Source: a bacterium (lineage in GTDB: Bacteria; UBA8248). Taken from it: a stretch of DNA of 64,000 bases. Positions 1-64,000 of this stretch are shown here, piece by piece. The first letter of the stretch is position 1; each line of letters begins with the position of its first letter. The position numbers and the translations under genes are program-made. The DNA lies in contig CBDBZY010000003.1 of assembly GCA_965213685.1 (NCBI GenBank), positions 160,001-224,000 on the forward strand, written 5' to 3'. The notes under the pieces are model-generated. The model was not told where the DNA came from. It saw only the letters and a list, made by a program, of their open reading frames with translations, and did not search any database.

Positions 1-1
1 G

Positions 2-79
2 ATGGACATGGGACTTGGCGATCGGGACCAGGGCGTCATACGCGAATGGTTCGAGCGCGAGGCGGGGCTTGGCGGCTAG
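2..79 (+). CDS. 3' end of a gene entering the window, possibly an NAD(P)-dependent (3-hydroxyisobutyrate dehydrogenase-like) oxidoreductase
   Basis: Frame reads MDMGLGDRDQGVIREWFEREAGLGG-TAG; the G-x-G-x-x-D tail resembles beta-hydroxyacid dehydrogenase C-termini. Only 25 codons visible. Confidence 0.35.
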   Translation: MDMGLGDRDQGVIREWFEREAGLGG

Positions 80-124
80 GTGGAGACGTCTCGCCGCCAA
101 GCCGCTCGGGAGGGGGGAGGTTCA

Positions 125-1000
125 GTGGAGCGACTGACGGAAAGCGTTTTTTATTATGATTGCTATCCGACGGTGGGGATGGTGGTCACCGAGGAGGGCG
201 TCATCGCCGTGGATGGTCCCATGCGGCCCTCTGAAGCTATCGCCTGGCGTGATTTTATCAGAGAGAAGGGCCCGCTTCGCTACCTCGTCAACACGGAGCA
301 TCACCAGGATCACATCGCGGGCAACTGGTTCCTGCAGCCGGAGAAGATCATATCCAGCGAAATCGTGTATGCGGATTTCTACGCCTCCATCGCCACGGCG
401 GAGGAGGGCAAGGAGCGGATGCTCCGCTACGACCCCGGCAGCGCGGCGCTGCTCGAAGGCTTTGCGCTCCTGCCTCCCGACATTACCTACAAGGAGCGGA
501 TGACGATTCGCCTGGGCGGCAAAACCTTCGTGCTCATCCACTCCGCCGGCCACACGCGGGGGCAAACCATCGTGCACGCGGTGGAGGATCGCGTCGCCTT
601 CACGGCCGACAACCTGACGCCCGCCTACAACGTGGCGTTTCACTCGGCCGACGTGTGGGGCTGGTTCCGATCCCTGGGAATGCTCGAGGCACTGGACGTG
701 GACTGGTACGTTCCCGGGCACGGACGGCCCTGCGGGAGGGACGAGATACCGCGCCAGCGGGAGAAGCTCCATGCGCTGGTGGACAGGATACGGGACTGGA
801 AGAGGGAGGGCTTGAGCCGGGAGCAGGTGCAGGATCGCGTCCGGGAAGTCTATGCGACGGACCTCAAGAGCAACGATCACATGGGAGAGCGCCTCACCAT
901 GCTGCGAAAAGGGGGGCTGGGCAACATCTATGATTATCTGGAGGAGCACCCCTCCGGCCCGCTGAACAATCGCACCGACCCGGTATGGCCCCACATGTGA
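125..1000 (+). CDS. MBL-fold metallo-hydrolase (cyclase-like)
   Basis: TEHHQDHIAGN metal motif, GHTRG, AFTAD and VPGHG; GTG at 125 follows GGAGG. Confidence 0.85.
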   Translation: MERLTESVFYYDCYPTVGMVVTEEGVIAVDGPMRPSEAIAWRDFIREKGPLRYLVNTEHHQDHIAGNWFLQPEKIISSEIVYADFYASIATAEEGKERMLRYDPGSAALLEGFALLPPDITYKERMTIRLGGKTFVLIHSAGHTRGQTIVHAVEDRVAFTADNLTPAYNVAFHSADVWGWFRSLGMLEALDVDWYVPGHGRPCGRDEIPRQREKLHALVDRIRDWKREGLSREQVQDRVREVYATDLKSNDHMGERLTMLRKGGLGNIYDYLEEHPSGPLNNRTDPVWPHM

Positions 1001-1046
1001 TGCGGCTCCACGCCCCCGCATCACCCCGCATGGGAGAGCGCCACGC

Positions 1047-2504
1047 ATGGAGCCGATGAACCTGCTCATCATCATGTCGGATGAGCACAACGTCCGGACG
1101 CTGGGTTGCTATGGGCACCCGATGGTGCAAACGCCGAACATCGACCGCCTGGCGGCCTCGGGCGCGAGGTTTGGGAGCGCGTATACGAATTCCCCGATCT
1201 GCACGGCTGCGCGGGCGAGCTTCGCCACGGGCCGCTACGTCCATGAAATCGGCAACTGGGACAACGCGAGCCCCTACGCGGGGGAGCCCCCGGGCTGGGG
1301 GCACCGCCTGCAGGCCGGGGGCCACCGCGTCACCTCCATCGGCAAGCTGCACTACAGAAACTCCTCCGACCCCACCGGTTTTGACGAGCAGATAGTCCCC
1401 ATGCACGCGCGCGACGGGGGCGTGGGCAGCGTGCTGGGGTCCATCCGGGACGAACTGGTCGTGCAGAAGGCGGACAGGCTGGCGCGCGAGATCGGCCCGG
1501 GCGAGACGAGTTATTCCCGCTACGACGCCGACATCGCCGAGAGGGCGTGCGCCTGGCTGGAAAACGACGCCCGAAAATACCGGGACAGGCCCTGGGTGAC
1601 GTTCGTCTCCTTCGTCTCGCCCCATTTCCCCCTGATGGCACCCCAGGCGTATTTTGACATGTACCCGCCCGAGTCCGTGCCTAGTCCTAAGCCGCACGCC
1701 CTCGACGGCCGCCCCCGGCACCCGTGGATAGAGGCGTATCGAAAATACGTGCCCTCGGACAGCTTCTTCGACGAGGAGAAAAGGCGCGTCGCCATCGCCT
1801 CGTATTTCGGTCTGTGCACGTTCCTCGACGCCCAGGTCGGCCGCGTGCTGGAGAGCCTGGAGAGGGCGGGCCTTCAGGGTCGCACCCGCGTCTTCTTCAC
1901 GAGCGATCACGGGGAGAACCTCGGGGCGCGGGGCACCTGGGGCAAGGGCACGATGTATGAAGAGTCGGCCGCGGTGCCGCTCATCATGGCGGGGCCGGGC
2001 GTGGAGCCGGGGGCGGTGGTGGAAACGCCCGTGTCGCTCCTGGATTTCTACCCCACGATCCTCGAGTCCGTCGGGGCGACGCCCAACGAGGAGGAAGGGC
2101 AAAGGGCGGGCCGCTCGCTGTATGAGGTTGCCCGCGCGCCCACCGATGCGGAGCGGGTCGTTTTCAGCGAATACCACGCATCGGGGGCGGAGACGGCGGC
2201 CTATCTCGTTCGCAGGGGGCGCATGAAGTACATCCACTATGTGGGCTATCCGCCCGAGCTGTACGATTTGGAAAGCGACCCGGAGGAGCAGGACAACCTG
2301 GCCGGACGGCCGGAGAGTGCGGCGATCCTGGATGAACTGGAGAGGGCGTTGCGCGGAATTCTCGACCCCGAGGAGGTGGACAGGCGGGCGAAACGGGATC
2401 AGGCGGCGTTGATCGCGCGCCTCGGCGGACGCTCGCACGTCATCGAGACGGCCAGGACGGGCGCCACGCCCACGCCGGGCGCATACGCCGATGACGGCTA
2501 CTGA
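1047..2504 (+). CDS. Cys-type sulfatase (choline-sulfatase-like)
   Basis: IMSDEH, PICTAARASFATG (CxxxR), GKLH, PHFP, TSDHGE and PELYDLESDPEE motifs. Confidence 0.9.
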   Translation: MEPMNLLIIMSDEHNVRTLGCYGHPMVQTPNIDRLAASGARFGSAYTNSPICTAARASFATGRYVHEIGNWDNASPYAGEPPGWGHRLQAGGHRVTSIGKLHYRNSSDPTGFDEQIVPMHARDGGVGSVLGSIRDELVVQKADRLAREIGPGETSYSRYDADIAERACAWLENDARKYRDRPWVTFVSFVSPHFPLMAPQAYFDMYPPESVPSPKPHALDGRPRHPWIEAYRKYVPSDSFFDEEKRRVAIASYFGLCTFLDAQVGRVLESLERAGLQGRTRVFFTSDHGENLGARGTWGKGTMYEESAAVPLIMAGPGVEPGAVVETPVSLLDFYPTILESVGATPNEEEGQRAGRSLYEVARAPTDAERVVFSEYHASGAETAAYLVRRGRMKYIHYVGYPPELYDLESDPEEQDNLAGRPESAAILDELERALRGILDPEEVDRRAKRDQAALIARLGGRSHVIETARTGATPTPGAYADDGY

Positions 2505-2637
2505 TGCGCCAACAAGGAAGAAGAGGCTGCGCGAAGGCTCAGGCGAAGCTGGATGACGCAATAGAAGCCTAGGGACTACTGGCATAAATGCCGCCCGGGT
2601 TGAGAGGCTCGGGCGCATTTTACGTGAGGGCATTTGC

Positions 2638-3012
2638 GTGCAAACGTCATACTACAAGAAGTCATGGGATGCGTCCGGTGCGGTGGGAATATCGAGAGGA
2701 ACAGCGAGGTTTGTGAGGCGGAAGTTGCCTCGTTTGATGGATCTGGCTCCGTCCTGGTCGATGCTGAAAATGCCGAGGCCAGAGTATGACAGGTTGTTTC
2801 GAGAAATTTTGTCGAAGCTGGAGCCGGACGACATGTGGGAGAGGGCGCATCGGTTGGCACATCCGCATGAGCCCGTGCTGTTGTGTTTTGAGCCTCCGTT
2901 CCAGTGGTGTCACCGGAGAATGGTTGCTGAGTGGTTTGAGGCGGCGGGACACGGTCCTGTCTGCGAGCTGGGATACGGGGAAGATTATCCCGGCTATGCT
3001 GATTTGGAGTAA
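2638..3012 (+). CDS. DUF488-family protein (short phage-type form)
   Basis: MQTSYY start, LAPSW, and VLLCFE..FQWCHRRMVAEW motif; more A/T-rich codon usage than flanking genes. Confidence 0.75.
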   Translation: MQTSYYKKSWDASGAVGISRGTARFVRRKLPRLMDLAPSWSMLKMPRPEYDRLFREILSKLEPDDMWERAHRLAHPHEPVLLCFEPPFQWCHRRMVAEWFEAAGHGPVCELGYGEDYPGYADLE

Positions 3013-3015
3013 ACA

Positions 3016-3074
3016 GAGCGGGATTCAGGAGTCGAACCTGTCTCCGATGAGGAATCGGCTACCCGCATATCCGC
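3016..3074 (-). other. tRNA-like fragment (T-arm plus acceptor 3' strand), not a complete tRNA
   Basis: Minus strand reads GCGGATATGCGGGTAG-CCGAT TCCTC ATCGG-AGA-CAGG TTCGACT CCTG-AATCCCGCTC; T-loop hairpin present, no D-arm, no CCA. Confidence 0.5.
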
Positions 3075-4399
3075 CGGGCGGACGCAAGCAGCCGCTCCTT
3101 GGCTTTCGCGATCCTGCCCGGGTCGACCAGCAGCCTTTTGCCCTCTTTCACCTTCTTGCCGGCGATGAATACCGCCTCCACGTTGGAGCGCTCCGCGTGG
3201 AAGACGACGGCGCTCGCCGCATCCTCCGCCGGCGCCATGTTGAGGTCGTCTTTGCGGATCAGGATCAGGTCGGCCTGCTTGCCGGGCGTGATGGAGCCGA
3301 TGGCGTCCGCCATGCCCATCGCGTGCGCGTTGTTGATGGTGGCCCAGGCGAGCGCGTCGCGCGCCGAGAAGGAGAGGGCGGGCGCCCTGTATGTGGCCGC
3401 ATCCAGGCGCTGGTTGTCGAATATCCTTTGCACCTGCAGGGCGTGCCGCGCGGCGTGCAGCATGTTGCCGGCCACGTAGGTTTCCAGATCGACGCCGATG
3501 GAGGGCCTCCCCCCCAGTGCGCTTACGCGGCCGCAGACCGACGCGCCCCTGTTCGTCTGCATCTCGGCTGCGGGCGTGGCGGTGATGGACGCGCCGGCGT
3601 CCAGAATCACGCGCAGCTCCTCGTCCGCCACGTAGTTGCAGTGCACCAGGTTGTGGTCGGCGCCCAGCACCCCCTCCCTCGCCAGCGCGCGGTAGCCCCC
3701 CGGCGTCTTCCTGCGCGCGTCTCCCCAGATGTGGGCGCTCGAGAGGAGGCCGTATTCACGCGCCAGGCGCATGTCGTGCAGCGTGATTTCGAGGGGGGAG
3801 TAATCGGCCCCCAAAATGGCCATCGCCAGCGTGACGCGGCCGTCGTCATCCGACAGGCGCCCCGTTCGCAATCGTTTGACCTCGCTTCTCGGGTGCGGGA
3901 TTTGCGAATAGTGGGGCGCGCCCGCCCTCGGTTTCGGCTTGGGCGTTCCGTGTCCGAAGAGGGCGCGAATCCCCGAATCGAACAGGGCGTCTACGCTGGC
4001 GTCGGTGTGCGCAGGCGTGGGATTGTTGTGACACCAGTCGAACAGCGTCGTGACGCCGGCCTCCATCTGCCCCCAGGCGCCCACGAGCGTGGCGACGTAC
4101 ATGTCCTCCGGGCGGTAGCGCGGGGCCAGGGTCTCATGGACGATCTCGAAATACGCGCGTCCGCCCCAGTTGCCGCCCAGCCCGCGAAGCGCGGTTTGCC
4201 AGGTGTGCATGTGCGCGTTGATGAGGCCGGGCAGGAGGATCGTCCCCCGGGCGTCGATGGTTTCCGCATCCGTCGCGTCGAGGTTCTCGCCCACCGCGGA
4301 AATCCGTCGCCCCTCTATCAGGACGTCGCCGCCCGCGACCTCCCCGATGCGGGGATCCATCGAGAGGATCGTCGCGTTCCGGATGAGCGTTCTCGTCAT
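3059..4399 (-). CDS. Amidohydrolase family protein (TRZ/ATZ, deaminase-like)
   Basis: PGLINAHMHTWQ, SAHIW, LVHCN, SIGVD and GSITPGKQADL motifs. Confidence 0.9.
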   Translation of the reverse strand: MTRTLIRNATILSMDPRIGEVAGGDVLIEGRRISAVGENLDATDAETIDARGTILLPGLINAHMHTWQTALRGLGGNWGGRAYFEIVHETLAPRYRPEDMYVATLVGAWGQMEAGVTTLFDWCHNNPTPAHTDASVDALFDSGIRALFGHGTPKPKPRAGAPHYSQIPHPRSEVKRLRTGRLSDDDGRVTLAMAILGADYSPLEITLHDMRLAREYGLLSSAHIWGDARRKTPGGYRALAREGVLGADHNLVHCNYVADEELRVILDAGASITATPAAEMQTNRGASVCGRVSALGGRPSIGVDLETYVAGNMLHAARHALQVQRIFDNQRLDAATYRAPALSFSARDALAWATINNAHAMGMADAIGSITPGKQADLILIRKDDLNMAPAEDAASAVVFHAERSNVEAVFIAGKKVKEGKRLLVDPGRIAKAKERLLASARRICG

Positions 4400-5058
4400 G
4401 CGGGCCGCTCCCCGTCACCGGCCTCCGGGAACGCATCCGGCCAGTCGGCCAGCAGCCCCTCCACATACGCCTTGAGGTCTTCGGGTCGTTTTCGGCGCAC
4501 CTTGTTCTTGTCGATCTCCTCTTGCGACTCGATGGGAATCCGCAGCGCGTCGTTGAACTTGTTTCGCATGTCGAAATAGGTGATGACCATGGTGAGCTCG
4601 ACGATTTCCGCGTCGGTGAAGTGTCGCCTGAGCCGGTCGAACACGTCGTCTCTCTCCCTGGCCGTGCCCATCGTCACGTGCTCCGCCCAGAGCAGGACGG
4701 CGCCCTCCCGCTCGGGGAATCCCGCGTAATCGCCCGCGCGGATGGCCGCGAGCTGGGCTTCCGTGATTCCGGCCGATTGACCAACCGGCGTGTTGTGCGC
4801 CAGTCAGTAGGCGCAGTCGTTGAGTTGGCTGGTCTTGAGGATCGCCAGCGCTTTCGTTTTCGTGCCCAGCATCGAACCCAGCCCCTGGCGCAGGAGCGAC
4901 GCGGTGAGCGGCAGCATGAACTTCGCGAGGAAGGGCTGGTTCGCCATGACGCGCCAGGCGTTGGGGATGCGGTTCAGAAGAACGCTGGCATGGTCGAGCA
5001 GGCGGTTCACGGCGGGGTCGTCGTCGGCTCCGGATTCCAGCATGGGGATTCGGGACAC
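4396..5058 (-). CDS. AhpD/carboxymuconolactone-decarboxylase-family protein, predicted selenoprotein (CxxU, TGA 4804-4806), about 220 aa
   Basis: ORFs 4804-5127 and 4396-4677 are in frame with 42 open codons between them. Readthrough gives KTSQLNDCAY-U-LAHN...EREGAVLLWAEHVT...FDRLRRHFTDAEIVELT...RNKFNDAL. AGGAG precedes GTG 5058; ATGA overlap with the amidohydrolase. Confidence 0.88.
4772..4806 (-). promoter_or_regulatory. Putative bacterial SECIS element
   Basis: TGA, 14 nt, then GCCGGTT-GGTC-AATCGGC (7-bp stem with one G-U pair); G-starting loop 21 nt from the UGA. Confidence 0.75.
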
Positions 5059-5147
5059 GGGGTGCGCTCCTTTTATCGGGGGATGGCCGCTCGCGGGAAT
5101 GCGGCCATTGTCCGACGAAACGCGCATCTTGAAAACCGCCGCGACCT

Positions 5148-5176
5148 TTGATTGGCGGGCCGCGCGGTGCTAGGCT
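5148..5176 (+). promoter_or_regulatory. Putative sigma70 promoter for the Gfo/Idh/MocA pair
   Basis: TTGATT-N17-TAGGCT with a TG extended -10 element. Confidence 0.45.
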
Positions 5177-5223
5177 TGCGGAATCGACCCGGAATTCATA
5201 CGCCCCCGTGCAGGTGACCCCGC

Positions 5224-6339
5224 ATGACATCCCCGGCGGAGAGAAGAACGCCCATCGGCCTGGCCGTGGTGGGATGCGGCAAGATTGGACGCATCCGCGC
5301 GGAATTCGCTCGGCAGAACGCCGCGGTGCAATGGATGGGGCTGTGCGACCTCGACGAGGGGGTCGGCAGAAGGCTCGCGGAGGATGTGGGTGCCGATTTT
5401 TTCACCACCGACTACCGGGCGCTCCTGCGGCGCGAAGAGGTGAACAGCGTCGTTTTGGCCACGTATGCGAGTGAGCGGCTCGAACCCGTCCTGCTCGGCG
5501 CGGAGCGCGGCCACCGGATGCTGATCGAAAAACCCCTGGCCGTGGACGCCGCCGTGTCCGCCCGTCTGGTGAAGGCCATCGAAGATGCGGGCGTCGACGC
5601 CGTCCTGGGCTACACGCAAAGGTTCCGCCGCCGCTTTCTGGTGGCGAAGGAGAAAATTCGCTCCGGCGCGCTGGGCGAAATCTCCTCCGTCACGGGCCGC
5701 GCCTTTTTGAACCGCATGAACCCGGTGGCGAATTCCACCAAGACGGAGTTCCCCACGAAATTCACGCCCATGGTCATCTCGGGAACCCATGGCGTGGACT
5801 TGTGCTCCTGGTTTCTCGAGGGGCTGCGCCCGGTGGAGGTGTATGCGCGCTCGGTGGACAAGGCGATGGCACCCTATCTCACCAAGGACTCCACCTTCGC
5901 CATCGTCACCCACGCGGACGGGACGATATGGAGCATGAACGTGAGCTGGGCACTGCCGCGCGTCTGGCCGGCGGAGGTGTATTCGCTCGAGCTGGGCGTC
6001 GTGGGAACGGGGGGCGTGCTCACGATAGACGATACGCACCGCGACATGGTGTTCGCCACCGAGGAGGCGCACGAGTCGGCGCGCCTGCGGCAGGAGCGGA
6101 ACGTGAGCTTTTTGACGAGCTATCCGCCGGGGGACGTGGTCTTCGGCCAGCTCTGGGGCCCGATGCGCGAGGAGACGCGCTCCTGGTTCGACAGGATTTA
6201 CCTGGGCGTCCCCACGCCGCACGCCACCGCGCGGGAAGCCCATGAGAACCTGATGCTGTGTCTGGCGATGGACCATTCGGCCCAGACGGGCCGGGCGGTG
6301 TCCCTTCCGATCTCGCCGGAGGATTTCGGGCGCGGGTAG
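5224..6339 (+). CDS. Gfo/Idh/MocA family oxidoreductase
   Basis: VVGCGKIG Rossmann motif, IEKPLA, GYTQRF. Confidence 0.9.
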   Translation: MTSPAERRTPIGLAVVGCGKIGRIRAEFARQNAAVQWMGLCDLDEGVGRRLAEDVGADFFTTDYRALLRREEVNSVVLATYASERLEPVLLGAERGHRMLIEKPLAVDAAVSARLVKAIEDAGVDAVLGYTQRFRRRFLVAKEKIRSGALGEISSVTGRAFLNRMNPVANSTKTEFPTKFTPMVISGTHGVDLCSWFLEGLRPVEVYARSVDKAMAPYLTKDSTFAIVTHADGTIWSMNVSWALPRVWPAEVYSLELGVVGTGGVLTIDDTHRDMVFATEEAHESARLRQERNVSFLTSYPPGDVVFGQLWGPMREETRSWFDRIYLGVPTPHATAREAHENLMLCLAMDHSAQTGRAVSLPISPEDFGRG

Positions 6340-6450
6340 GCGCGCGCCGCTTGCCCGGGGCCGGCTGTCCGCGCCGCCGCCGCGCCGTGGGAGCGGAGCC
6401 CCCTGCGTTTTTTCCCGTGCGAAGGGACGGGAATGCCTGACTAGGAGAGC

Positions 6451-7584
6451 GTGATGGCGGTTTCGGAAACCGGGAATCGACCGATTGGCCTGGCGATAGT
6501 CGGCTGCGGGCGGGTGGGGCGCATTCGCGCGCGGTGTGCCAGGGAGTATCCGGGCACGGAGTGGCTCGGCTGCTGCGACGTGGATACGAAGAAGGGCAGG
6601 GCCATGGCGGAGGAGTTCGGCGCTGATTTTTTCACCGCCGATTTTTCGGAGCTGATCGCCAGACCGGAGGTCAACGCCGTCATCATCGCCACGGACGAGG
6701 AGTGGCACGCGAGGCCGCTGTGGGAGGCGATAGCCCGGGGGCACAGGATACTGGTGGAGAAGCCGCTGGCCACGAGCGTGACGGAGTCGGCGAGAATCGT
6801 GGAGGCGGCGGAGTCAGCGGGCGTGGAGCTGCTGGTGGGCTATACCCAGCGCTTCCGCAGGCGGTGGCTCACGGCGAGGGAGCACGTGCAGTCCGGGATT
6901 CTGGGCGAGATCACCTCCGCGACGACGCGCGCCCTGCTCAACCGCCAGGTCGGCATCACCCGCCTGGGGCGGAACGAGGATCGCTCCATGCTGACGCCCA
7001 TGGTCATATCCGGGACCCATGCGCTCGACGTCATGCTGTTCGTGATGGGGCCGGGGAAGCGTCCCGTGGAGGTGGTCTCGCGCTCGATATCGAGGGTGAT
7101 GGCGGGCGTCGGCACCCAGGACGCCACCTTCAGCATCTTCACCTTCGACGATGGCACCATCTGGAGCATGGAGTGCAGCTGGGGGATGCCCACCATCTGG
7201 CCCGCATCGACGTATGGCCTCGCCATCAGCGTGGTGGGCACCGAGGGCGCACTCACCATCGACGACACCCACGCCGATTTCATCATGGCGTCCGAGAATC
7301 CCCTGGCCTCCCACCGGGGGGAGGAGCGCCACGTGCACCTGCTCGGCAGCTATCCGGCGGGGGACATGTCCAGGGGCCGGTTCTGGGGTCCGATGCGCGA
7401 CGAGTCCATCGCCTGGCTCGCGCACCTCTACACGGGGGCGGACATGCCCCACGCCACGGGGGCGGAGGGACACCGCAACCTCATGCTCTGCATGGCGTGC
7501 GACCTGTCGGCGAGGCGGGGGGAAGCCGTCCAACTGCCCATCGCACCGGAGGCGCTGCACGCGGGACTCCAGGCGAGAGCCTAG
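6451..7584 (+). CDS. Gfo/Idh/MocA family oxidoreductase (paralog of upstream gene)
   Basis: IVGCGRVG, VEKPLA, GYTQRFRRR, TPMVISGTH. Confidence 0.9.
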   Translation: MMAVSETGNRPIGLAIVGCGRVGRIRARCAREYPGTEWLGCCDVDTKKGRAMAEEFGADFFTADFSELIARPEVNAVIIATDEEWHARPLWEAIARGHRILVEKPLATSVTESARIVEAAESAGVELLVGYTQRFRRRWLTAREHVQSGILGEITSATTRALLNRQVGITRLGRNEDRSMLTPMVISGTHALDVMLFVMGPGKRPVEVVSRSISRVMAGVGTQDATFSIFTFDDGTIWSMECSWGMPTIWPASTYGLAISVVGTEGALTIDDTHADFIMASENPLASHRGEERHVHLLGSYPAGDMSRGRFWGPMRDESIAWLAHLYTGADMPHATGAEGHRNLMLCMACDLSARRGEAVQLPIAPEALHAGLQARA

Positions 7585-7931
7585 TCCATCGTCGCACTCG
7601 GCGGAGGCCAGTCCGCCGACTTGTTCTTGAACGAGAGGTAGATGAATTCGCCGTCTCCCCCGTTCCGGAACTCGTGCTCCACCCCTTCGGGGATGTGGAT
7701 GATGTCGCCCGCCGTGACGGTCTTCTCCTCATCCCCCACGCGGAACCACGCCGCTCCCTCGACGACGTTGATGATCTGCTCGCAGCCGTGCGTGTGCGGG
7801 CGCGCCAGCTTGCCGGGCTGGCTCACCGACCGGTTCAGCGTGACGTGCTCGCCGATGATGATGCTGCCCTCCGAATCCGAGGGCCTGGCCAGGTTCTTGC
7901 GCCTCATCTCCTCCCAACGGTAAAACGGCAT
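7581..7931 (-). CDS. Cupin domain protein
   Basis: PHTHGCEQIINVVEG and GDIIHIPEGVEH cupin motifs; GAGGAG before the ATG. Confidence 0.85.
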   Translation of the reverse strand: MPFYRWEEMRRKNLARPSDSEGSIIIGEHVTLNRSVSQPGKLARPHTHGCEQIINVVEGAAWFRVGDEEKTVTAGDIIHIPEGVEHEFRNGGDGEFIYLSFKNKSADWPPPSATMD

Positions 7932-8006
7932 GGTTTGGCTCCTCTTCAGGTTCAGGCGTTTCCTGTTCCGGGACGCGACAAATCCGCGTCCGTCCCCCAT
8001 CATTTG

Positions 8007-8036
8007 TTGACACCCCAACGCTCCCGTCTGTAAGAT
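8007..8036 (+). promoter_or_regulatory. Putative sigma70 promoter upstream of TAXI-TRAP genes
   Basis: TTGACA-N18-TAAGAT. Confidence 0.55.
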
Positions 8037-8286
8037 TTCCCCAAGCATACATCAAAGAGCGTGGGCGGGGGAGCGAGAAGCACCAGGATGCATCCCCGCC
8101 GGTATGCTTCTGTTGTCGCCGGCGGCTTCTCATGCCGCGGATTTTGGCGGGAAACCGGGCGGGCGGGGAGAGGGGAGTATGTTCCGTCGCGCCTCCCCCG
8201 GGAAACGGGCATGATGCGCCAGAGCAGGTCCAGCACTGAAAATGTTGCCGAAACGCCAGTCACCTTTATTATCAGGGAGAGGAAAA

Positions 8287-9270
8287 ATGAAAAAAATCAC
8301 CATGATGTTCGGAGTCTTGGCCTTGGTCCTGCCGTTCCTGGCGGTGGGCGACGCCTGGAGTGCGCCCGCGAAATACGACCTGGCGGTCGGCAGCCTGCGC
8401 GGCACCATGGGCAGGCTGGGTGCGGGCCTCACCGAGATTTTCAACAAGAGGCAGAACAAGGCCATCATCAGCGTGGTGCCCGGCGGCGGCCGCGCCAACC
8501 CCGCGCGCCTCGGAACGGGCGGTGCGGATTTCGCCTATTCGTTCTCGAATTTCGCCAGCGCGGCGATCGCCGGCAAGACGCCCTACAAGAAAGCGTACAA
8601 GGACATCCGGGGCGTCGCCACGTTCTGGGCCTCTTGCTACCACCAGTATGCGGCCAAGGAGCGGTATGACGCAGGCGTCAAGACCTGGGGGGACATCATC
8701 AAGTCGAAGACGCCCCTGAAGCTGGCGCCTGCGAAAAAGGGCACCAGCTCGGAATACGTGGCGAGCCTGATCGTCAAGCACTACGGAACGAGCTACCGCG
8801 CGCTCACGAAGCGGGGCTACAAGCTCACCTTTCCGGGCGCCGGCGGCATGTCGCGCGCGATCCGGGCGCGCCAGATTGACTTCTACTTCCACAATTCGGG
8901 TGACCCCAACGGCGCGGGCATCCAGGCGGCACTAGGCAGGAATCTCGTATTCCTGGACATGGCCGACGAGGTGAAGAAAATGCTCGCGGGCCATGGGTTC
9001 ACGCCCTGCCAGATTCCGGGCGGCATCTACAAGGGAACCGACAAGCCGAAGGATTCGATGGGGCTTTCCGGCGTGCTGCTCACCACGACCAAGATGAACC
9101 CCGACGTGGTGTATTCGATTCTCAAGACGGCGCAGAGAGAGAAGAAGTTCCTCTCGAACGTCCACAAGATTTATAAAAGATGGGACCCCAAGAAGGCGGG
9201 CATGAACATCGGAGCGCCCCTGCACGAGGGCGCGAAGCGCTTCTACAAGGAGATCGGCGCGTCGAACTAG
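8287..9270 (+). CDS. TAXI-family TRAP transporter solute-binding protein
   Basis: Signal peptide, PGGGRAN, IPGGIYKG and C-terminal PLHEGAKRFYKEIG signature. Confidence 0.88.
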   Translation: MKKITMMFGVLALVLPFLAVGDAWSAPAKYDLAVGSLRGTMGRLGAGLTEIFNKRQNKAIISVVPGGGRANPARLGTGGADFAYSFSNFASAAIAGKTPYKKAYKDIRGVATFWASCYHQYAAKERYDAGVKTWGDIIKSKTPLKLAPAKKGTSSEYVASLIVKHYGTSYRALTKRGYKLTFPGAGGMSRAIRARQIDFYFHNSGDPNGAGIQAALGRNLVFLDMADEVKKMLAGHGFTPCQIPGGIYKGTDKPKDSMGLSGVLLTTTKMNPDVVYSILKTAQREKKFLSNVHKIYKRWDPKKAGMNIGAPLHEGAKRFYKEIGASN

Positions 9271-9312
9271 CCGGATTTCGGACGGGTTCCCAAGGAGAAA
9301 GAGGCGACAGGG

Positions 9313-11289
9313 ATGATGGATGGGAAAGAAAGGACTCCACTGGACTGGCTCGTTCTGGCGATAGCGGTCGGCATGTCCGTCTTTCACATCCAGGTGGCCT
9401 ATACGGGAGGGTATGAGCCGCTCTACCAGCGGGCGCTTTCCTACCTGTTCGGCATGTCCCTGATATTCATCGTCTACAGAAAACCGGCCGGGGGAGGGTG
9501 GCGCGCCGTCGCGGCGGCCGCCATCTTCCTCCTGGCGGTGCTCTCGGTCGCCTATCCGATATGGAACATCGACTATTTTCTGGACCGTCTGTATTACGTG
9601 GACCCGCTGGGTCCCGTGGACATGATCCTCGGCACGGCGGTTCTGGTGCTCACCTTCGAGGCGGCGCGAAGGACCATCAACCTGGCGCTGCCGATGATTT
9701 CGCTCTTCTTCATCGTCTATTCGTATTTCGGCCCCTATTTCCCCTGGTATCTGGCGCACAAGGGCGCCTCCTACATGCACATCGTGGATCACCAGTACAT
9801 GACCTACGACGGTCTCTGGACGGCGCCGCTGAGCGTTTTCTCGGTCTACATCTTTCTTTTCATCCTGTTCGGCGCGTTCCTGGACCGCATGGGGGCAGCC
9901 GATTTCTACGTGAAGCTCTCCGTGTCGGTCGCGGGCAAGCTGCGGGGCGGGCCGGCGAAGGCGTCGGTCTTCGCCAGCGCCATGACGGGAACCATCATGG
10001 GCAGCGCCAACGCCAACGTGGTCACCACGGGGTCGTTCACCATACCGATGATGAAGCGCACGGGATTCCGTCCGGAGATAGCGGCGGCGATCGAGACGGC
10101 GGCCTCCACGGGGGGGCAAATCATGCCGCCCGTCATGGGGGCTTCCGCGTTCCTGATAGTGGAGTTCACGGGCATATCCTACTGGGAAATCGTGAAGGTA
10201 TCGATTCTGCCGGCCGTTCTCTACTTCTTCTCCGTCTACGCCATCGTGCACCTGGAGGCCAGGAAGGAAGGCCTTGTGGGCATGTCCCGGGAGTTGATAC
10301 CCCCCCTGGGGCCCATCATGAGGGACGGGTGGTTCTACCTCCTCCCCCCCCTGGTGATTCTGGCGATCCTCATGACGGGCAGGAGCGTTCCCTATGCGGG
10401 CCTCGCCGGCATCCTGTCCGTCGTGCTTCTGGCGGGGCTGAAGGGCGCCCTCGACTTGCGGGAAAAGGCCAGGAGGGAGGGCACGAGCGTAGGCGAGGTC
10501 GCGCGCGAGGTGGGCAGGGGGCTTTGGAACATCGTCCTGGCACTGGAGAAAGGGGCGGTGCAGTCGCTCCCCATATGCGCGGCCGTGGGCGCGGTGGGCA
10601 TCATCATGGGCGCCTTGTTTCAAACCGGCCTGGGCCTGAAGTTCTCCTCCCTGGTCACGAACCTGGCGAATGACAACCTGTTTCTGGGGATTCTCCTGGT
10701 GGGCGTGGCCTCGTTCGTGCTCGGCATGGGCCTGCCGACGAGTGCGGCCTACATCGTCTTGTCGGTCATGGCGGTGCCCGCACTCCTGGAGCTGGGAGAG
10801 CCATACAAGCTCTCGCTTCTCTCCGCCCATCTCATCGTGTTCTGGTATAGCCTGGACAGTTGCTTCACGCCCCCGGTATGCGTGCCGGCCTATACGGCGG
10901 CGGGCATAGCGGACGCCAATCCGGGGAAGGCCGCCTGGGCGTCTTTCCGTACGGCCAAGGGCATGTACATCCTGCCCATGATGTTCGCCTTCACCCCGAT
11001 TCTGCTGATTCGCCAGCCCTGGTTGTCGCTGGAGACCTTCGCCGCCGCCCTGCTCGGCTTCCAGGCACTGGCCGCCGCCATGGTCGGGTTCATGTATTTT
11101 TCCTTCTCCGGGCCGGTGCGCGCACTCCTTTTCCTCTCGGCGGGGCTCTTGTTCTGGCCGGGGTATGCGAACCACCTGGCCGGTGCAATCCTGCTGGGCG
11201 CGGTGTTCCTCACGCAGCGCAGACGCCTCGCGAGAGAGGGAGAACCCGCCCCCGCCGCCGTCGCCGCCGGGCAGGCGGGCTCCGTATAG
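9313..11289 (+). CDS. TRAP transporter fused 4TM/12TM permease (TAXI-associated)
   Basis: GGPAK, ANVVTTGSFTIPMMKRTG, ASTGGQIMPPVMG, LGMGLPT and TPPV motifs. Confidence 0.93.
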   Translation: MMDGKERTPLDWLVLAIAVGMSVFHIQVAYTGGYEPLYQRALSYLFGMSLIFIVYRKPAGGGWRAVAAAAIFLLAVLSVAYPIWNIDYFLDRLYYVDPLGPVDMILGTAVLVLTFEAARRTINLALPMISLFFIVYSYFGPYFPWYLAHKGASYMHIVDHQYMTYDGLWTAPLSVFSVYIFLFILFGAFLDRMGAADFYVKLSVSVAGKLRGGPAKASVFASAMTGTIMGSANANVVTTGSFTIPMMKRTGFRPEIAAAIETAASTGGQIMPPVMGASAFLIVEFTGISYWEIVKVSILPAVLYFFSVYAIVHLEARKEGLVGMSRELIPPLGPIMRDGWFYLLPPLVILAILMTGRSVPYAGLAGILSVVLLAGLKGALDLREKARREGTSVGEVAREVGRGLWNIVLALEKGAVQSLPICAAVGAVGIIMGALFQTGLGLKFSSLVTNLANDNLFLGILLVGVASFVLGMGLPTSAAYIVLSVMAVPALLELGEPYKLSLLSAHLIVFWYSLDSCFTPPVCVPAYTAAGIADANPGKAAWASFRTAKGMYILPMMFAFTPILLIRQPWLSLETFAAALLGFQALAAAMVGFMYFSFSGPVRALLFLSAGLLFWPGYANHLAGAILLGAVFLTQRRRLAREGEPAPAAVAAGQAGSV

Positions 11290-11461
11290 GGCGAACGCCG
11301 CGCGCACGCGCCCCTCGTGGAGGAGAAGCGGGGCTTTTCCGCCGCCCCGCCGGACGTGGGTCGCGTCGTGGAATGTGGAATACGGCGCGGCGGCGCCGGG
11401 AGCCATGGGGAGGGGCCGGACGAGAGCGTTTCGGACGTGTCCGCATCCAGGAGTTTTGCGC

Positions 11462-12370
11462 TTGGCCATCACGTTGCTGGAGAACTTTCGCGCCGTTTTC
11501 TACGCGCCGTTTTACGCCGCCTTCGCACTCGGAGCCTACGAGGAGGAGGGGGTGGACGTTCGTCTGGCGCAATCCCCCGACCCCTCCCAGACCGCGAACG
11601 TCCTGATGTCCGGTGCGGCCCACGTCAGCTGGGGCGGCCCCATGCGCGTCATGGTGGCCTATGATCGGGTGCCCGCGTGCGATCTCCGGATCTTCTGCGA
11701 GGTCGTTTGCCGGGATCCGTTCTTTCTGGTCGCCAGGGAGCCGAACCCCCGGTTTCGGTTGCGCGATCTGCTGGGCAAAAGGGTGGCCACGGTGAGCGAG
11801 GTGCCCACCCCCTGGATGTGCCTCCAGCACGATTTGCGCCTGACGGGACTCGACCCGGGGGTGCTGGATAGAATTCCGGATCGCGCGATGGGGGAGAACG
11901 CGGCGGCCCTGCGCGCAGGCGACGCGGACGTCGTCCAGGTGTTTCAGCCCTTGGCGGAGGAGTTGGTCGAGGAGGGCGCCGGCCACGTCTGGTATGCGGC
12001 GGCGGCGCGGGGCTTGACGACGTATACGGCGTTTTACGCGACGGGCGAATTCTTGCGCGACGAGCCGGAGGCCGCCCTCGGCATGACGCGGGCGATGGGC
12101 AGGACGCAACGCTGGCTCGCCGGGAACGACGCAGAGGAGGTCGCCCGGCTCGTGAGGCCCTATTTTGGGGACGCTCCCCCGGAGCTTCTGGCGAGGGCGA
12201 TCGCGCGATACCAGAAAATCGGCCTCTGGAACCAAAAAAGCCCCCGCCTGGCGCGCGCGAGTTTCGAGTGGCTGCAGGCCGCCTGCCTGAGCGGCGGGCT
12301 CATCCAGACGGGCGTCCCCTATGAGCGGGCGGTGGATATGCGCTTCGTGGATGCGGCGGCCGCCGCGTAG
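11462..12370 (+). CDS. NMT1/THI5-like (SsuA/TauA-type) substrate-binding-fold protein
   Basis: ENFRAVFYAPFY, WGGPMR and RDPFFLV; AGGAG then TTG; no obvious signal peptide. Confidence 0.75.
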   Translation: MAITLLENFRAVFYAPFYAAFALGAYEEEGVDVRLAQSPDPSQTANVLMSGAAHVSWGGPMRVMVAYDRVPACDLRIFCEVVCRDPFFLVAREPNPRFRLRDLLGKRVATVSEVPTPWMCLQHDLRLTGLDPGVLDRIPDRAMGENAAALRAGDADVVQVFQPLAEELVEEGAGHVWYAAAARGLTTYTAFYATGEFLRDEPEAALGMTRAMGRTQRWLAGNDAEEVARLVRPYFGDAPPELLARAIARYQKIGLWNQKSPRLARASFEWLQAACLSGGLIQTGVPYERAVDMRFVDAAAAA

Positions 12371-12552
12371 GAGCCTCAAAACGCCCCCGCTGCAGACTCC
12401 CCGCAGCCGGGGACGCGCGGGCGCGTCCGCAAGGGCGGATGTGAGGCGGGCTTGCGGGTTTTGGGAAAAAACCGGATGATGAAGCGTCATTCCCGGGCGG
12501 AGGAAGGGGCGTTCTCTCGATTTCCTGAAACGAGGAGAGGAGCGAAGAAACC

Positions 12553-12885
12553 ATGAGCGGCGAACTTGCGGCCAAAGAATGCGTGCCTTGCAAAGGGGGC
12601 GTGCCTCCCCTGGAAGGGGATGCGCTTTCCGCCCTGCAGGAGCAGCTGGGCGGCGACTGGCGCGTGGTGGACGGGCATCACCTGGAGAAGGAATACCGGT
12701 TTCCCGACTTTCAGACGGCTCTCGACTTCACGAACCGCGTGGGCGAGATGGCCGAGGCGCAGGGCCACCACCCCGACATCCATCTGGCGTGGGGGAAGGT
12801 GAAGGTCGTCGTCTGGACGCACAAGATAGATGGCTTGACGGAGAGCGACTTCGTTTTCGCGGCCAAATCGGACCAGGCGCTGTAG
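12553..12885 (+). CDS. phhB: Pterin-4-alpha-carbinolamine dehydratase
   Basis: CVPCKGG, AEAQGHHPDI, WTHKIDGLTESDF. Confidence 0.92.
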   Translation: MSGELAAKECVPCKGGVPPLEGDALSALQEQLGGDWRVVDGHHLEKEYRFPDFQTALDFTNRVGEMAEAQGHHPDIHLAWGKVKVVVWTHKIDGLTESDFVFAAKSDQAL

Positions 12886-12948
12886 GCGGGACGTCTTCAT
12901 CGGCGGGCGCGGGTCCGCGCACGCGCCTCTGCGCTGCGGGGAGAGAAC

Positions 12949-14025
12949 TTGCGGGTCGCTTTTCTGAACTCCTGGATGCTCGACGCGGCGCGAGGCTCGG
13001 GCACGGCGGCGGCCATCACGGGGCTGGCCGGCGGGCTGGAATCCGGCGGGCACGCGGTGGAGATCGTCGGCCCCCAGGAGCGCGCCTCCAGCCTTCTGCT
13101 CCAGCGGCTCCTGTATAACCTGGAGCTGGGCGGGCGCGCGTCGTTTGACGATTTCCACCTCGTCGTGGGCTTCGACATCGACGGCTTCGACCTGCGCCTC
13201 CGGGCGCCCTTCATCGTCTTCCTGCACGGGATCGCCGCCGACGAGATGCGCTTCGAGCGGGGCGCTCCACGCCAGTATCTGCGCGCCCTCTCCCACCTGG
13301 AGCGCGCCAACGCGCGCCGCGCCGACAGGGTCATCGTCACCAGCGCATACAGCCGGGAGGTGGCCTGCGAGGCGTATGGCCTGCCGGCGGAGAAGGTCGG
13401 CGTCGTGCCGAACGGGATATGGCCGCCCGACTGGGAGCGCGTGCGGGGGATGCGGAAATCGTCGGGCCAGACCATCCTCTCCGTGGCGCGGCAATACCCC
13501 CGAAAAAACACCAGGCGCCTGATTCACGCCATGCCGCGCGTGCGCGCGCGCCTGCCGGGTGCGCGGCTGCGCGTCGTGGGCGGCGGGCCCTGCCTCCGCG
13601 CCCTGGAGAAGCAGACCCGAAGCCTGGGCCTGGACGACGCCGTGACGCTCCTGGGCGAAGTGCCCGGGGATGAGGTTGTGCGCCGGGAATACGCGGCGGC
13701 GGATGTCTTCTGCCTGCCCTCGCTGCAGGAGGGCTTCGGCATCGCGTTTCTGGAGGCGATGGCGGCGGGCCTGCCCGTGGTCGGGCTACGGACGGCCGCG
13801 ACGCCTGAGGTCGTGCGCGATGCGGGGGTGCTGCTGCCGCCGGAGGAAGCCGCCATCCCCGAGGGTGGAGGGAGCGAGGACGCCCTGGCCGACGCGCTCG
13901 TCGCCCTGCTCGGCGATGCGGCGCACCGCGAGCGGATCGGCCGCCGGGGGGTCGCGCGCGCGGCGTCTTTTGGCTGGCCCGCCGTGGCCGAACGCTTCAT
14001 GGCCGAGGCGTCGGGCTGCCTCTAG
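12949..14025 (+). CDS. Glycosyltransferase family 4 (GT-B)
   Basis: VVPNGI, PRKN, DVFCLPSLQEGFGIAFLEAMAAGLPVV. Confidence 0.9.
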   Translation: MRVAFLNSWMLDAARGSGTAAAITGLAGGLESGGHAVEIVGPQERASSLLLQRLLYNLELGGRASFDDFHLVVGFDIDGFDLRLRAPFIVFLHGIAADEMRFERGAPRQYLRALSHLERANARRADRVIVTSAYSREVACEAYGLPAEKVGVVPNGIWPPDWERVRGMRKSSGQTILSVARQYPRKNTRRLIHAMPRVRARLPGARLRVVGGGPCLRALEKQTRSLGLDDAVTLLGEVPGDEVVRREYAAADVFCLPSLQEGFGIAFLEAMAAGLPVVGLRTAATPEVVRDAGVLLPPEEAAIPEGGGSEDALADALVALLGDAAHRERIGRRGVARAASFGWPAVAERFMAEASGCL

Positions 14026-14050
14026 CGATTCCGTCTCTCTCCCTTGACGC

Positions 14051-14100
14051 TGACGGGAGGAGCGGGCGTGGAGGGGGAGGCGACTCCGCTCCCCCCGTCA
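14051..14100. repeat. GC-rich inverted repeat between convergent genes (REP-like or bidirectional terminator)
   Basis: TGACGGGAGGAGCGG pairs with CCGCTCCCCCCGTCA (15 bp, one mismatch). Confidence 0.55.
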
Positions 14101-14184
14101 AGAGAAATCGAAATCGCTTCCCTTACAACACAACGAGGCGCGCGATACGGGAGGCATCTCCCCCTCCCCTCCCCCCGCTGCGGC

Positions 14185-16050
14185 TCAGAAGGCGGTGCGC
14201 AAGACGATCGCCAGCCGGTGGCTGCGGCGCGACCCGTCGCCGAAGCGGCCGGCGTAATCCGCCAGGAGGCTCGCGCGCTCGCCCATCTTCGCGCTCAGGC
14301 CGAGGTGCGCGCTCACCGACTGGCCCGGCGGCTCGAAACCCGGGAGGGTAAAGCGTCCGGGCATGGTGTTCGAACCGGCGGAGACGAGGACGGGCTCGTC
14401 CCGCAACTCCCGCTCGTAGGCGACGCGGGCGTAGGGGCGAATCTCCCCCGCGCCCGCCCCGATCCGCCCGGCGTACTGGTAGCCCGCGCGCGCGATGAGG
14501 GAATCGTGGTCGAAGTCCAGAAAATTCATCGCGGTGGAGGAGCGTCCGCTCTCCCGGTAGCCCCGGACCTCCTGGTCGACGTAGGACACGCCGAGGAAGG
14601 GGCCGTGCCGGAGCCCCGCGCGCTCGCCGAAGAGCCAGCCGAGGCCGAGGTCGCCGCCGAACTGGGCGGCGGTGGTGTCGCCGCCCTCGGAGCGTGTCGC
14701 CGTCCCCGCCAGGGGAACCGTGCGGCTGACCTCCACGGACGTTCCGCCCAAGCGCAGGGCGCCGTGCAGATAGAGGGCGCCGCGCCGCCAGGTGCCGTGC
14801 ATCGAGCCGAGCGCCACGGTGCTGTCCAGGTTCGCGCCCGAGAGGTCGCTGTCGTGGCGGGCGACGCTCACCGCCGCGCCCCAGTCGAGGTCGGCCCCCG
14901 CGCGGTGGCTGGCGCCCAGGGTGATCATCCGCATGTCGGTCCGGGTTTCGCCGAGGCGCGCGAGGACGTCGACGTCCTCCTTGCCGACGCGCCCGGTCGC
15001 GTAGGCGCGCCAGCTCCCGATGGGCCGATCCTGCGCGAAGTCCAGGCTCCGCTGCGCGGCCACGGCGTCGCGGTGCGCCTCCGCCGCGTCGAGTCCCGCC
15101 TTGCCGGCGAGCGAGACCTGGAGCGGCGCCGCGAGCGCGGAGACGACCATGCCGGCGATGATCGCCTGGCCCGCCCCGCTCGGGTGGCTGCGGTCCGCGA
15201 ACAGATACCTCTGGTTGTCGCCGGGGGCGTAGGTGACGGCATAGCCGGAGCCCTCCGGGCCGCAGGTGACCGCGTTCGCGCCGAAGGGGCGGCAGGCCGT
15301 TCCGGCCACGTGGGTGATGCCGTGCCCCTCCGGGTCCGCGGCGATCTCCTCTATCGCGCCGGAGATGTTGATGGGGATGATTCCCTCCTCGCGCCCGCGC
15401 AGGCCGGCGCGGAGGCGCTCGTTGTAGGCTTTGCTCAGCGCGCTCAGCACGGCCCGGGTGGTTGCGGGAAAGGTGGCGGCGAAAGGCGTCAGGCCGATGT
15501 TGGGCAGGTTGTACACCACAATGTGGCGGGCGCCGGCCTCCTGGAGGCGTCGTATCTGTGCGGCGGCGACATCGGCGGCCGCCAGCGTGTGGGACTGCGC
15601 GTTGGCCGTGCCCAGGAGGAGGTCCGCCGTCGCAGCCGCGTCAATGTCGTTCACCCCGCCCCAGACGAGGTATAGCGCACGGGAGTCGGCGCGCCCGCCC
15701 GGCCGCGCGGAGAGGTAGCCGTCTATCTGTTCCGGGATCGTCGGCACCGCCTCCTGCAGGCAGGGGCCGTCCGGATTCATGCAGGCTCCGCCCCAGGCGT
15801 GGTTCGGCCCGCCGGCCAGCGAGTTCTTGCTCGACGCGCCGAAGGTGCGCGCGATGATCGCGGCGGAGATCGGGTCGGGGTTGGTGGTGAAGCTGCTGCC
15901 CGCCGGCAGGTTTAGCTGCTGGGCCACGTTGCCGGTGTCGCTCAGGCTGTCGCCGAACACGACGACGTCGCCAAAGCTCTGGGCCGACGCGCTCCCCGCG
16001 AGGCCGAGGAGGAGGAGAAAGACGCCGATTGCGGGAAAATGACGGGACAT
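14185..16050 (-). CDS. GDSL lipase/esterase autotransporter (EstA-like)
   Basis: Signal peptide, VVFGDSLSDTGN, WGGVND, FADRSHPS (DxxH), and a C-terminal beta-barrel ending in F. Confidence 0.9.
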   Translation of the reverse strand: MSRHFPAIGVFLLLLGLAGSASAQSFGDVVVFGDSLSDTGNVAQQLNLPAGSSFTTNPDPISAAIIARTFGASSKNSLAGGPNHAWGGACMNPDGPCLQEAVPTIPEQIDGYLSARPGGRADSRALYLVWGGVNDIDAAATADLLLGTANAQSHTLAAADVAAAQIRRLQEAGARHIVVYNLPNIGLTPFAATFPATTRAVLSALSKAYNERLRAGLRGREEGIIPINISGAIEEIAADPEGHGITHVAGTACRPFGANAVTCGPEGSGYAVTYAPGDNQRYLFADRSHPSGAGQAIIAGMVVSALAAPLQVSLAGKAGLDAAEAHRDAVAAQRSLDFAQDRPIGSWRAYATGRVGKEDVDVLARLGETRTDMRMITLGASHRAGADLDWGAAVSVARHDSDLSGANLDSTVALGSMHGTWRRGALYLHGALRLGGTSVEVSRTVPLAGTATRSEGGDTTAAQFGGDLGLGWLFGERAGLRHGPFLGVSYVDQEVRGYRESGRSSTAMNFLDFDHDSLIARAGYQYAGRIGAGAGEIRPYARVAYERELRDEPVLVSAGSNTMPGRFTLPGFEPPGQSVSAHLGLSAKMGERASLLADYAGRFGDGSRRSHRLAIVLRTAF

Positions 16051-16321
16051 GTGCGGGACTCCTTTGGTTCCGGGGAGAGCGTGACGCGAATGGGTCGGGC
16101 CTGTCCTCTGGCTTGGGCCGCAAGATATCGGGTCACGCCGCGCGCGGCAAGCGCAGCGTCCTCTCGCGCAGCTCCCCCCATCCGGGGGAGGGGAGACCCC
16201 GCATCGGCGTTTTCCGGGAGCGGGAGGGGAGGCGGGAGAGTGAAAGGCCGGTGCGATGGCCGCGCAGAAATGGTATGGTGGTGCGTCTGTTCTCATAGCG
16301 CGATCAAAGATGGGGTGCCGC

Positions 16322-16585
16322 ATGGCGGATGGGCTGGCCGGATTCAGGGAGCGGATCGATGCGTGCGATGAGGCGATAATCCGCCTCATCAACGAACGGC
16401 TCCGGATATGTCTCGAGGTGGGCGAATACAAAAGCGCGCGGGGTATCGCCGTGAAGGACGCAGCGCGCGAGAGCGAGGTCATCGCCAGGGTGCTGGGCAA
16501 CAACGCGGGCCCGTGTCCGCCCGACGCCGTGGAGCGGATCTATCGCGTCCTGATAGACACCGCCGTGCGCCTCGAGGAGGAATGA
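16322..16585 (+). CDS. Monofunctional chorismate mutase (AroQ type)
   Basis: FRERIDACDEAIIRLINER...GEYK...DAARESEVI. Confidence 0.85.
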   Translation: MADGLAGFRERIDACDEAIIRLINERLRICLEVGEYKSARGIAVKDAARESEVIARVLGNNAGPCPPDAVERIYRVLIDTAVRLEEE

Positions 16586-16750
16586 CGCCCAGGGACCGAC
16601 GCCGCCGCGTCCCCCGAAAAAGGACGGGAATCGTGCGCCCCTCCGCTCCGACGGGAGGGGTTTTTTCGCCACGCCGCGCAGGATAGGCCTGGAGGGTTTT
16701 TCAGGCTCCGCCCCGCGCTGGAATCATCGTCGCAGAGGGAGAATCCCCGC

Positions 16751-18085
16751 ATGGAAAATTTCTGGCTCCCCGCCCTGGGGGCCGCGCTCCTCACGGGGTG
16801 CGTCTGGTTCGTCTGGAGGTCGCGCGCATCGGGGCTGGAGAAGATGCTGGCGAAAGCCGAGGAGGAGGCGGCGAGAGCCGGGGCGTCGCTGGCCGCCGAG
16901 CGGGAGAAGAGCGCGACGCTGGCCGCCGCGTGCGCGCGCATGGAGTCCGACCTGGCGCACGAGCGGGAATCGGCGCAAGAGAAAATCGGCCTCCTGCGCC
17001 GCGCGGAGAGGGAGATGCGCGAGAGCTTCAGCGCACTGAGTGCCGATGCGCTCAAGAGCAACAACGCCTCTTTTCTGGAGTTGGCCACGACGACGCTCGA
17101 AAAATTCCAGAGCGAGGCCAAGGGCGACCTCGCATTGAGCCAGAAGGCGGTGGAGAGCCTGGTCGCCCCCATCCACGAGTCGCTCGAGAAGGTGAAAGGG
17201 CATGGGGATGCGCTGGAAAAAGCCAGGCGGGAGGCCTATGGCGCGCTCACCGAGCAGGTCAAATCCCTGATGGGAGCACAGGAGAAGCTCCGCTCCGAGA
17301 CGGGAAACCTCGTCAAGGCCCTGCGCGCCCCGCAGGTGCGCGGACGCTGGGGGGAGATGCAGCTTCGCCGCGTGGTGGAGATGGCCGGCATGGTCGCCCA
17401 TTGCGATTTCGTGGAGCAGCAGACGCTCGACGCGGACGGCGCGCGTCTGCGCCCCGACCTCATCGTCCAGCTCCCGGGCGGGAAGAACGTGGTGGTGGAC
17501 GCCAAGGCGCCGCTCGACGCCTACCTCAACTCGGTGGAGGCGGAGGATGAGGACGCGCGCCGCGCGCACCTCGGAGAGCACGCCCGCCAGATTCGGGACC
17601 ACATCAAGACGCTCAGCTCCAAGGAGTATTGGAATCGGTGCGGCGCGACGCCCGAGTTCGTGGCGATGTTCCTCCCCGGGGAGAGTCTGTTCAGCGCGGC
17701 ACTCGAGCAGGACCCCGGCCTGATAGAGGAGGGGGTGAGCCAGCAGGTGATACTGACCACGCCCACGACGCTCATCGCCTTGTTGCGCGCGGTGGCCTAC
17801 GGCTGGCGGCAAGAGAAGGTGGCCGAAAACGCCCAGGCGGTGAGCGCGTTGGGGCAGGCGCTGTGCGAGCGGCTCCACACGCTGGCGAAGCATTTCGTGA
17901 AGATGGGCGAAAGTCTGGACAAAGCGGTGGACTACTACAACAAGGCGGTGGGTTCCTACGAATCGCGGGTGCTGGTCTCCGCGCGGAGGTTCAGCGACTA
18001 CGGAATCGCCTCGGCTGACGACATGGAGGTGATGCGTCCCGTCGAGAAAACCCCGCGCGCCCTGCGGGGAGTGCCCGACTCCTGA
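16751..18085 (+). CDS. rmuC: DNA recombination protein RmuC
   Basis: N-terminal TM and coiled coil, RGRWGEMQL, RPDLIVQLPG, VVDAKAP, FVAMFLPGE. Confidence 0.93.
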   Translation: MENFWLPALGAALLTGCVWFVWRSRASGLEKMLAKAEEEAARAGASLAAEREKSATLAAACARMESDLAHERESAQEKIGLLRRAEREMRESFSALSADALKSNNASFLELATTTLEKFQSEAKGDLALSQKAVESLVAPIHESLEKVKGHGDALEKARREAYGALTEQVKSLMGAQEKLRSETGNLVKALRAPQVRGRWGEMQLRRVVEMAGMVAHCDFVEQQTLDADGARLRPDLIVQLPGGKNVVVDAKAPLDAYLNSVEAEDEDARRAHLGEHARQIRDHIKTLSSKEYWNRCGATPEFVAMFLPGESLFSAALEQDPGLIEEGVSQQVILTTPTTLIALLRAVAYGWRQEKVAENAQAVSALGQALCERLHTLAKHFVKMGESLDKAVDYYNKAVGSYESRVLVSARRFSDYGIASADDMEVMRPVEKTPRALRGVPDS

Positions 18086-18145
18086 TTCGCATCCCCGCGC
18101 GTCCCCGCCCGGCGGAGGCTGACCCCTGTCTTCGCTCCCCCCCGC

Positions 18146-18702
18146 CTAGAGGCGTCTGAGATAGGGGTGCTTTCTTCGCATCCCGTCCTGCAACCAGCGC
18201 GGGTAGTCCCCCCAGCATGCCTCGACGTGGTCGAGATCGTCCGCGTCGGGGTCCAGGTCGTTGAGGCGGAGCGTGGGCGGAAGCCGCAGGGGGATGGCGA
18301 TGGTCTCGCCCCGGAGCGCCAGGATTTTGCGGGCGCCTATGAGGCGCCACCGACCGTCTTCCGCCTCTTCGGTGGCGTGAAAGCCCTTGACCACCTGATG
18401 GAGATAGCGGCTGAAGACCGCCAGGTTTTCCTCGAACTCCTCCAGGGGCGCGACGCTTTCGGCCTCGAAATGGAGGCGCCCCTCGCGGATTTTTCGGACG
18501 ATCTCCCAGATGGGCATCTGCGCGGTGAGTGGCAGGTATTCGTCCACGACGCAGTCGGCGAGGTTGTATTTGTCCGCGCCCCGGAGGGTGAGGTCGAAAT
18601 AATAGCGGTGCTGGCACAAGGGCAGGTCCCTCTTGGCGGCCCGGCGGCTATCCCCGCGCAAAAGTCCGGCTTGCGGTGGATTTTGTCAAGACATGGGTTC
18701 AT
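18146..18702 (-). CDS. Hypothetical protein; 5' end probably frameshifted
   Basis: Coding-like ORF 18146-18661; a better start (GGGGA then ATG at 18702, MNPCLDKIHRKPDF) lies in another frame across TTTT/GGGG runs. Confidence 0.5.
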
Positions 18703-18797
18703 AATCCCCTGGAATCAGAGCGGAGGCGCGCGGTGCGCGTCCGCCGCCGCGCATGCGTGGGATTCTGGTGAACACGGCCATGAAGGAGAGATGAGAG

Positions 18798-19091
18798 ATG
18801 CGCAGGACCCTCGGTGTGGGATGGGCGCTTCTCGGCGCGCTCCTCGTTTTGGGCGGGTGCGGCGATATGGTGCCGCGAGGCGTGGAGGTGATCACGGAGC
18901 CGCCGGGCGCCACGGTCAGGCTCGGGGAGGAGAGGATAGGCGAATCGCCCGTCCTCATCCCATGGAAGAAGATCAAGGATCATTACGCGGATACGTTCAC
19001 GGTGGAGATACGCAAGGAAGGATACCATTCCGAGCATCTGGTGGCCGCGCAGTATGGGGGAACCATACGGGTGGCGCTCCGCAAGAAGTAG
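18798..19091 (+). CDS. Small PEGA-domain lipoprotein
   Basis: Lipobox LGGC; ITEPPGATV...GESP...VEIRKEGY PEGA pattern. Confidence 0.75.
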   Translation: MRRTLGVGWALLGALLVLGGCGDMVPRGVEVITEPPGATVRLGEERIGESPVLIPWKKIKDHYADTFTVEIRKEGYHSEHLVAAQYGGTIRVALRKK

Positions 19092-19130
19092 CGCAGGTTC
19101 TCCCTTTTATCTCGCAGGAAAAGAGCAGAG

Positions 19131-19799
19131 GTGGTTGTGCGCACACATGGCATGGGCCTGCTTGCCGAGTTGTTTGAATTTGAAGAGGGCGCGGAAGACG
19201 ATGCGCGGGAATGGCTCGATGCGGTGCGCCTCTCGCGGATGCTCGACGTCGCGGGGACGACTGGAGGGGCGGGCTATGAGGCGCTCGAGGGCGCGCCCCG
19301 CTTCCTGAATCTCGTGGAGGCGCGGAGCGTGCACGTGTTCTACGGCGCGGAGTTCTGCGCGCTCATGGAGTCCGCCGACATGCGCTTTTCTCCTCCTCCC
19401 CCGCAGCGCATTCGCCTCGTTTGCGCGCAGGTCTATCCCGGTCTGCCGGCGTTTTCCCGCCACTTCCCGACGGTGGAGGCCGCCGGCCTCGCCCCCCTCG
19501 TGCAGTTCGGAAGAATTCACGTGCCCGAGGAGAGGCTCGCGGATTTCAACGGCTGGTACGCCCAGGATCGCGCGCCCCTTTCCGAGGAGGTCCCGGGGCT
19601 GCGGCGCATTCGCCGCTACAGCCCCGTGGAGGGGGAGAGGCTGATGGTCGTGCTCTACGAGATGGAGGATGCGTCCGTGCGCGAGACGCCGGAGTGGAGG
19701 GAGATGAACGCCTCCGAGTGGACGGGGCGCGTGCGGAGCTACTACCGCCAGGCGCCAGGCTCCCCCGGCGTCTATCGGCGCAGGGGCTACCCCCGCTAG
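19131..19799 (+). CDS. Hypothetical protein with EthD/DUF4286-like dimeric alpha-beta barrel domain
   Basis: DFNGWYAQD..P....VPG....RRY...MVVLYE pattern. Confidence 0.55.
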   Translation: MVVRTHGMGLLAELFEFEEGAEDDAREWLDAVRLSRMLDVAGTTGGAGYEALEGAPRFLNLVEARSVHVFYGAEFCALMESADMRFSPPPPQRIRLVCAQVYPGLPAFSRHFPTVEAAGLAPLVQFGRIHVPEERLADFNGWYAQDRAPLSEEVPGLRRIRRYSPVEGERLMVVLYEMEDASVRETPEWREMNASEWTGRVRSYYRQAPGSPGVYRRRGYPR

Positions 19800-20000
19800 A
19801 CGCAACCGGAGGCCTCTCCCCTCCACGCATCGCACCGCCCCGGAGCGCCCTTTCCCTCTTTCTTTTCCATCCCTCGCCCAGCCAAACCGCCCTGTCCATG
19901 CCCCTGTTCTGGACGCTCTCCCCGGGCGTGCGGGGGCCGCCCCTCGGAATCCAGGCGACAGGAAACGCCGCGCGGCTTGCCGCCCTCCACTCCGCCTCCC

Positions 20001-20783
20001 CTAGCGGGGGAAGCGGCTGAAATCGGGCGGCCTTTTCTCCTTGAATGCGTTCATGCCCTCGACGGACTGCTCGTTGTTCCACACGGCGTTCAGGAGTTCG
20101 CTGCCGTGCATCCAGGAGGGATAGTGGAGGTCGCCCAGGAAGTTGATGTTTGTTTTCATGTACCGCAGCGTGGCCGGTGCGTGCGAGTTGATTTTGGCGC
20201 ACCACTCCTCCGTCGCTTTTTCGAGTTCCCCGTCCGGCACGACTTCGTTGATCAGGCCGACTTCCTTGGCTTCTTGCGCGGAGTAGCGCTTGGCCAGGAA
20301 CAGCATCTCGCGCGCCCTGCGGTCGCCCATGAGCAGGGGCAGGTATTGCGTGGCGCCCACCACCGGCAGCGCGCCCACGCGGGCGCCCGACTGCCCGAAC
20401 TGCGCGTTTTCACTCGCGATGCACAGGTCGCAATACAGCTGCCATTCGTTGCCTCCGCCGATGCACCAGCCGCGCACCATGGCGATGGTGGGCTTGCCGG
20501 AGTTTCGGAGCGTCATGCACAGGCGGCGCATCTTGTTGTTCCAGATGTGGCCCGTCTGGTAGTTCAGCCCCAGCATCATGTCCATGTCGCCGCCCGAGGA
20601 GAAGTTCCCGTTCAGGCCATACAGGACGCCCACGCCGATGTCGGGGTCCTCGTCGAGCCGCGTGAAGGCCTCGATGACCTCGTTGATCATCTGAAAATTC
20701 ATGGCGTTCAGCGTTTTGGGGCGGTTGAGTCCCACCCAGAGGGTTCTGTCCTTCACTTCTACGACGGTGACTCTCTCCGACAT
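20001..20783 (-). CDS. Crotonase-family enzyme (MenB/BadI-like)
   Basis: NRPKTLNA, FSSGGD, IGGGNE, FGQSGARVG, EGMNAFKEKRPPDF. Confidence 0.88.
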   Translation of the reverse strand: MSERVTVVEVKDRTLWVGLNRPKTLNAMNFQMINEVIEAFTRLDEDPDIGVGVLYGLNGNFSSGGDMDMMLGLNYQTGHIWNNKMRRLCMTLRNSGKPTIAMVRGWCIGGGNEWQLYCDLCIASENAQFGQSGARVGALPVVGATQYLPLLMGDRRAREMLFLAKRYSAQEAKEVGLINEVVPDGELEKATEEWCAKINSHAPATLRYMKTNINFLGDLHYPSWMHGSELLNAVWNNEQSVEGMNAFKEKRPPDFSRFPR

Positions 20784-20911
20784 GTTCCGAATCTCCTTCT
20801 TGCCCGCTGGCGCGTGCCGTTATGATGGAATGGGAGCGGTGGAGCGCATTGTTTTCCCCCGTGTCTGCATTCTCGCACGGGATGCGCGGATTTGCCAGAC
20901 GGATTCGGGAT

Positions 20912-21752
20912 TCATCGCATCCATGCGAGCGCCCCCTTGTAGAGGAGCTGCAGGGAGACGAGCGTGAGCAGCACCGCCAGAATGCGCGTGAGCGTGGTGG
21001 ATTTCACCTGGTTCGAGATGGCGGCTCCGAGTTGTGCGCCCGCGATGGTTCCGACCGCCAGGGGGAGAATCACGTTCGTCAACGCATGGAGGTTCCCGTG
21101 GAGGAAGTGCACCATCACGGCGAGAGCGGTGGTGAGGAGGAGCTCGCACTGCGACGTGGCGGTGGCGATGTGGGGCGGGATACGCAGGATTCTTATCATC
21201 ACCGGCACGTGGATCGGACCGCCCCCGATGCCCAGAAAGCTCGCCAGAAAGCCCACGATGGAGCTCAGGAAGACGCCGAGCCGAAAGCGGAAGGCATATT
21301 CGTAGACGCGGCCCCGGCTGTCGACGATTCGCCGCCGCGCGAGGGCGCCCAGCCCGCCCGTGCGCTCCCGCTTCTCCTCCTCCAGGGGGGGCGGGGGGTT
21401 GATGATGGAGACGCACAGGCCCAGCAGGGCGAGGCCCAGGAGGATGTCGAACGGCCCGCGCGCGACCCTCGCTCGTGGCGTAGACGCCGATGACCACCCA
21501 GGGCGAGCCGGCGAGGGCGAAACAGGCGCTGGTCTTGAGGTCGATTCGCCCCATCCGGTAATAGGCGAGCGAACCGGAGAGGGCGTTCAGGCAGACCACG
21601 CTGAGCGAGGTGGCGGCGATGATCTCGGACGGCTGATCGGTGAAGATCAGCAGGAGCAGGGGCGTGAGTATGAATCCCCCGCCCGCGCCCACCAGCGTGC
21701 CCAGCAGGCCGATCCCCAGGCCCATCGCCAGAAATGAAATGAAAAAAAGCAT
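20912..21752 (-). CDS. TauE/SafE (TSUP) family exporter, one +1 frameshift near 21467
   Basis: GTLVGAGGG and FLGIGGG repeats; removing one G from GGG (21466-21468) joins the two ORFs. Confidence 0.85.
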
Positions 21753-22057
21753 GGAGGGAATCCTTATCGCCCGGCGGAGGCGCGCGACGCCATGGAGGGG
21801 CGCTTTTCTTCACACGTCGGCATGTTTGTTTGCTGGCGCACGCGCCCAATTCTAGTATAGACGGAAGGGGAAGGAAAGAGGTTTGGGGGTTGGCGGGAAT
21901 GATGACGCGCGGAGCGTTGCGCGGGCCCCGCCCTGGCCGGGGAGTGCGTGGAGCCGTCCCCCGGCGGGGGAGGCTGCCCTCCCGATGCGTGGTTTCGCAA
22001 AATCGCCCGGAGGGGGTAAGATGCGCTTCCGGTTGTCCTCTTGATGGGGAGAGAGAA

Positions 22058-23138
22058 ATGATCGTTCCACTCGACACGCCGGTGGTTGCCCGGGCGCGGA
22101 ATTTCCGGAACGTGCTGGATCGCGGGGAGGCGGCCGCCTACCGGGCGTTGCAGGAGACGAAGCAGGAGTATCGGCAGGCGCAGCCGCCGCCCCTTCGCCC
22201 GCCGCGCCTGAGAAGGGACGGCAAGAGCCTCGTGGCGATGGTTCGGGGGGAGACGCGCGATGAGGCCATACGCCTGGGGGTGGAGAAACTCGGCGGGATC
22301 CGGCGCATCATCGATTCTCCCGCGCCTGCGCTCCTCAAGCCCAACTTCAACTCCGCCGACCCCTTTCCGGCCTCGACGCATCCGGAGACGCTCGAAACCA
22401 TCGTCGCGCTCCTGCGGGAGGCGGGTTGCGACGGATTTGGCGGTGGGCGAGATGGGCGGCCTCCTCTCCCTGCCCGCGCGCGATAATTTCGAGCGCTGGG
22501 GGATGGGCGATTTTCAGAAGAAGACGGGCGTGGCCGTTTTGCGCTTCGATGAGGAGCCCTGGGTCAAGGCCCGCGTTCCGGAGGCGATTCGCTGGGGCGG
22601 GTGGGTGCACTGCGTGGAGCGCCTGCTGCGGCCTGGCCAGCACGTCGTCAACCTGCCCACGATGAAGAGCCACGGCGGCGGGCCGCGCTTCAGCCTGTCG
22701 CTCAAGAACGTGTACGGATTCGTGCATCCCAGGGACCGCGTTCGCGCCCATTTCGTCTCCCAGATGGCCGAGATGATCATGGAGACGAACCTGTTGTATT
22801 CCCCCTCCCTGATCGTGCTGGATGGCCGAAAATGCTGGATATCGGGCGGGCCCTACACGGGGGAGGAGCGCGCGCCTGACGTGATGATCCTCGGCGACGA
22901 TCGCATCGCCGTCGACGTCGTGGGCGCCTCCGTGGTGCGGGCGATGGGCGCCCCGCTCCTGCGCGATTATCCCGTCTGGTCGCATCGGCAGATCAGGCGC
23001 GCGGCGGCGCTGGGGCTCGGCGCGCGCGGACCGGAGGAGGTGGAGGTTCTGGCGGAGGACGCGACGGGCGGCTCGGGTTTCGCCGCACTGGCCGAGCGGG
23101 TGCGGGAGTTCGTCCGGGAGCGGGACCCGGGCGGATGA
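22058..23138 (+). CDS. DUF362 domain protein, +1 frameshift near 22427
   Basis: [13 protein letters not shown], then (after the shift) [22 protein letters not shown] and DRIAVD. Confidence 0.82.
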
Positions 23139-23166
23139 GGGAATGCGCGACCCGCGCCGGCCTCCG

Positions 23167-23196
23167 TTGACGGGGGGGTGCGGTTTCCGCTACATT
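23167..23196 (+). promoter_or_regulatory. Putative sigma70 promoter of tRNA-Ala
   Basis: TTGACG-N18-TACATT about 50 nt upstream of the tRNA. Confidence 0.55.
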
Positions 23197-23244
23197 CCTC
23201 CGCACCCTTCGGGGTTTGCCGCAAAAAAAGCTTCCTCGCGCCAA

Positions 23245-23320
23245 GGGGCTGTAGCTCAGCTGGGAGAGCGCATGACTGGCAGTCATGAGGTCAGGGGTTC
23301 GATCCCCCTCAGCTCCACCA
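23245..23320 (+). tRNA. tRNA-Ala(GGC)
   Basis: 76-nt cloverleaf GGGGCTG...CAGCTCC-ACCA, G3-U70 pair, anticodon arm CATGA-CTGGCAG-TCATG, T-loop TTCGATC. Confidence 0.97.
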
Positions 23321-23522
23321 GGTGCCCCTCTTCATGCGCAGTCTTCCGGCTCGCCGCCTCCTGACCACCTGTTACTGCCCGGCGTCTCCGCCGCCGGCGG
23401 GGGGTGCCCGTCCCGGCGTTTTTGCGGGGAAGCCGCGAGAAGTGCTACTAATGGAGAACGCCTGCAAATTGCAGCCCGGCGCTTGATGCGCGCGCCTTTT
23501 CCGGAGGTGGGGACTTGACGCC

Positions 23523-24491
23523 ATGAACGACGCGGAAAACTTTCATTTTGGCTACCTGCTGCCCACGCGCGGCGTCGTCGTGCAGGCCGCAGGCGGGGCG
23601 CCGGACGCCCAGCCCATCTTCTCCCTCGCCAGGGAGGCGGAGAATCTGGGACTCGATTCGGTGTGGCTCGGCGACAGCGTGCTGGCCAAGCCCCGCATGG
23701 AGAGCTTCACGACCTGGGCGGCGGTTCTCGCGTTGACCGAGCGCGTTCAGGTGGGCACGGCGGTCATGCTCGCGGCGCTGCGGCATCCGGTGATGCTCGC
23801 GCAATCGGTGAGCACGCTCGACTGCATGTTCCCCGGGCGCGTCCTCCCCGGGCTGGGCGTCGGGCGCACGGACCTCCGGTTCGAGTTCGAAACGCTGAGG
23901 GTGCCGCTCCGAGAGCGCGCGCGCCGCTTCTCCGAGACAGTGGAGATACTCCGGCTGCTCCTGCGGGAGCCCCGGGCGAGCTATGGGGGGAAACATTTCG
24001 CTTTCGAGGGCGTGGCGCTCGAGCCGAGGCCGCGAACCCCCGGCGGCCCCCCGATTTGGCTGTCGAGCAACCTGGTGGACTCCGGGCTCAGGCGCGTGGC
24101 GCGCCTCGCCGACGGCTGGATAACAAACTCCATCACGCCGAGCCTCTACCGGCAGTGCTGGGAGAAAATATGCGCCTATGCGGAGGAGGCCGGCAGGGGC
24201 GAGGCGATAGGGAAAATCCCCCAGTGCCTCTACGTCACGATGAACGTGAACCCGGACGGGCGGAAGGCCGAAGCGCAGTGCGGGGAGTTCCTCTCCAGAT
24301 ACTACCACAAGACGTTCGAGGAGGTGCGGAAGCAGCTCCTCGTCATCGCGGGAGATGGGGATCGGGTGGAGGCGGCGCTCCGCGAGTATGCGCGCGAGGG
24401 AACGCGCGCCTTCGTCGTTCGCTTCGCGGGCGGCAGCCAGGAGGAGCAGCTGGAGAATTTCGTCTCCGAGATTTTGCCGAGGTTCAGGTAG
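23523..24491 (+). CDS. LLM-class flavin/F420-dependent oxidoreductase
   Basis: AENLGLDSVWLGD, GTAV, RHPVMLA, PPIW, RVARLADGW. Confidence 0.9.
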   Translation: MNDAENFHFGYLLPTRGVVVQAAGGAPDAQPIFSLAREAENLGLDSVWLGDSVLAKPRMESFTTWAAVLALTERVQVGTAVMLAALRHPVMLAQSVSTLDCMFPGRVLPGLGVGRTDLRFEFETLRVPLRERARRFSETVEILRLLLREPRASYGGKHFAFEGVALEPRPRTPGGPPIWLSSNLVDSGLRRVARLADGWITNSITPSLYRQCWEKICAYAEEAGRGEAIGKIPQCLYVTMNVNPDGRKAEAQCGEFLSRYYHKTFEEVRKQLLVIAGDGDRVEAALREYAREGTRAFVVRFAGGSQEEQLENFVSEILPRFR

Positions 24492-24493
24492 GG

Positions 24494-25678
24494 ATGGTTC
24501 TCGAAAACGGAACGGGCGCCTCGAAAGAGGAGACCCGACAGAGGATTTCGGCCGCGCGCGGGCTCATGCGGGATCGGGGGCTGGACGTTCTTCTCGTCAT
24601 CGGCCGCTCCTTTTATGACCGCATGGGGAGTCTGGCCTACCTCACCAACCATTTTCCGCCGTTTCCTCCCGGGGCGTTCAGCGACGCCGTTCGCGGCATG
24701 GGGCACGGGGTGCTCGTCCTGCCGCTCGAGGAGGAGCCGCTGCTCTTCGTGGATCACCGGAACTATCGCCGCGAGATGGTGCACGTCGAGAACGTGCGGG
24801 TGGAGGCCAACATTTCCGCGGCGCTCGTCGCCTGCATCGAGCGCCTGGGCGCCGCGCGCGCGCGGTTGGGGGTCGCCGGGGAGGACATCATGCCGGCGAC
24901 GATGTATATCGACCTCGCCTCGGCGCTGCCCGCCGCGCGATTCTCGAACGCGAACGCCCTGGTGGAGCGGCTGCGCGCCAGCAAGAGCGAGACCGAGGTC
25001 GCCTACCTGAGGCGCGCGGCGCAAATCGTCGAGGCGGGCTACGCCGCCATTTTCGAGGCGGTGCGCCCCGGGGTGAGCGAGAGCGACCTGTGCGCCGAGG
25101 GCCATGCGGCGGGGATGCGCGCGGGTGCGGATTTCGTGCGCTACGTCCGCGTTCACAGCGGTCCGTGGGCGAGCTGGGGTTCGCGCTGGCCCCAGGCGAC
25201 CCGGAGGAGGCTGGAGGCGGGCGACCTGATTCGCTTCGACTATGTGGGCGCGGTGGAAGGCTACGGGTTTGACGTCAACCGCACCGCCGTGGTCCCCGGC
25301 AAGGGGCTGGAGCGGGGCGTGGAGGAGATGCTGGAGCTGACCATCGCCACCTCGGAGGCGGCGATGGGCGCCGTTCGCGCGGGCGCGACGGCGGCGGGGG
25401 TGCATGCCGCCGCCAGCCGGTTCCTCGACGATAACGCGGACGGAGCGGGGCAGTATCTCTTTCCCATGGCGGGCCATGGCATCGGACTCGAAACCGTGGA
25501 GGCGCCCATCATCCGGCCGGACAACGAGACGATCCTGGAGCGGAACATGGTGCTCTGCGTCGAGCCCCAGTTCGTGCTGCCCGAGGTGGGCGGCACCAAC
25601 ATCGAGCAGATGGTGCTCGTGACCGCCGATGGGCATGAGCTTCTCACGAAGACCACCACGCGCCCCTGGGCGGCGTGA
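24494..25678 (+). CDS. M24 family (aminopeptidase P/creatinase-like) hydrolase
   Basis: Creatinase N-domain, LRASKSETE, D...GY..DVNRT, GHGIGL, LCVEP, IEQMVLVT. Confidence 0.88.
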   Translation: MVLENGTGASKEETRQRISAARGLMRDRGLDVLLVIGRSFYDRMGSLAYLTNHFPPFPPGAFSDAVRGMGHGVLVLPLEEEPLLFVDHRNYRREMVHVENVRVEANISAALVACIERLGAARARLGVAGEDIMPATMYIDLASALPAARFSNANALVERLRASKSETEVAYLRRAAQIVEAGYAAIFEAVRPGVSESDLCAEGHAAGMRAGADFVRYVRVHSGPWASWGSRWPQATRRRLEAGDLIRFDYVGAVEGYGFDVNRTAVVPGKGLERGVEEMLELTIATSEAAMGAVRAGATAAGVHAAASRFLDDNADGAGQYLFPMAGHGIGLETVEAPIIRPDNETILERNMVLCVEPQFVLPEVGGTNIEQMVLVTADGHELLTKTTTRPWAA

Positions 25679-25882
25679 CGCCCCTCATGCGCCGGCGATG
25701 CGCGCGCGCGACCGCTGCAGGCGGCGGTTGCCGGACGCCCGGGCGACGCCTTGCGGTTTCAGCGCCTGGGGGAGGGGGGAAATGGTGTCGGCGGATGGAG
25801 CGGATTCCTGGAGATTTCCTGACGTTTTGACATGTCCCCGGTCGCTTTCGGAAAAACGCCTCATCCTGGGGATGGAGTTTCT

Positions 25883-27745
25883 ATGAAGCGGTTTCTGAAC
25901 CCGGTCGCCATCCTGGCCATCGTCTGGGCGGTCATCCAGCTCTACTGGGCCTTCTTCGGCATGCTGCACGTCTTTACCTCCAGACCCCTTCATCTGAGCT
26001 TCGCCCTGGGGATCATCTTTCTCACCAAACCGTTCCGCAAGGCGGGCCGCGTCGGCGTGGTCGACTACCTCCTGACCGTCGTCGTCATGGGCGTCGCGCT
26101 GCTGTATCTGTGGGAGTGGAACTTCCTGAACGAGCGCATCCGCGATTTGGACCCCGTTCCCGCGCGCTACGTCTATCTGGGCCTCGCCTATATCCTCCTG
26201 ACCGTGGAGGCCTCCAGGCGGTATCTCGGCTGGGGGGTGACCTCGGTGGCCGTCGTCGCGCTCGCCTACAACTTTCTGGGCCACCTGATCCCGGGCGCCC
26301 TGGGGCACCGCTTCATAGAGCTTCCCACCTTCATTGAATTTCAAATCCTGAGCGTGGAGGGGCTGTTGGGCGTTCCCCTCGGCGTGAGCACCGAGGTGGT
26401 GTTCTACTTCGTCCTGTTCTCGGCGGCACTCGAGGTTTCCGGCGGCGGGCGCATGTTCATCGATCTGGCCATCCGCCTGACGGGCTCCTTCCGGGGCGGT
26501 CCCGCCAAGGCGGCGATCGTGAGCAGCAGCCTGATGGGCACCATCAGCGGGAGTGCCACGGCGAACGTCGTGGGGACCGGCATCTTCACCATCCCGCTGA
26601 TGAAGCGCCTCGGCTTCGCCCCCCACTACGCGGGCGCGGTGGAGGCGGTGGCCTCCACGGGCGGGCAGCTCATGCCGCCCATCATGGGCGCCGGGGCCTT
26701 CATCCTCGCCGACATGACGGGCACCCCCTATCTGCGGGTGGCGGGCGCGGCGGCCATTCCGGCGGTCATCTACTACGTCTCCCTGTTCTTCATGGTGGAC
26801 CTCGAGGCGAAGAAGCTGCGCCTGCAGGGACTCCGCAAGGAAGAGATGCCGCAGCTCAAGGGCATTCTCCTGGATCGCGGCCTTCTGCTTTTGCCGATCA
26901 TCCTGGTGGTGGGGTATATGGTCGCCGGCTATACGCTGATGTGGTCTGCCACCTCGGCGGCCATCGGCGTCGTGGTGCTGAGCTGGGCGCGCAAGACGAC
27001 GCGCATGGGGCTGGAGAAGATACTGGAGGCACTGGAGAAGGCGGGACGCATGACGGTCGCCGTCGCCGTTCCCTGCGCGGTCGCCGGCATCGTGGTCGGC
27101 GTGGTGGACGACACGGGCATCGGACTGAAGTTCTCCGGCCTCATCGTCAACATCTCGGGCGGGATGATCCTGCCCGCGCTGGCCTTGACGCTCATCGGCT
27201 GTATCATCATGGGCATGGGCATGCCCACGGCCGCCGCCTACATCATGGCGGGCACCCTTCTGGGCCCCGCCCTCGCCAAGCTGGGGCTTCCCGTTCTGGC
27301 GGCGCACATGTTCATCTACTATTTCGCGATTCTCTCGATGCTGACGCCGCCCGTGGCGCTGTCGGCCTACGTCGCCTCCGGCGTCGCCGAATCGGATTTG
27401 AGCGCCACGGGCTGGAAGGCGTTTCAGTTGTCCCTGGCGGGCTTCCTTGTTCCTTTCGCGTTCATATATAATCCGTCCATGCTCTTTATCGGGACGGTCG
27501 GCGAGGCGCTTTGGGTGTCGCTCACCTGCGTCATCGGCGTGGCGGCTTTGGCGGCGGCGCTTACCGGGCACATATCGCTTCCCCTGTCGGTCTGGGAGCG
27601 CGGGGTTTTCTTTTTCTGCTCATTGGGGCTGATCGTTCCGGAGAAGTGGACGGACGCGGCCGGTTCCGCTTTGCTGCTTGTCGTTTTCTGGCGCCACCTT
27701 TTGCGCGCGAGAAGGGGCGGGGTCGCCGCGGATTCGGCGCCCTAG
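25883..27745 (+). CDS. TRAP transporter fused permease (TAXI-associated)
   Basis: GGPAK, SGSATANVVGTG, ASTGGQLMPPIMG, MGMGMPT, TPPVAL. Confidence 0.93.
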   Translation: MKRFLNPVAILAIVWAVIQLYWAFFGMLHVFTSRPLHLSFALGIIFLTKPFRKAGRVGVVDYLLTVVVMGVALLYLWEWNFLNERIRDLDPVPARYVYLGLAYILLTVEASRRYLGWGVTSVAVVALAYNFLGHLIPGALGHRFIELPTFIEFQILSVEGLLGVPLGVSTEVVFYFVLFSAALEVSGGGRMFIDLAIRLTGSFRGGPAKAAIVSSSLMGTISGSATANVVGTGIFTIPLMKRLGFAPHYAGAVEAVASTGGQLMPPIMGAGAFILADMTGTPYLRVAGAAAIPAVIYYVSLFFMVDLEAKKLRLQGLRKEEMPQLKGILLDRGLLLLPIILVVGYMVAGYTLMWSATSAAIGVVVLSWARKTTRMGLEKILEALEKAGRMTVAVAVPCAVAGIVVGVVDDTGIGLKFSGLIVNISGGMILPALALTLIGCIIMGMGMPTAAAYIMAGTLLGPALAKLGLPVLAAHMFIYYFAILSMLTPPVALSAYVASGVAESDLSATGWKAFQLSLAGFLVPFAFIYNPSMLFIGTVGEALWVSLTCVIGVAALAAALTGHISLPLSVWERGVFFFCSLGLIVPEKWTDAAGSALLLVVFWRHLLRARRGGVAADSAP

Positions 27746-27806
27746 CGAGAAACACGTTCGGGCTGGAGATACATTCTTGTTTTTTCCAACAGAGGAGTTT
27801 GCGGAC

Positions 27807-28784
27807 ATGAAACGCACATCGTGGAAAGCGGGTTTCGTTCTGGCGATGGCCATCGGGGTTTTCCTCGCCGTTCAGGTCGAGGCGGCCAGCCGCCTCACCA
27901 TGGGGAGCTGGCGGAAGGGCAGTGGCTGGCACGTGTATTCGGCCACCATGGCGAACATCGTGAACAACGCGAAAGTCGGCGTCCAGATCGACGCCCTCTC
28001 GAAGGGCGGCGGCGTGGGCAACCCCGTGAACGTCGGAACCGACAAATTCAACACGGCGCTCACCTTCAGCGTGGCGGCGGCCTGGGCCTATCAGGGGAAG
28101 GTGGCGTACAAGAAGCCATACAAGAACCTGCGCGGGCTGATCGGCGGGCTGGATCAATACTACCTGGGCATCGTCACCACGAACCCCAAGGTGAACGCCA
28201 TCAACGACCTCAAGAAGGTGCCCGTGAACTATGTGACGGTCCCGCGCGGCGGGCTGGGCCAGTGGGCCACGCGCGCCATGCTCGGCGCCCACGGCATCAC
28301 CTACGAGCAGATCAAGAAGATGGGCGGTTCGGTCACGCACACCGGCTTCGGCGCCATCAAGAGCCGGATGAAGGACGGGCAGGCCGACATGCTGAGCCAC
28401 ACCGTGAACGCCGGGCATCCGGCGCTCACCTCGATCGCGGTGCAGAAGAAGCTGAAATTCCTGGACGTCGGCGATGAATACCGGAACAAGCTCCTGGGCA
28501 TCGGCTTCCTGAAGGCCACCATGCCGGCGGACACGTTCCCGGGGCAGGCGAAGCCGAAGAACACCTTTGGCTTCACCACGGCGGTCATCGCGTCCACCGC
28601 CATGGACAACGACACGGCCTACAAGATCGTGAAGGCACTGCTCGACAAGGTGGACGACCTGCGGGCGGGGCACAAGGGCCTCCAGAACTTCGACCCGGCG
28701 AAAACGGGCTGCAAGGAATCGCAGATGGGCGTGCCGCTTCACGGGGGTGCCGCGCGCTACTGCAAGGAGAAGGGCTGGAACTAG
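27807..28784 (+). CDS. TAXI-family TRAP solute-binding protein
   Basis: Signal peptide, KGGGVGN, MPADTFPGQ, PLHGGAARY. Confidence 0.88.
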   Translation: MKRTSWKAGFVLAMAIGVFLAVQVEAASRLTMGSWRKGSGWHVYSATMANIVNNAKVGVQIDALSKGGGVGNPVNVGTDKFNTALTFSVAAAWAYQGKVAYKKPYKNLRGLIGGLDQYYLGIVTTNPKVNAINDLKKVPVNYVTVPRGGLGQWATRAMLGAHGITYEQIKKMGGSVTHTGFGAIKSRMKDGQADMLSHTVNAGHPALTSIAVQKKLKFLDVGDEYRNKLLGIGFLKATMPADTFPGQAKPKNTFGFTTAVIASTAMDNDTAYKIVKALLDKVDDLRAGHKGLQNFDPAKTGCKESQMGVPLHGGAARYCKEKGWN

Positions 28785-28874
28785 CGGAAATCCCGCTCCC
28801 GCCGGCCATCTCTCCCGGTGGCCGGCGGGGGAGGCTTCATCGTCCAAGCCGGCTATTCCGTAGAGGGGGGAGCC

Positions 28875-29666
28875 ATGCCGTACCGTTTCGTCGATCTGAC
28901 GCTCACCGTGGACCCGAAGGACACCTATGTGCAGTTCCCGCGCGACGAAATTTACGACAAGCCCGCACCGGGCACGACCATCACCCCCATCGCGACGCTG
29001 GACGTGGACCACATCTGCAATTTCGGCTTCGCCACCACCACGCAGAGCTACACGCACTACGACGCGCCCTATCATTTTTTTCACGACGGCCTGAAAAACG
29101 ACGAGGTGCCGCTCGACCACCTCTGTGGCGACGCCTGCGTGCTGCGGGTGCCGGGCAAGGGCAACTCCGAGGCGGTGACGGCGGCGGATCTCGAGGCGGC
29201 GGGAGTGGAGGTGCGCCCCGGCGACATCGCCATCGTCAGCACGGAATGGACCGACCGCATGTGGGGGTCGCGCGACTTTTGGGAGCACATGGTCTATTTG
29301 TCGACCGATGCGGCCGATTGGCTCATCGGCAAGGGGATCAAGGCGCTCGTCCAGGACTTCATGACGTGCGACTCGCCGCTCCATCCGCCGGAGGATCGGA
29401 AATGGCCCGCCCCGGACTGGAGCCCCAACCACGTCAAGTTTCTGGAGCGGGGCATATGCCTCATCGAGTGGTGCACCAACATGGGCGCCATCCGCAAGGA
29501 GCGCGTCCTGCTGGTGACGGGCGCGATGAAGCTCAAGGACACCGAGGGCGCGCCCGCCCGCGTCATCGCGGTGGAGTTCTGGGATGAAGAACCGCCCCGC
29601 GAGGGCGCCCCGCCCCTGCCTCCCATCGAAAATCCGTATTCGGACCGCGGCTCCTGGGCAAGGTAG
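28875..29666 (+). CDS. Cyclase family (kynurenine formamidase-like) protein
   Basis: VDLT, THYDAPYH, VRPGDI, and GAPARVIA. Confidence 0.85.
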   Translation: MPYRFVDLTLTVDPKDTYVQFPRDEIYDKPAPGTTITPIATLDVDHICNFGFATTTQSYTHYDAPYHFFHDGLKNDEVPLDHLCGDACVLRVPGKGNSEAVTAADLEAAGVEVRPGDIAIVSTEWTDRMWGSRDFWEHMVYLSTDAADWLIGKGIKALVQDFMTCDSPLHPPEDRKWPAPDWSPNHVKFLERGICLIEWCTNMGAIRKERVLLVTGAMKLKDTEGAPARVIAVEFWDEEPPREGAPPLPPIENPYSDRGSWAR

Positions 29667-29678
29667 GGGAATCGCGAC

Positions 29679-31064
29679 ATGACCGACCCGCAAAGCCTGC
29701 GCGGCTTTCTGGAGATGGTGGAGAGGAGCCACCCCGAAGAGTTGGTGCGCATCCGCGAACCCGTCGGGAGGGAGGACATCACGCCGGCGGTCTTCGAGTT
29801 CGAGCGCGCGGGGAGGCACCCCGTCCTCATCTTCGAGCGCGTGGAGGGCTTCGCGGGCGCCGTCGTCACCAACACCGCCGCCAACCGGAACCTCCTCGCG
29901 GCGTGTCTCCGGGTGGCGCCCGGCGATTTGCCGACGGCGTATAAGGATCGCTGCCAGAACTACCGGCCCGTGGAGGTGGTGGACGAGGCCCCCTGGCGGG
30001 AGATCGTCATGGAAGGCGAAGCTGTGGACCTGAACAGGCTCCCCATCCCCTTTCATTTTCCCGTGGATGCGGCCCCCTACATCACGGCGGGCCAAATCGT
30101 CGCGCGGGACCCGGAGACGGGCGTGGACACCACCGGTTTCCATCGCCTCCAGCTCAAGGGGAAGAACAGGCTCGGCGTCTCCCTGCACTCCCGGCGGCGG
30201 ATGTATCATTTTCACCGAAAAGCCGAGGAGGCGGGCGACGCCCTTCCCGCGGCGGTCGTCATCGGGGTCCACCCGGTGCATTACATGGGTTCGATGGCGT
30301 ATCACTACCCGCCGGGGGTGCGCAAGTATGAGGTGATCGGCGCCTTGTTCGGCGAGCCGTATCGCGTCGCCAAATGCGGGACGGCGGACCTGGAGGCGCC
30401 CGCGGGGGCCGAAATCGTGCTGGAGGGCGAGATTCTCGCCGGCGTGCGCGAGCCGGAGGGCCCCTTTGGCGAGTTCACTGGCTATGCGTCCTACCGCAGC
30501 ACGCAGAACGTGTTCCTCGTGAAGCGCGTGCGGATGCGCGGGGACGCCATGCTGCACAGCGTGGCCTCGGGCATGTCGGCGGATCACATCCTCATATCCT
30601 GCGTCAGCCGCGAGGCGGAGATGCTCAACACGCTGCGGCGCAATTTGCCGGGCGTCTCGGCCGTGCACGTTCCGCCGAATACGGCGGGGGCGCTCCTGGC
30701 GATCGTGCAGATGGAGAAAACGGCGGAGGGCCAGCCGCAGCAGGCCGTCATGGCGGCGCTGGGAACCGAGTTTTACTGCAAATGCGTGGTCGTCGTCGAT
30801 GCGGACGTGGACATCTTCAACCTCTCGGACGTGGCCTGGGCGGTCATCACGAGAACGCGCGCGGACAAGGACATCAACTTCCTCCACGGGGCGATGGGCG
30901 CCATCCTGGACCCGACTTCGGACCCGGAGAACCACACCCTGACGAAAGTGGGAATCGACGCCACGAAGCCCCAGGGACGCGATTTCGCGGAGCGTCTCCA
31001 CATACCGGATGCGCGGCGCGCGCGCGTGCGCGGCATCCTGGAGAGCGCGGGCGTTCGCCTGTAG
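29679..31064 (+). CDS. UbiD family prFMN-dependent decarboxylase
   Basis: DAAPYIT, GFHR, AEIVLEG, EGPFGEFTGY, VVVDADVD, KVGIDATK. Confidence 0.92.
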   Translation: MTDPQSLRGFLEMVERSHPEELVRIREPVGREDITPAVFEFERAGRHPVLIFERVEGFAGAVVTNTAANRNLLAACLRVAPGDLPTAYKDRCQNYRPVEVVDEAPWREIVMEGEAVDLNRLPIPFHFPVDAAPYITAGQIVARDPETGVDTTGFHRLQLKGKNRLGVSLHSRRRMYHFHRKAEEAGDALPAAVVIGVHPVHYMGSMAYHYPPGVRKYEVIGALFGEPYRVAKCGTADLEAPAGAEIVLEGEILAGVREPEGPFGEFTGYASYRSTQNVFLVKRVRMRGDAMLHSVASGMSADHILISCVSREAEMLNTLRRNLPGVSAVHVPPNTAGALLAIVQMEKTAEGQPQQAVMAALGTEFYCKCVVVVDADVDIFNLSDVAWAVITRTRADKDINFLHGAMGAILDPTSDPENHTLTKVGIDATKPQGRDFAERLHIPDARRARVRGILESAGVRL

Positions 31065-31079
31065 GCGCCTCCCCTCCCG

Positions 31080-32042
31080 ATGAGCGAGAGAAAAGTCAAA
31101 CTCGGCGTCCTTCTTCCCACGCGCGGAGTCCTGCTCTGGAACGACGGCGTCCCGCAGGCGGGCCCCGTCATCGACCTCGCCGTGTGCGCGGAGGCACTCG
31201 GCTACGACTCGGTGTTCGTGGGGGATTCCGTCCTGGCCAAGCCGAGACTCGAGGCACTCTCCGTGCTCTCCGCCGTCGCCGCGAGAACGAAGCGCGTCCG
31301 GCTCGGCACCGCCGTTTTTCTGCCCTGTCTCCGCGACCCCGTCTTTCTAGCCTATCAGGTGGCGACGCTCGACGTCATCTCGGGCGGCCGCGTGATCCTC
31401 GGCGTTGGCATCGGCCCGCCCAGGCCGCGGGAGTGCGAGCATGAGTTCGAGACCCTGGGCGTGCCGTTCCGAAAGCGCATGTTCTACATGCAGGAGCACA
31501 TGACGCTGATGCGGAGGCTCTGGACGGAGGAGAACGTGACCTTTCAGGGCAGGTACTACCAGGTGCGCGGCGTGACGCTGCCCCACAAGCCCATCCAGCC
31601 CACCGTGCCCATGTGGATCGCCTCCGCCGTGGTGGACAGCGCGTGGCGGCGGGTGGCCAGGTATGGGGACGGGTGGTTCCCGAACCGCGTGACGCCGGAG
31701 GAGTTTCGGGAAACCTGGGGCAAGATCGCCCGTCTCGCCCGGGAGAACGGGCGCGACCCCGGAACCCCCGCATGGTACATGACGACCTGCATCGACGACG
31801 ACAGGGAGTCCGCCATGCGAAATGGCGAGGCGTTTCTGCTCGATTACTACTACACCCCCTTCTGGGGCGATTCCATCGAGAAGTGGGGCACGTATGGCCC
31901 GGCGGAGGACTTGATAGCGCGGATCAACGCCTTCATCGAGGCGGGGGCGGAGCACATCTCCCTGCGCTTCACCCACAAGGATCAGATGGGACAGCTGGAG
32001 CGGTTCACGCGGGAGGTGCTGCCGCACCTGCGCCTCGGGTGA
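31080..32042 (+). CDS. LLM-class flavin/F420-dependent oxidoreductase
   Basis: AEALGYDSVFVGD, LGTAV, ATLDVISGGR, RVARYGDGW. Confidence 0.9.
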   Translation: MSERKVKLGVLLPTRGVLLWNDGVPQAGPVIDLAVCAEALGYDSVFVGDSVLAKPRLEALSVLSAVAARTKRVRLGTAVFLPCLRDPVFLAYQVATLDVISGGRVILGVGIGPPRPRECEHEFETLGVPFRKRMFYMQEHMTLMRRLWTEENVTFQGRYYQVRGVTLPHKPIQPTVPMWIASAVVDSAWRRVARYGDGWFPNRVTPEEFRETWGKIARLARENGRDPGTPAWYMTTCIDDDRESAMRNGEAFLLDYYYTPFWGDSIEKWGTYGPAEDLIARINAFIEAGAEHISLRFTHKDQMGQLERFTREVLPHLRLG

Positions 32043-32151
32043 GGCCGGGGCGTCTCCGCCCCCGGGCGCCTCCGTCGCGCGTATCCCGGCGTCGCCCCGG
32101 TGCTTTCATGCGGGCTGGCCGGCGTGCCGGATACGGATCCACGCCCCTGCG

Positions 32152-33480
32152 CTAGAATTCCGCCTCCTCGGCGCCTGGAATCCGGAGAGAGCGAAACGCA
32201 CCATCCAGCCCGCCCAGGGGCGCCGTGGCGTCGAGGCCCATCTTCGTCGTGACGCCATCCCTGGCGGAGGGGTCCAGGCGGCTGCCCCAGGCTCCGGGGA
32301 CGGTGAACAAATCCGCGTCCGCCTGAAAGCGCGTCGCCAGCGCCCAGTCCACCTGCGCCGGGTTGTGGACGTCGATGTCGTGATCCACGCAAATGGCGTG
32401 CTTGACGTCGTAGTGCGCGGAGAGCGCGGCCATGAGCGCGCTTTTTGCTTCGCCCTCGTTGGCCTTTCGCATCTGAATCACGCAGTGAAAGCGCCCCGCG
32501 CCGGAGAGGGGGAGCGTCACGTCCGTGACGGAGGGAACCGCCTTCTGGAGGTCGCGCAAGAGCGCCGCCTCCCTCGGCACGGCGCCCATCAGCAGGTGGT
32601 CATACCCCGCCGCCACGATGGAGTAAAAGACGGGCGCCTCCCGCATGGCGATGGACTTCACCCGGAAGACCTCCCGATCGTCCGCCGGGCCATAGTAGCC
32701 CGGAAACTCGCCAAAGGGGCCCTCCCGTCTGCGCTCTTTCGGCGGAATTTCCCCCTCGAGCACGATTTCGGCCCCGGTGGGCACGGGAATCCCCGACCAG
32801 GGGGCGGGAGTCACGTCGACGGCGCGGCCCTTCAGCCCGCCCGCCGCCTCCAGCTCGTCTTCGCCGGGTGCGAGCACGAGCTGGCTCGCCATGAGGAGGA
32901 GGGGGTCCAGCCCCACGCAAACGGCCGCGCGGAGGGATTCCCCCCGATCGGCGGCGCGCCGCATCATGCCCTTCAGGTGGCGCGGCAGGACGAGCAGGCC
33001 GAACAGGTCGGAATCCAGGGCGTGCATCCTGTGAATCGAGACGTTCCCCGCGCCCGCCTCCGGGTCCCGGGCGATGAATACGCCGGCGGAGATATAAGGG
33101 CCGCCGTCCAGCTCGTGGTAGGTGGGCAGGGGAAGAATTTTTTGGACGTCGATTTCCGCGGTGATGATTTTGTGGAGAAATGGCGCGTCGGACACCGCCC
33201 TCGGCTTGATTTTCCGCTCCTGCCTTCGCTGCGTCTCGCGGAGCAGGTCCTGGGGCGCCACCCCCATCGCATCGGCGTACCAAGCCCTCCGGCAGGCGAC
33301 GTTGGCGGCGACGGGCATGGGCGCGCCGTCCGTTCGCTCGAACACCAGGGCGGTGCGCCCGTCCGCCTTTTGGGAGAGGGCGGCGACCTCGTAGCGCAGG
33401 GAGACCCTCCGCGATACGCGCCGGAGGCGTCCGGTGCGTTCCAGGTGCGCGAGCCATCCTCGGAAGTCGTGGGCGTCCAT
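32152..33480 (-). CDS. UbiD family prFMN-dependent decarboxylase
   Basis: DGGPYI, SIHR, EGPFGEFPGYY, VDHDID, WALATR, KMGLDAT. Confidence 0.92.
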   Translation of the reverse strand: MDAHDFRGWLAHLERTGRLRRVSRRVSLRYEVAALSQKADGRTALVFERTDGAPMPVAANVACRRAWYADAMGVAPQDLLRETQRRQERKIKPRAVSDAPFLHKIITAEIDVQKILPLPTYHELDGGPYISAGVFIARDPEAGAGNVSIHRMHALDSDLFGLLVLPRHLKGMMRRAADRGESLRAAVCVGLDPLLLMASQLVLAPGEDELEAAGGLKGRAVDVTPAPWSGIPVPTGAEIVLEGEIPPKERRREGPFGEFPGYYGPADDREVFRVKSIAMREAPVFYSIVAAGYDHLLMGAVPREAALLRDLQKAVPSVTDVTLPLSGAGRFHCVIQMRKANEGEAKSALMAALSAHYDVKHAICVDHDIDVHNPAQVDWALATRFQADADLFTVPGAWGSRLDPSARDGVTTKMGLDATAPLGGLDGAFRSLRIPGAEEAEF

Positions 33481-33486
33481 CCGCCT

Positions 33487-33515
33487 AGCATGGCAAATGG
33501 CGCGTGAGGCGTCAA
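33487..33515 (-). promoter_or_regulatory. Putative sigma70 promoter giving a leaderless ubiD transcript
   Basis: Minus strand TTGACG-N17-CATGCT-AGGCGG-ATG. Confidence 0.5.
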
Positions 33516-33689
33516 AAGCGCGTTGCGCATCGCCGCGCCCCGTTTTACTCTATAAATAGAAGAGGCTGTTAGATAGAAGAGGCCATTCTTTTTTGGAGAG
33601 GGGGGAGGGGCGACCGGCGCGGGGATTTCCGATTGCGCGGAATGCCCCGGCGCGGAGGGCCAGCGATCCCCCGCTTGGTGGAGGAAAAC

Positions 33690-34649
33690 GTGACCCAGGA
33701 TTATCTTTCGCTCCGGGAGCGCACCCAGTCGCGGGATCGCAGCCTCCGGGAGAAGGTGATGACGCTCGAGGACGCCTGCGATTTGGTGGGCGACGGCGCG
33801 CACGTCGGGCTCGGGGGGCTCCACGGCTTCGAGAACCCCGTTCGCCATGATATGGGCGTTGATACGCGCGGGGCGGAAGAACCTCTCCTTCTCCAGGAGC
33901 ATCGTCTCCACCGAGGGCGACCCTCATCTTCGCCTCCGGCCTCGGGAACCACATTCTCACGAGCTGGTTCAGCCAGGGGAATCGTCTGGGGCGTTTCGCG
34001 CGTGATGCGGCATTTCACCGAAAACAGGCTGGCGCGCTTCGAGGAATGGAGCCACATGTCCATCGGCCTCCGGTACAGGGCGGGGGGCGATGGGCGTTCC
34101 GTTCATGCCGATGCGCTCCATGATGGGGTCGGGACGTGGCAGGTCGGCTGGAGAACCTCGAGGAGATGACGTGCCCCTTCACGGGCGAGAGAATCCTCCT
34201 GGTGCCGGCGCTGAACCCCGACGTCGCCCTGATTCACGCGCAGCGGTGCGACCCGTACGGCAACGCGCAGCTCGACGGCCTGACGTTCATGGACATCGAC
34301 ATGGCGATGGCGGCCAACCGCGTCATCCTGACGACCGAGCGCATCATATCGAACGATCAGATCAGAAGGGCGCCCGACCAGACGAGGATACCCTTTTTCA
34401 CCGTCGACGCGGTGGTGGAGGCGCCCTACGGATGCGCACCGCACGAGTGTTATGGCGCGTATGAGCCCCTGTTCTCCCACATGGACTACTACGCGGAGCT
34501 CACGCGAAAGGAGCCGATGGAGGGCGTGAAGGCGTATCTGGAGGAATACTACCACGCGCCCGCGAACTGGACGGAGTATCTCGAGCGCATCGGGCTGGAG
34601 GCGCTCCTGGACGCGGGCCCGGCGGGGGAGGAGCATTTATGACGATTGA
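33690..34649 (+). CDS. Family I CoA-transferase subunit A (glutaconate CoA-transferase-like), several +1 frameshifts
   Basis: Reconstructed as KVMTLEDA..VGLGGSTASRTP..FEEWSH..RAGAMGVPF..CPFTGE..PDVALIHAQRCD.YGN..VVEAPYG; each break is one extra base in a G or C run. Confidence 0.8.
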
Positions 34650-35414
34650 GACGAGAGGCTTCACGGCGTCCGAGCTGCTGTGCGTCATGAGCGCCCGCGC
34701 GCTCGAGGATGGCCAGGTCGTTTTCGCGGGCGTGGGGATTCCGTTGCTGGCCGCCACGCTGGCCCAGCGCCTGCACGCCCCGGGCGTGACGATTCTTTTC
34801 GAGGGCGGCACCATCGGCCCGCACGTGGTGCCCGGCGCGCTTCCGCCCACCACGAACGAGCAGCGCTGCACGCGCAAGGCGAACATGCTGGTGAGCATCA
34901 CCGAGGTGTTGCTCCTGCTGCAGCGCGGGTATGTGGACGTGGGGTTCATGGGAGGGGCGCAGATCGACCAGTACGGCAACCTGAAACAGCTCCTTCATCG
35001 GCAGCGCGGACGACCCGTCCGTGCGGCTGCCCGGCACGGGCGGGGGGAATGACATCTCGAGTCTCACCAAGGATGATCGTGGCGATGCCGCAGGAGAGAC
35101 GCCGCTTTGTGGAGAACGTGGATTTCATCACCAGCCCCGGCTACATCCGGGGCGGGACGTCAAGGCGCGATTCCGGATTGATAGCCGGCGGCATGTATCG
35201 CGTGATCACCGACCTGGCGATCTTGGGTTTTGACGATGAGACGGGCCGGATGCGCGTGGAGGCTTTGCACCCCGGCGTCACGGCGGAGCAGGTGCAGGAG
35301 AACACGGGCTTTGCGCTCATTGTCGACCCTTCGGTGGCGACCACGGAGCTCCCCACGGAGGAGGAGCTGGCCGCGCTTCGCCACCTGGATCCGGACAAAA
35401 TCTATACCGCGTAG
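34639..35414 (+). CDS. Family I CoA-transferase subunit B, two +1 frameshifts
   Basis: FAGVGIP, LFEGG (catalytic Glu), GGAQIDQYGNLN, RLPGTGGGND, VDFITSPG, VITDL. Confidence 0.82.
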
Positions 35415-35437
35415 CCAGAAAAACGCCGGGAGTTGTC

Positions 35438-36704
35438 ATGAGCCCCGAACACAGAGAAACGCTTTTGGCGCAGGTCGACGCCCATCGGGAGGAAATCATC
35501 TCCCTGCTCTCGAAACTCGTTCAGATACCGAGCGTGACGGGCGAGGAGGGAGAGATTCAAAACCATATCGCGGGCCTCCTGCGCGAGATGGGCCTGGAGG
35601 TGGACGTCTGGGAGTCGGACTGGGAGGCGCTGAAAAAACACCCCGAATACGTGCCCGTCACCAGAGGCTATGAGGGGAGGCCGAACGTGGTCGGCGTGCT
35701 CCGGGGCGCGGGCGGGGGCAGGTCCCTCCTGCTCAACGGCCACACCGACACCGTCCCGAATGGCCCGGACGACGCCTGGGAGCACGGGCCGCTTTCGGCG
35801 GACATCGTGGACGGCCGCTTGTACGGGCGCGGCTCCTCGGACATGAAAAGCGGGGTGGCGGCCATCATCATGGCGGCGAAGTGCTTCCTGGCGGCGGGGC
35901 TCCGGCCCAGGGGGGACGTCATCCTGGACTTCGTGGTCGATGAGGAGCTGAGCGGACACGGCACCCTCGACACCATTTTGCGGGGCTATACGGCGGATGC
36001 GGGGATATGCTGCGAGACGAGCGGGAACGCCATCCAGCCCGGCTGCATCGGCAGAATCTGGTTCGAGATACTGGTGCGCGGAAAGGCGGCGGGCATCCAG
36101 CGCAGGTATGAGGGGGGTGAACGCCATCGACCTGGGCTACCGGATCGTGCAGGCCGTGGCGGCACTCGAGAAAAAGCGCCTGGAGACGGTCTCCCATCCG
36201 CTGTATCCGAAGATGATCGACGCGATTCCCTGCATGGTCGGATCGATGGAGGCCGGCAGCTTCCCGAGCGCCTTTCCGGATACCTGCCTGCTCAAGGGGA
36301 GCCTGGCCACCGTGCCCGGCGAGGATCACGACGCGGCCAAGCAGAGCCTGGTCGATCAGGTGGCGGAGGCGGCACAAGAGGACCCGTGGATGCGGGCGCA
36401 TCCGCCGGAAGTCCGTTTTGTGGGATATTACGCCGAATCGGCCGAGGTGGACGCCGCGCACCCCATCGTCCGGACGGTGGCGAACGCCTACGCGGAAGTC
36501 TCGGGCAAGACGCCCGAAATATCCGGCCGCCAGGGGGCGGCGGATACGCGCTTTTTGAACGGCTTGGGCGTCCCGACGGTGATCTTCGGGCCGGGGCCGA
36601 CTACCCAGATGCACGCGAACAACGAGTGGGTGGCCGTGGAGGACGTGATCGACGCGACGAAAACGCTGGCGCTCTCCATCCTGGACTGGTGCGGGGCGGA
36701 ATAA
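35438..36704 (+). CDS. ArgE/DapE (M20) family deacylase, +1 frameshift at G6 run 36112-36117
   Basis: LLNGHTDTVP, YGRGSSDMKSG, DEE; after the shift GVNAI...FGPG...MHANNE. Confidence 0.88.
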
Positions 36705-36722
36705 CTTCTCGAGGAAGACGAC

Positions 36723-37679
36723 ATGTCCGGAGCAGACGTGAAGTACGGAATCGCCATGCGCAACTTCACCGCCTACCCCGAACTCCCCGACCCGGGAGCG
36801 CTCATCGAATATGGCGTGCGGATGGAGGCGCTCGGTTTTGAATCGCTCTGGGTGTGGGATCACATTCTGCTGGGCGTGGAGCCGCATTTCCCCATCATCG
36901 AGTCGCTGACGCTTCTCACGGCGGTGGCCGCGCGGACGAGCCGGATCAAACTCGGCACGGGCGTGCTCGTCTTGCCGCTCAGGAATCCGCTCGTGCTCGC
37001 CAAGCAGCTCTCCAGCATCGATCAGATATCGAATGGCCGCCTCATCGTCGGCATGGCGTCCGGCTGGTACAAGCGCGAGTTCGACGCCGTGGGGGTTCCC
37101 TTCGAGAGGCGCGGCAAGATCATGGACGAGAATATCGAGATCATGACGCGCCTGTGGACGGAGGATATGGTGCGCGCGGAATACGGGCGCTACAACCTCA
37201 GAAACTCCGTCATGTTCCCCAAACCCGCGCAGCGGCCAAGGCCCCGCATCCTGATCGGGGGCTATGTCGACCGCGTGCTCAAGCGCGCGGGCACAAAGGG
37301 CGACGGCTGGCTCACCTACTTTTATACGCCCGAGAGCTTTGCGCGCTCCTGGGAGAAGGTGTGCCGCTTCGCGGAGGAGGCGGGCCGCGACCCCGCGGGG
37401 CTGGAGAGCACGAACCAGCTTCCCATCATGGTGGGCGAATCGCGCGCCGAGGTGGAGAGCCCGATGAACGAATGGCTCCACGCGGAGTGGGATTACGCCG
37501 CCTGGAGCGATTCCACGGCGGAGAGTGCGATCATCGGAGATGTCGACGATTGCGTGGAGCAGCTGCGCGCCCACATCGCCGCCGGGGTGGACCGGCTCAT
37601 CTTCGTCCCCTACAGATACGAGACGGCGCAAGTCGAGGTCGTGGCGAAGGAGATTATTCCTCGCCTGAGGGCGGGCTAG
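36723..37679 (+). CDS. LLM-class flavin/F420-dependent oxidoreductase
   Basis: WVWDH, LGTGVLVLPLRNP, IDQISNGRL, EFDAVGVPF, GDGW. Confidence 0.9.
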   Translation: MSGADVKYGIAMRNFTAYPELPDPGALIEYGVRMEALGFESLWVWDHILLGVEPHFPIIESLTLLTAVAARTSRIKLGTGVLVLPLRNPLVLAKQLSSIDQISNGRLIVGMASGWYKREFDAVGVPFERRGKIMDENIEIMTRLWTEDMVRAEYGRYNLRNSVMFPKPAQRPRPRILIGGYVDRVLKRAGTKGDGWLTYFYTPESFARSWEKVCRFAEEAGRDPAGLESTNQLPIMVGESRAEVESPMNEWLHAEWDYAAWSDSTAESAIIGDVDDCVEQLRAHIAAGVDRLIFVPYRYETAQVEVVAKEIIPRLRAG

Positions 37680-37706
37680 GGCGAGGAGGGGGGGGCATCG
37701 CCTTCG

Positions 37707-38774
37707 ATGGAGTGCGGAGACATGGAAGCGACATCGTGCGCATGGGACGCGGCGGGAGCGGTTTCCGGAACCATCATCGACGCGGTGGGATGCACCCCGC
37801 TGGTGCGGCTGGGGAGAATCGGGCGCGGGCTGGGGCCGGATATTTTCGCCAAAATCGAATGGTACTCTCCCACGGGCAGCCTGAAGGATCGCATCTACGC
37901 GCAGATGATCTCCCGGGCGGAGGCGCGCGGGGAGCTGACCCCGGGCAAGGTGATTCTGGAGTGCTCCTCGGGCAACGCGGGCATCGCCTGCGCGGCGGCG
38001 GCCGCGGTCAAGGGGTATGCGTGCGTCATCGTCATGCCGGAGTTGATGAGCCCGGAGCGCAAGAAGATGATTCGCGCCTTCGGGGCGGAACTCCTGACGA
38101 CGCCGGGCGGGGAGAGCGACGTGGACGTCGCCCTCGCGCGCATGAAGGAGATGGCCGCGCGCGAACCCGCGCGGTACTGGGTTCCCGCCGAGTTCGAGAA
38201 CATGGACAACGTGGACACGCACTACACCGCCTCCGGCCCTGAAATCTGGGAGCAGCTGGACGCCCGCGTCGATGCGCTCGTCGCGGCGGTGGGCACGGGC
38301 GGCTGGCTCACGGGCGTGGGGCGGTTTCTGAAGGAGAAGAACCCGGGGCTCAGAATCTTTGGCGTGGAGCCGACGGAGTCGCCGCTGATCAGCGAGGGGG
38401 TGTGCTGCGGGCACGGCATCGCGGGAATCGGCGACGGGTTGATTCCCAGCATCCTGGATTTGTCCATCATCGACGGCATCATCACCGTCTCGACGGAAGA
38501 GGCGCTGCGCATGGCGAGACGCGCCTCGCGGGAGGAGGGGCTTTTTTGCGGCATCTCCTCGGGCTGCAACCTGGCCGCCGCGATAAAGTTCGCGCGCTCC
38601 TATCCCGAATCCGGTCGAATCGTCACCGTTTTCGGGGATTCGGGCGGGCGCTACTTTTCCACCCCGCTGTGCCATGACGAACCGCAGATGGAGGCGGCGC
38701 TCCGCAACGTGGTCGAAGGGGACAAGGAGATGATGCTCCAGAAGTTCCGGCACGCATGGGAAATCATTGAATGA
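37707..38774 (+). CDS. PLP-dependent cysteine synthase family protein
   Basis: GCTPLV, SPTGSLKDR (PLP Lys), SSGNAG, VGTGG, GISSG, DSGGRY. Confidence 0.88.
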   Translation: MECGDMEATSCAWDAAGAVSGTIIDAVGCTPLVRLGRIGRGLGPDIFAKIEWYSPTGSLKDRIYAQMISRAEARGELTPGKVILECSSGNAGIACAAAAAVKGYACVIVMPELMSPERKKMIRAFGAELLTTPGGESDVDVALARMKEMAAREPARYWVPAEFENMDNVDTHYTASGPEIWEQLDARVDALVAAVGTGGWLTGVGRFLKEKNPGLRIFGVEPTESPLISEGVCCGHGIAGIGDGLIPSILDLSIIDGIITVSTEEALRMARRASREEGLFCGISSGCNLAAAIKFARSYPESGRIVTVFGDSGGRYFSTPLCHDEPQMEAALRNVVEGDKEMMLQKFRHAWEIIE

Positions 38775-38806
38775 GGTTTTTTCCTCCTTTTTAGGGCGCG
38801 GGCGTC

Positions 38807-39862
38807 ATGGGCATTCGGAAAAGGGATTGGGATTCGTACCGGCGCTATTCGGAGAGCATTCTCGACGCGATCGGCGGGACGCCCCTGGTGCGCCTGAACC
38901 GGGCGGCGTCGGACGTTGCGCCCGTCATCTACGCCAAGCTGGAGTGGTATTCGCCGTCGGGCAGCCTGAAGGATCGCATCTATCTCAACATGATCCTCAA
39001 GGCGGAGGAGCGCGGCGACCTGACGGCCGGCATGACGGCGCTCGAATGCTCCACCGGCAACGCGGGCATCGCCTGCGCCTTCGTCTGCGCGGTCAAGGGC
39101 TATCCCTGCGTCGTGGTCATGCCCGAGGGCATGAGCGATGAGCGCAAGAAACTCATGCGGGCGTATGGCGCCGACCTGGTGTTTACGCCGGGCGGGGAGA
39201 GCGACGTGGACTTGGCCCTGGAGAAGCTCGAGGAAATCCGCTCGGCCGCGCCCGGGAAATACTGGGTTCCCGCGCAGTTCGACAACCTCGACAACAACGA
39301 GGCGCACTACCTCACGACGGGGCCCGAGATTTGGGAGCAACTGAACGGGCGCGTCGACGCCGTCGTGGCCTCGCAGGGCACGGGCGGCTGGGTGAGCGGG
39401 GTGGGGAAGTTCCTGCGGGAGGACAACCCGGACGTCAGGCTGTATGCGGTGGAGCCCCAGGAGTGTCCGCTCCTGAGCCAGCGGGGCTGGGGGCCGCACG
39501 GCATCGAGGGCATCGGCGACGGCTTCGTGCCGAGGGCGCTCGACCTGTCGCAGCTTTCGGGAATCGTGACGACGACGACGGACGAGTCGGTCGAAATGGC
39601 GCGGCGCCTGGCGCGCGAGGAGGGAATGTTCTGCGGCATCTCCTCCGGATGCAACGTGGCCGCCGCCGTCAAGCTGGCCCGCAGACACCCCGAGCTGGGC
39701 AACATCGTCACGAACGTCAACGATACGGGACAGCGCTATTTCACCACGGCTTTGTGCGGGGAGGAGAAGCGCGTGGAGATTCCCGATCGGTACCATGAGG
39801 TGGACGCATACAGCGCGGCGCAACTGGATCGGTATGCCAGCGAATGGGAAATCATCACCTAG
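38807..39862 (+). CDS. PLP-dependent cysteine synthase family protein (paralog)
   Basis: GGTPLV, SPSGSLKDR, STGNAG, QGTGG, HGIEGIG, DTGQRY. Confidence 0.88.
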   Translation: MGIRKRDWDSYRRYSESILDAIGGTPLVRLNRAASDVAPVIYAKLEWYSPSGSLKDRIYLNMILKAEERGDLTAGMTALECSTGNAGIACAFVCAVKGYPCVVVMPEGMSDERKKLMRAYGADLVFTPGGESDVDLALEKLEEIRSAAPGKYWVPAQFDNLDNNEAHYLTTGPEIWEQLNGRVDAVVASQGTGGWVSGVGKFLREDNPDVRLYAVEPQECPLLSQRGWGPHGIEGIGDGFVPRALDLSQLSGIVTTTTDESVEMARRLAREEGMFCGISSGCNVAAAVKLARRHPELGNIVTNVNDTGQRYFTTALCGEEKRVEIPDRYHEVDAYSAAQLDRYASEWEIIT

Positions 39863-39893
39863 CACGCACCGCTGAAACGTTTGGGGAAAGCGC

Positions 39894-40760
39894 GTGATTT
39901 ACGCCCAAATCCTGATCAACAGCGTTCTTCTGGGCGGCATCTACGCCTGCATCGCCGTCGGCTTCTCGCTCGTCTGGGGCGTGATGAACATCCTCAACGT
40001 TCTGCACGGCACGTTTCTGATGCTGGGCGGCTACGTCACGTTCTGGATGTTTCGGCTCTATGGCGTGGATCCGTTTCTGTCCCTGCCGGTGTCCGCCGTC
40101 GCGATGTTCTGCGTCGGCTACGCCGTGCAGCGCGGACTGATCAACAAAATCGTGCGCGCCCCCATGTTCATGTCCCTGATTCTCACCTTTGGCCTGCAGC
40201 TGATCGTCGTGCGGCTGGCGATATTCTTCTTCACTGGCGACTTCCGGTCCGTGCAGCCCCCCTATTCGAGTTTCTCCATCTCGTTCTGGGGACTCGTGAT
40301 TCCGTTCGTGCGCGTCTCCATATTCGTGCTCGGCGTCATCCTCACCGCCATCCTCTTCTGGTTCATGGTGCGAACGCGCACGGGCCGGGCCATCCGGGCG
40401 ACGCGGATGGACCTGGACTCCGCCCAGCTCATGGGCGTCGACATCGGGAAGATATACGCCGTCACATACGGGATCGGGGCGGCCGTCGCCGCCACGTCCG
40501 GCTCCCTCGTCAGCGTGGGCTTCGCCATCTCGCCGGTGAGCGACGTGGAGTTTCTCTCGAAATCCTTCATCATCTGCACCATCGGGGGGCTGGGGAACAT
40601 CACGGGAGCACTCGCGGGGGGTCTCATCCTGGGTCTCGCCGAGAACTTCGGCGCCTTGTATCTCGGCCCCGGGCTGCAAAACGCCATCGGTTACGTGCTG
40701 CTGATTCTGGTCCTCTTCATCCGGCCCTCGGGGCTGATGGGCAGAAAGGGTTTCGAGTAG
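39894..40760 (+). CDS. Branched-chain amino acid-type ABC permease (LivH-like)
   Basis: GFSLVWGVMNILN, GRAIRA, GGLGN. Confidence 0.9.
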   Translation: MIYAQILINSVLLGGIYACIAVGFSLVWGVMNILNVLHGTFLMLGGYVTFWMFRLYGVDPFLSLPVSAVAMFCVGYAVQRGLINKIVRAPMFMSLILTFGLQLIVVRLAIFFFTGDFRSVQPPYSSFSISFWGLVIPFVRVSIFVLGVILTAILFWFMVRTRTGRAIRATRMDLDSAQLMGVDIGKIYAVTYGIGAAVAATSGSLVSVGFAISPVSDVEFLSKSFIICTIGGLGNITGALAGGLILGLAENFGALYLGPGLQNAIGYVLLILVLFIRPSGLMGRKGFE

Positions 40761-40761
40761 C

Positions 40762-41745
40762 ATGTTCAGACCCTGGTCCAGCGTCCAATGGCTCGGCATG
40801 GCGGCGGTGGCCCTCGCCCTCGCGCTCCTGCCCTCCTTCGTGGAAAACGACGAGATTCGCAAGTGGATGGACATCCTGATGGTGGCGATACTGGCCACGA
40901 GCTGGAATTTCATCGGCGGCCTGACGGGCTACCCCTCCTTCGCGCCCGCCGCCTTTTTCGGGCTGGGCGCCTACACGACGGCCATCCTGATGAACGCGGG
41001 CTTCGATTTTTTCCTGACCCTGGGCGCCGGCGCCTGCCTGGGCGCTCTCGTGGCGCTCATCCTGGGCGTCCCCATATTGAGGCTGCGCGGCCACTACTTC
41101 GCCATCGCCACCTTCGGCGTGGCGGAGTTTTTCCGGGAGCTGGCGGACAACCTGCGCATTACCGGCGGGGGGGATGGCATCAATCTCCCCCAGATTACGG
41201 GGGGGCCGGATTATTTTACGCGCTTTTTTTATTTCTCCATGCTCGGCGTGGCCGTGCTCGCGTTCCTGACGCAGTATTTCGTCACCCGTCACCGCCTGGG
41301 CTACGGGCTCGTCGCCATTCGCGAGAACGAGGACGCAGCCGCCATGACGGGGGTGAACACGACGAAATACAAGATCATCGCCTTCGTGCTCTCCGCCATT
41401 TTCCCCGCGATGGGCGGCGGCGTGTACGCCTACCGCGCCGCGTTTCTCGAGCCTGTCGACGTTTTTGACATCATGTTTTCCATCAAGGCGATCATCATGT
41501 CGATGCTCGGCGGCGTGGGCACGGTGATGGGGCCGATCGTGGGTGCGTTGACGATGGAATTTCTCGCGGACTACCTCTGGGGGGCGTTCACGGAATTCCA
41601 CAGCGTGTTCCTCGGAGTTATCATCGTGCTGGTCGTATTGTTCCTCCCGCGCGGACTGATGCCCCTCTCGCAGGAGATAAGAAGGCGCGGATGGGGGTCC
41701 CTGGGACTGACCCTCAAGAGCAACATACAGAGGTTTCGGGTGTGA
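40762..41745 (+). CDS. Branched-chain amino acid-type ABC permease (LivM-like)
   Basis: GLTGYPSF, LRLRGHYFAIAT, AIRENEDAA, GGVGT, PRGL. Confidence 0.9.
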   Translation: MFRPWSSVQWLGMAAVALALALLPSFVENDEIRKWMDILMVAILATSWNFIGGLTGYPSFAPAAFFGLGAYTTAILMNAGFDFFLTLGAGACLGALVALILGVPILRLRGHYFAIATFGVAEFFRELADNLRITGGGDGINLPQITGGPDYFTRFFYFSMLGVAVLAFLTQYFVTRHRLGYGLVAIRENEDAAAMTGVNTTKYKIIAFVLSAIFPAMGGGVYAYRAAFLEPVDVFDIMFSIKAIIMSMLGGVGTVMGPIVGALTMEFLADYLWGAFTEFHSVFLGVIIVLVVLFLPRGLMPLSQEIRRRGWGSLGLTLKSNIQRFRV

Positions 41746-42510
41746 GCCAGACGCTTTTGGAGGGCAGGCGCGTCACGAAGCGCTTCGGCGGGCTCACCGC
41801 CGTCTCGGCGGTGGATTTCACCGTCCGGAAGGGGGAGATACTGGGCGTCATCGGCCCGAACGGCGCGGGCAAGACGACGCTCCTCAACTGCATCACGGGG
41901 CTGGACCCGCCCGACGGGGGCGAAATCCTGTTTCGCGGCGAGCGCATCGAGACCCTCAAGCCCCATGCGATCACGAGAAAAGGGGTGGCGCGGACGTTTC
42001 AGATCGTCCAGCCCTTCTCGGGCCTCGCCGTGCGCGACAACGTCGCCATGGGCGCGTTGTTCGGCTCCCGGAAGTCGAGAAAGGAGGTGAGGCGCGCGCA
42101 GGGTCTCGCGGATGAGATGCTGGCGTTCGTCGGGCTGAGCGACAAGGCCGCCCAGCTCGCCTCCCAGCTCACGCTCGCCGAGCGCAAGCGCCTGGAGTTC
42201 GCCAAGTCGCTCGCCACGGAGCCGGAGGTGCTGCTCCTCGACGAGGTGAACGCCGGCCTGAACACGAGGGAAATCCAAAACGCCATCTCCCTCATCCACA
42301 AGGTGCGGGAGCAGGGCGTGACCATTCTGGTGATCGAGCATCTGATGAAGGTGATCACGGATCTGTCGGATCGCGTCATCGTCCTGCATCACGGGGAGAA
42401 GATAGCGGAGGGGGCCGCCGCGCGAGGTGACGAGCGACGCGCAGGTCATCAAGGCGTATCTGGGCGAGAAGTACGTGGCGATGATGGAGAAATGGAGAGA
42501 GGAATCCTGA
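41742..42510 (+). CDS. ABC ATP-binding protein (LivG-like), +1 frameshift at 42410-42414
   Basis: GPNGAGKTT, ARTFQ, LLLDE; removing one G restores IAEGPPREVTSDAQVIKAYLG...TGA at 42510. Confidence 0.87.
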
Positions 42511-42512
42511 CG

Positions 42513-43253
42513 GTGGCGACGCGCGAATCCGGCGCCGGGGCGAACCTTCTCGAGGTGCGCGGCCTGGCGGGCGGGTATGATGACGTTCAGGTGCTGTGGG
42601 GCGTCGACCTCAGCGTGCGGGAGGGGGAGATCGTCGCCATCGTGGGCAGCAACGGCGTCGGGAAATCCACCTTCCTGCGAATGCTCTCCGGCGTGCTCCC
42701 CCACCGGGCGGGCGCGATAACGCTGGCCGGCGAATCTCTCGAGGGCATGGCGCCGGAGGCCATCGTCGCCAGGGGCATCTCCCACGTGCCGGAGGGGCGC
42801 AGGCTCTTCGCCGCGATGAGCGTGGAGGAGAACCTTCTGATGGGCGCCTACGCCCGCGGCATGGCCGATTCGGAGCTGGCGGCGGATCTGGAGAGGGTGT
42901 ACGGCTTTTTCCCGCGGCTGGCGGAGCGAAAATCCCAGCTGGCGGGCAGCATGTCCGGCGGAGAGCAGCAGATGTGCGCGATCGCCCGGGGCTTGATGGC
43001 GCGCCCCCGCCTCCTGCTGATCGACGAGCTCTCCCTGGGCCTCGCTCCCCGGCTCGTGGAGGAGCTGTGCGGTTTCGTGCGGCAGATAAACGGGGAGGGC
43101 GTCGCCATCATCCTCGTGGAGCAGGACGTGCTCACCGCGTTTGAGCTCGCGGGGCGTGCCTATGTCTTCGAGACGGGCCGCGTGACGATTTCCGGGACTT
43201 CGGAGGCGCTGCTCGCGAACCCGGAGGTGAAAAGAGCCTATCTGGGCATGTAG
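42513..43253 (+). CDS. ABC ATP-binding protein (LivF-like)
   Basis: GSNGVGKST, VPEGRRLF, MSGGEQQM, KRAYLG. Confidence 0.9.
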   Translation: MATRESGAGANLLEVRGLAGGYDDVQVLWGVDLSVREGEIVAIVGSNGVGKSTFLRMLSGVLPHRAGAITLAGESLEGMAPEAIVARGISHVPEGRRLFAAMSVEENLLMGAYARGMADSELAADLERVYGFFPRLAERKSQLAGSMSGGEQQMCAIARGLMARPRLLLIDELSLGLAPRLVEELCGFVRQINGEGVAIILVEQDVLTAFELAGRAYVFETGRVTISGTSEALLANPEVKRAYLGM

Positions 43254-43379
43254 CCCGCCCGGGCATGCGGCCCGTTTTCCGCGCGGGATTCGCCGCCGGC
43301 TGGCCGGCGGACGTTGCAGGATGGAGGAATCGGGGACGATAAGGAGCAGCATTCAACCAGAGAGGGAGGTGAAAGGAAG

Positions 43380-44590
43380 ATGAGATATCGGGGATGGTTG
43401 TTCGTCGTCGCGGCGTTCTTGTTTTGCGCTTTCGGCGCGGCGGCGCCGGCGGGAGTGGGCGGCGCCCTAGCGGCGGAGGTCAAGTTTGGCGCCGCCTTGC
43501 CGCTCACCGGTCCGCTCGCCACGGAGGGGAAGAAGCAGCAGGCCGGCTATGAAATCTGGCGCGAGCGCGTGAACAAGGCGGGCGGCATCAACGTGGGCGG
43601 CAAGAAGATGAAGGTCCAGATCGTCTATTACGACTATGAGAGCAAGACGCCGACGGCCACCAAGCTCGCCGAGCGGCTCATCACCAAGGAGAAGGTGGAC
43701 CTGCTCCTTGGCCCGTTCGGCAGCGGGGCGACCAAGTCCGTCGCCGCGATCACGGAGCGCTACCAGGTGCCCCTGATCGCGCCCGTGGCGAGCTCCGAGC
43801 CGATATTCGACCAGGGCTACAAGTATCTGTTCGGGCTTCTGGCGCCGAACGCTTATTTGCCGAACAACTTTTTCACGCTCCTCAAGGCGCAGAAGCCCAT
43901 GCCCCGGACCATGGCGTTCGTGACGCGCAACGATTTCTTCCCCCGCGCCATCACGAGGATGCTCCGCAAGGCGGCGAAAAAGCACGGCTTCTCGGACGTC
44001 TACTACGCGGAGTTTCCGAAGGACTCGAAGGACATGTCCACCTGGCTCACGGTCGTGAAGGGGCAAAAACCCCGACGTGCTCATGGTGGCCGGTTATCTC
44101 CCGGACACCCTGCTCGCCACGAAGCAGGCGAACGAGCTGGGCGTGAAGCCCAGAATCCTGTTCACCATGGTGGGCCCGGTCTACGCCCAGTTCACGGAAT
44201 CGCTCGGCGGTGCGGCGAACAACATCCTGACCGCCGCCTGGTGGGGGCGAGGCGCTCGACTACAAGGGCGGGTTCATCGGCACGGCGCGGGATTTCGGGA
44301 AAATCTGGCGCGGCAAGTTCAACCAGGAGCCGGACTACGTCGCCGCCGCGTCGACCGCCGCGGGCATCGTCGCCCAGAAGGCGATCGAGGCGGCCGGCAC
44401 GCTCGACAAGAAGAAGGTCCGCGCGGCGATAGCGCAGAGCGACCTGCAAACCTTCTTTGGCCCCGTGAAATTCGACAAGCGCGGCATGAACGCGGCGAGC
44501 GCCATCGTCTTGTTCCAGGTGCAGGACGGCAAGCGCCGGACGGTGGGACCCAAGAGCGTGGCGAACGCGAAATTCCGGTATCCCAGGTAG
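43380..44590 (+). CDS. Liv-type ABC substrate-binding protein, two +1 frameshifts (about 44070 and 44245)
   Basis: Signal peptide, LPLTG, VNKAGGI, LLGPFGS; the final frame gives AIEAAGTLD...TFFGPVKFD...YPR-TAG. Confidence 0.85.
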
Positions 44591-44677
44591 CGCGCGGGAA
44601 GCGTTCCAGGTCGGGTTCGGGGAGCGCCGCGCGGGGCGTGCGCGGCGGCCTCCCGGGCCCGGGGAGGGGGGTGTTGT

Positions 44678-45482
44678 ATGCCGACGATTCGTCAGTTGCC
44701 CGATGATGCGGTGCCCGAGGCTGTGCGCGCGCTCGTCGAGCGCATCAAGGCGCGCGAGAAGCGCGTGTTCGGGATGGATGGGCTCTCGAACGTCTGGGCG
44801 CGCCATGGCCCGCCACCCCGGATACATGCAGGCGAACTGGGAGCGCTCGCGGGCCACGATGCAGCGCGGGGACGTGCCTCCCCTCGTGAAGGAGATGGTC
44901 GCCTCGGCGGTTTCGGTCGTCAATGCGTGCGGATACTGAATCGATTCCCACATCGCCGCGGTCATGCGGATGGGAATCGACGAGGCGGGGGTTACGGAGC
45001 TGATCGGGTTGACGGATCACGTGTCGGGGATGAACAAGGTCGCCTTCGGCCTCCTTCTGGACGAGGAGGACGGGCTCGCACCGCCCCTCCTGCCGGAGCC
45101 CGCCGATGCGGAGATCGACCCGGCCGTTCGGGAGACGATGGGCGAGGTACTGGAGGTGGAGTCGGCGCGCCTCGGCGGGGGCGGCGTTCCGCGCTATTGG
45201 CGCTGCCTCGCCCGAAACCGGCATTATTTCGAGTCGACGTGGAAAAAGCACAGGCTGATGCTCGACGGCGGCGTCCTCGAGAGAGGGGCCAAGGCGGCGG
45301 TGGGGCTGGGCGTGAGCGCCACGAACGGGTCAAGATATTGCATTCGCTACTTTCACGCCGCTCTGGTGCGCATGGGGTGGGACCCGGGGCGGGTGCTGGA
45401 GATTTTCGGGGTGGTGGACCACTACAACAGCTTCAACGTCCTGGCCACGGGGATGCAGATAGAATCTGACATCAGGCCGTGA
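44678..45482 (+). CDS. Two-domain AhpD/CMD-family protein, predicted selenoprotein (CxxU, TGA 44937-44939); +1 frameshift at 44796-44798; about 267 aa
   Basis: Removing one G gives NVWRAMARHP...KEMVASAVSVVNACGY-U-IDSHIAAVMRMG in frame with ORF 44964-45482; the second repeat has KAAVGLGVSATNGSRYC. Confidence 0.85.
44937..44980 (+). promoter_or_regulatory. Putative bacterial SECIS element
   Basis: TGA-A-TCGATTCCCA (pairs perfectly with TGGGAATCGA 44971-44980), upper stem CCGC/GCGG, apical loop GGTCAT 20 nt from the UGA. Confidence 0.8.
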
Positions 45483-45560
45483 TTTTCGGGGCGCGCAAAA
45501 GGAGCGCCAGGGAGGCCCGACAGCCGTCTCGGGCTGCATGGCGAGGGAAGGGACTGCGGC

Positions 45561-46418
45561 ATGGAATTGTTGCGCGCGAGGTCGATGGATGAGGCGTTGG
45601 AGGCGGCGCGGCGCGGCGCCGCTTTCGTGGCGGGCGGCACGAACCTGGTGCCCGACGTGCTCTTCGGGCGCAAGAAGATAGCCCGCGCGGTGGACATCAG
45701 CCGTCTGGACGCGCTTCGCTTCATCGAGGAGGCCGACGGGAAAATCAGAATCGGGGCGCTGGCGACGGTGTCGGATTTGCTGGCCTCGGAGCGGATACGC
45801 GCCGCCGCACCCCCCTTGTATGAGAGCGCCCTCGAGTTTGCGGGTCCCCTGGTGAGAAACCGCGCGAGCGTGGCCGGCAACCTGATGGACGCCTCGCCCG
45901 CCGCCGATCTGGCGCCGCCCCTGCTGGTGCAGGACGGCGTCGCCGAACTGGCCTCGGCCGAGGGGCGGCGCTCCCTGCCGCTGGCGGAATTGTTCCTGGA
46001 CTACCGGAAAACGGCCGTCCGGCCCGGCGAACTCATGACGGCCGTCGTCATTCGGCCGCTGGGTCCGGACGACCGCTGCGCCTACCACAAGCTCCAGCTC
46101 AGGCGGGCGATGGCGATATCCCTCCTGAGCGTGGCCGTCTGCCTTCGGATGCGGGAGGACGTTTGCGCGGAGGCCGCCATTGGCCTCGGGGCGGTGGCGG
46201 CGACCCCCTATCGCGCGCGCACCGCCGAGGCGCGGCTGCGCGGCGGGAAAATCGGGGAGGCGGAGGTGGAGGCCGCGGCGGCGGCGGCGGAGGAGGGCGC
46301 CCGGCCGATTGACGACGTGCGGGCGAGCGCCGCCTACCGGAGGAAAATGTGCGGCGTGCTGGTTCGCCGCCTGCTGCGCAAGGCGCTGGGGATGTCGGAG
46401 GTCGCGGCCGCGCGATGA
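45561..46418 (+). CDS. Xanthine dehydrogenase family FAD-binding subunit
   Basis: VAGGTNL, RNRASVAGNL, ASPAAD, PIDDVRASAAYR. Confidence 0.92.
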   Translation: MELLRARSMDEALEAARRGAAFVAGGTNLVPDVLFGRKKIARAVDISRLDALRFIEEADGKIRIGALATVSDLLASERIRAAAPPLYESALEFAGPLVRNRASVAGNLMDASPAADLAPPLLVQDGVAELASAEGRRSLPLAELFLDYRKTAVRPGELMTAVVIRPLGPDDRCAYHKLQLRRAMAISLLSVAVCLRMREDVCAEAAIGLGAVAATPYRARTAEARLRGGKIGEAEVEAAAAAAEEGARPIDDVRASAAYRRKMCGVLVRRLLRKALGMSEVAAAR

Positions 46419-46448
46419 GAATTCTGCGTTTGGGGCGGGGGGAGGCCG

Positions 46449-46931
46449 ATGGATACGCATGAGATAGCGTTGCGCGTGAACGGAAAGAGCGAAACCCTCA
46501 CGGTGCGGGGCGAGGAGACGCTCCTGCGCGCCCTCAGGCGCATCGGCTATCTGGAGGTGAAGCTCAGCTGCGAGGGTGGCGACTGCGGGGCGTGCGCCAT
46601 TTTGCTGGACGGCGTGGCGGTGAACGCCTGCCTCCTGTTCGCCGCGCAGGCGGATGGCGCCGACGTCCTCACCGTGCGCGGCATCGGCACGGAGGAGGAC
46701 CTGCACCCGATTCAGGAGCAAATCATCGAGAAAGGAGGCGTGCAGTGCGGCTTCTGCACGCCGGGGATCGTGGTGGCGGCCAAGGCGCTCTTGGACGAGA
46801 ACCCGGCGCCCGGCCACGAGGACATACGGCGCGGCCTGGCGGGCAACCTTTGCCGCTGCACCGGATACAAGAAGATTTTCGAGGCGGTGGCCGCCGCCGC
46901 CCGGCAGATGGGCGGAGGAGGGGACGCATGA
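46449..46931 (+). CDS. Xanthine dehydrogenase family (2Fe-2S) subunit
   Basis: CEGGDCGAC and QCGFCTPG...GNLCRCTGY. Confidence 0.94.
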   Translation: MDTHEIALRVNGKSETLTVRGEETLLRALRRIGYLEVKLSCEGGDCGACAILLDGVAVNACLLFAAQADGADVLTVRGIGTEEDLHPIQEQIIEKGGVQCGFCTPGIVVAAKALLDENPAPGHEDIRRGLAGNLCRCTGYKKIFEAVAAAARQMGGGGDA

Positions 46932-49198
46932 GCGCGCGCGTCGTTGGCCGGCCGAGTCCCATCATAGACGCGGCGGAGAAGGTGTCCGGCGCCACGACCT
47001 TCATCAATGATCTGGACCTTCCGGGCGCGCTGACCGGCATGGCACTGCGCAGCCCCCATCCCCACGCGCGGATATGCCGCATCGACACCTCCCGGGCGGA
47101 TCGGCTGCCGGGTCTCGCCGTCGTTCTTTCGAGGAACAACACGCCGAACGTCCCCTTCGGCATCAATCACAGGGACGAGACCGCGTTTTGCCGGGAGAAG
47201 GCGCGCTACGCGGGGGATGAGATAGCCGCCGTGGCGGCCGTGGACGAGGAGACGGCGCGCGAGGCGCTCTCGCTCATTCGCGTGGAGTATGAGGTTTTGC
47301 CCACGGTCGCGGACCCGCTCGAGGCGCAGGCGGCGGACGCGCCTCTCGTCCACGATGCGGTCGCCGGGAACGTCGCCAACGAGTTTCATATCCGGCGCGG
47401 CGGGATAGACGAGGCGTTTCGTGCGGCGGACGCCAGGTTCTCGGATGAGTTTGACACCCATCTGGCCCACCAGGCCTATATCGAGCCCACCGGTTGCGTC
47501 GCGCAGTGGCACCCGGACGGGAGAATGTCCGTCTGGGGCTGTCTGCAGTCGGCGTTCCTGATTCGCACGTTCATGCTTGCGCCCGTCATGGGCATGTCCG
47601 CCGACGATTTTCGCGTCATCCAGACCAAGCCGGGCGGCGCCTTCGGGGGAAAGCTCGACGTCAAGGCGGCTCTCATGGCGGCGATGCTGAGCCGGGCGGC
47701 GGAGCGGCCGGTAAAATTCATCATGAGCCTTGAAGAGGATTTGACCGCCATGCGTCCCCGGATGCCGGTGCGCATATCCCTGGAATCCGCCTGGATGCGC
47801 GATGGCGCCCTCGCGGGCAAGCGGGTCCGGATCGTGGCGGAAAACGGCGCTTACAGCTCCCTCTCCCCGGCCATCATGAGCTCCATCGCACTGCGGACGG
47901 ACAACCTCTACAAAACCCCCGCCGCCGAGATTCAGGGAAAGCTCGTCTACACGAACGTCATTCCCTCGGGCCAGATGCGGGGGTTCGGAAACGTGCAGGC
48001 GACCTACGCCTGGGAGAGCCACCTGGACAACGTGGCCGACGGCCTCGGGATGGACCCGGCCGATCTGCGTTTGAAGAATTACACCGAAAAGGGCGACGTC
48101 TCGCTCCACGGCTGGAGGATAGCGAGTTGTGCCGTGGCCGACGCCACGCGATACGTGGTGAAGGAGATCGACTGGAAGGCCAGGCGCGCCCGAGGGGGAA
48201 GGGGCCGCGGCGTGGGGCTGGCCAGCTGCATTCACGTGTCGGGGAACAAGGGTTTTTCAGTCGAGCTCGGGCCGGACGGCACCGACCCCTCGAGCGGCGT
48301 CGTCCGGGTGGACGCGAAAGGCGAGGTCGAGATTTGGTCGGGCGAGTCGGACCTGGGCCAGGGCGCCTCGAGCGTGATGGCCCACATCGCCTCGGAGGTG
48401 ATGGGCATTCCGGTCAGCCGGTTCCGGGTGCCGCCCACGGATACGGACTACATGCCGTTTGGCATGGGAGCGTTTGCGAGCCGGATCACCTTGATCGGGG
48501 GCAACGCCGTGAAGCGCGCCGCGGAGGATGCGCGCAAGAACCTGCTGGCGGCGGCGGCGGAGCGCATGGAAATTCCCGCGGAGGAACTCGACATTCTGGA
48601 TGGAGAAGTCCGCGCCAGGGCCCTCCCCGGGCGGAAGGTGCCGGTGAGCGAGGTCGTCCGGGGGGCGGGCGGCCTGATCGAGGGCCGGGGAAAATGGCTG
48701 GCCGGAGGAGACGTTCTCGACAAGGAGAAATACGGGAACCCCTCGACCACCTACTCGTTCAGCACCCATGCGGCGGAGGTGGAGGTGGACATGGAGACGG
48801 GGGTCGTCAACGTCGTGCGGATTTGCTGTGGCCACGACCCGGGCCGGGTGATTCACAGGCTGGGCGCCGAGGGGCAGGTCGAGGGCGGCGCGGTGCAGGG
48901 GATGAGCTACGCGATGATGGAGGCCCTCGCCCCGCAGGAGGGGCACTTGCGGGGGAGGAACTTTCACGACTATCTCATCGCCACCTCGATGGATGCGCCG
49001 CCGATCGCGCATGATTTTTTTGAGTCGATGGACCCCTACGGCCCCTATGGCGCCAAGGGGCTGGCCGAGGTGGCGATCAACCCGATCGCAGCGGCCATTT
49101 GCAACGCGATCTATCACGCGACGGGCGGCGCGCGAATCCGCAGTCTGCCCATCACCCCCGAGCGGGTGCTGGAGGCCATCGAGGAGGCGAGGCGGTGA
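46928..49198 (+). CDS. Xanthine dehydrogenase family molybdopterin-binding subunit
   Basis: LRSPHPHA, GGAFGGK, QMRGFG, DLGQG, FASR, GQVEGG, AKGLAE. Confidence 0.93.
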   Translation: MSARVVGRPSPIIDAAEKVSGATTFINDLDLPGALTGMALRSPHPHARICRIDTSRADRLPGLAVVLSRNNTPNVPFGINHRDETAFCREKARYAGDEIAAVAAVDEETAREALSLIRVEYEVLPTVADPLEAQAADAPLVHDAVAGNVANEFHIRRGGIDEAFRAADARFSDEFDTHLAHQAYIEPTGCVAQWHPDGRMSVWGCLQSAFLIRTFMLAPVMGMSADDFRVIQTKPGGAFGGKLDVKAALMAAMLSRAAERPVKFIMSLEEDLTAMRPRMPVRISLESAWMRDGALAGKRVRIVAENGAYSSLSPAIMSSIALRTDNLYKTPAAEIQGKLVYTNVIPSGQMRGFGNVQATYAWESHLDNVADGLGMDPADLRLKNYTEKGDVSLHGWRIASCAVADATRYVVKEIDWKARRARGGRGRGVGLASCIHVSGNKGFSVELGPDGTDPSSGVVRVDAKGEVEIWSGESDLGQGASSVMAHIASEVMGIPVSRFRVPPTDTDYMPFGMGAFASRITLIGGNAVKRAAEDARKNLLAAAAERMEIPAEELDILDGEVRARALPGRKVPVSEVVRGAGGLIEGRGKWLAGGDVLDKEKYGNPSTTYSFSTHAAEVEVDMETGVVNVVRICCGHDPGRVIHRLGAEGQVEGGAVQGMSYAMMEALAPQEGHLRGRNFHDYLIATSMDAPPIAHDFFESMDPYGPYGAKGLAEVAINPIAAAICNAIYHATGGARIRSLPITPERVLEAIEEARR

Positions 49199-49253
49199 GG
49201 GGCGCCCGGTCGCCGGCGTTCTCCTGCACGCCGGCGGAGTCTTGAGTCCCTCC

Positions 49254-50900
49254 ATGCGGAATCTCTCCTGCGACGTCCTGGTTCTGGGAGGCGGTCCCGC
49301 CGCCATGACGGCGCTCCTCGCCGCGATGGAGAGCGGGGCGGACGCGCTTTTGGTCTGCAAGCAATCCCCGGGGAATTCCGGCAACATCGTCCTGGCCCGC
49401 GCCGGGCATTCCGCCAATTTCGATCCCTCCGACAGCGCGGCTCTTTTCTTGGAAGACACCTTGACGGGCGGTGCGCATCTCAATCACCCGGAGGTCGCCC
49501 GCGCCATGTGCGCGGATTCCGCCGCGCGCATTCGCGACCTCTACGCCTGGGGGGTTCCCTTCATCACGCGCGCGGATGGCGCGTTCGACCTCCATCCCCA
49601 GGGCGGGCACAGAAAGGACCGCGGAATTTACCCGATCAGGAACTGGGGCGTGGAGGTGGCGAGGCCGTTGCGCAGGAAGCTGGACGCGGAGGCGGCCCGC
49701 ATTCTGGAAAACGTCATGACCGTGGATTTCATCGTGGACGATGGGGATTCTTGCGCGGGGGTGGTCGGCTTTCATACGAGGAGCGCAGAGGCGTACGCCA
49801 TACGCGCCCGCGCCACCGTGCTGGCCACCGGGGGTGCGGGGCAGATGTTCGCGGAGAATACGAACGCGGGCGGCATCACGGGGGATGGCTTTGGCATGGC
49901 GCTCCGGGCCGGCCTCGCGCTCTCCGACATGGAGTTCGTGCAGTTCTACCCGGCCGTCATCAAGCGGCCCGAGAGCAACATGGTGGTCGCGCCCACGCTG
50001 TTTCCGCTCGGCGCCCGGTTCCTGAATCGGGACGGGGACGACATACTGCGAGACGTGCCCGGGGGCGGCGACGCCACGCGCGACCTCATGGCCAGAGCGG
50101 TGTACCTGGAAATCATGCGGGGCGGCGGGGTGGACGGCGCCGTGCGGATGGACTTGTCCCGCATCCCGATGGAGGATTTGAGGCATTTCGCGCCCGACAA
50201 TCTCAAACTGCTGGAGCGGAGGGGCGTTTCGCCCCACGGCGACGGCATCTACGTTTCCCCGAAGGCGCATTTTTTCATGGGAGGGGTTCCCATTGACGGA
50301 AGTGGGGCCACGGGGATGCCGGGCCTGTTCGCGGCGGGCGAGGTGAGCGCGGGCGCGCACGGGGCGAACCGGCTGTCCAACAATGCGTTCACCGAGGCCT
50401 ATACGCTGGGCTGGCGCGCGGGGAAATCCGCGGCCGCGCACGCCCGGCTGGCGCGCGGTGCGGGGGTGAACCCCTCGGTGGTGGAGCGGCACGCAGACGC
50501 GCTGCGCACCCGCGCCGGAAGGCCGAATCGCGCGGCTGGCGCGCGGCGGGAAATCCAGAGGGTCTGCTGGGAGAACGCGGGCATCGCGCGCGAGGGGAAA
50601 TCGCTCGAAGAAGCGAGTAGCAGACTCGGGGAGCTGCAGCGGGATTTGACGACGTGCGGCGGAAGCGAACCCGCCCGCCTGCTGGAGGCTCTGGAGGCGG
50701 AAAACCTTTGCTTGGGCGCACGGGCGGTCGTGGAGGCGGCGCTCCGCAGAACCGAGAGCCGGGGTGCGCACTTCCGCCTGGATCATCCAGGCGCGGACGA
50801 TGGAAACTGGCGCCGGAACCTGTTCGTCAAAATGGGCGCCGGCGCGTCCTTCCTCGCACAGAAGCAGCCGGTGGGCTCCCACGTGTGGATGGAGAGGTAG
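49254..50900 (+). CDS. FAD-dependent oxidoreductase of the SdhA/FrdA/NadB family
   Basis: VLGGGPA, GGH, LATGG, MEFVQFYP, TRD, HFFMGG, HGANRL, RTESRGAHFRLD. Confidence 0.88.
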   Translation: MRNLSCDVLVLGGGPAAMTALLAAMESGADALLVCKQSPGNSGNIVLARAGHSANFDPSDSAALFLEDTLTGGAHLNHPEVARAMCADSAARIRDLYAWGVPFITRADGAFDLHPQGGHRKDRGIYPIRNWGVEVARPLRRKLDAEAARILENVMTVDFIVDDGDSCAGVVGFHTRSAEAYAIRARATVLATGGAGQMFAENTNAGGITGDGFGMALRAGLALSDMEFVQFYPAVIKRPESNMVVAPTLFPLGARFLNRDGDDILRDVPGGGDATRDLMARAVYLEIMRGGGVDGAVRMDLSRIPMEDLRHFAPDNLKLLERRGVSPHGDGIYVSPKAHFFMGGVPIDGSGATGMPGLFAAGEVSAGAHGANRLSNNAFTEAYTLGWRAGKSAAAHARLARGAGVNPSVVERHADALRTRAGRPNRAAGARREIQRVCWENAGIAREGKSLEEASSRLGELQRDLTTCGGSEPARLLEALEAENLCLGARAVVEAALRRTESRGAHFRLDHPGADDGNWRRNLFVKMGAGASFLAQKQPVGSHVWMER

Positions 50901-51008
50901 TCGGCCCGCACCGCCGCGCTCGTCGCTTCGCACCGCAAGGGTGGGGGAGCGGGAGGCCGGCGGGGTTTTGTCCCGTTCCGGGCGCCGGATTTCGCCCGGC
51001 GGGACGGC

Positions 51009-52034
51009 CTAGACCTGATACGCCCGATGAACGGCCCGGCTCGCGCCGTTCCAGCCGGGCATCACGGCGCCTAGGGGCCCCTTTCCGCCCGCGACGAATA
51101 TGTGCAGGTCCTCCGGTTCGTTGATCGCCCGGATGAAGAAATCATCGTCTTCCCGATCCACGGGGTACGTCCACCGGCCGTTGGGCTTGTCCTCCCGCCA
51201 GGGGCCTCCCCGCTTGAGCTCGCCCACCGTGCGTCCGGCGTTTTCGCAGACGTAGGCGTGCACGTCCGCGCGGGAGAAGCCGGCCTCCGCGCACAGGCGG
51301 GCATGTTCGGGGGAGATGGCGAGCGCCACGTCCGAGCGCACCCAGATGGGCCAGGAGCCCATCGCCGCCATGTTGTCCATGTGGGGGACGAGGAGCCGTT
51401 TCGGGTCCCGGTCCACGTCGTTGAAGATGATGTGCGGGTTCTCCACCATGACGGCGGTGATGACGTCCTCGTCGGCGGAGTAGCCCCGCGAGACGGCGAG
51501 CGACTCCCAGGGGCTTTCCTCCTCGTTTTCCGCGACGCAGAACGTGAAGCGCGAGGGCTGGCTGAAGACGCTCATGGAGGCCACGCGCGCGACGCCGCCC
51601 CCCAGGTTGAGCAGCAGCAGGCGGATGGCGCGGCCGATGGTCGCGTTCGCGCGAAAGCCGGGGCCGAAGCAGCCCTGGCCGCCCGTGACGCCGATGCGCC
51701 TTGCGTAGGGGCCGTTGAGGATGAGCAAGGGGGCGACGCTGTGCATGGTGGCCTGCACGCCGCTCAGGTTCAGCGGCTCCTCCAGCAGGAGCTCCAGGCC
51801 GGCGATGACGACGGGCAGGTATTCCGGCTTGCACCCCGCCATGACGGCGTGGGCGGCGATGTTGCGCACGGTGGCCACCTCTCCCAGGGGAGGAACGGGG
51901 CCTATCGCTTCGTGGGCGGATTTCCGCGTCCCCGCCAGCATGCGGTCGATGCGCTCCCCGGTGGGCGTGACCACGGGGAGGCCGTCGGACCAGGGCTTTT
52001 CGAGAAAATACTCGAATTCATCCACTTCGTTCAT
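51009..52034 (-). CDS. Conserved hypothetical protein of the type found with UGSC-family (seleno)proteins
   Basis: WSDGLPVVTPT, AVMAGCKPEY, ILNGP, RANATIGRA, AENEEESPW motifs; family association recalled from memory, not searched. Confidence 0.65.
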   Translation of the reverse strand: MNEVDEFEYFLEKPWSDGLPVVTPTGERIDRMLAGTRKSAHEAIGPVPPLGEVATVRNIAAHAVMAGCKPEYLPVVIAGLELLLEEPLNLSGVQATMHSVAPLLILNGPYARRIGVTGGQGCFGPGFRANATIGRAIRLLLLNLGGGVARVASMSVFSQPSRFTFCVAENEEESPWESLAVSRGYSADEDVITAVMVENPHIIFNDVDRDPKRLLVPHMDNMAAMGSWPIWVRSDVALAISPEHARLCAEAGFSRADVHAYVCENAGRTVGELKRGGPWREDKPNGRWTYPVDREDDDFFIRAINEPEDLHIFVAGGKGPLGAVMPGWNGASRAVHRAYQV

Positions 52035-52223
52035 GGAGGCGGCACTCCCTGGCGGGTCCTCGATTTTGTTTGCGCCCGCGCGTCTTCGCCCTCTCCCGGC
52101 AGTTCGCCGCAAGGGACGCCTCGCACCAGCCGCCGCCGACGCGGCGACCACGCGGCACCCTCCGCGCGCCATCGTATCACGCCTCCAATCTCCGCCGCCA
52201 CGAGTTGCGCGCGCGGCCGGGCG

Positions 52224-52619
52224 TCATGGGGCGGATGACGCCCTCTTCCTGTCGATGGCGTTTTTGGCCGCCTGAAGCGCGTGGTTCGTTTTGGGGAATC
52301 CGATATAGGGACACAAGGAGACGATGGCCTCCACCAGCTCCTCGGGCGTCGTCCCCTGGTTCAGCAACCCCTCGGCGTGAATCTCCACTTCGCCCGGAAG
52401 GTCCTGGGCCGCCGCCGCCGCGACGATGAGCATCTCGCGCGTTCGGTGGTCGAGCAGCGGCTGGTTCCAGCAGGTGCCGAAGCAATACTCCACGATGGCG
52501 CGGGTATGCACCGGGGAGAGTTCCTGCATTTCCGTGAACGTGCCCGCAAGGCCGTCCTCTCCGTAAATGCCCAGGGATTTTCTGATTTCCAGACCTTTTT
52601 CATATCGTTTCCCGTCCAT
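52224..52619 (-). CDS. Carboxymuconolactone decarboxylase family protein (no CxxC)
   Basis: YEKGLEIR, FG..W....LD.RTRE, H....LNQG.T.EEL.E....PYIGFP. Confidence 0.85.
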   Translation of the reverse strand: MDGKRYEKGLEIRKSLGIYGEDGLAGTFTEMQELSPVHTRAIVEYCFGTCWNQPLLDHRTREMLIVAAAAAQDLPGEVEIHAEGLLNQGTTPEELVEAIVSLCPYIGFPKTNHALQAAKNAIDRKRASSAP

Positions 52620-52715
52620 GAAATTCTCCTTTCTCGGCACAGGGCGGATTTTTGCTCGGGTCGGGCCAATGACGTCGAGGCGTCCGGGGTGCCGGGCGGG
52701 GAGCGTTCTCCCTCC

Positions 52716-53114
52716 TCAGCCGCCCTCGCCTTCCGTCTCGCCGGGGCGGGTGAGGATGAAGTAGATGACGCACGCGCAGATGGCGGCGAGCAGGAGTTTC
52801 GCGTATGTCGGCGCCTCGACGAGAAAAAGGGACGTTCCGCCCAGGCTGACGATGAGGAGGGCGGAGGTCCATTTGACCCTGGGGCGGATGACGCCGTGTT
52901 TTTGCCAGTTCGATATCAGGGAGCCGTAGTATTTGTGGCGCAGCAGCCATTGGTGGAGTTTTCGAGAGCTTTTGGAGAAGGCGAAGGCGGCCACGAGCAC
53001 GAACGGGGTGGTGGGAAGAAGCGGCAGAAAGACGCCGATGCACCCCAGCGCCAGGGCGATGAAGCCGAGCGCCAAAAAGAAGGGACGGGATATTTTCTGC
53101 CGCATGATGGTCAT
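52716..53114 (-). CDS. ybaN: YbaN/DUF454 family inner membrane protein
   Basis: GVFLPLLPTTPFVLVAAFAFSKSS..LHQWL. Confidence 0.85.
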   Translation of the reverse strand: MTIMRQKISRPFFLALGFIALALGCIGVFLPLLPTTPFVLVAAFAFSKSSRKLHQWLLRHKYYGSLISNWQKHGVIRPRVKWTSALLIVSLGGTSLFLVEAPTYAKLLLAAICACVIYFILTRPGETEGEGG

Positions 53115-53255
53115 TCCACAAGACGGCGCGCATGGCGGAGCGTCCTGAATCTTCCCCCGAACCGGCGTTTCTCACAACGCCCGCTCCGCTTTCGCGCGCT
53201 GATGTATTAGGATGGGGGACGTGCGACCCTTCTCCCGAACCCCTCTGGAGCCGAC

Positions 53256-54962
53256 ATGTCGATTCAGGAAAAAGTCGAGGCCGATTCGTTGTGGAAGCAT
53301 CTGGAGGGCATATGCCAATGGGAGAGATATACGGGAACCGAGGGCGAGAACGCGGCGGTTCGCTATATCGAGGCGGAGCTCTCGAAACGGGGAATCGACG
53401 TCGCCGTTCACGAGTTTGAATCCCTCATCAGCATACCGGGGGAGGCCTCCCTCCACGTCCTGGGCGCGGGCGGCGGGCGCATTCCCGCCATCACCGCCGT
53501 TTTCGGCGCGTCCACGGGCGCGGCCGGCGTGAGCGGAGACGCGGTCTACGTGGGGGAGGCGGCGCAACCCCATACCCCTTTCACCGACCCGTATTACGCG
53601 GCCGCACCGGAGGGGCGCCCCGTGGCGGGCCGGATCGTCGTGGCGGAGGGCATGGTGAGTCCCGGTCGCTTTTATCACTTCGAGCGGTCGGGCGCCATCG
53701 CCCAGGTCTATGTGAACAGGGGCCTGGCCCATGAGATGACGGTCTCCACCATCTGGGGGGCGCCCACGCCGGAGAGCTTCCCCCGCCTGCCGAAAACCCC
53801 CGTCCTCACCCTCTCGCGCGCGCAAGGCGAGGGCCTCCTCGCGCGCCTGCGCTCGAGGAGGGAGGTCAGGCTCCGCGTTCACGCGAGGACGAACACGGCG
53901 TGGCGGAAAACCCGGATGCCCGTGGCGAGCGTCGCGCCCGGCAATGGCGCGGCGGAATACGTGCTCGTGGGCGGACACATCGACTCCTGGCACGTCGGGG
54001 CGAATGACAACGCGGCGGGCGACGCCACGCTGATGGAGCTGGCGCGTCTCGTCCATGCGCACAGAGGCGAGATGCGGCGCGGGCTGAAGGTCGCCTGGTG
54101 GAATGGGCACTCGCACGGCCGCTTCTCCGGCTCGACCTGGTATGCGGACCACATGTTCCACGAATTGAGGGAAAACTGCGTGGCGTATCTCAACGTCGAT
54201 CAGCCCGGATGCCGGGGGGCGACCCGCTATCGTCCGTTTTGCACGGCGGACATCAGGGACTGGGTGCGCGAGGCGGTGGAGCGTTTCGGCGGCCAGAGCG
54301 TCGCGCCGGACCACCCGCAGAAAATGGCGGACCAGTCCCTGTGGGGGGTGGGGATCCCCTCGTTTTCCTTCCTGCCGGTGCTGCCGCCCGACGCCCCCGA
54401 TCTGCAGAAAGACCATCCGGACAGCGGCTTTCCGGAATACTGGCACCACCCTGCGGATACCCTCGACAAGATGGACAAGGAGTTGTTGGCCGAGCATTGC
54501 CGCCTCTACGCGGGCGCCTTGGAGGAGTTGTGTCGGCTGGAGCGGGTGCCCCTGAACCCGCGCGCGGTGGCGCAGGTTGTGGACGAGGAGGTCGTCCGTC
54601 TCGAGGAATCGGGCGGCGGCGTCGTGGACCTGGGGGATTTGCGCGAGGCGAGCGGGCGCTTTTCTCTCGCGTGCGATGATTGGGACGCGAAGATGGGAGC
54701 CATGGCACCAGCCGAGGCCAACCGGCTTCTCCTCCGCATGAGCCAGGCCGTCAACCCCGTTCTCTACACGCTGGCGGGGCCGTTCGACCATGATCCGGCC
54801 AGCGGCGCGTTCCGGATGCCCGGGCTGCAGTGCGTGAAGCATTACCTGGAGAAAGGGCCCGGCAGCCCGGAGGGGAAGGTCATCTACACGCGCATTCTGC
54901 GGGAGAAGAACCGCGTCGTCTCCGGGCTGAAGGCGGCGAGCGCGCTTGCCGCGTCTTTGTGA
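53256..54962 (+). CDS. M28 family peptidase with PA domain
   Basis: RYTGTEGE, GGHIDSW, GANDNAAG, WNGHSHG, LNVD, WHHPADT. Confidence 0.85.
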   Translation: MSIQEKVEADSLWKHLEGICQWERYTGTEGENAAVRYIEAELSKRGIDVAVHEFESLISIPGEASLHVLGAGGGRIPAITAVFGASTGAAGVSGDAVYVGEAAQPHTPFTDPYYAAAPEGRPVAGRIVVAEGMVSPGRFYHFERSGAIAQVYVNRGLAHEMTVSTIWGAPTPESFPRLPKTPVLTLSRAQGEGLLARLRSRREVRLRVHARTNTAWRKTRMPVASVAPGNGAAEYVLVGGHIDSWHVGANDNAAGDATLMELARLVHAHRGEMRRGLKVAWWNGHSHGRFSGSTWYADHMFHELRENCVAYLNVDQPGCRGATRYRPFCTADIRDWVREAVERFGGQSVAPDHPQKMADQSLWGVGIPSFSFLPVLPPDAPDLQKDHPDSGFPEYWHHPADTLDKMDKELLAEHCRLYAGALEELCRLERVPLNPRAVAQVVDEEVVRLEESGGGVVDLGDLREASGRFSLACDDWDAKMGAMAPAEANRLLLRMSQAVNPVLYTLAGPFDHDPASGAFRMPGLQCVKHYLEKGPGSPEGKVIYTRILREKNRVVSGLKAASALAASL

Positions 54963-54984
54963 GCGGGGCGAACGCCCTTGCGCC

Positions 54985-55914
54985 TCAGCGCACCCGCAGG
55001 ACGATCTTTCCCCGAACGTGTCCCGCCTTGCTCAGCTCCTGGGCCGCCGCCGCGTCGGCCAGCGGCATCTCCCGTATCTGTGGAGGGCGCACTGCGCCTG
55101 CGGCGACGAGCGCGACGATCCTCTCGAGATGCGCCCGATCCCGCCGCACGTCGGGGCGGAGGACGGAGACGTCGTTGCGCGGCGGCCTGAACCCCGCAGG
55201 CCCCGCCGCGATGTGCGCCAGCCGGCCCCCCGGCTTGAGGGCGGAGAAGCTGCGCGCATGCACCCGCCCGCCAACGGTGTCGAAGATGACGTCGCAGGGA
55301 GGGACGATTTTCGTGAAATCGGCCTTTCTGTAGTCGATGGCGTGGTGGGCGCCCAGCTGTTGGACGTATGCGTGGTTGGCCTCGCTTGCCGTGGCGTAGA
55401 CCGTGGCGCCTGCGTGCCGGGCGTATTGCACGGCGAAACTGCCCACGCCCCCCGCGCCCGCGTGGATCAGCGCGATCTCGCCGGCTCGCAGCCTCGCGTC
55501 GTCCTCGAGGGCGGTGAGCGCGGTCAGGCCCGTGATGGCGAGGGCCGCCGCCTCCGCGTGGGAGAGGAAGTCCGGCTTCCGCGCCGCGAGGGATGCGGGT
55601 ATGGCGATGGCCTCCGCGTAGGCACCCTCGCAGCCTTGTTCGTTGACGGCGAACACGGGGTCTCCCGGTTGAAAATCGAGGACGCCCGCCCCCCTCTCCC
55701 GGACGACGCCGGAGAAGTCCCTCCCCAGAATGTGGGGGAAGCGGGCCTTGACGTCCCCTTTGCGGAGTCCTTCGCGCACCTTCCAGTCGGCCGGGTTCAC
55801 GCTCGCCGCGTGAATGTCGACGAGGATTTCCCCCGGCCCCGCCGCAGGGTCGGGGGCGTCTTCATACGCGAGCGTCTCCGGGCCGCCAAAGCCCCTCATC
55901 CGGATGGCTTTCAC
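54985..55914 (-). CDS. NADP-dependent MDR (quinone oxidoreductase-like) oxidoreductase
   Basis: AASVNPADWK, GRDFSG, AGAGGVG, GHVRGKIVL. Confidence 0.9.
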   Translation of the reverse strand: MKAIRMRGFGGPETLAYEDAPDPAAGPGEILVDIHAASVNPADWKVREGLRKGDVKARFPHILGRDFSGVVRERGAGVLDFQPGDPVFAVNEQGCEGAYAEAIAIPASLAARKPDFLSHAEAAALAITGLTALTALEDDARLRAGEIALIHAGAGGVGSFAVQYARHAGATVYATASEANHAYVQQLGAHHAIDYRKADFTKIVPPCDVIFDTVGGRVHARSFSALKPGGRLAHIAAGPAGFRPPRNDVSVLRPDVRRDRAHLERIVALVAAGAVRPPQIREMPLADAAAAQELSKAGHVRGKIVLRVR

Positions 55915-56093
55915 CTCATCCTCCCTCGCGACCGGGGGTGGGGGGAGTTTCTCTCATGCGAGATCCGCGAAAGGCCCCGCGTCCTCCTCCAGCCCCAGAT
56001 GATGGGCGCGTATATGGTTCGACAGGGCGAGTTTTTCCCGGTCGGCGTCCCCCTGGTGCGCGCCGACGCCGCCGTGCGGACGCCGCCGCCCGG

Positions 56094-56570
56094 TCAGCGG
56101 GAGGAGAACAACGCGCTCGCGACTCCCAGCAGATGATAGCGCACGGTCAGCACCAGCGTCTTTTCGACGTAGGGGAGGGGAGCCGCTTTTCGCACCGCCT
56201 CCAGGGAGGCGCGGTCCAGGACGGCGTTGCCGGACGTTCTCTTGATTCTGAGGCCGCCCGGTTTCCCGTCCGGTAGAATTTGAAAGCTGACGGTGGATGC
56301 GCCCTCGACCCCCGCTCTGCGGGCGATGCCCGGGTAGTGCTGGTGGCGTCGGATGCGTCTGACGATCGCGCGGAGGCGCGCGTCCGCACCCGCCCTCTTC
56401 TTCGTGAAAGTGAAGTGGGGCGTCTCCGTGGACGCCGGACGTCCCGGTTTCGCGCTTGCGGGTCCCGCACTCCCGGACGTTTCCGTTTCCTGGGCGTCCG
56501 GCCACGCGGGCGCGACGAGCAGAAAAGCCAGGAGGCAGAACAGCGTTTTGGCGAAAGAGGCGTTTTTCAT
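56094..56570 (-). CDS. TonB family protein (C-terminal TonB domain)
   Basis: N-terminal hydrophobic anchor; YPGIARRAGVEG...SGNAVLDRASLEAV. Confidence 0.8.
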   Translation of the reverse strand: MKNASFAKTLFCLLAFLLVAPAWPDAQETETSGSAGPASAKPGRPASTETPHFTFTKKRAGADARLRAIVRRIRRHQHYPGIARRAGVEGASTVSFQILPDGKPGGLRIKRTSGNAVLDRASLEAVRKAAPLPYVEKTLVLTVRYHLLGVASALFSSR

Positions 56571-57385
56571 GCGCCTTGCTCCTTGCCCTCTAGGCGTGGG
56601 GACTCCTCCCCCATCGCCCGCATGATGAAGTGGCACTCGCCCTCCCCGTCCACCGGGAGAATCCGGGCGCGCACGCCGAACGCTCTTTCGATGACCTCCG
56701 GCGTCAGAACGCTTCGCGCCTCTCCGTGGGTGAGGATTTCTCCCCCATAGACTACAACAAGGTTGTCGCAGTAGCGATGCGCGAGGTTCAGGTCGTGAAC
56801 CGACGCCACGACGGTTCTCCCCTGCCGGGCCTGCGCGCGCAGGATGTCGAGGATGTCGAGGCAATGCCGTATGTCGAGGTTCGCAAAGGGCTCATCGAGC
56901 AGGAGGACGGGCGCCCGGGAGACCAGCGTCCTCGCTATCAGGACGCGCTGCAGCTCTCCGCCGGATAGTTCGCTGATCAGGCGGCTCCGGAGACCGCTGG
57001 CGTCCACGTCGCGCAGCGCCGCCTCCACCGCCGCGTGATCCTCGGGCGTTTCCGGCGAAAAAGGCCTCCCCCAGTGGGGATATCGCCCCATCAGCACCGT
57101 CTCGTCCACGCGGAAGGGAAACGCCGCGCCCTGCCTTTGGGCGAGATAGCCGACGTGGCGGGCCATCTCCTTTCTGCCGAATGAATCGATGGGCTTTCCG
57201 GCCAGCGTGATTCTTCCCGCCCGGATCGGCAACACGCCCGCCAGGGCGCGCAGCAGCGTCGTCTTCCCGGCCCCGTTTGGGCCGATGACGCCCGTGAGCG
57301 CACCCGGAGGAAAATCCATCGACACGTTGCGCAGCACATCGCGCGCACCGAGTGCGACGCGCGCGTTTTCCACTTTCAGCAGCAT
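56567..57385 (-). CDS. btuD: Cobalamin/iron-chelate ABC ATP-binding protein
   Basis: GPNGAGKTT, MGRYPH, LSGGELQR, LLLDEP, HDLNLA; lies in the riboswitch-led operon. Confidence 0.85.
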   Translation of the reverse strand: MLLKVENARVALGARDVLRNVSMDFPPGALTGVIGPNGAGKTTLLRALAGVLPIRAGRITLAGKPIDSFGRKEMARHVGYLAQRQGAAFPFRVDETVLMGRYPHWGRPFSPETPEDHAAVEAALRDVDASGLRSRLISELSGGELQRVLIARTLVSRAPVLLLDEPFANLDIRHCLDILDILRAQARQGRTVVASVHDLNLAHRYCDNLVVVYGGEILTHGEARSVLTPEVIERAFGVRARILPVDGEGECHFIMRAMGEESPRLEGKEQGA

Positions 57386-58419
57386 CAGAACGTCTCCGCC
57401 CCGCGGCGATTTCGGACGATCAGATAGAGGAAAAACGGCCCGCCGACGCTCGACGAGAGAATGCCCAGGCGCATCTCCCCGACGGGCGAGAGCACCCTCG
57501 CGAGCAGGTCCATCCCCATGACGAAGGCGGCCCCCGCGAATACGCTCGCGGGCAGGAGGCGGCGATGGTCCGGCCCCGCCAGCATCCGCACGATGTGCGG
57601 AACGAGCAGGCCTACGAAACCGACGACGCCCGCCACGGCGACGGACGCCCCGGCGGCCGAGGCGGCGATGATCAAAATCCGCCTTTTCGTTCGCGCCGTA
57701 TCCACGCCCAGGGCCATGGCCGACTCCTCTCCCGACATCATCAGGTTCAGCGCGCGCCCCAGGAAGGCGGCGGCGAACGCGGAGGCGGCGAAAAAGGGCG
57801 CGACCAGGATCACGTGCTCCCACGTGCGGTCCGTCAGGCTGCCCATGAGCCAGAACAAAATCTGCCGGCCGACCTCGAAGTCGTTCACGCTGTAGCTCAG
57901 GACGAGCGTCGTCAGCGCACCGGCGATGGAGTTCACCGCCATCCCGCAAAGGATGAGCCCGCCCAGGGGGGTGTGCCCTTTGTGGGTGGCCGCCAGGGAC
58001 ACGCAAAACACGGCGAGCAACGCGCCGCCGAACGCCATGCAGGGAACCGCCCAGATCGAGGCGGCCCCCAGGCCGAGGGCGATGGCCGACGTCGCGCCCA
58101 GCGCACCGCCCGTGCTGATGCCGATCACGCCGGGACTCGCCATCGGGTTGCGGAAAAGGCCCTGGAGCAGCGCGCCCGAGAGGGCGAGCGACGCCCCGAC
58201 GAAAGCGCCCGTCAGCACCCGGGGGATACGGATGTGCCAGATGATGACCCGCGCATGGGCGGGAACGCCGGTTTGCTCCGGGGAGAGCAAGCCCAGTTCC
58301 GTCGCGATGATCTGGAGGATGCTGCGCCCGTCGATGTCCGTGATTCCGACCCGCACCCCGAGTGCGGCGACCAGCGCGGCGATGAAGATCGCCCCCGTCG
58401 TCGTGGCGTATTTGCTCAT
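57385..58419 (-). CDS. btuC: FecCD-type ABC permease (cobalamin)
   Basis: IRIPR, LFRNPMASP, WLMGSL, GFVGLLVPH, GGPFFLY. Confidence 0.88.
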   Translation of the reverse strand: MSKYATTTGAIFIAALVAALGVRVGITDIDGRSILQIIATELGLLSPEQTGVPAHARVIIWHIRIPRVLTGAFVGASLALSGALLQGLFRNPMASPGVIGISTGGALGATSAIALGLGAASIWAVPCMAFGGALLAVFCVSLAATHKGHTPLGGLILCGMAVNSIAGALTTLVLSYSVNDFEVGRQILFWLMGSLTDRTWEHVILVAPFFAASAFAAAFLGRALNLMMSGEESAMALGVDTARTKRRILIIAASAAGASVAVAGVVGFVGLLVPHIVRMLAGPDHRRLLPASVFAGAAFVMGMDLLARVLSPVGEMRLGILSSSVGGPFFLYLIVRNRRGAETF

Positions 58420-59270
58420 GGGTACAGCACTCTCGCCAGATCCGCCAGGCCGCGAACGATGTATTGCGACACGCTCGAGAAACGGGGAGAGGGGATCTCG
58501 ATGATTCTCTTGTCCCGCAGGGGGGCGTAGGCCTCCCGCGCGCGGAGCGTGGACCGGAGGCTTCTCCCCGACATGGGGTTCGCGCCGACCAGGATGACCT
58601 CGGGGTTCCAGGCGATGGCCTGCTCCGCCGATATTCGGCGGGTGCCGCGGACGCCGCGCGCGGCGGCGACGTTCCTGCCCCCCGCCAGGCGAATCATCGC
58701 GTCCAGCGAGGTGTCCCTCCCCGCCGTCCATCCCCCTCCCATGAGGGGGAGGATGCGGGGCGCTCTCGCGCGCGGGGGGATGCGGGAGCGGATGGCGCGA
58801 ATCCGCCCCCGCGCGCGCAGGACGAGATTTCGGGCCTTCTCCTCTTCTCCCACCACGCGCCCCATCTGCAGGATGTTCCCGAAAATATCCTCCACGCCTG
58901 CGAAGGCGGAGAACTGAAAGACCGGAACCCCAGCGGTGCGCAGGTGCTTCAGAAAGCCGGCGCTCGAGTAGGAGGCGACGAACACCATGTCCGGACGCAG
59001 GGAGATGATTTTCTCGGGCGCGCTTCCGATCAGCGGAATGTCGCGAATCCTGTCCGCGATGTTGGAATAGGCGGCGTCTCCGGCCAGCTTGTGAAGCCCG
59101 ACGATCCTCCTCCTGTCCACCAGGTCCATGAGCATCTCCGCGCTCGCGAGCGTCATGGCGATGAGGCGGCCGGGCTTTTGCGCCGCGCGCGCGGACGTCC
59201 CCGGGGCGGGAGCGGAGAGGGCGAGACAGAGGGCGACCGCCCAGAGCGCGCGTTTTCGCTTTCTGTCCAT
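58416..59270 (-). CDS. btuF: Periplasmic binding protein (cobalamin/iron-chelate class)
   Basis: Signal peptide, EKIISLRPD, AGGRN, WNPEVI. Confidence 0.8.
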   Translation of the reverse strand: MDRKRKRALWAVALCLALSAPAPGTSARAAQKPGRLIAMTLASAEMLMDLVDRRRIVGLHKLAGDAAYSNIADRIRDIPLIGSAPEKIISLRPDMVFVASYSSAGFLKHLRTAGVPVFQFSAFAGVEDIFGNILQMGRVVGEEEKARNLVLRARGRIRAIRSRIPPRARAPRILPLMGGGWTAGRDTSLDAMIRLAGGRNVAAARGVRGTRRISAEQAIAWNPEVILVGANPMSGRSLRSTLRAREAYAPLRDKRIIEIPSPRFSSVSQYIVRGLADLARVLYP

Positions 59271-59319
59271 CCGCGTCCGATTCTCCTTGCGCGCGCCATG
59301 TTTCCGGCGGGCCGGCCCC

Positions 59320-61401
59320 TCAGAACGTCAGCCGGACGCCCCCGAACCACTGGATGCCGGGTGCGTTGTAGTTCAGCGGGTCGTCATAGTCCGCATCGAG
59401 GAGGTTGCTCACCTTTATCTCCACCGCCAAATCTTGGAGCCTCGACCTTCCGCTTTTGTCGAACATCGAAACGCGGTCCTGGACGATGTGGAGAGAGAGG
59501 GCCAGGTCGATTTTGGTGAACCCCGGATTGTTCGTCCTCGGGGAGACGTAGGAGCCCGAGACGAAGGGCGTGAAATCGCTGTCCGGCCGTTCACTCACCT
59601 GGTTCACCCGCAGGGTGGCTTTCCACCGTTCCGGATGGTAGGCAATCGAACCGCTCCACCACCAGTTCGGACGCCGGAGAAGCTCCTCGCCTTCCACGAA
59701 ATTGGCGCCGCCCCTGCCGTCCTGATCGTCGAGGACGACGGTGTCCATGGTGTTGAAGCTCGCATGTGCCGAAAAATGGTGAAAATCGACGAGGGAGAGG
59801 GAGAATTCCGCACCCCGCATCCGCACCTTCGAGATGTTCTCGTAATTCAGGCCGTTGGGAAACGGGAGGAAGCTGTAGGCGATCAGGTCCCGCACTTCGT
59901 TTTCGTAATAGGTGGCGCTGAAGCGGAGCTTTCTGCTTCCGATGAACTGATCGAAGCCCGCCTCCCAGCTTTCCTGCTTCTCGCTCTTGAGGTTCGGGTT
60001 TCCGCGTCCGAAGACGTCGAACAGGTCAAAAAAGGCGGGGCGCTTGACCCCCTCGCCCACCGCGCCGCGCACCCGGGTGCCGGTGCGTGGAACCTGATAC
60101 GAGGCGGAAATTTTTCCGGTCGTCTCGTCTTTGCCGACGTCGAAATCATCCACGCGCACCCCGCCCGCGAGGGTGAGGCCGCCTTGAAACTGGAGTTGCT
60201 GGTGCGCGTAGAAGGACCCCGCCCGCCTCGCGTAGCTCTCTTTCTCGAAATACTTCTCCTCCTCCCACTCGAAGCCGAGCGTGGAGATGGACTGCCGCAG
60301 GCGCCGGAGGCCGAGCTGCTTCCCGGAGAGGCGGACGTTGAACTGGTTGTCGAGGGTGAGCCTCTCCTCGGAGGCTTCTCTGCGGGACGGGGAGAAGAAA
60401 GGGCGCGCGTCGTCGAGGGCGTCCGCCCTGTCTTCATACAGCGTGTCGCGCAAATACAGGGAGAGGCGGGGAACGTACTCGAGCCACGCGGCGGGCCGCA
60501 GCTGCGCGCGCGTCCCGATGAGTTGCGCCGTGTTTCTTTGGTAGGCGTTGAGCTCCCTGTCCGTGAGGGGTGCCTGAAGGCGGAAGTCGGTATTCGTCGC
60601 TCCGGAGTTCGACGTGACGTCGCGCCTGTTCCGGTTGAGGTAGTACAGAAAGCGCACTTGCGCCTTGTCCGAGAAAAAATGATCCAGCCCCACCGTGCCG
60701 ACGGTGCGGTAATACCCGTCGTTGGGGAAGCGCCCGTCCGTGTCGAGGCGGCTCAGGGTGGCCATGTATCCGCTATTTTCCGTCCCGCCCTTGAGCCGGA
60801 ACACCTCCTCATATGTCGAATGGGCGCCATGCCTGACGCTCGTCCGAAAGGTTCGGGCCTCTCCCGGCTTGCCGACGTCCGGGAGGAGGTTGACCACGCC
60901 CGCCGCCGCGTCCGAGCCGTATAGCGGGCTTTGCGGGCCCTTGAGCACCTCCGCCGAGCCGATCCACTCCGGCGAGAGGTGCGAGAAGTCATACGTGTCG
61001 CCGTTGGGAAAGGTGAGCTTGAAGCCGTCGAGCATGACGCTGGTGAAATTGTCCTCGCTGCCCCGGAGCCGAAAGGTCGCCACGCCGCCCCGGCCGCCTG
61101 ATTGCGCGAGGAGACCGCCCGTCGCCTCGACGAGGAAGTCGTTGACGTCGCCGGGGAGGATGCTCTCGATCCGCTGCAGGCTGAACACCTCCACCGAATC
61201 GGCCACGTCGCTGAGTTTTTGCGGCGTGCGCGTGGCCGTCACGGTGATGGGGTCGAGATAAATCTCCTCCGTCGAAAGGGCGCTCTGTGCATCCGCGCGG
61301 CTCCCGCCCCCCCACAGGATGAGGGCCGCCATCCACAGGATGAAAGCGCTCCGCTGGAATCTGCTGCGAGATTTTCTGGATTTTCGCGCGGGATGCTTCA
61401 T
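59320..61401 (-). CDS. btuB: TonB-dependent receptor, probable cobalamin receptor
   Basis: ITVTATR TonB box, plug RG...VMLDG...EVLKGPQSPLYGSDA, NPNLKSE, C-terminal F; cobalamin riboswitch upstream. Confidence 0.85.
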   Translation of the reverse strand: MKHPARKSRKSRSRFQRSAFILWMAALILWGGGSRADAQSALSTEEIYLDPITVTATRTPQKLSDVADSVEVFSLQRIESILPGDVNDFLVEATGGLLAQSGGRGGVATFRLRGSEDNFTSVMLDGFKLTFPNGDTYDFSHLSPEWIGSAEVLKGPQSPLYGSDAAAGVVNLLPDVGKPGEARTFRTSVRHGAHSTYEEVFRLKGGTENSGYMATLSRLDTDGRFPNDGYYRTVGTVGLDHFFSDKAQVRFLYYLNRNRRDVTSNSGATNTDFRLQAPLTDRELNAYQRNTAQLIGTRAQLRPAAWLEYVPRLSLYLRDTLYEDRADALDDARPFFSPSRREASEERLTLDNQFNVRLSGKQLGLRRLRQSISTLGFEWEEEKYFEKESYARRAGSFYAHQQLQFQGGLTLAGGVRVDDFDVGKDETTGKISASYQVPRTGTRVRGAVGEGVKRPAFFDLFDVFGRGNPNLKSEKQESWEAGFDQFIGSRKLRFSATYYENEVRDLIAYSFLPFPNGLNYENISKVRMRGAEFSLSLVDFHHFSAHASFNTMDTVVLDDQDGRGGANFVEGEELLRRPNWWWSGSIAYHPERWKATLRVNQVSERPDSDFTPFVSGSYVSPRTNNPGFTKIDLALSLHIVQDRVSMFDKSGRSRLQDLAVEIKVSNLLDADYDDPLNYNAPGIQWFGGVRLTF

Positions 61402-61470
61402 GGCGGCGCACCTCCTCGAGCGGCCCAAGCACTCGAAATGGACCCCTTGCGGGGCCTTGTGGAAGATGCC

Positions 61471-61608
61471 GCAGGCCGGTCTCCTGGCTCGCGCCGATGG
61501 CCGCCTTTCATTCCTTCCCGGGATTAAGTCCCGGTGGATTGCATGAAAAGCGCGTCGCTTACAGTTGCTGGGCAGCTCCGGTCTTTCACCGGATTCCCGA
61601 ACACCTGC
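61471..61608 (-). promoter_or_regulatory. Cobalamin riboswitch
   Basis: Minus strand GCAGGTG..GGGAATCCGGTGAAAGACCGGAGCTGCCCAGCAACTGTAA...GGGAAGG...GAGCCAGGAGACCGGCCTGC. Confidence 0.93.
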
Positions 61609-61636
61609 GGGCTGTTTTCCCGGCGGATGGTCTCCA

Positions 61637-61780
61637 CCGGTTGTCTGGCTTCCGGGTATCCCTCCTCACGACCCCTTCCTGGCGGAACGCGCCAGCGGTT
61701 TCCGTTCCCGGTTACAGGATGTGGCGGGTCCCGCACCGGCTTCCGGCCGGCTTTCTCTCGAGAGAAAGCCCCCACCTGTC
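61637..61780 (-). promoter_or_regulatory. Second, divergent cobalamin-riboswitch-like element (tandem)
   Basis: Minus strand AGGTG-hairpin-GGAAGCCGGTGCGGGACCCG-CCACATC-CTGTAA-CCGGG...CCGCTGGC..GCCAGGAAGG...CCCGG-AAGCCAGACAACCGG keeps the landmark order of the downstream copy. Confidence 0.6.
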
Positions 61781-61854
61781 ATATATGAAGAATATGACGA
61801 GCGGCAGCTGCGTTATCCGTTGTCCCGGAAATCGCCGCGCGGCAATGCGGAGGC

Positions 61855-62358
61855 TCAAACGGCCTCGTATTTGTCCCGCGTGATGGTGTCCAGGTTGATG
61901 CCCTCGATTCGGATGAGGCGCGTCTCGCCCTCCCGCCTGGGGGAGTGGAATTCCCCCACGTCGTAGGCTTTCGAGTCGCCAGGTGCGAGGTCGTAGCTCC
62001 GCACGGGCTTCACCTTGCCCGGAGCGCCTCCGCCCGGCCTTTCGATGAGCTCGTAGTCCGTCATCGTGGTGGTGCCCACCGCCTGGCCGTAGATGGCCCA
62101 GGATGCGCCGTGATCGTGCGGTGGGCTTCCGCTGCCGCCCTTGTGCACGTGGGCGAAGATGCAAAAGCCGATGTCGGGGTCCTGATACAGGAGCGTCCGG
62201 GGAGATTCATTCTCCGGCCCCAGATGCTCCTGAACGAACGCTTCGTTCACCAGTATCTTCTCCAGGTTGTCGCTCACCTGCTGCAGGCCCGCCTTGCCCG
62301 AATCGCGTTTCAGGATGTCCTGGCACTCGGCGGCGAATTTGTCGAGTATCTCCCCCAT
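61855..62358 (-). CDS. Cupin-fold (cysteine dioxygenase-like) hypothetical protein
   Basis: LLYQDP, SPPHDHGASWAIYG, FHSP; GAGGAG ribosome-binding site; TTTACA-N18-TACAAT promoter at 62400-62429. Confidence 0.7.
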   Translation of the reverse strand: MGEILDKFAAECQDILKRDSGKAGLQQVSDNLEKILVNEAFVQEHLGPENESPRTLLYQDPDIGFCIFAHVHKGGSGSPPHDHGASWAIYGQAVGTTTMTDYELIERPGGGAPGKVKPVRSYDLAPGDSKAYDVGEFHSPRREGETRLIRIEGINLDTITRDKYEAV

Positions 62359-62471
62359 GGTATGTTCTCCTCTGGGATTGAAAGAATGGATGCCTCATCA
62401 TTGTATGCGTAGCCCGTCTCCTTTGTAAATCCGGGGAGGGGGCGGGCGATCCGGCGGGTTGGACGCGGAAC

Positions 62472-63263
62472 GTGGCGGAGGCGCGGATGGATGGCGTGAA
62501 TCAGCGCAACATCGACGTCTTCACGAAGGTGGCGGCGAGTTACGGCGGCTACTTCAGCGATGCGGAGCAAAATCGCCTGGGCGGGATGGCGCGCCGGGTC
62601 GGTTTCGGCCCCGGCAAATGGCTCGTCGATTTCGGGATGGGCACGGGGACTTCGGCGCTGGCCTTTCTTCGGGCGGGGGGCCGCGTCGTGGGGGTGGAGC
62701 TCACCCCTGCGATGGCCCGGAGCGGCCAGGTGCGCCTGCGGGAATGGGGGGTTCACGCGAATGCCCACTACGTCATCGCCAACGCGCACGAACCGCCCCT
62801 GGCGGATGGAGCGGCCGACGTCGCCGTCTGCCGGCACACGTTCCATCATCTGGAGCGGCCCCGGGAGGCGTTCCGGCAAATGGCGCGCTCGACCCGACCG
62901 GACGGCCACATCATCCTTATTGACTACCACTATCCCGACGAGGCGGCCGAGCGGGAGAAAATAGAAAATCTCGACCGCATGCGGGAGCCCTCCATCACGC
63001 GCCATCTGTCCCAAAAGGAGATGGAGGCGTATTTTCGGGAGGAGGGGATTCGCGTCGAGGACCTCGTCTTGGACAGGATGGACGTGCGGTTTGACGATTG
63101 GATGGACGACGCCAAGGTGTCCGCCGACGTGTTCCCGACGCTCCGGGGCGCGTTTGAAGCGCTGCGCGACCAAGGGGGGAGCTGGTATGAGGAGAGGGGG
63201 ACGGGACGCGAATTCTCCATCACGAGAAAACGGCTGACCATCCTAGGCCGAAAGACGGCCTGA
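62472..63263 (+). CDS. Class I SAM-dependent methyltransferase
   Basis: LVDFGMGTG, VVGVELTPAM, ADVAVCRHTFHH, RPDG. Confidence 0.85.
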   Translation: MAEARMDGVNQRNIDVFTKVAASYGGYFSDAEQNRLGGMARRVGFGPGKWLVDFGMGTGTSALAFLRAGGRVVGVELTPAMARSGQVRLREWGVHANAHYVIANAHEPPLADGAADVAVCRHTFHHLERPREAFRQMARSTRPDGHIILIDYHYPDEAAEREKIENLDRMREPSITRHLSQKEMEAYFREEGIRVEDLVLDRMDVRFDDWMDDAKVSADVFPTLRGAFEALRDQGGSWYEERGTGREFSITRKRLTILGRKTA

Positions 63264-63366
63264 GCCTGCCGCCGGCCAGGGGCGCCTCCGCCCAAACCTC
63301 TTGCGGGCGCGCCGCCGCGCTAGCACAGGCGCCGCTCACGGGGCGGCCTCTCCCTGGAGGGAGGGG

Positions 63367-64000
63367 TCAGAAAGCGGGGCGGGGGGCGGCGTCACGTTCC
63401 GTCGCGCGTCGGCGGCCGTGCGCCGGATGGCACATTCGCCTGAGCCGCATGACCGCGCTGTCGGGGCTGCTGAGAACCCTGGAACCCAGCCGGCGGGCTA
63501 CCCGCTCCCGCGCTTGGGCCATGGAGAATTGGGCGAGCAGGGTGACGTCGGCGTCGGGGCGGGCGGCGGCCGCCTCCGCGATGAGCGCATTGTGGGCGTC
63601 CGCGTCTCCCGCGCGCAGGGCGTCGAGGGCACCCTCCACGAATGATGCTCCGATGCGCACCTCTACGCTGTTTCGCACCGCCAGTGCTTCCAGCTCTTTT
63701 CGCATGGATGGAATGGAGGGCCGGAAGGTGGAGAGGATGTGGATGCGCCCCCCGGCGGACACCGCCTCGTCGAGCATCGCCTGGTTTGGCTTCAGCACGG
63801 GGAGTGCGAGCCTCTTCTGAACGGCTTCAATCGCCTCGCCGAAGGCGGAGCACGAAAAGAGGATGCCCTCCGCCCCTCCTTGGCGCGCGAAGTCCGCGAG
63901 TCGGCCCACGCGCCGGAAGAGGGCGGGCGTGAGGCGTCCGGCCGCATCCAAATCGCGGGCGAGGGACTCGTCGAGCAGCTGGAAGGTCTCGGCGTCCGGC
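63367..64000 (-). CDS. Asp/Glu/hydantoin racemase-like protein (5' end outside window)
   Basis: LLDESL, GILFSCSAFG, PVLKP, LAQFSMA, SSPDSAV. Confidence 0.78.
   Translation of the reverse strand, partial: PDAETFQLLDESLARDLDAAGRLTPALFRRVGRLADFARQGGAEGILFSCSAFGEAIEAVQKRLALPVLKPNQAMLDEAVSAGGRIHILSTFRPSIPSMRKELEALAVRNSVEVRIGASFVEGALDALRAGDADAHNALIAEAAAARPDADVTLLAQFSMAQARERVARRLGSRVLSSPDSAVMRLRRMCHPAHGRRRATERDAAPRPAF

Follow-up and report, generated by a model that had tools for sequence, protein, structure and literature searches.

Is the TGA triplet that interrupts a conserved redox gene a selenocysteine (Sec) codon, and does the product of that gene work together with the hydrolase encoded immediately downstream? 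Both questions are raised by a locus on the minus strand of the window, that is, the whole 64,000-nucleotide stretch of bacterial DNA analyzed here. A preliminary description of this DNA had noticed that the open reading frame (ORF) is split by a TGA at the second cysteine of the AhpD-type C-x-x-C motif and remains open behind it into the C-terminal half of a CMD domain. We found both statements to be correct: the TGA at 4806..4804 falls on residue 85, in the context NDCAY-U-LAHN, and the frame continues for 135 further codons, up to the TGA at 4398..4396. Translated with TGA read as U, the gene (4396..5058, on the minus strand, which the preliminary description had not specified) consists of 220 codons and a TGA stop, with a single internal in-frame TGA. 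The start codon is the GTG at 5058, which matches the N-termini of full-length homologs with Cys in the alignment and is preceded, 8 nt upstream, by a Shine-Dalgarno-like AAAGGAG (5067..5073, minus strand), read directly from the sequence. At the other end, the stop codon overlaps the start of an amidohydrolase gene (3059..4399, minus strand; 446 amino acids) in the four nucleotides ATGA (4396..4399, minus strand), as had been described, with the ATG of the downstream gene at 4399..4397. Across 3900-5300, there are no differences in the contigs of three sequencing runs from the same study (one contig covers this stretch from 4108), which are possibly the source of this assembly.

The predicted protein shows the all-helical CMD/AhpD fold. 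It reaches 36.1 bits with Pfam CMD (PF02627; cut-off 23); in the AlphaFold model (pLDDT 92.5), the helix of residues 83-95 begins at the C-x-x-U motif; and Foldseek ranks AhpD/CMD-fold structures highest, with TM scores of up to 0.82 (37 PDB matches at E <= 0.001, those listed down to rank 33 being all of the AhpD/CMD type). The curated NCBIfam cut-offs are not reached for TIGR01926 (peroxidase-related enzyme; 53.4 against 81.8), NF053654 (YciW-related (seleno)protein; 67.6 against 310), or NF041238 (AhpD-related (seleno)protein; 31.5 against 175), so that the placement within a subfamily is loose. The candidate redox center, C82-A-Y-U85-L-A-H88, is encoded by TGC for Cys82 (4813..4815, minus strand), the in-frame TGA for Sec85 (4804..4806, minus strand), and CAC for His88 (4795..4797, minus strand); the Cys82 codon is TGC or TGT in all 30 loci compared, and the Cys82 and His88 columns are nearly invariant.

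Among solved structures, the best sequence match (E 1.2e-13) is PA0269 of Pseudomonas aeruginosa (PDB 2ijc, 2o4d, and 7xw1), a CMD family protein deposited as AhpD, in which TSQINGCAYC aligns with TSQLNDCAYC of the protein analyzed here, U85 corresponding to the second Cys. PA0269 contains Cys rather than Sec, is 145 amino acids long, without the N- and C-terminal extensions, and has its His at +4 (CAYCVNMH) instead of +3. Thus, the C-x-x-C-x-x-H arrangement that the preliminary description attributed to AhpD holds for the pair and the following His of the present protein but does not extend to PA0269.

As had been stated, AhpD-like selenoproteins exist, and three papers (PMC1088965, PMC2398784, PMC13188914) describe AhpD-like CXXU proteins as a family of selenoproteins; given that such proteins have been in print since 2005, the present gene would add a member to a known family. 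With these selenoproteins (COG2128/TIGR01926 type; 'AhpD-like 1' and 'AhpD-like 2 / CMD domain-containing', Zhang and Gladyshev 2005, 2008), it shares the CMD/AhpD fold, Sec as the second residue of C-x-x-C with Cys homologs widespread, and a small hairpin just past the UGA whose apical loop contains G. It differs in its C-terminal tail, about 45 conserved residues with W-P-x-x-F-P at the end, in the His located one residue nearer to the redox pair, and in the several copies per genome found in this lineage. The Cys homologs carry JGI names such as 'alkylhydroperoxidase family enzyme' and 'uncharacterized peroxidase-related enzyme'. No peroxiredoxin, which would provide the AhpC link of AhpD proper, is encoded by the neighboring genes; these are the amidohydrolase, two GFO/IDH/MocA oxidoreductases, a cupin, DUF488, a sulfatase, and a TRAP-type transporter.

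The case for Sec comes primarily from comparison. TGA occupies the identical column in 30 of 30 related loci (the present one, 21 from the same genus, and 8 from the same family but other genera), as well as in all seven matches within the same genome and in 26 of 27 further paralog segments; each of the relatives from the same family has 3-18 matches, almost all of which contain one TGA. The protein halves on both sides of the UGA are 75-80% identical within the genus and free of frameshifts, and the protein alignment of 22 sequences across the UGA is ungapped. Homologs with Cys in place of Sec, which the preliminary description had anticipated, are at hand: full-length proteins of 222 amino acids have Cys in the Sec column (NGCAYCYAHNT), and TGC or TGT stands there in seven of seven homologous loci from other phyla, which were retrieved with search patterns having Cys at this position and served as a negative control. 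Synonymous variation is reduced around the UGA, the entropy being 0.18 in codons +1 to +11 and 0.55 in the others; of 153 synonymous-variation windows, the 8 lowest all span or adjoin the UGA. Together with the register of the downstream hairpin, the invariant TGA and the low synonymous variation amount to more than chance.

These same data bear on the simplest alternative, namely, that the TGA is a true stop codon or that the gene has decayed, yielding two short products or none, with the downstream frame being a relic. The public gene calls for the relatives, which include many C-terminal fragments of 122 amino acids and one N-terminal fragment ending in ...NNCAY, fit this explanation; such fragments, however, are the usual output of gene finders at any Sec codon. 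A relic would not retain the TGA in every one of the 30 loci, and the intact downstream frame, with its high protein identity and reduced synonymous change at the hairpin, as well as the recurrence of the same design in seven paralogs within the genome, also argue against decay. We consider termination or decay highly improbable.

The preliminary description had further reported a hairpin, GCCGGTT-GGTC-AATCGGC, with its loop 21 nt from the UGA. It is present at 4772..4789 (minus strand, read from 4789 to 4772), with a 7-bp stem, GCCGGUU/AAUCGGC, that begins 14 nt after the UGA and a GGUC loop (4782..4779) at the distance reported. In the SECIS of Escherichia coli fdhF, the GGUC apex is the part bound by SelB. 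The present hairpin resembles that element in its location directly 3' of the UGA and in the GGUC at the apex, whereas the fdhF loop follows 18 nt after the UGA and the two stems have unrelated sequences; the GGUC in the fdhF loop, to which the preliminary description had referred, was located in NC_000913 between GCA and TGC.

Folded as a single sequence, the segment 4745-4812 is not unusually stable (z = -0.36; 60 of 200 shuffled sequences fold equally well); the hairpin being no stabler than shuffled GC-rich sequence, one sequence alone proves nothing. Across 30 sequences, 92.6% of the cells pair, compared with 8-55% in slid registers, and none of 500 shuffles reaches 92.6%. For a more diverse set of 42 sequences, the figure is 77.9% against 31-60% in slid registers (60% for a slide of +1); 31 cells are altered on both sides of the stem (0/500 shuffles), and the covariation score is 0.371 versus 0.224 (0/500 shuffles). 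Compensatory changes occur at pairs 28-37 and 30-35, and the two apical pairs switch between UA and CG and between CG and GU. The location of the loop is fixed in the 42 sequences, and its first two positions are invariant G, an invariance that is not independent of the protein because this GG doubles as a conserved Gly codon. In all seven paralogs in the genome, a GGUC or GGCC loop closed by a stem lies equally far from the UGA; in the seven Cys homologs, 1-4 of the 7 stem pairs are formed and the hairpin is absent.

Two of the five pair-count measures stay within the shuffle range in both sets: pairs with change on both sides are reached by 74 of 500 shuffles for the 30 sequences and by 250 of 500 for the 42, and further pair types by 330 and 462 of 500, respectively. 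Pairing is lost at the four lower stem positions in 8-19 of the 42 sequences, and some paralogs adopt a bulged register. An alternative register proposed by RNAalifold for the 30 sequences (25-44 and other pairs; -6.4 kcal/mol, with a covariation term of -0.08) is weaker and was rejected because several sequences break its pairs 28-41 and 25-44 and because pairing is better in the GGUC-loop register. In the whole window, Rfam at gathering scores reports no SECIS family, only a cobalamin riboswitch and a tRNA, and a search of 4650-4900 at E <= 10 returned three noise matches, all far below their own cut-offs. The assignment of the hairpin as a putative SECIS-like element, conserved and covarying, is well supported by the alignments.

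The genome also encodes machinery for Sec insertion. The tRNA-Sec was detected with 78.6 bits and is called SeC(tca) by ARAGORN, and selA (564 bits) and selB (370 bits) are both in open frames, all three scoring above the curated cut-offs. The selD gene is present as well, with its own Sec codon (GGUGSK), and in this assembly is spread over at least three frames by 14 extra bases; thus, of the components expected to accompany a selenoprotein, tRNA-Sec (selC), selA, and selB were found intact, and selD with a broken frame. All 14 extra bases are single-base insertions within G/C runs and there are no deletions, which makes the break look like an assembly error, and selD is intact with one TGA in five of five closed genomes of the same genus. 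These observations speak against taking the broken appearance of selD as another sign that the TGA is a true stop or the gene decayed.

The presence of tRNA-Sec, selA, and selB likewise speaks against the possibility that the TGA is read as Trp, Gly, or Cys, via a changed genetic code or near-cognate read-through, and not as Sec. One homologous database cluster (P0053) does have W in the Sec column (CDYWLAH), but this may simply stem from gene calling with TGA assigned to Trp. Three genes in the window, the selenoprotein gene among them, end in TGA as an ordinary stop, and nine neighboring genes contain no internal TGA, which argues against genome-wide recoding; moreover, the redox Cys in the Sec column of the homologs makes a classic Sec/Cys pair. 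Insertion of a different amino acid is, in our assessment, barely credible.

The gene probably is a genuine hidden AhpD-like CxxU selenoprotein, a reading that is well supported by comparison of sequences. We assign a probability of about 0.88 to the full account in which it encodes a Sec-containing CMD/AhpD-fold protein of the known CxxU group, with the UGA decoded through SelB and the hairpin, a redox role, and a coupling to the amidohydrolase that is limited to the genus. During translation, UGA codon 85 would be read by Sec-tRNA(Sec), which would be brought by SelB upon recognition of the GGUC-loop hairpin downstream. By analogy with the family, Cys82-x-x-Sec85 would form the redox center at the start of the helix, with His88 adjacent; the selenolate would be the attacking group, and Cys82 would resolve the intermediate, producing a selenenylsulfide to be re-reduced by a cellular thiol system. 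The protein would then function as a small reductase for peroxides, oxidized thiols, or another electrophilic substrate. Its gene would be the first in a two-gene unit, translationally coupled through ATGA to the uncharacterized amidohydrolase.

The amidohydrolase belongs to the deaminase/chlorohydrolase branch by its matches to Pfam Amidohydro_1 and to NCBIfam NF006056 (PRK08204, 'hypothetical protein'; 520 bits against a cut-off of 391), and the solved structures most closely related to it are of the 8-oxoguanine deaminase/AtzB-like, atrazine chlorohydrolase, and triazine hydrolase types, all at only E 1e-22 or weaker. The preliminary description took the selenoprotein to be a partner of this enzyme rather than a generic peroxidase. 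As a dedicated redox partner, it might maintain the reduced state of the enzyme or of its substrate, or it might catalyze a reduction of what a deaminase/chlorohydrolase-type reaction consumes or produces. The overlap in ATGA implies that the two genes are transcribed together and coupled in translation; the unit consists of only two genes, the flanking genes being on the opposite strand; an amidohydrolase lies downstream of the selenoprotein gene in 19 of 21 same-genus loci; and no genome of the genus searched has an orthologous amidohydrolase without the selenoprotein ortholog (G009 lacks both). A promoter and terminator scan of 2600-5400 revealed nothing positioned to serve this operon.

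The evidence for such a partnership is, however, one of gene order and is confined to a single genus. Among CMD relatives outside the genus, none of 21 loci (8 from other genera, 6 paralogs from the same genome, and 7 Cys homologs) has an amidohydrolase in the flanks, and, of the 12 loci with relatives of the amidohydrolase (7 in other genera, at 55-61% identity, plus 5 paralogs at ~50%), not one is flanked by a CMD gene. In three same-genus genomes, the selenoprotein is present but an intact orthologous hydrolase is not: G001 (closed, 99% complete) retains it at 79% identity and has no amidohydrolase match at E <= 1e-20, in G007 the only amidohydrolase match is a far-off 52% paralog, and G004 contains only the first 70 residues of the amidohydrolase. 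In 8 relatives, an insert of 390-780 nt with a DUF2283 gene parts the two genes and breaks the overlap. In addition, the amidohydrolase belongs to a very large family, with 3743 proteins at E <= 1e-40, that is widespread without a CMD neighbor, and our literature search found no publication combining carboxymuconolactone decarboxylase, amidohydrolase, and selenocysteine. The link to the amidohydrolase is a trait of one genus and, most likely, does not define the function of the selenoprotein. A dedicated partnership would be new if true; we consider it unlikely, and the present evidence makes its generality unlikely, too.

A broader conjecture concerns all CxxU CMD-fold copies of the lineage, which might be substrate-specialized selenol reductases rather than redundant antioxidants. 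Some of these could be reductive dehalogenases like the debrominase Bmp8, reportedly a thiol-based reductive dehalogenase, with chemistry like that of a selenoenzyme deiodinase, and the present copy would share a pathway with its chlorohydrolase/deaminase-type neighbor, acting on a halogenated or aminated heterocycle. The structures of Bmp8 (PDB 6ohi and 6ohj) have the CMD fold and occupy ranks 2 and 5 among the Foldseek matches (TM 0.63-0.75), with a weak sequence similarity (E 8.8e-5); at an identity of only 18-21%, the likeness is at the level of fold and weak sequence resemblance. We regard this scenario as quite improbable.

Read as a CxxU selenoprotein of the CMD/AhpD fold, the gene would add to the well-known cases in which Sec and Cys are exchanged within a thiol redox fold. 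In public databases, the gene and its relatives are recorded as pieces, namely, as proteins of 122 amino acids labeled 'CMD family' or 'hypothetical' and as short stubs of the N-terminal part, so that the annotation of this lineage apparently undercounts selenoproteins and splits real genes. In a 2026 database paper, 'Nitrospinae'-labeled genomes, which may not be the group of the present genome, are among the bacteria richest in selenoprotein genes. The paralogs, numbering dozens, in which the GGUC/GGNC loop and its distance are both fixed, make an unusually clean comparative set that could be used to train or test models of bacterial SECIS elements, and their expansion is the one aspect here that may repay study.

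The CMD/AhpD-fold gene extends on the minus strand from a GTG at 5058, preceded at 8 nt by an AAAGGAG read in the sequence, to a TGA at 4398..4396 (220 codons) and contains a single internal TGA, codon 85 (4806..4804, minus strand), in the context S-Q-L-N-D-C-A-Y-[TGA]-L-A-H-N-T. As stated in the preliminary description, standard ORF calling splits the gene at this codon and the frame remains open beyond it; the split yields a 107-aa piece up to the TGA and a 93-aa piece starting from a later GTG. The two other features described from the sequence were recovered as well: a hairpin, GCCGGTT-GGTC-AATCGGC (4789..4772, minus strand), with the stem 14 nt and the loop 21 nt from the UGA, and an ATGA overlap between the stop of the gene and the ATG of a gene for a 446-aa amidohydrolase (4399..3059, minus strand). 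The reading of UGA-85 as a selenocysteine (Sec) codon served by this local SECIS hairpin is strongly supported. TGA is not reassigned in the source genome; it is the ordinary terminator of three genes in the window, including the selenoprotein gene, and is absent from the interior of all 9 neighboring genes. Contigs from three sequencing runs of one study, possibly the source of the assembly itself, are identical across the stretch around the Sec codon (0 differences).

There is similarly strong support for the product being a CMD/AhpD-fold protein with a Cys82-x-x-Sec85 center and His88. The read-through protein matches the Pfam CMD family (PF02627) with 36.1 bits against a cut-off of 23; the nearest NCBIfam models are NF053654 ('YciW-related (seleno)protein'), TIGR01926 ('peroxidase-related enzyme'), and NF041238 ('alkylhydroperoxidase-related (seleno)protein'), and the score falls under the curated cut-off in all three. 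The structure, predicted with confidence (pLDDT 92.5; alignment of 25 sequences as input), has AhpD/CMD-fold proteins as its top structural neighbors, namely, 2prr, the Deinococcus radiodurans AhpD 6k40 (TM 0.82 by target length), the debrominase Bmp8, and PA0269 of Pseudomonas aeruginosa. Because TSQLNDCAYC of the selenoprotein, written with Cys at the TGA, aligns with TSQINGCAYC of PA0269, residue 85 corresponds to the second Cys of the redox pair, the placement originally proposed; however, His follows this residue after three positions in PA0269 (C-V-N-M-H) and after two in the selenoprotein (U-L-A-H). In AhpD, the attacking residue is the second one of the Cys pair, which would put Sec in the nucleophilic position. 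By analogy with the family, Sec85 would attack an oxidized substrate and then form a selenenylsulfide with Cys82, from which a thiol system would regenerate it. The resemblance in fold to Bmp8 and the chlorohydrolases among the relatives of the neighboring amidohydrolase are all that points to a dehalogenase-like role, which appears very improbable. Two-domain relatives of 330-365 aa (proteins P0002-P0020) carry an additional N-terminal partial CMD repeat and, in the domain that follows it, A-x-x-S instead of the redox pair, which makes them redox-dead members of the family.

A search of 5.8 billion proteins (E <= 0.001) retrieved 92 relatives, of which 29 were aligned with the query. The full-length forms among these (219-234 aa) have Cys in the Sec column (for example, NGCAYCYAHNT), in agreement with the expected Cys homologs, except for cluster P0053 (53 members), where Trp is recorded (CDYWLAH), perhaps by a gene caller using a code with TGA for Trp. 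The nearest relatives (73-76% identity), several labeled 'Nitrospinae bacterium' by NCBI, are all 122-aa fragments with the first residue just past the TGA position, and one fragment with 81% identity ends exactly in ...NNCAY; fragments that start or stop at this column are the hallmark of Sec genes truncated by gene-finding software. At the DNA level, 47 of 61 genomes of relatives, and 36/36 from the same family, contain a match, with 3-18 matches per genome in the same family; among the matches listed, all but one include an in-frame TGA, mostly exactly one, and a further 244 matches lie outside those listed. In the 30 loci that were fetched (the locus itself, 21 loci of its genus, and eight of other genera in the family), TGA preceded by Cys-x-x occupies the column without exception (30/30). 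Likewise, all seven family members in the source genome have TGA in the equivalent place, and each of the six other CMD-fold CxxU paralogs (TGA at C31:45658, C31:120774, C31:181418, C45:41314, C36:162003, and C25:36811; contig:position) combines it with a GGUC- or GGCC-loop hairpin at the same distance. Among 27 further paralog segments from 26 loci, 26 have TGA; in the single one with TGT, the first Cys and the His are gone too. At its locus (L081, on contig C61 of the related genome G035), two paralogs adjoin, one with the normal C-x-x-TGA and the other with TGT (NESAYCLAQM) and a degraded hairpin; the latter may be a decaying or neofunctionalized duplicate. Homologs from other phyla have TGC or TGT in 7/7 cases.

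When folded as a single sequence, the hairpin is no more stable than shuffled sequence, so the case for it rests on comparison. Across 30 loci (29 distinct rows), the seven stem pairs are standard in 92.6% of the cells, compared to 8-55% in slid registers, and 0/500 shuffles match this value. A second set, 42 sequences of greater diversity, was compiled from 16 of these 30 and 26 of the 27 paralog segments, leaving out 14 near-identical same-genus rows (L028-L037, L039-L041, and L043) and the TGT copy. Here, 77.9% of the cells are paired (vs 31-60% slid), with changes on both sides in 31 cells (0/500 shuffles) and a covariation score of 0.371 vs 0.224 (0/500 shuffles). Against the hairpin, neither the number of pairs that vary on both sides nor that of additional pair types exceeds the shuffles. 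The apical pairs are intact in at least 40 of the 42 sequences; at pair 30-35, U-A (28) is exchanged for C-G (12), and at pair 28-37, C-G (29) for G-U (11). The loop begins with two invariant G. However, this dinucleotide doubles as a conserved glycine codon, and the four lower pairs are broken in 8-19 of the 42 rows, partly because some paralogs use a one-bulge register (60% under a +1 slide). In the seven Cys homologs, which serve as a negative control, just 1-4 of the 7 pairs form. Within the genus, synonymous codons vary less at positions +1 to +11 (0.18 bits) than at the other 151 usable positions (0.55 bits), and of 153 sliding windows, the eight with the least variation all include the UGA or lie next to it. 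Both controls speak for constraint at the RNA level. The loop equals the apical GGUC of the E. coli fdhF element, a likeness invoked at the outset and now read directly from NC_000913. No Rfam model matches the hairpin; over the whole window, gathering scores are reached only by a cobalamin riboswitch (61457-61623, minus strand; 100.8 bits) and a tRNA gene (23245-23317, plus strand).

The source genome assembly (94% complete, 71 contigs) encodes much of the Sec machinery that was to be expected: tRNA-Sec (78.6 bits; SeC with anticodon tca by ARAGORN) and adjoining selA (564 bits) and selB (370 bits) in open frames. The selD gene, with a UGA of its own (G-G-U-G-S-K, GGUGSK), was also found (locus L018, contig C31, about 101,000-102,200) but is spread over three frames. 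Alignment with an intact selD from the same genus (81% identity) shows 14 additional bases at 11 sites, each of them within a G or C run, and no deletions; in closed genomes of the genus, selD is intact with one TGA in 5/5 cases. The broken frame is therefore probably an assembly error, in which case other genes on C31 might be affected too; a genuine defect in selD is the lesser possibility.

AhpD-like selenoproteins are indeed known from the literature: a 2005 paper described CXXU AhpD-like proteins, with 27 sequences, as a new selenoprotein family (PMC1088965); the most abundant families in Global Ocean Sampling data include AhpD-like 1 (COG2128, 299 sequences) along with AhpD-like 2 (pfam02627, 70 sequences) (PMC2398784); and a 2026 review table of CxxU selenoproteins has AhpD-like (TIGR01926), CMD-like (PF02627), and AhpD-related (NF041238) entries (PMC13188914). 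The gene is therefore an additional member of a kind in print since 2005, wrongly split in public annotation. According to a 2026 database paper, three 'Nitrospinae/Nitrospinota' genomes (GTDB UBA8248), with 48-54 selenoprotein genes each, are in the bacterial top ten (PMC13326102).

The selenoprotein and amidohydrolase genes form a unit of two genes alone. Downstream, on the opposite strand, are DUF488 and sulfatase genes; upstream and divergent (5224-7584, plus; 7581-8048, minus; 8242-11289, plus) lie genes for two GFO/IDH/MocA oxidoreductases that are paralogs of each other, for a cupin, and for the NMT1_3 binding protein and DctM of a TRAP-type transporter, the first oxidoreductase gene adjoining the selenoprotein gene in 17/21 same-genus loci. 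With 520 bits against a cut-off of 391, the amidohydrolase is a member of NCBIfam NF006056 (PRK08204), a family whose only name is 'hypothetical protein'; 8-oxoguanine deaminase/AtzB-like proteins, atrazine chlorohydrolase, triazine hydrolase, and MTA/SAH deaminase are distant relatives. 'Deaminase-type' describes this branch fairly but does not name an established function.

The preliminary description cast the selenoprotein as a partner of this hydrolase. An amidohydrolase homolog is located downstream in 19 of the 21 same-genus loci: it starts at the selenoprotein stop in 10 (two damaged: split in genome G006, 70 residues only in G004), 5 nt later in one, and 390-780 nt later in eight. An intact ortholog is present in 17/22 same-genus genomes; G007 has nothing but a 52% paralog far away, G009 lacks both genes, and G001 (closed, 99% complete) has no amidohydrolase match anywhere at E <= 1e-20. 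In G001 (locus L025), the corresponding place holds a short ORF ending in a long proline run and a membrane-protein-like ORF. Beyond the genus the link vanishes, with no amidohydrolase in the flanks of 21 loci of CMD relatives and no CMD gene in those of 12 loci of amidohydrolase relatives (three with <850 nt of upstream flank); the pairing is therefore a genus-level gene arrangement. A shared role would fit such an arrangement, which nevertheless falls far short of demonstrating it, and we found no paper tying a CMD selenoprotein to an amidohydrolase. A role of the selenoprotein tied to this enzyme is unlikely.

In the eight loci with the late start (L034, L035, and L039-L044), the two genes are separated by a small inserted cassette that includes a DUF2283 gene (56.5 bits). 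Because in L034 the amidohydrolase start, about 17 initial codons, is apparently left ahead of the insert, the latter resembles a mobile small-gene cassette with target duplication; the L034 insert also contains another small ORF, to which no Pfam family matches.
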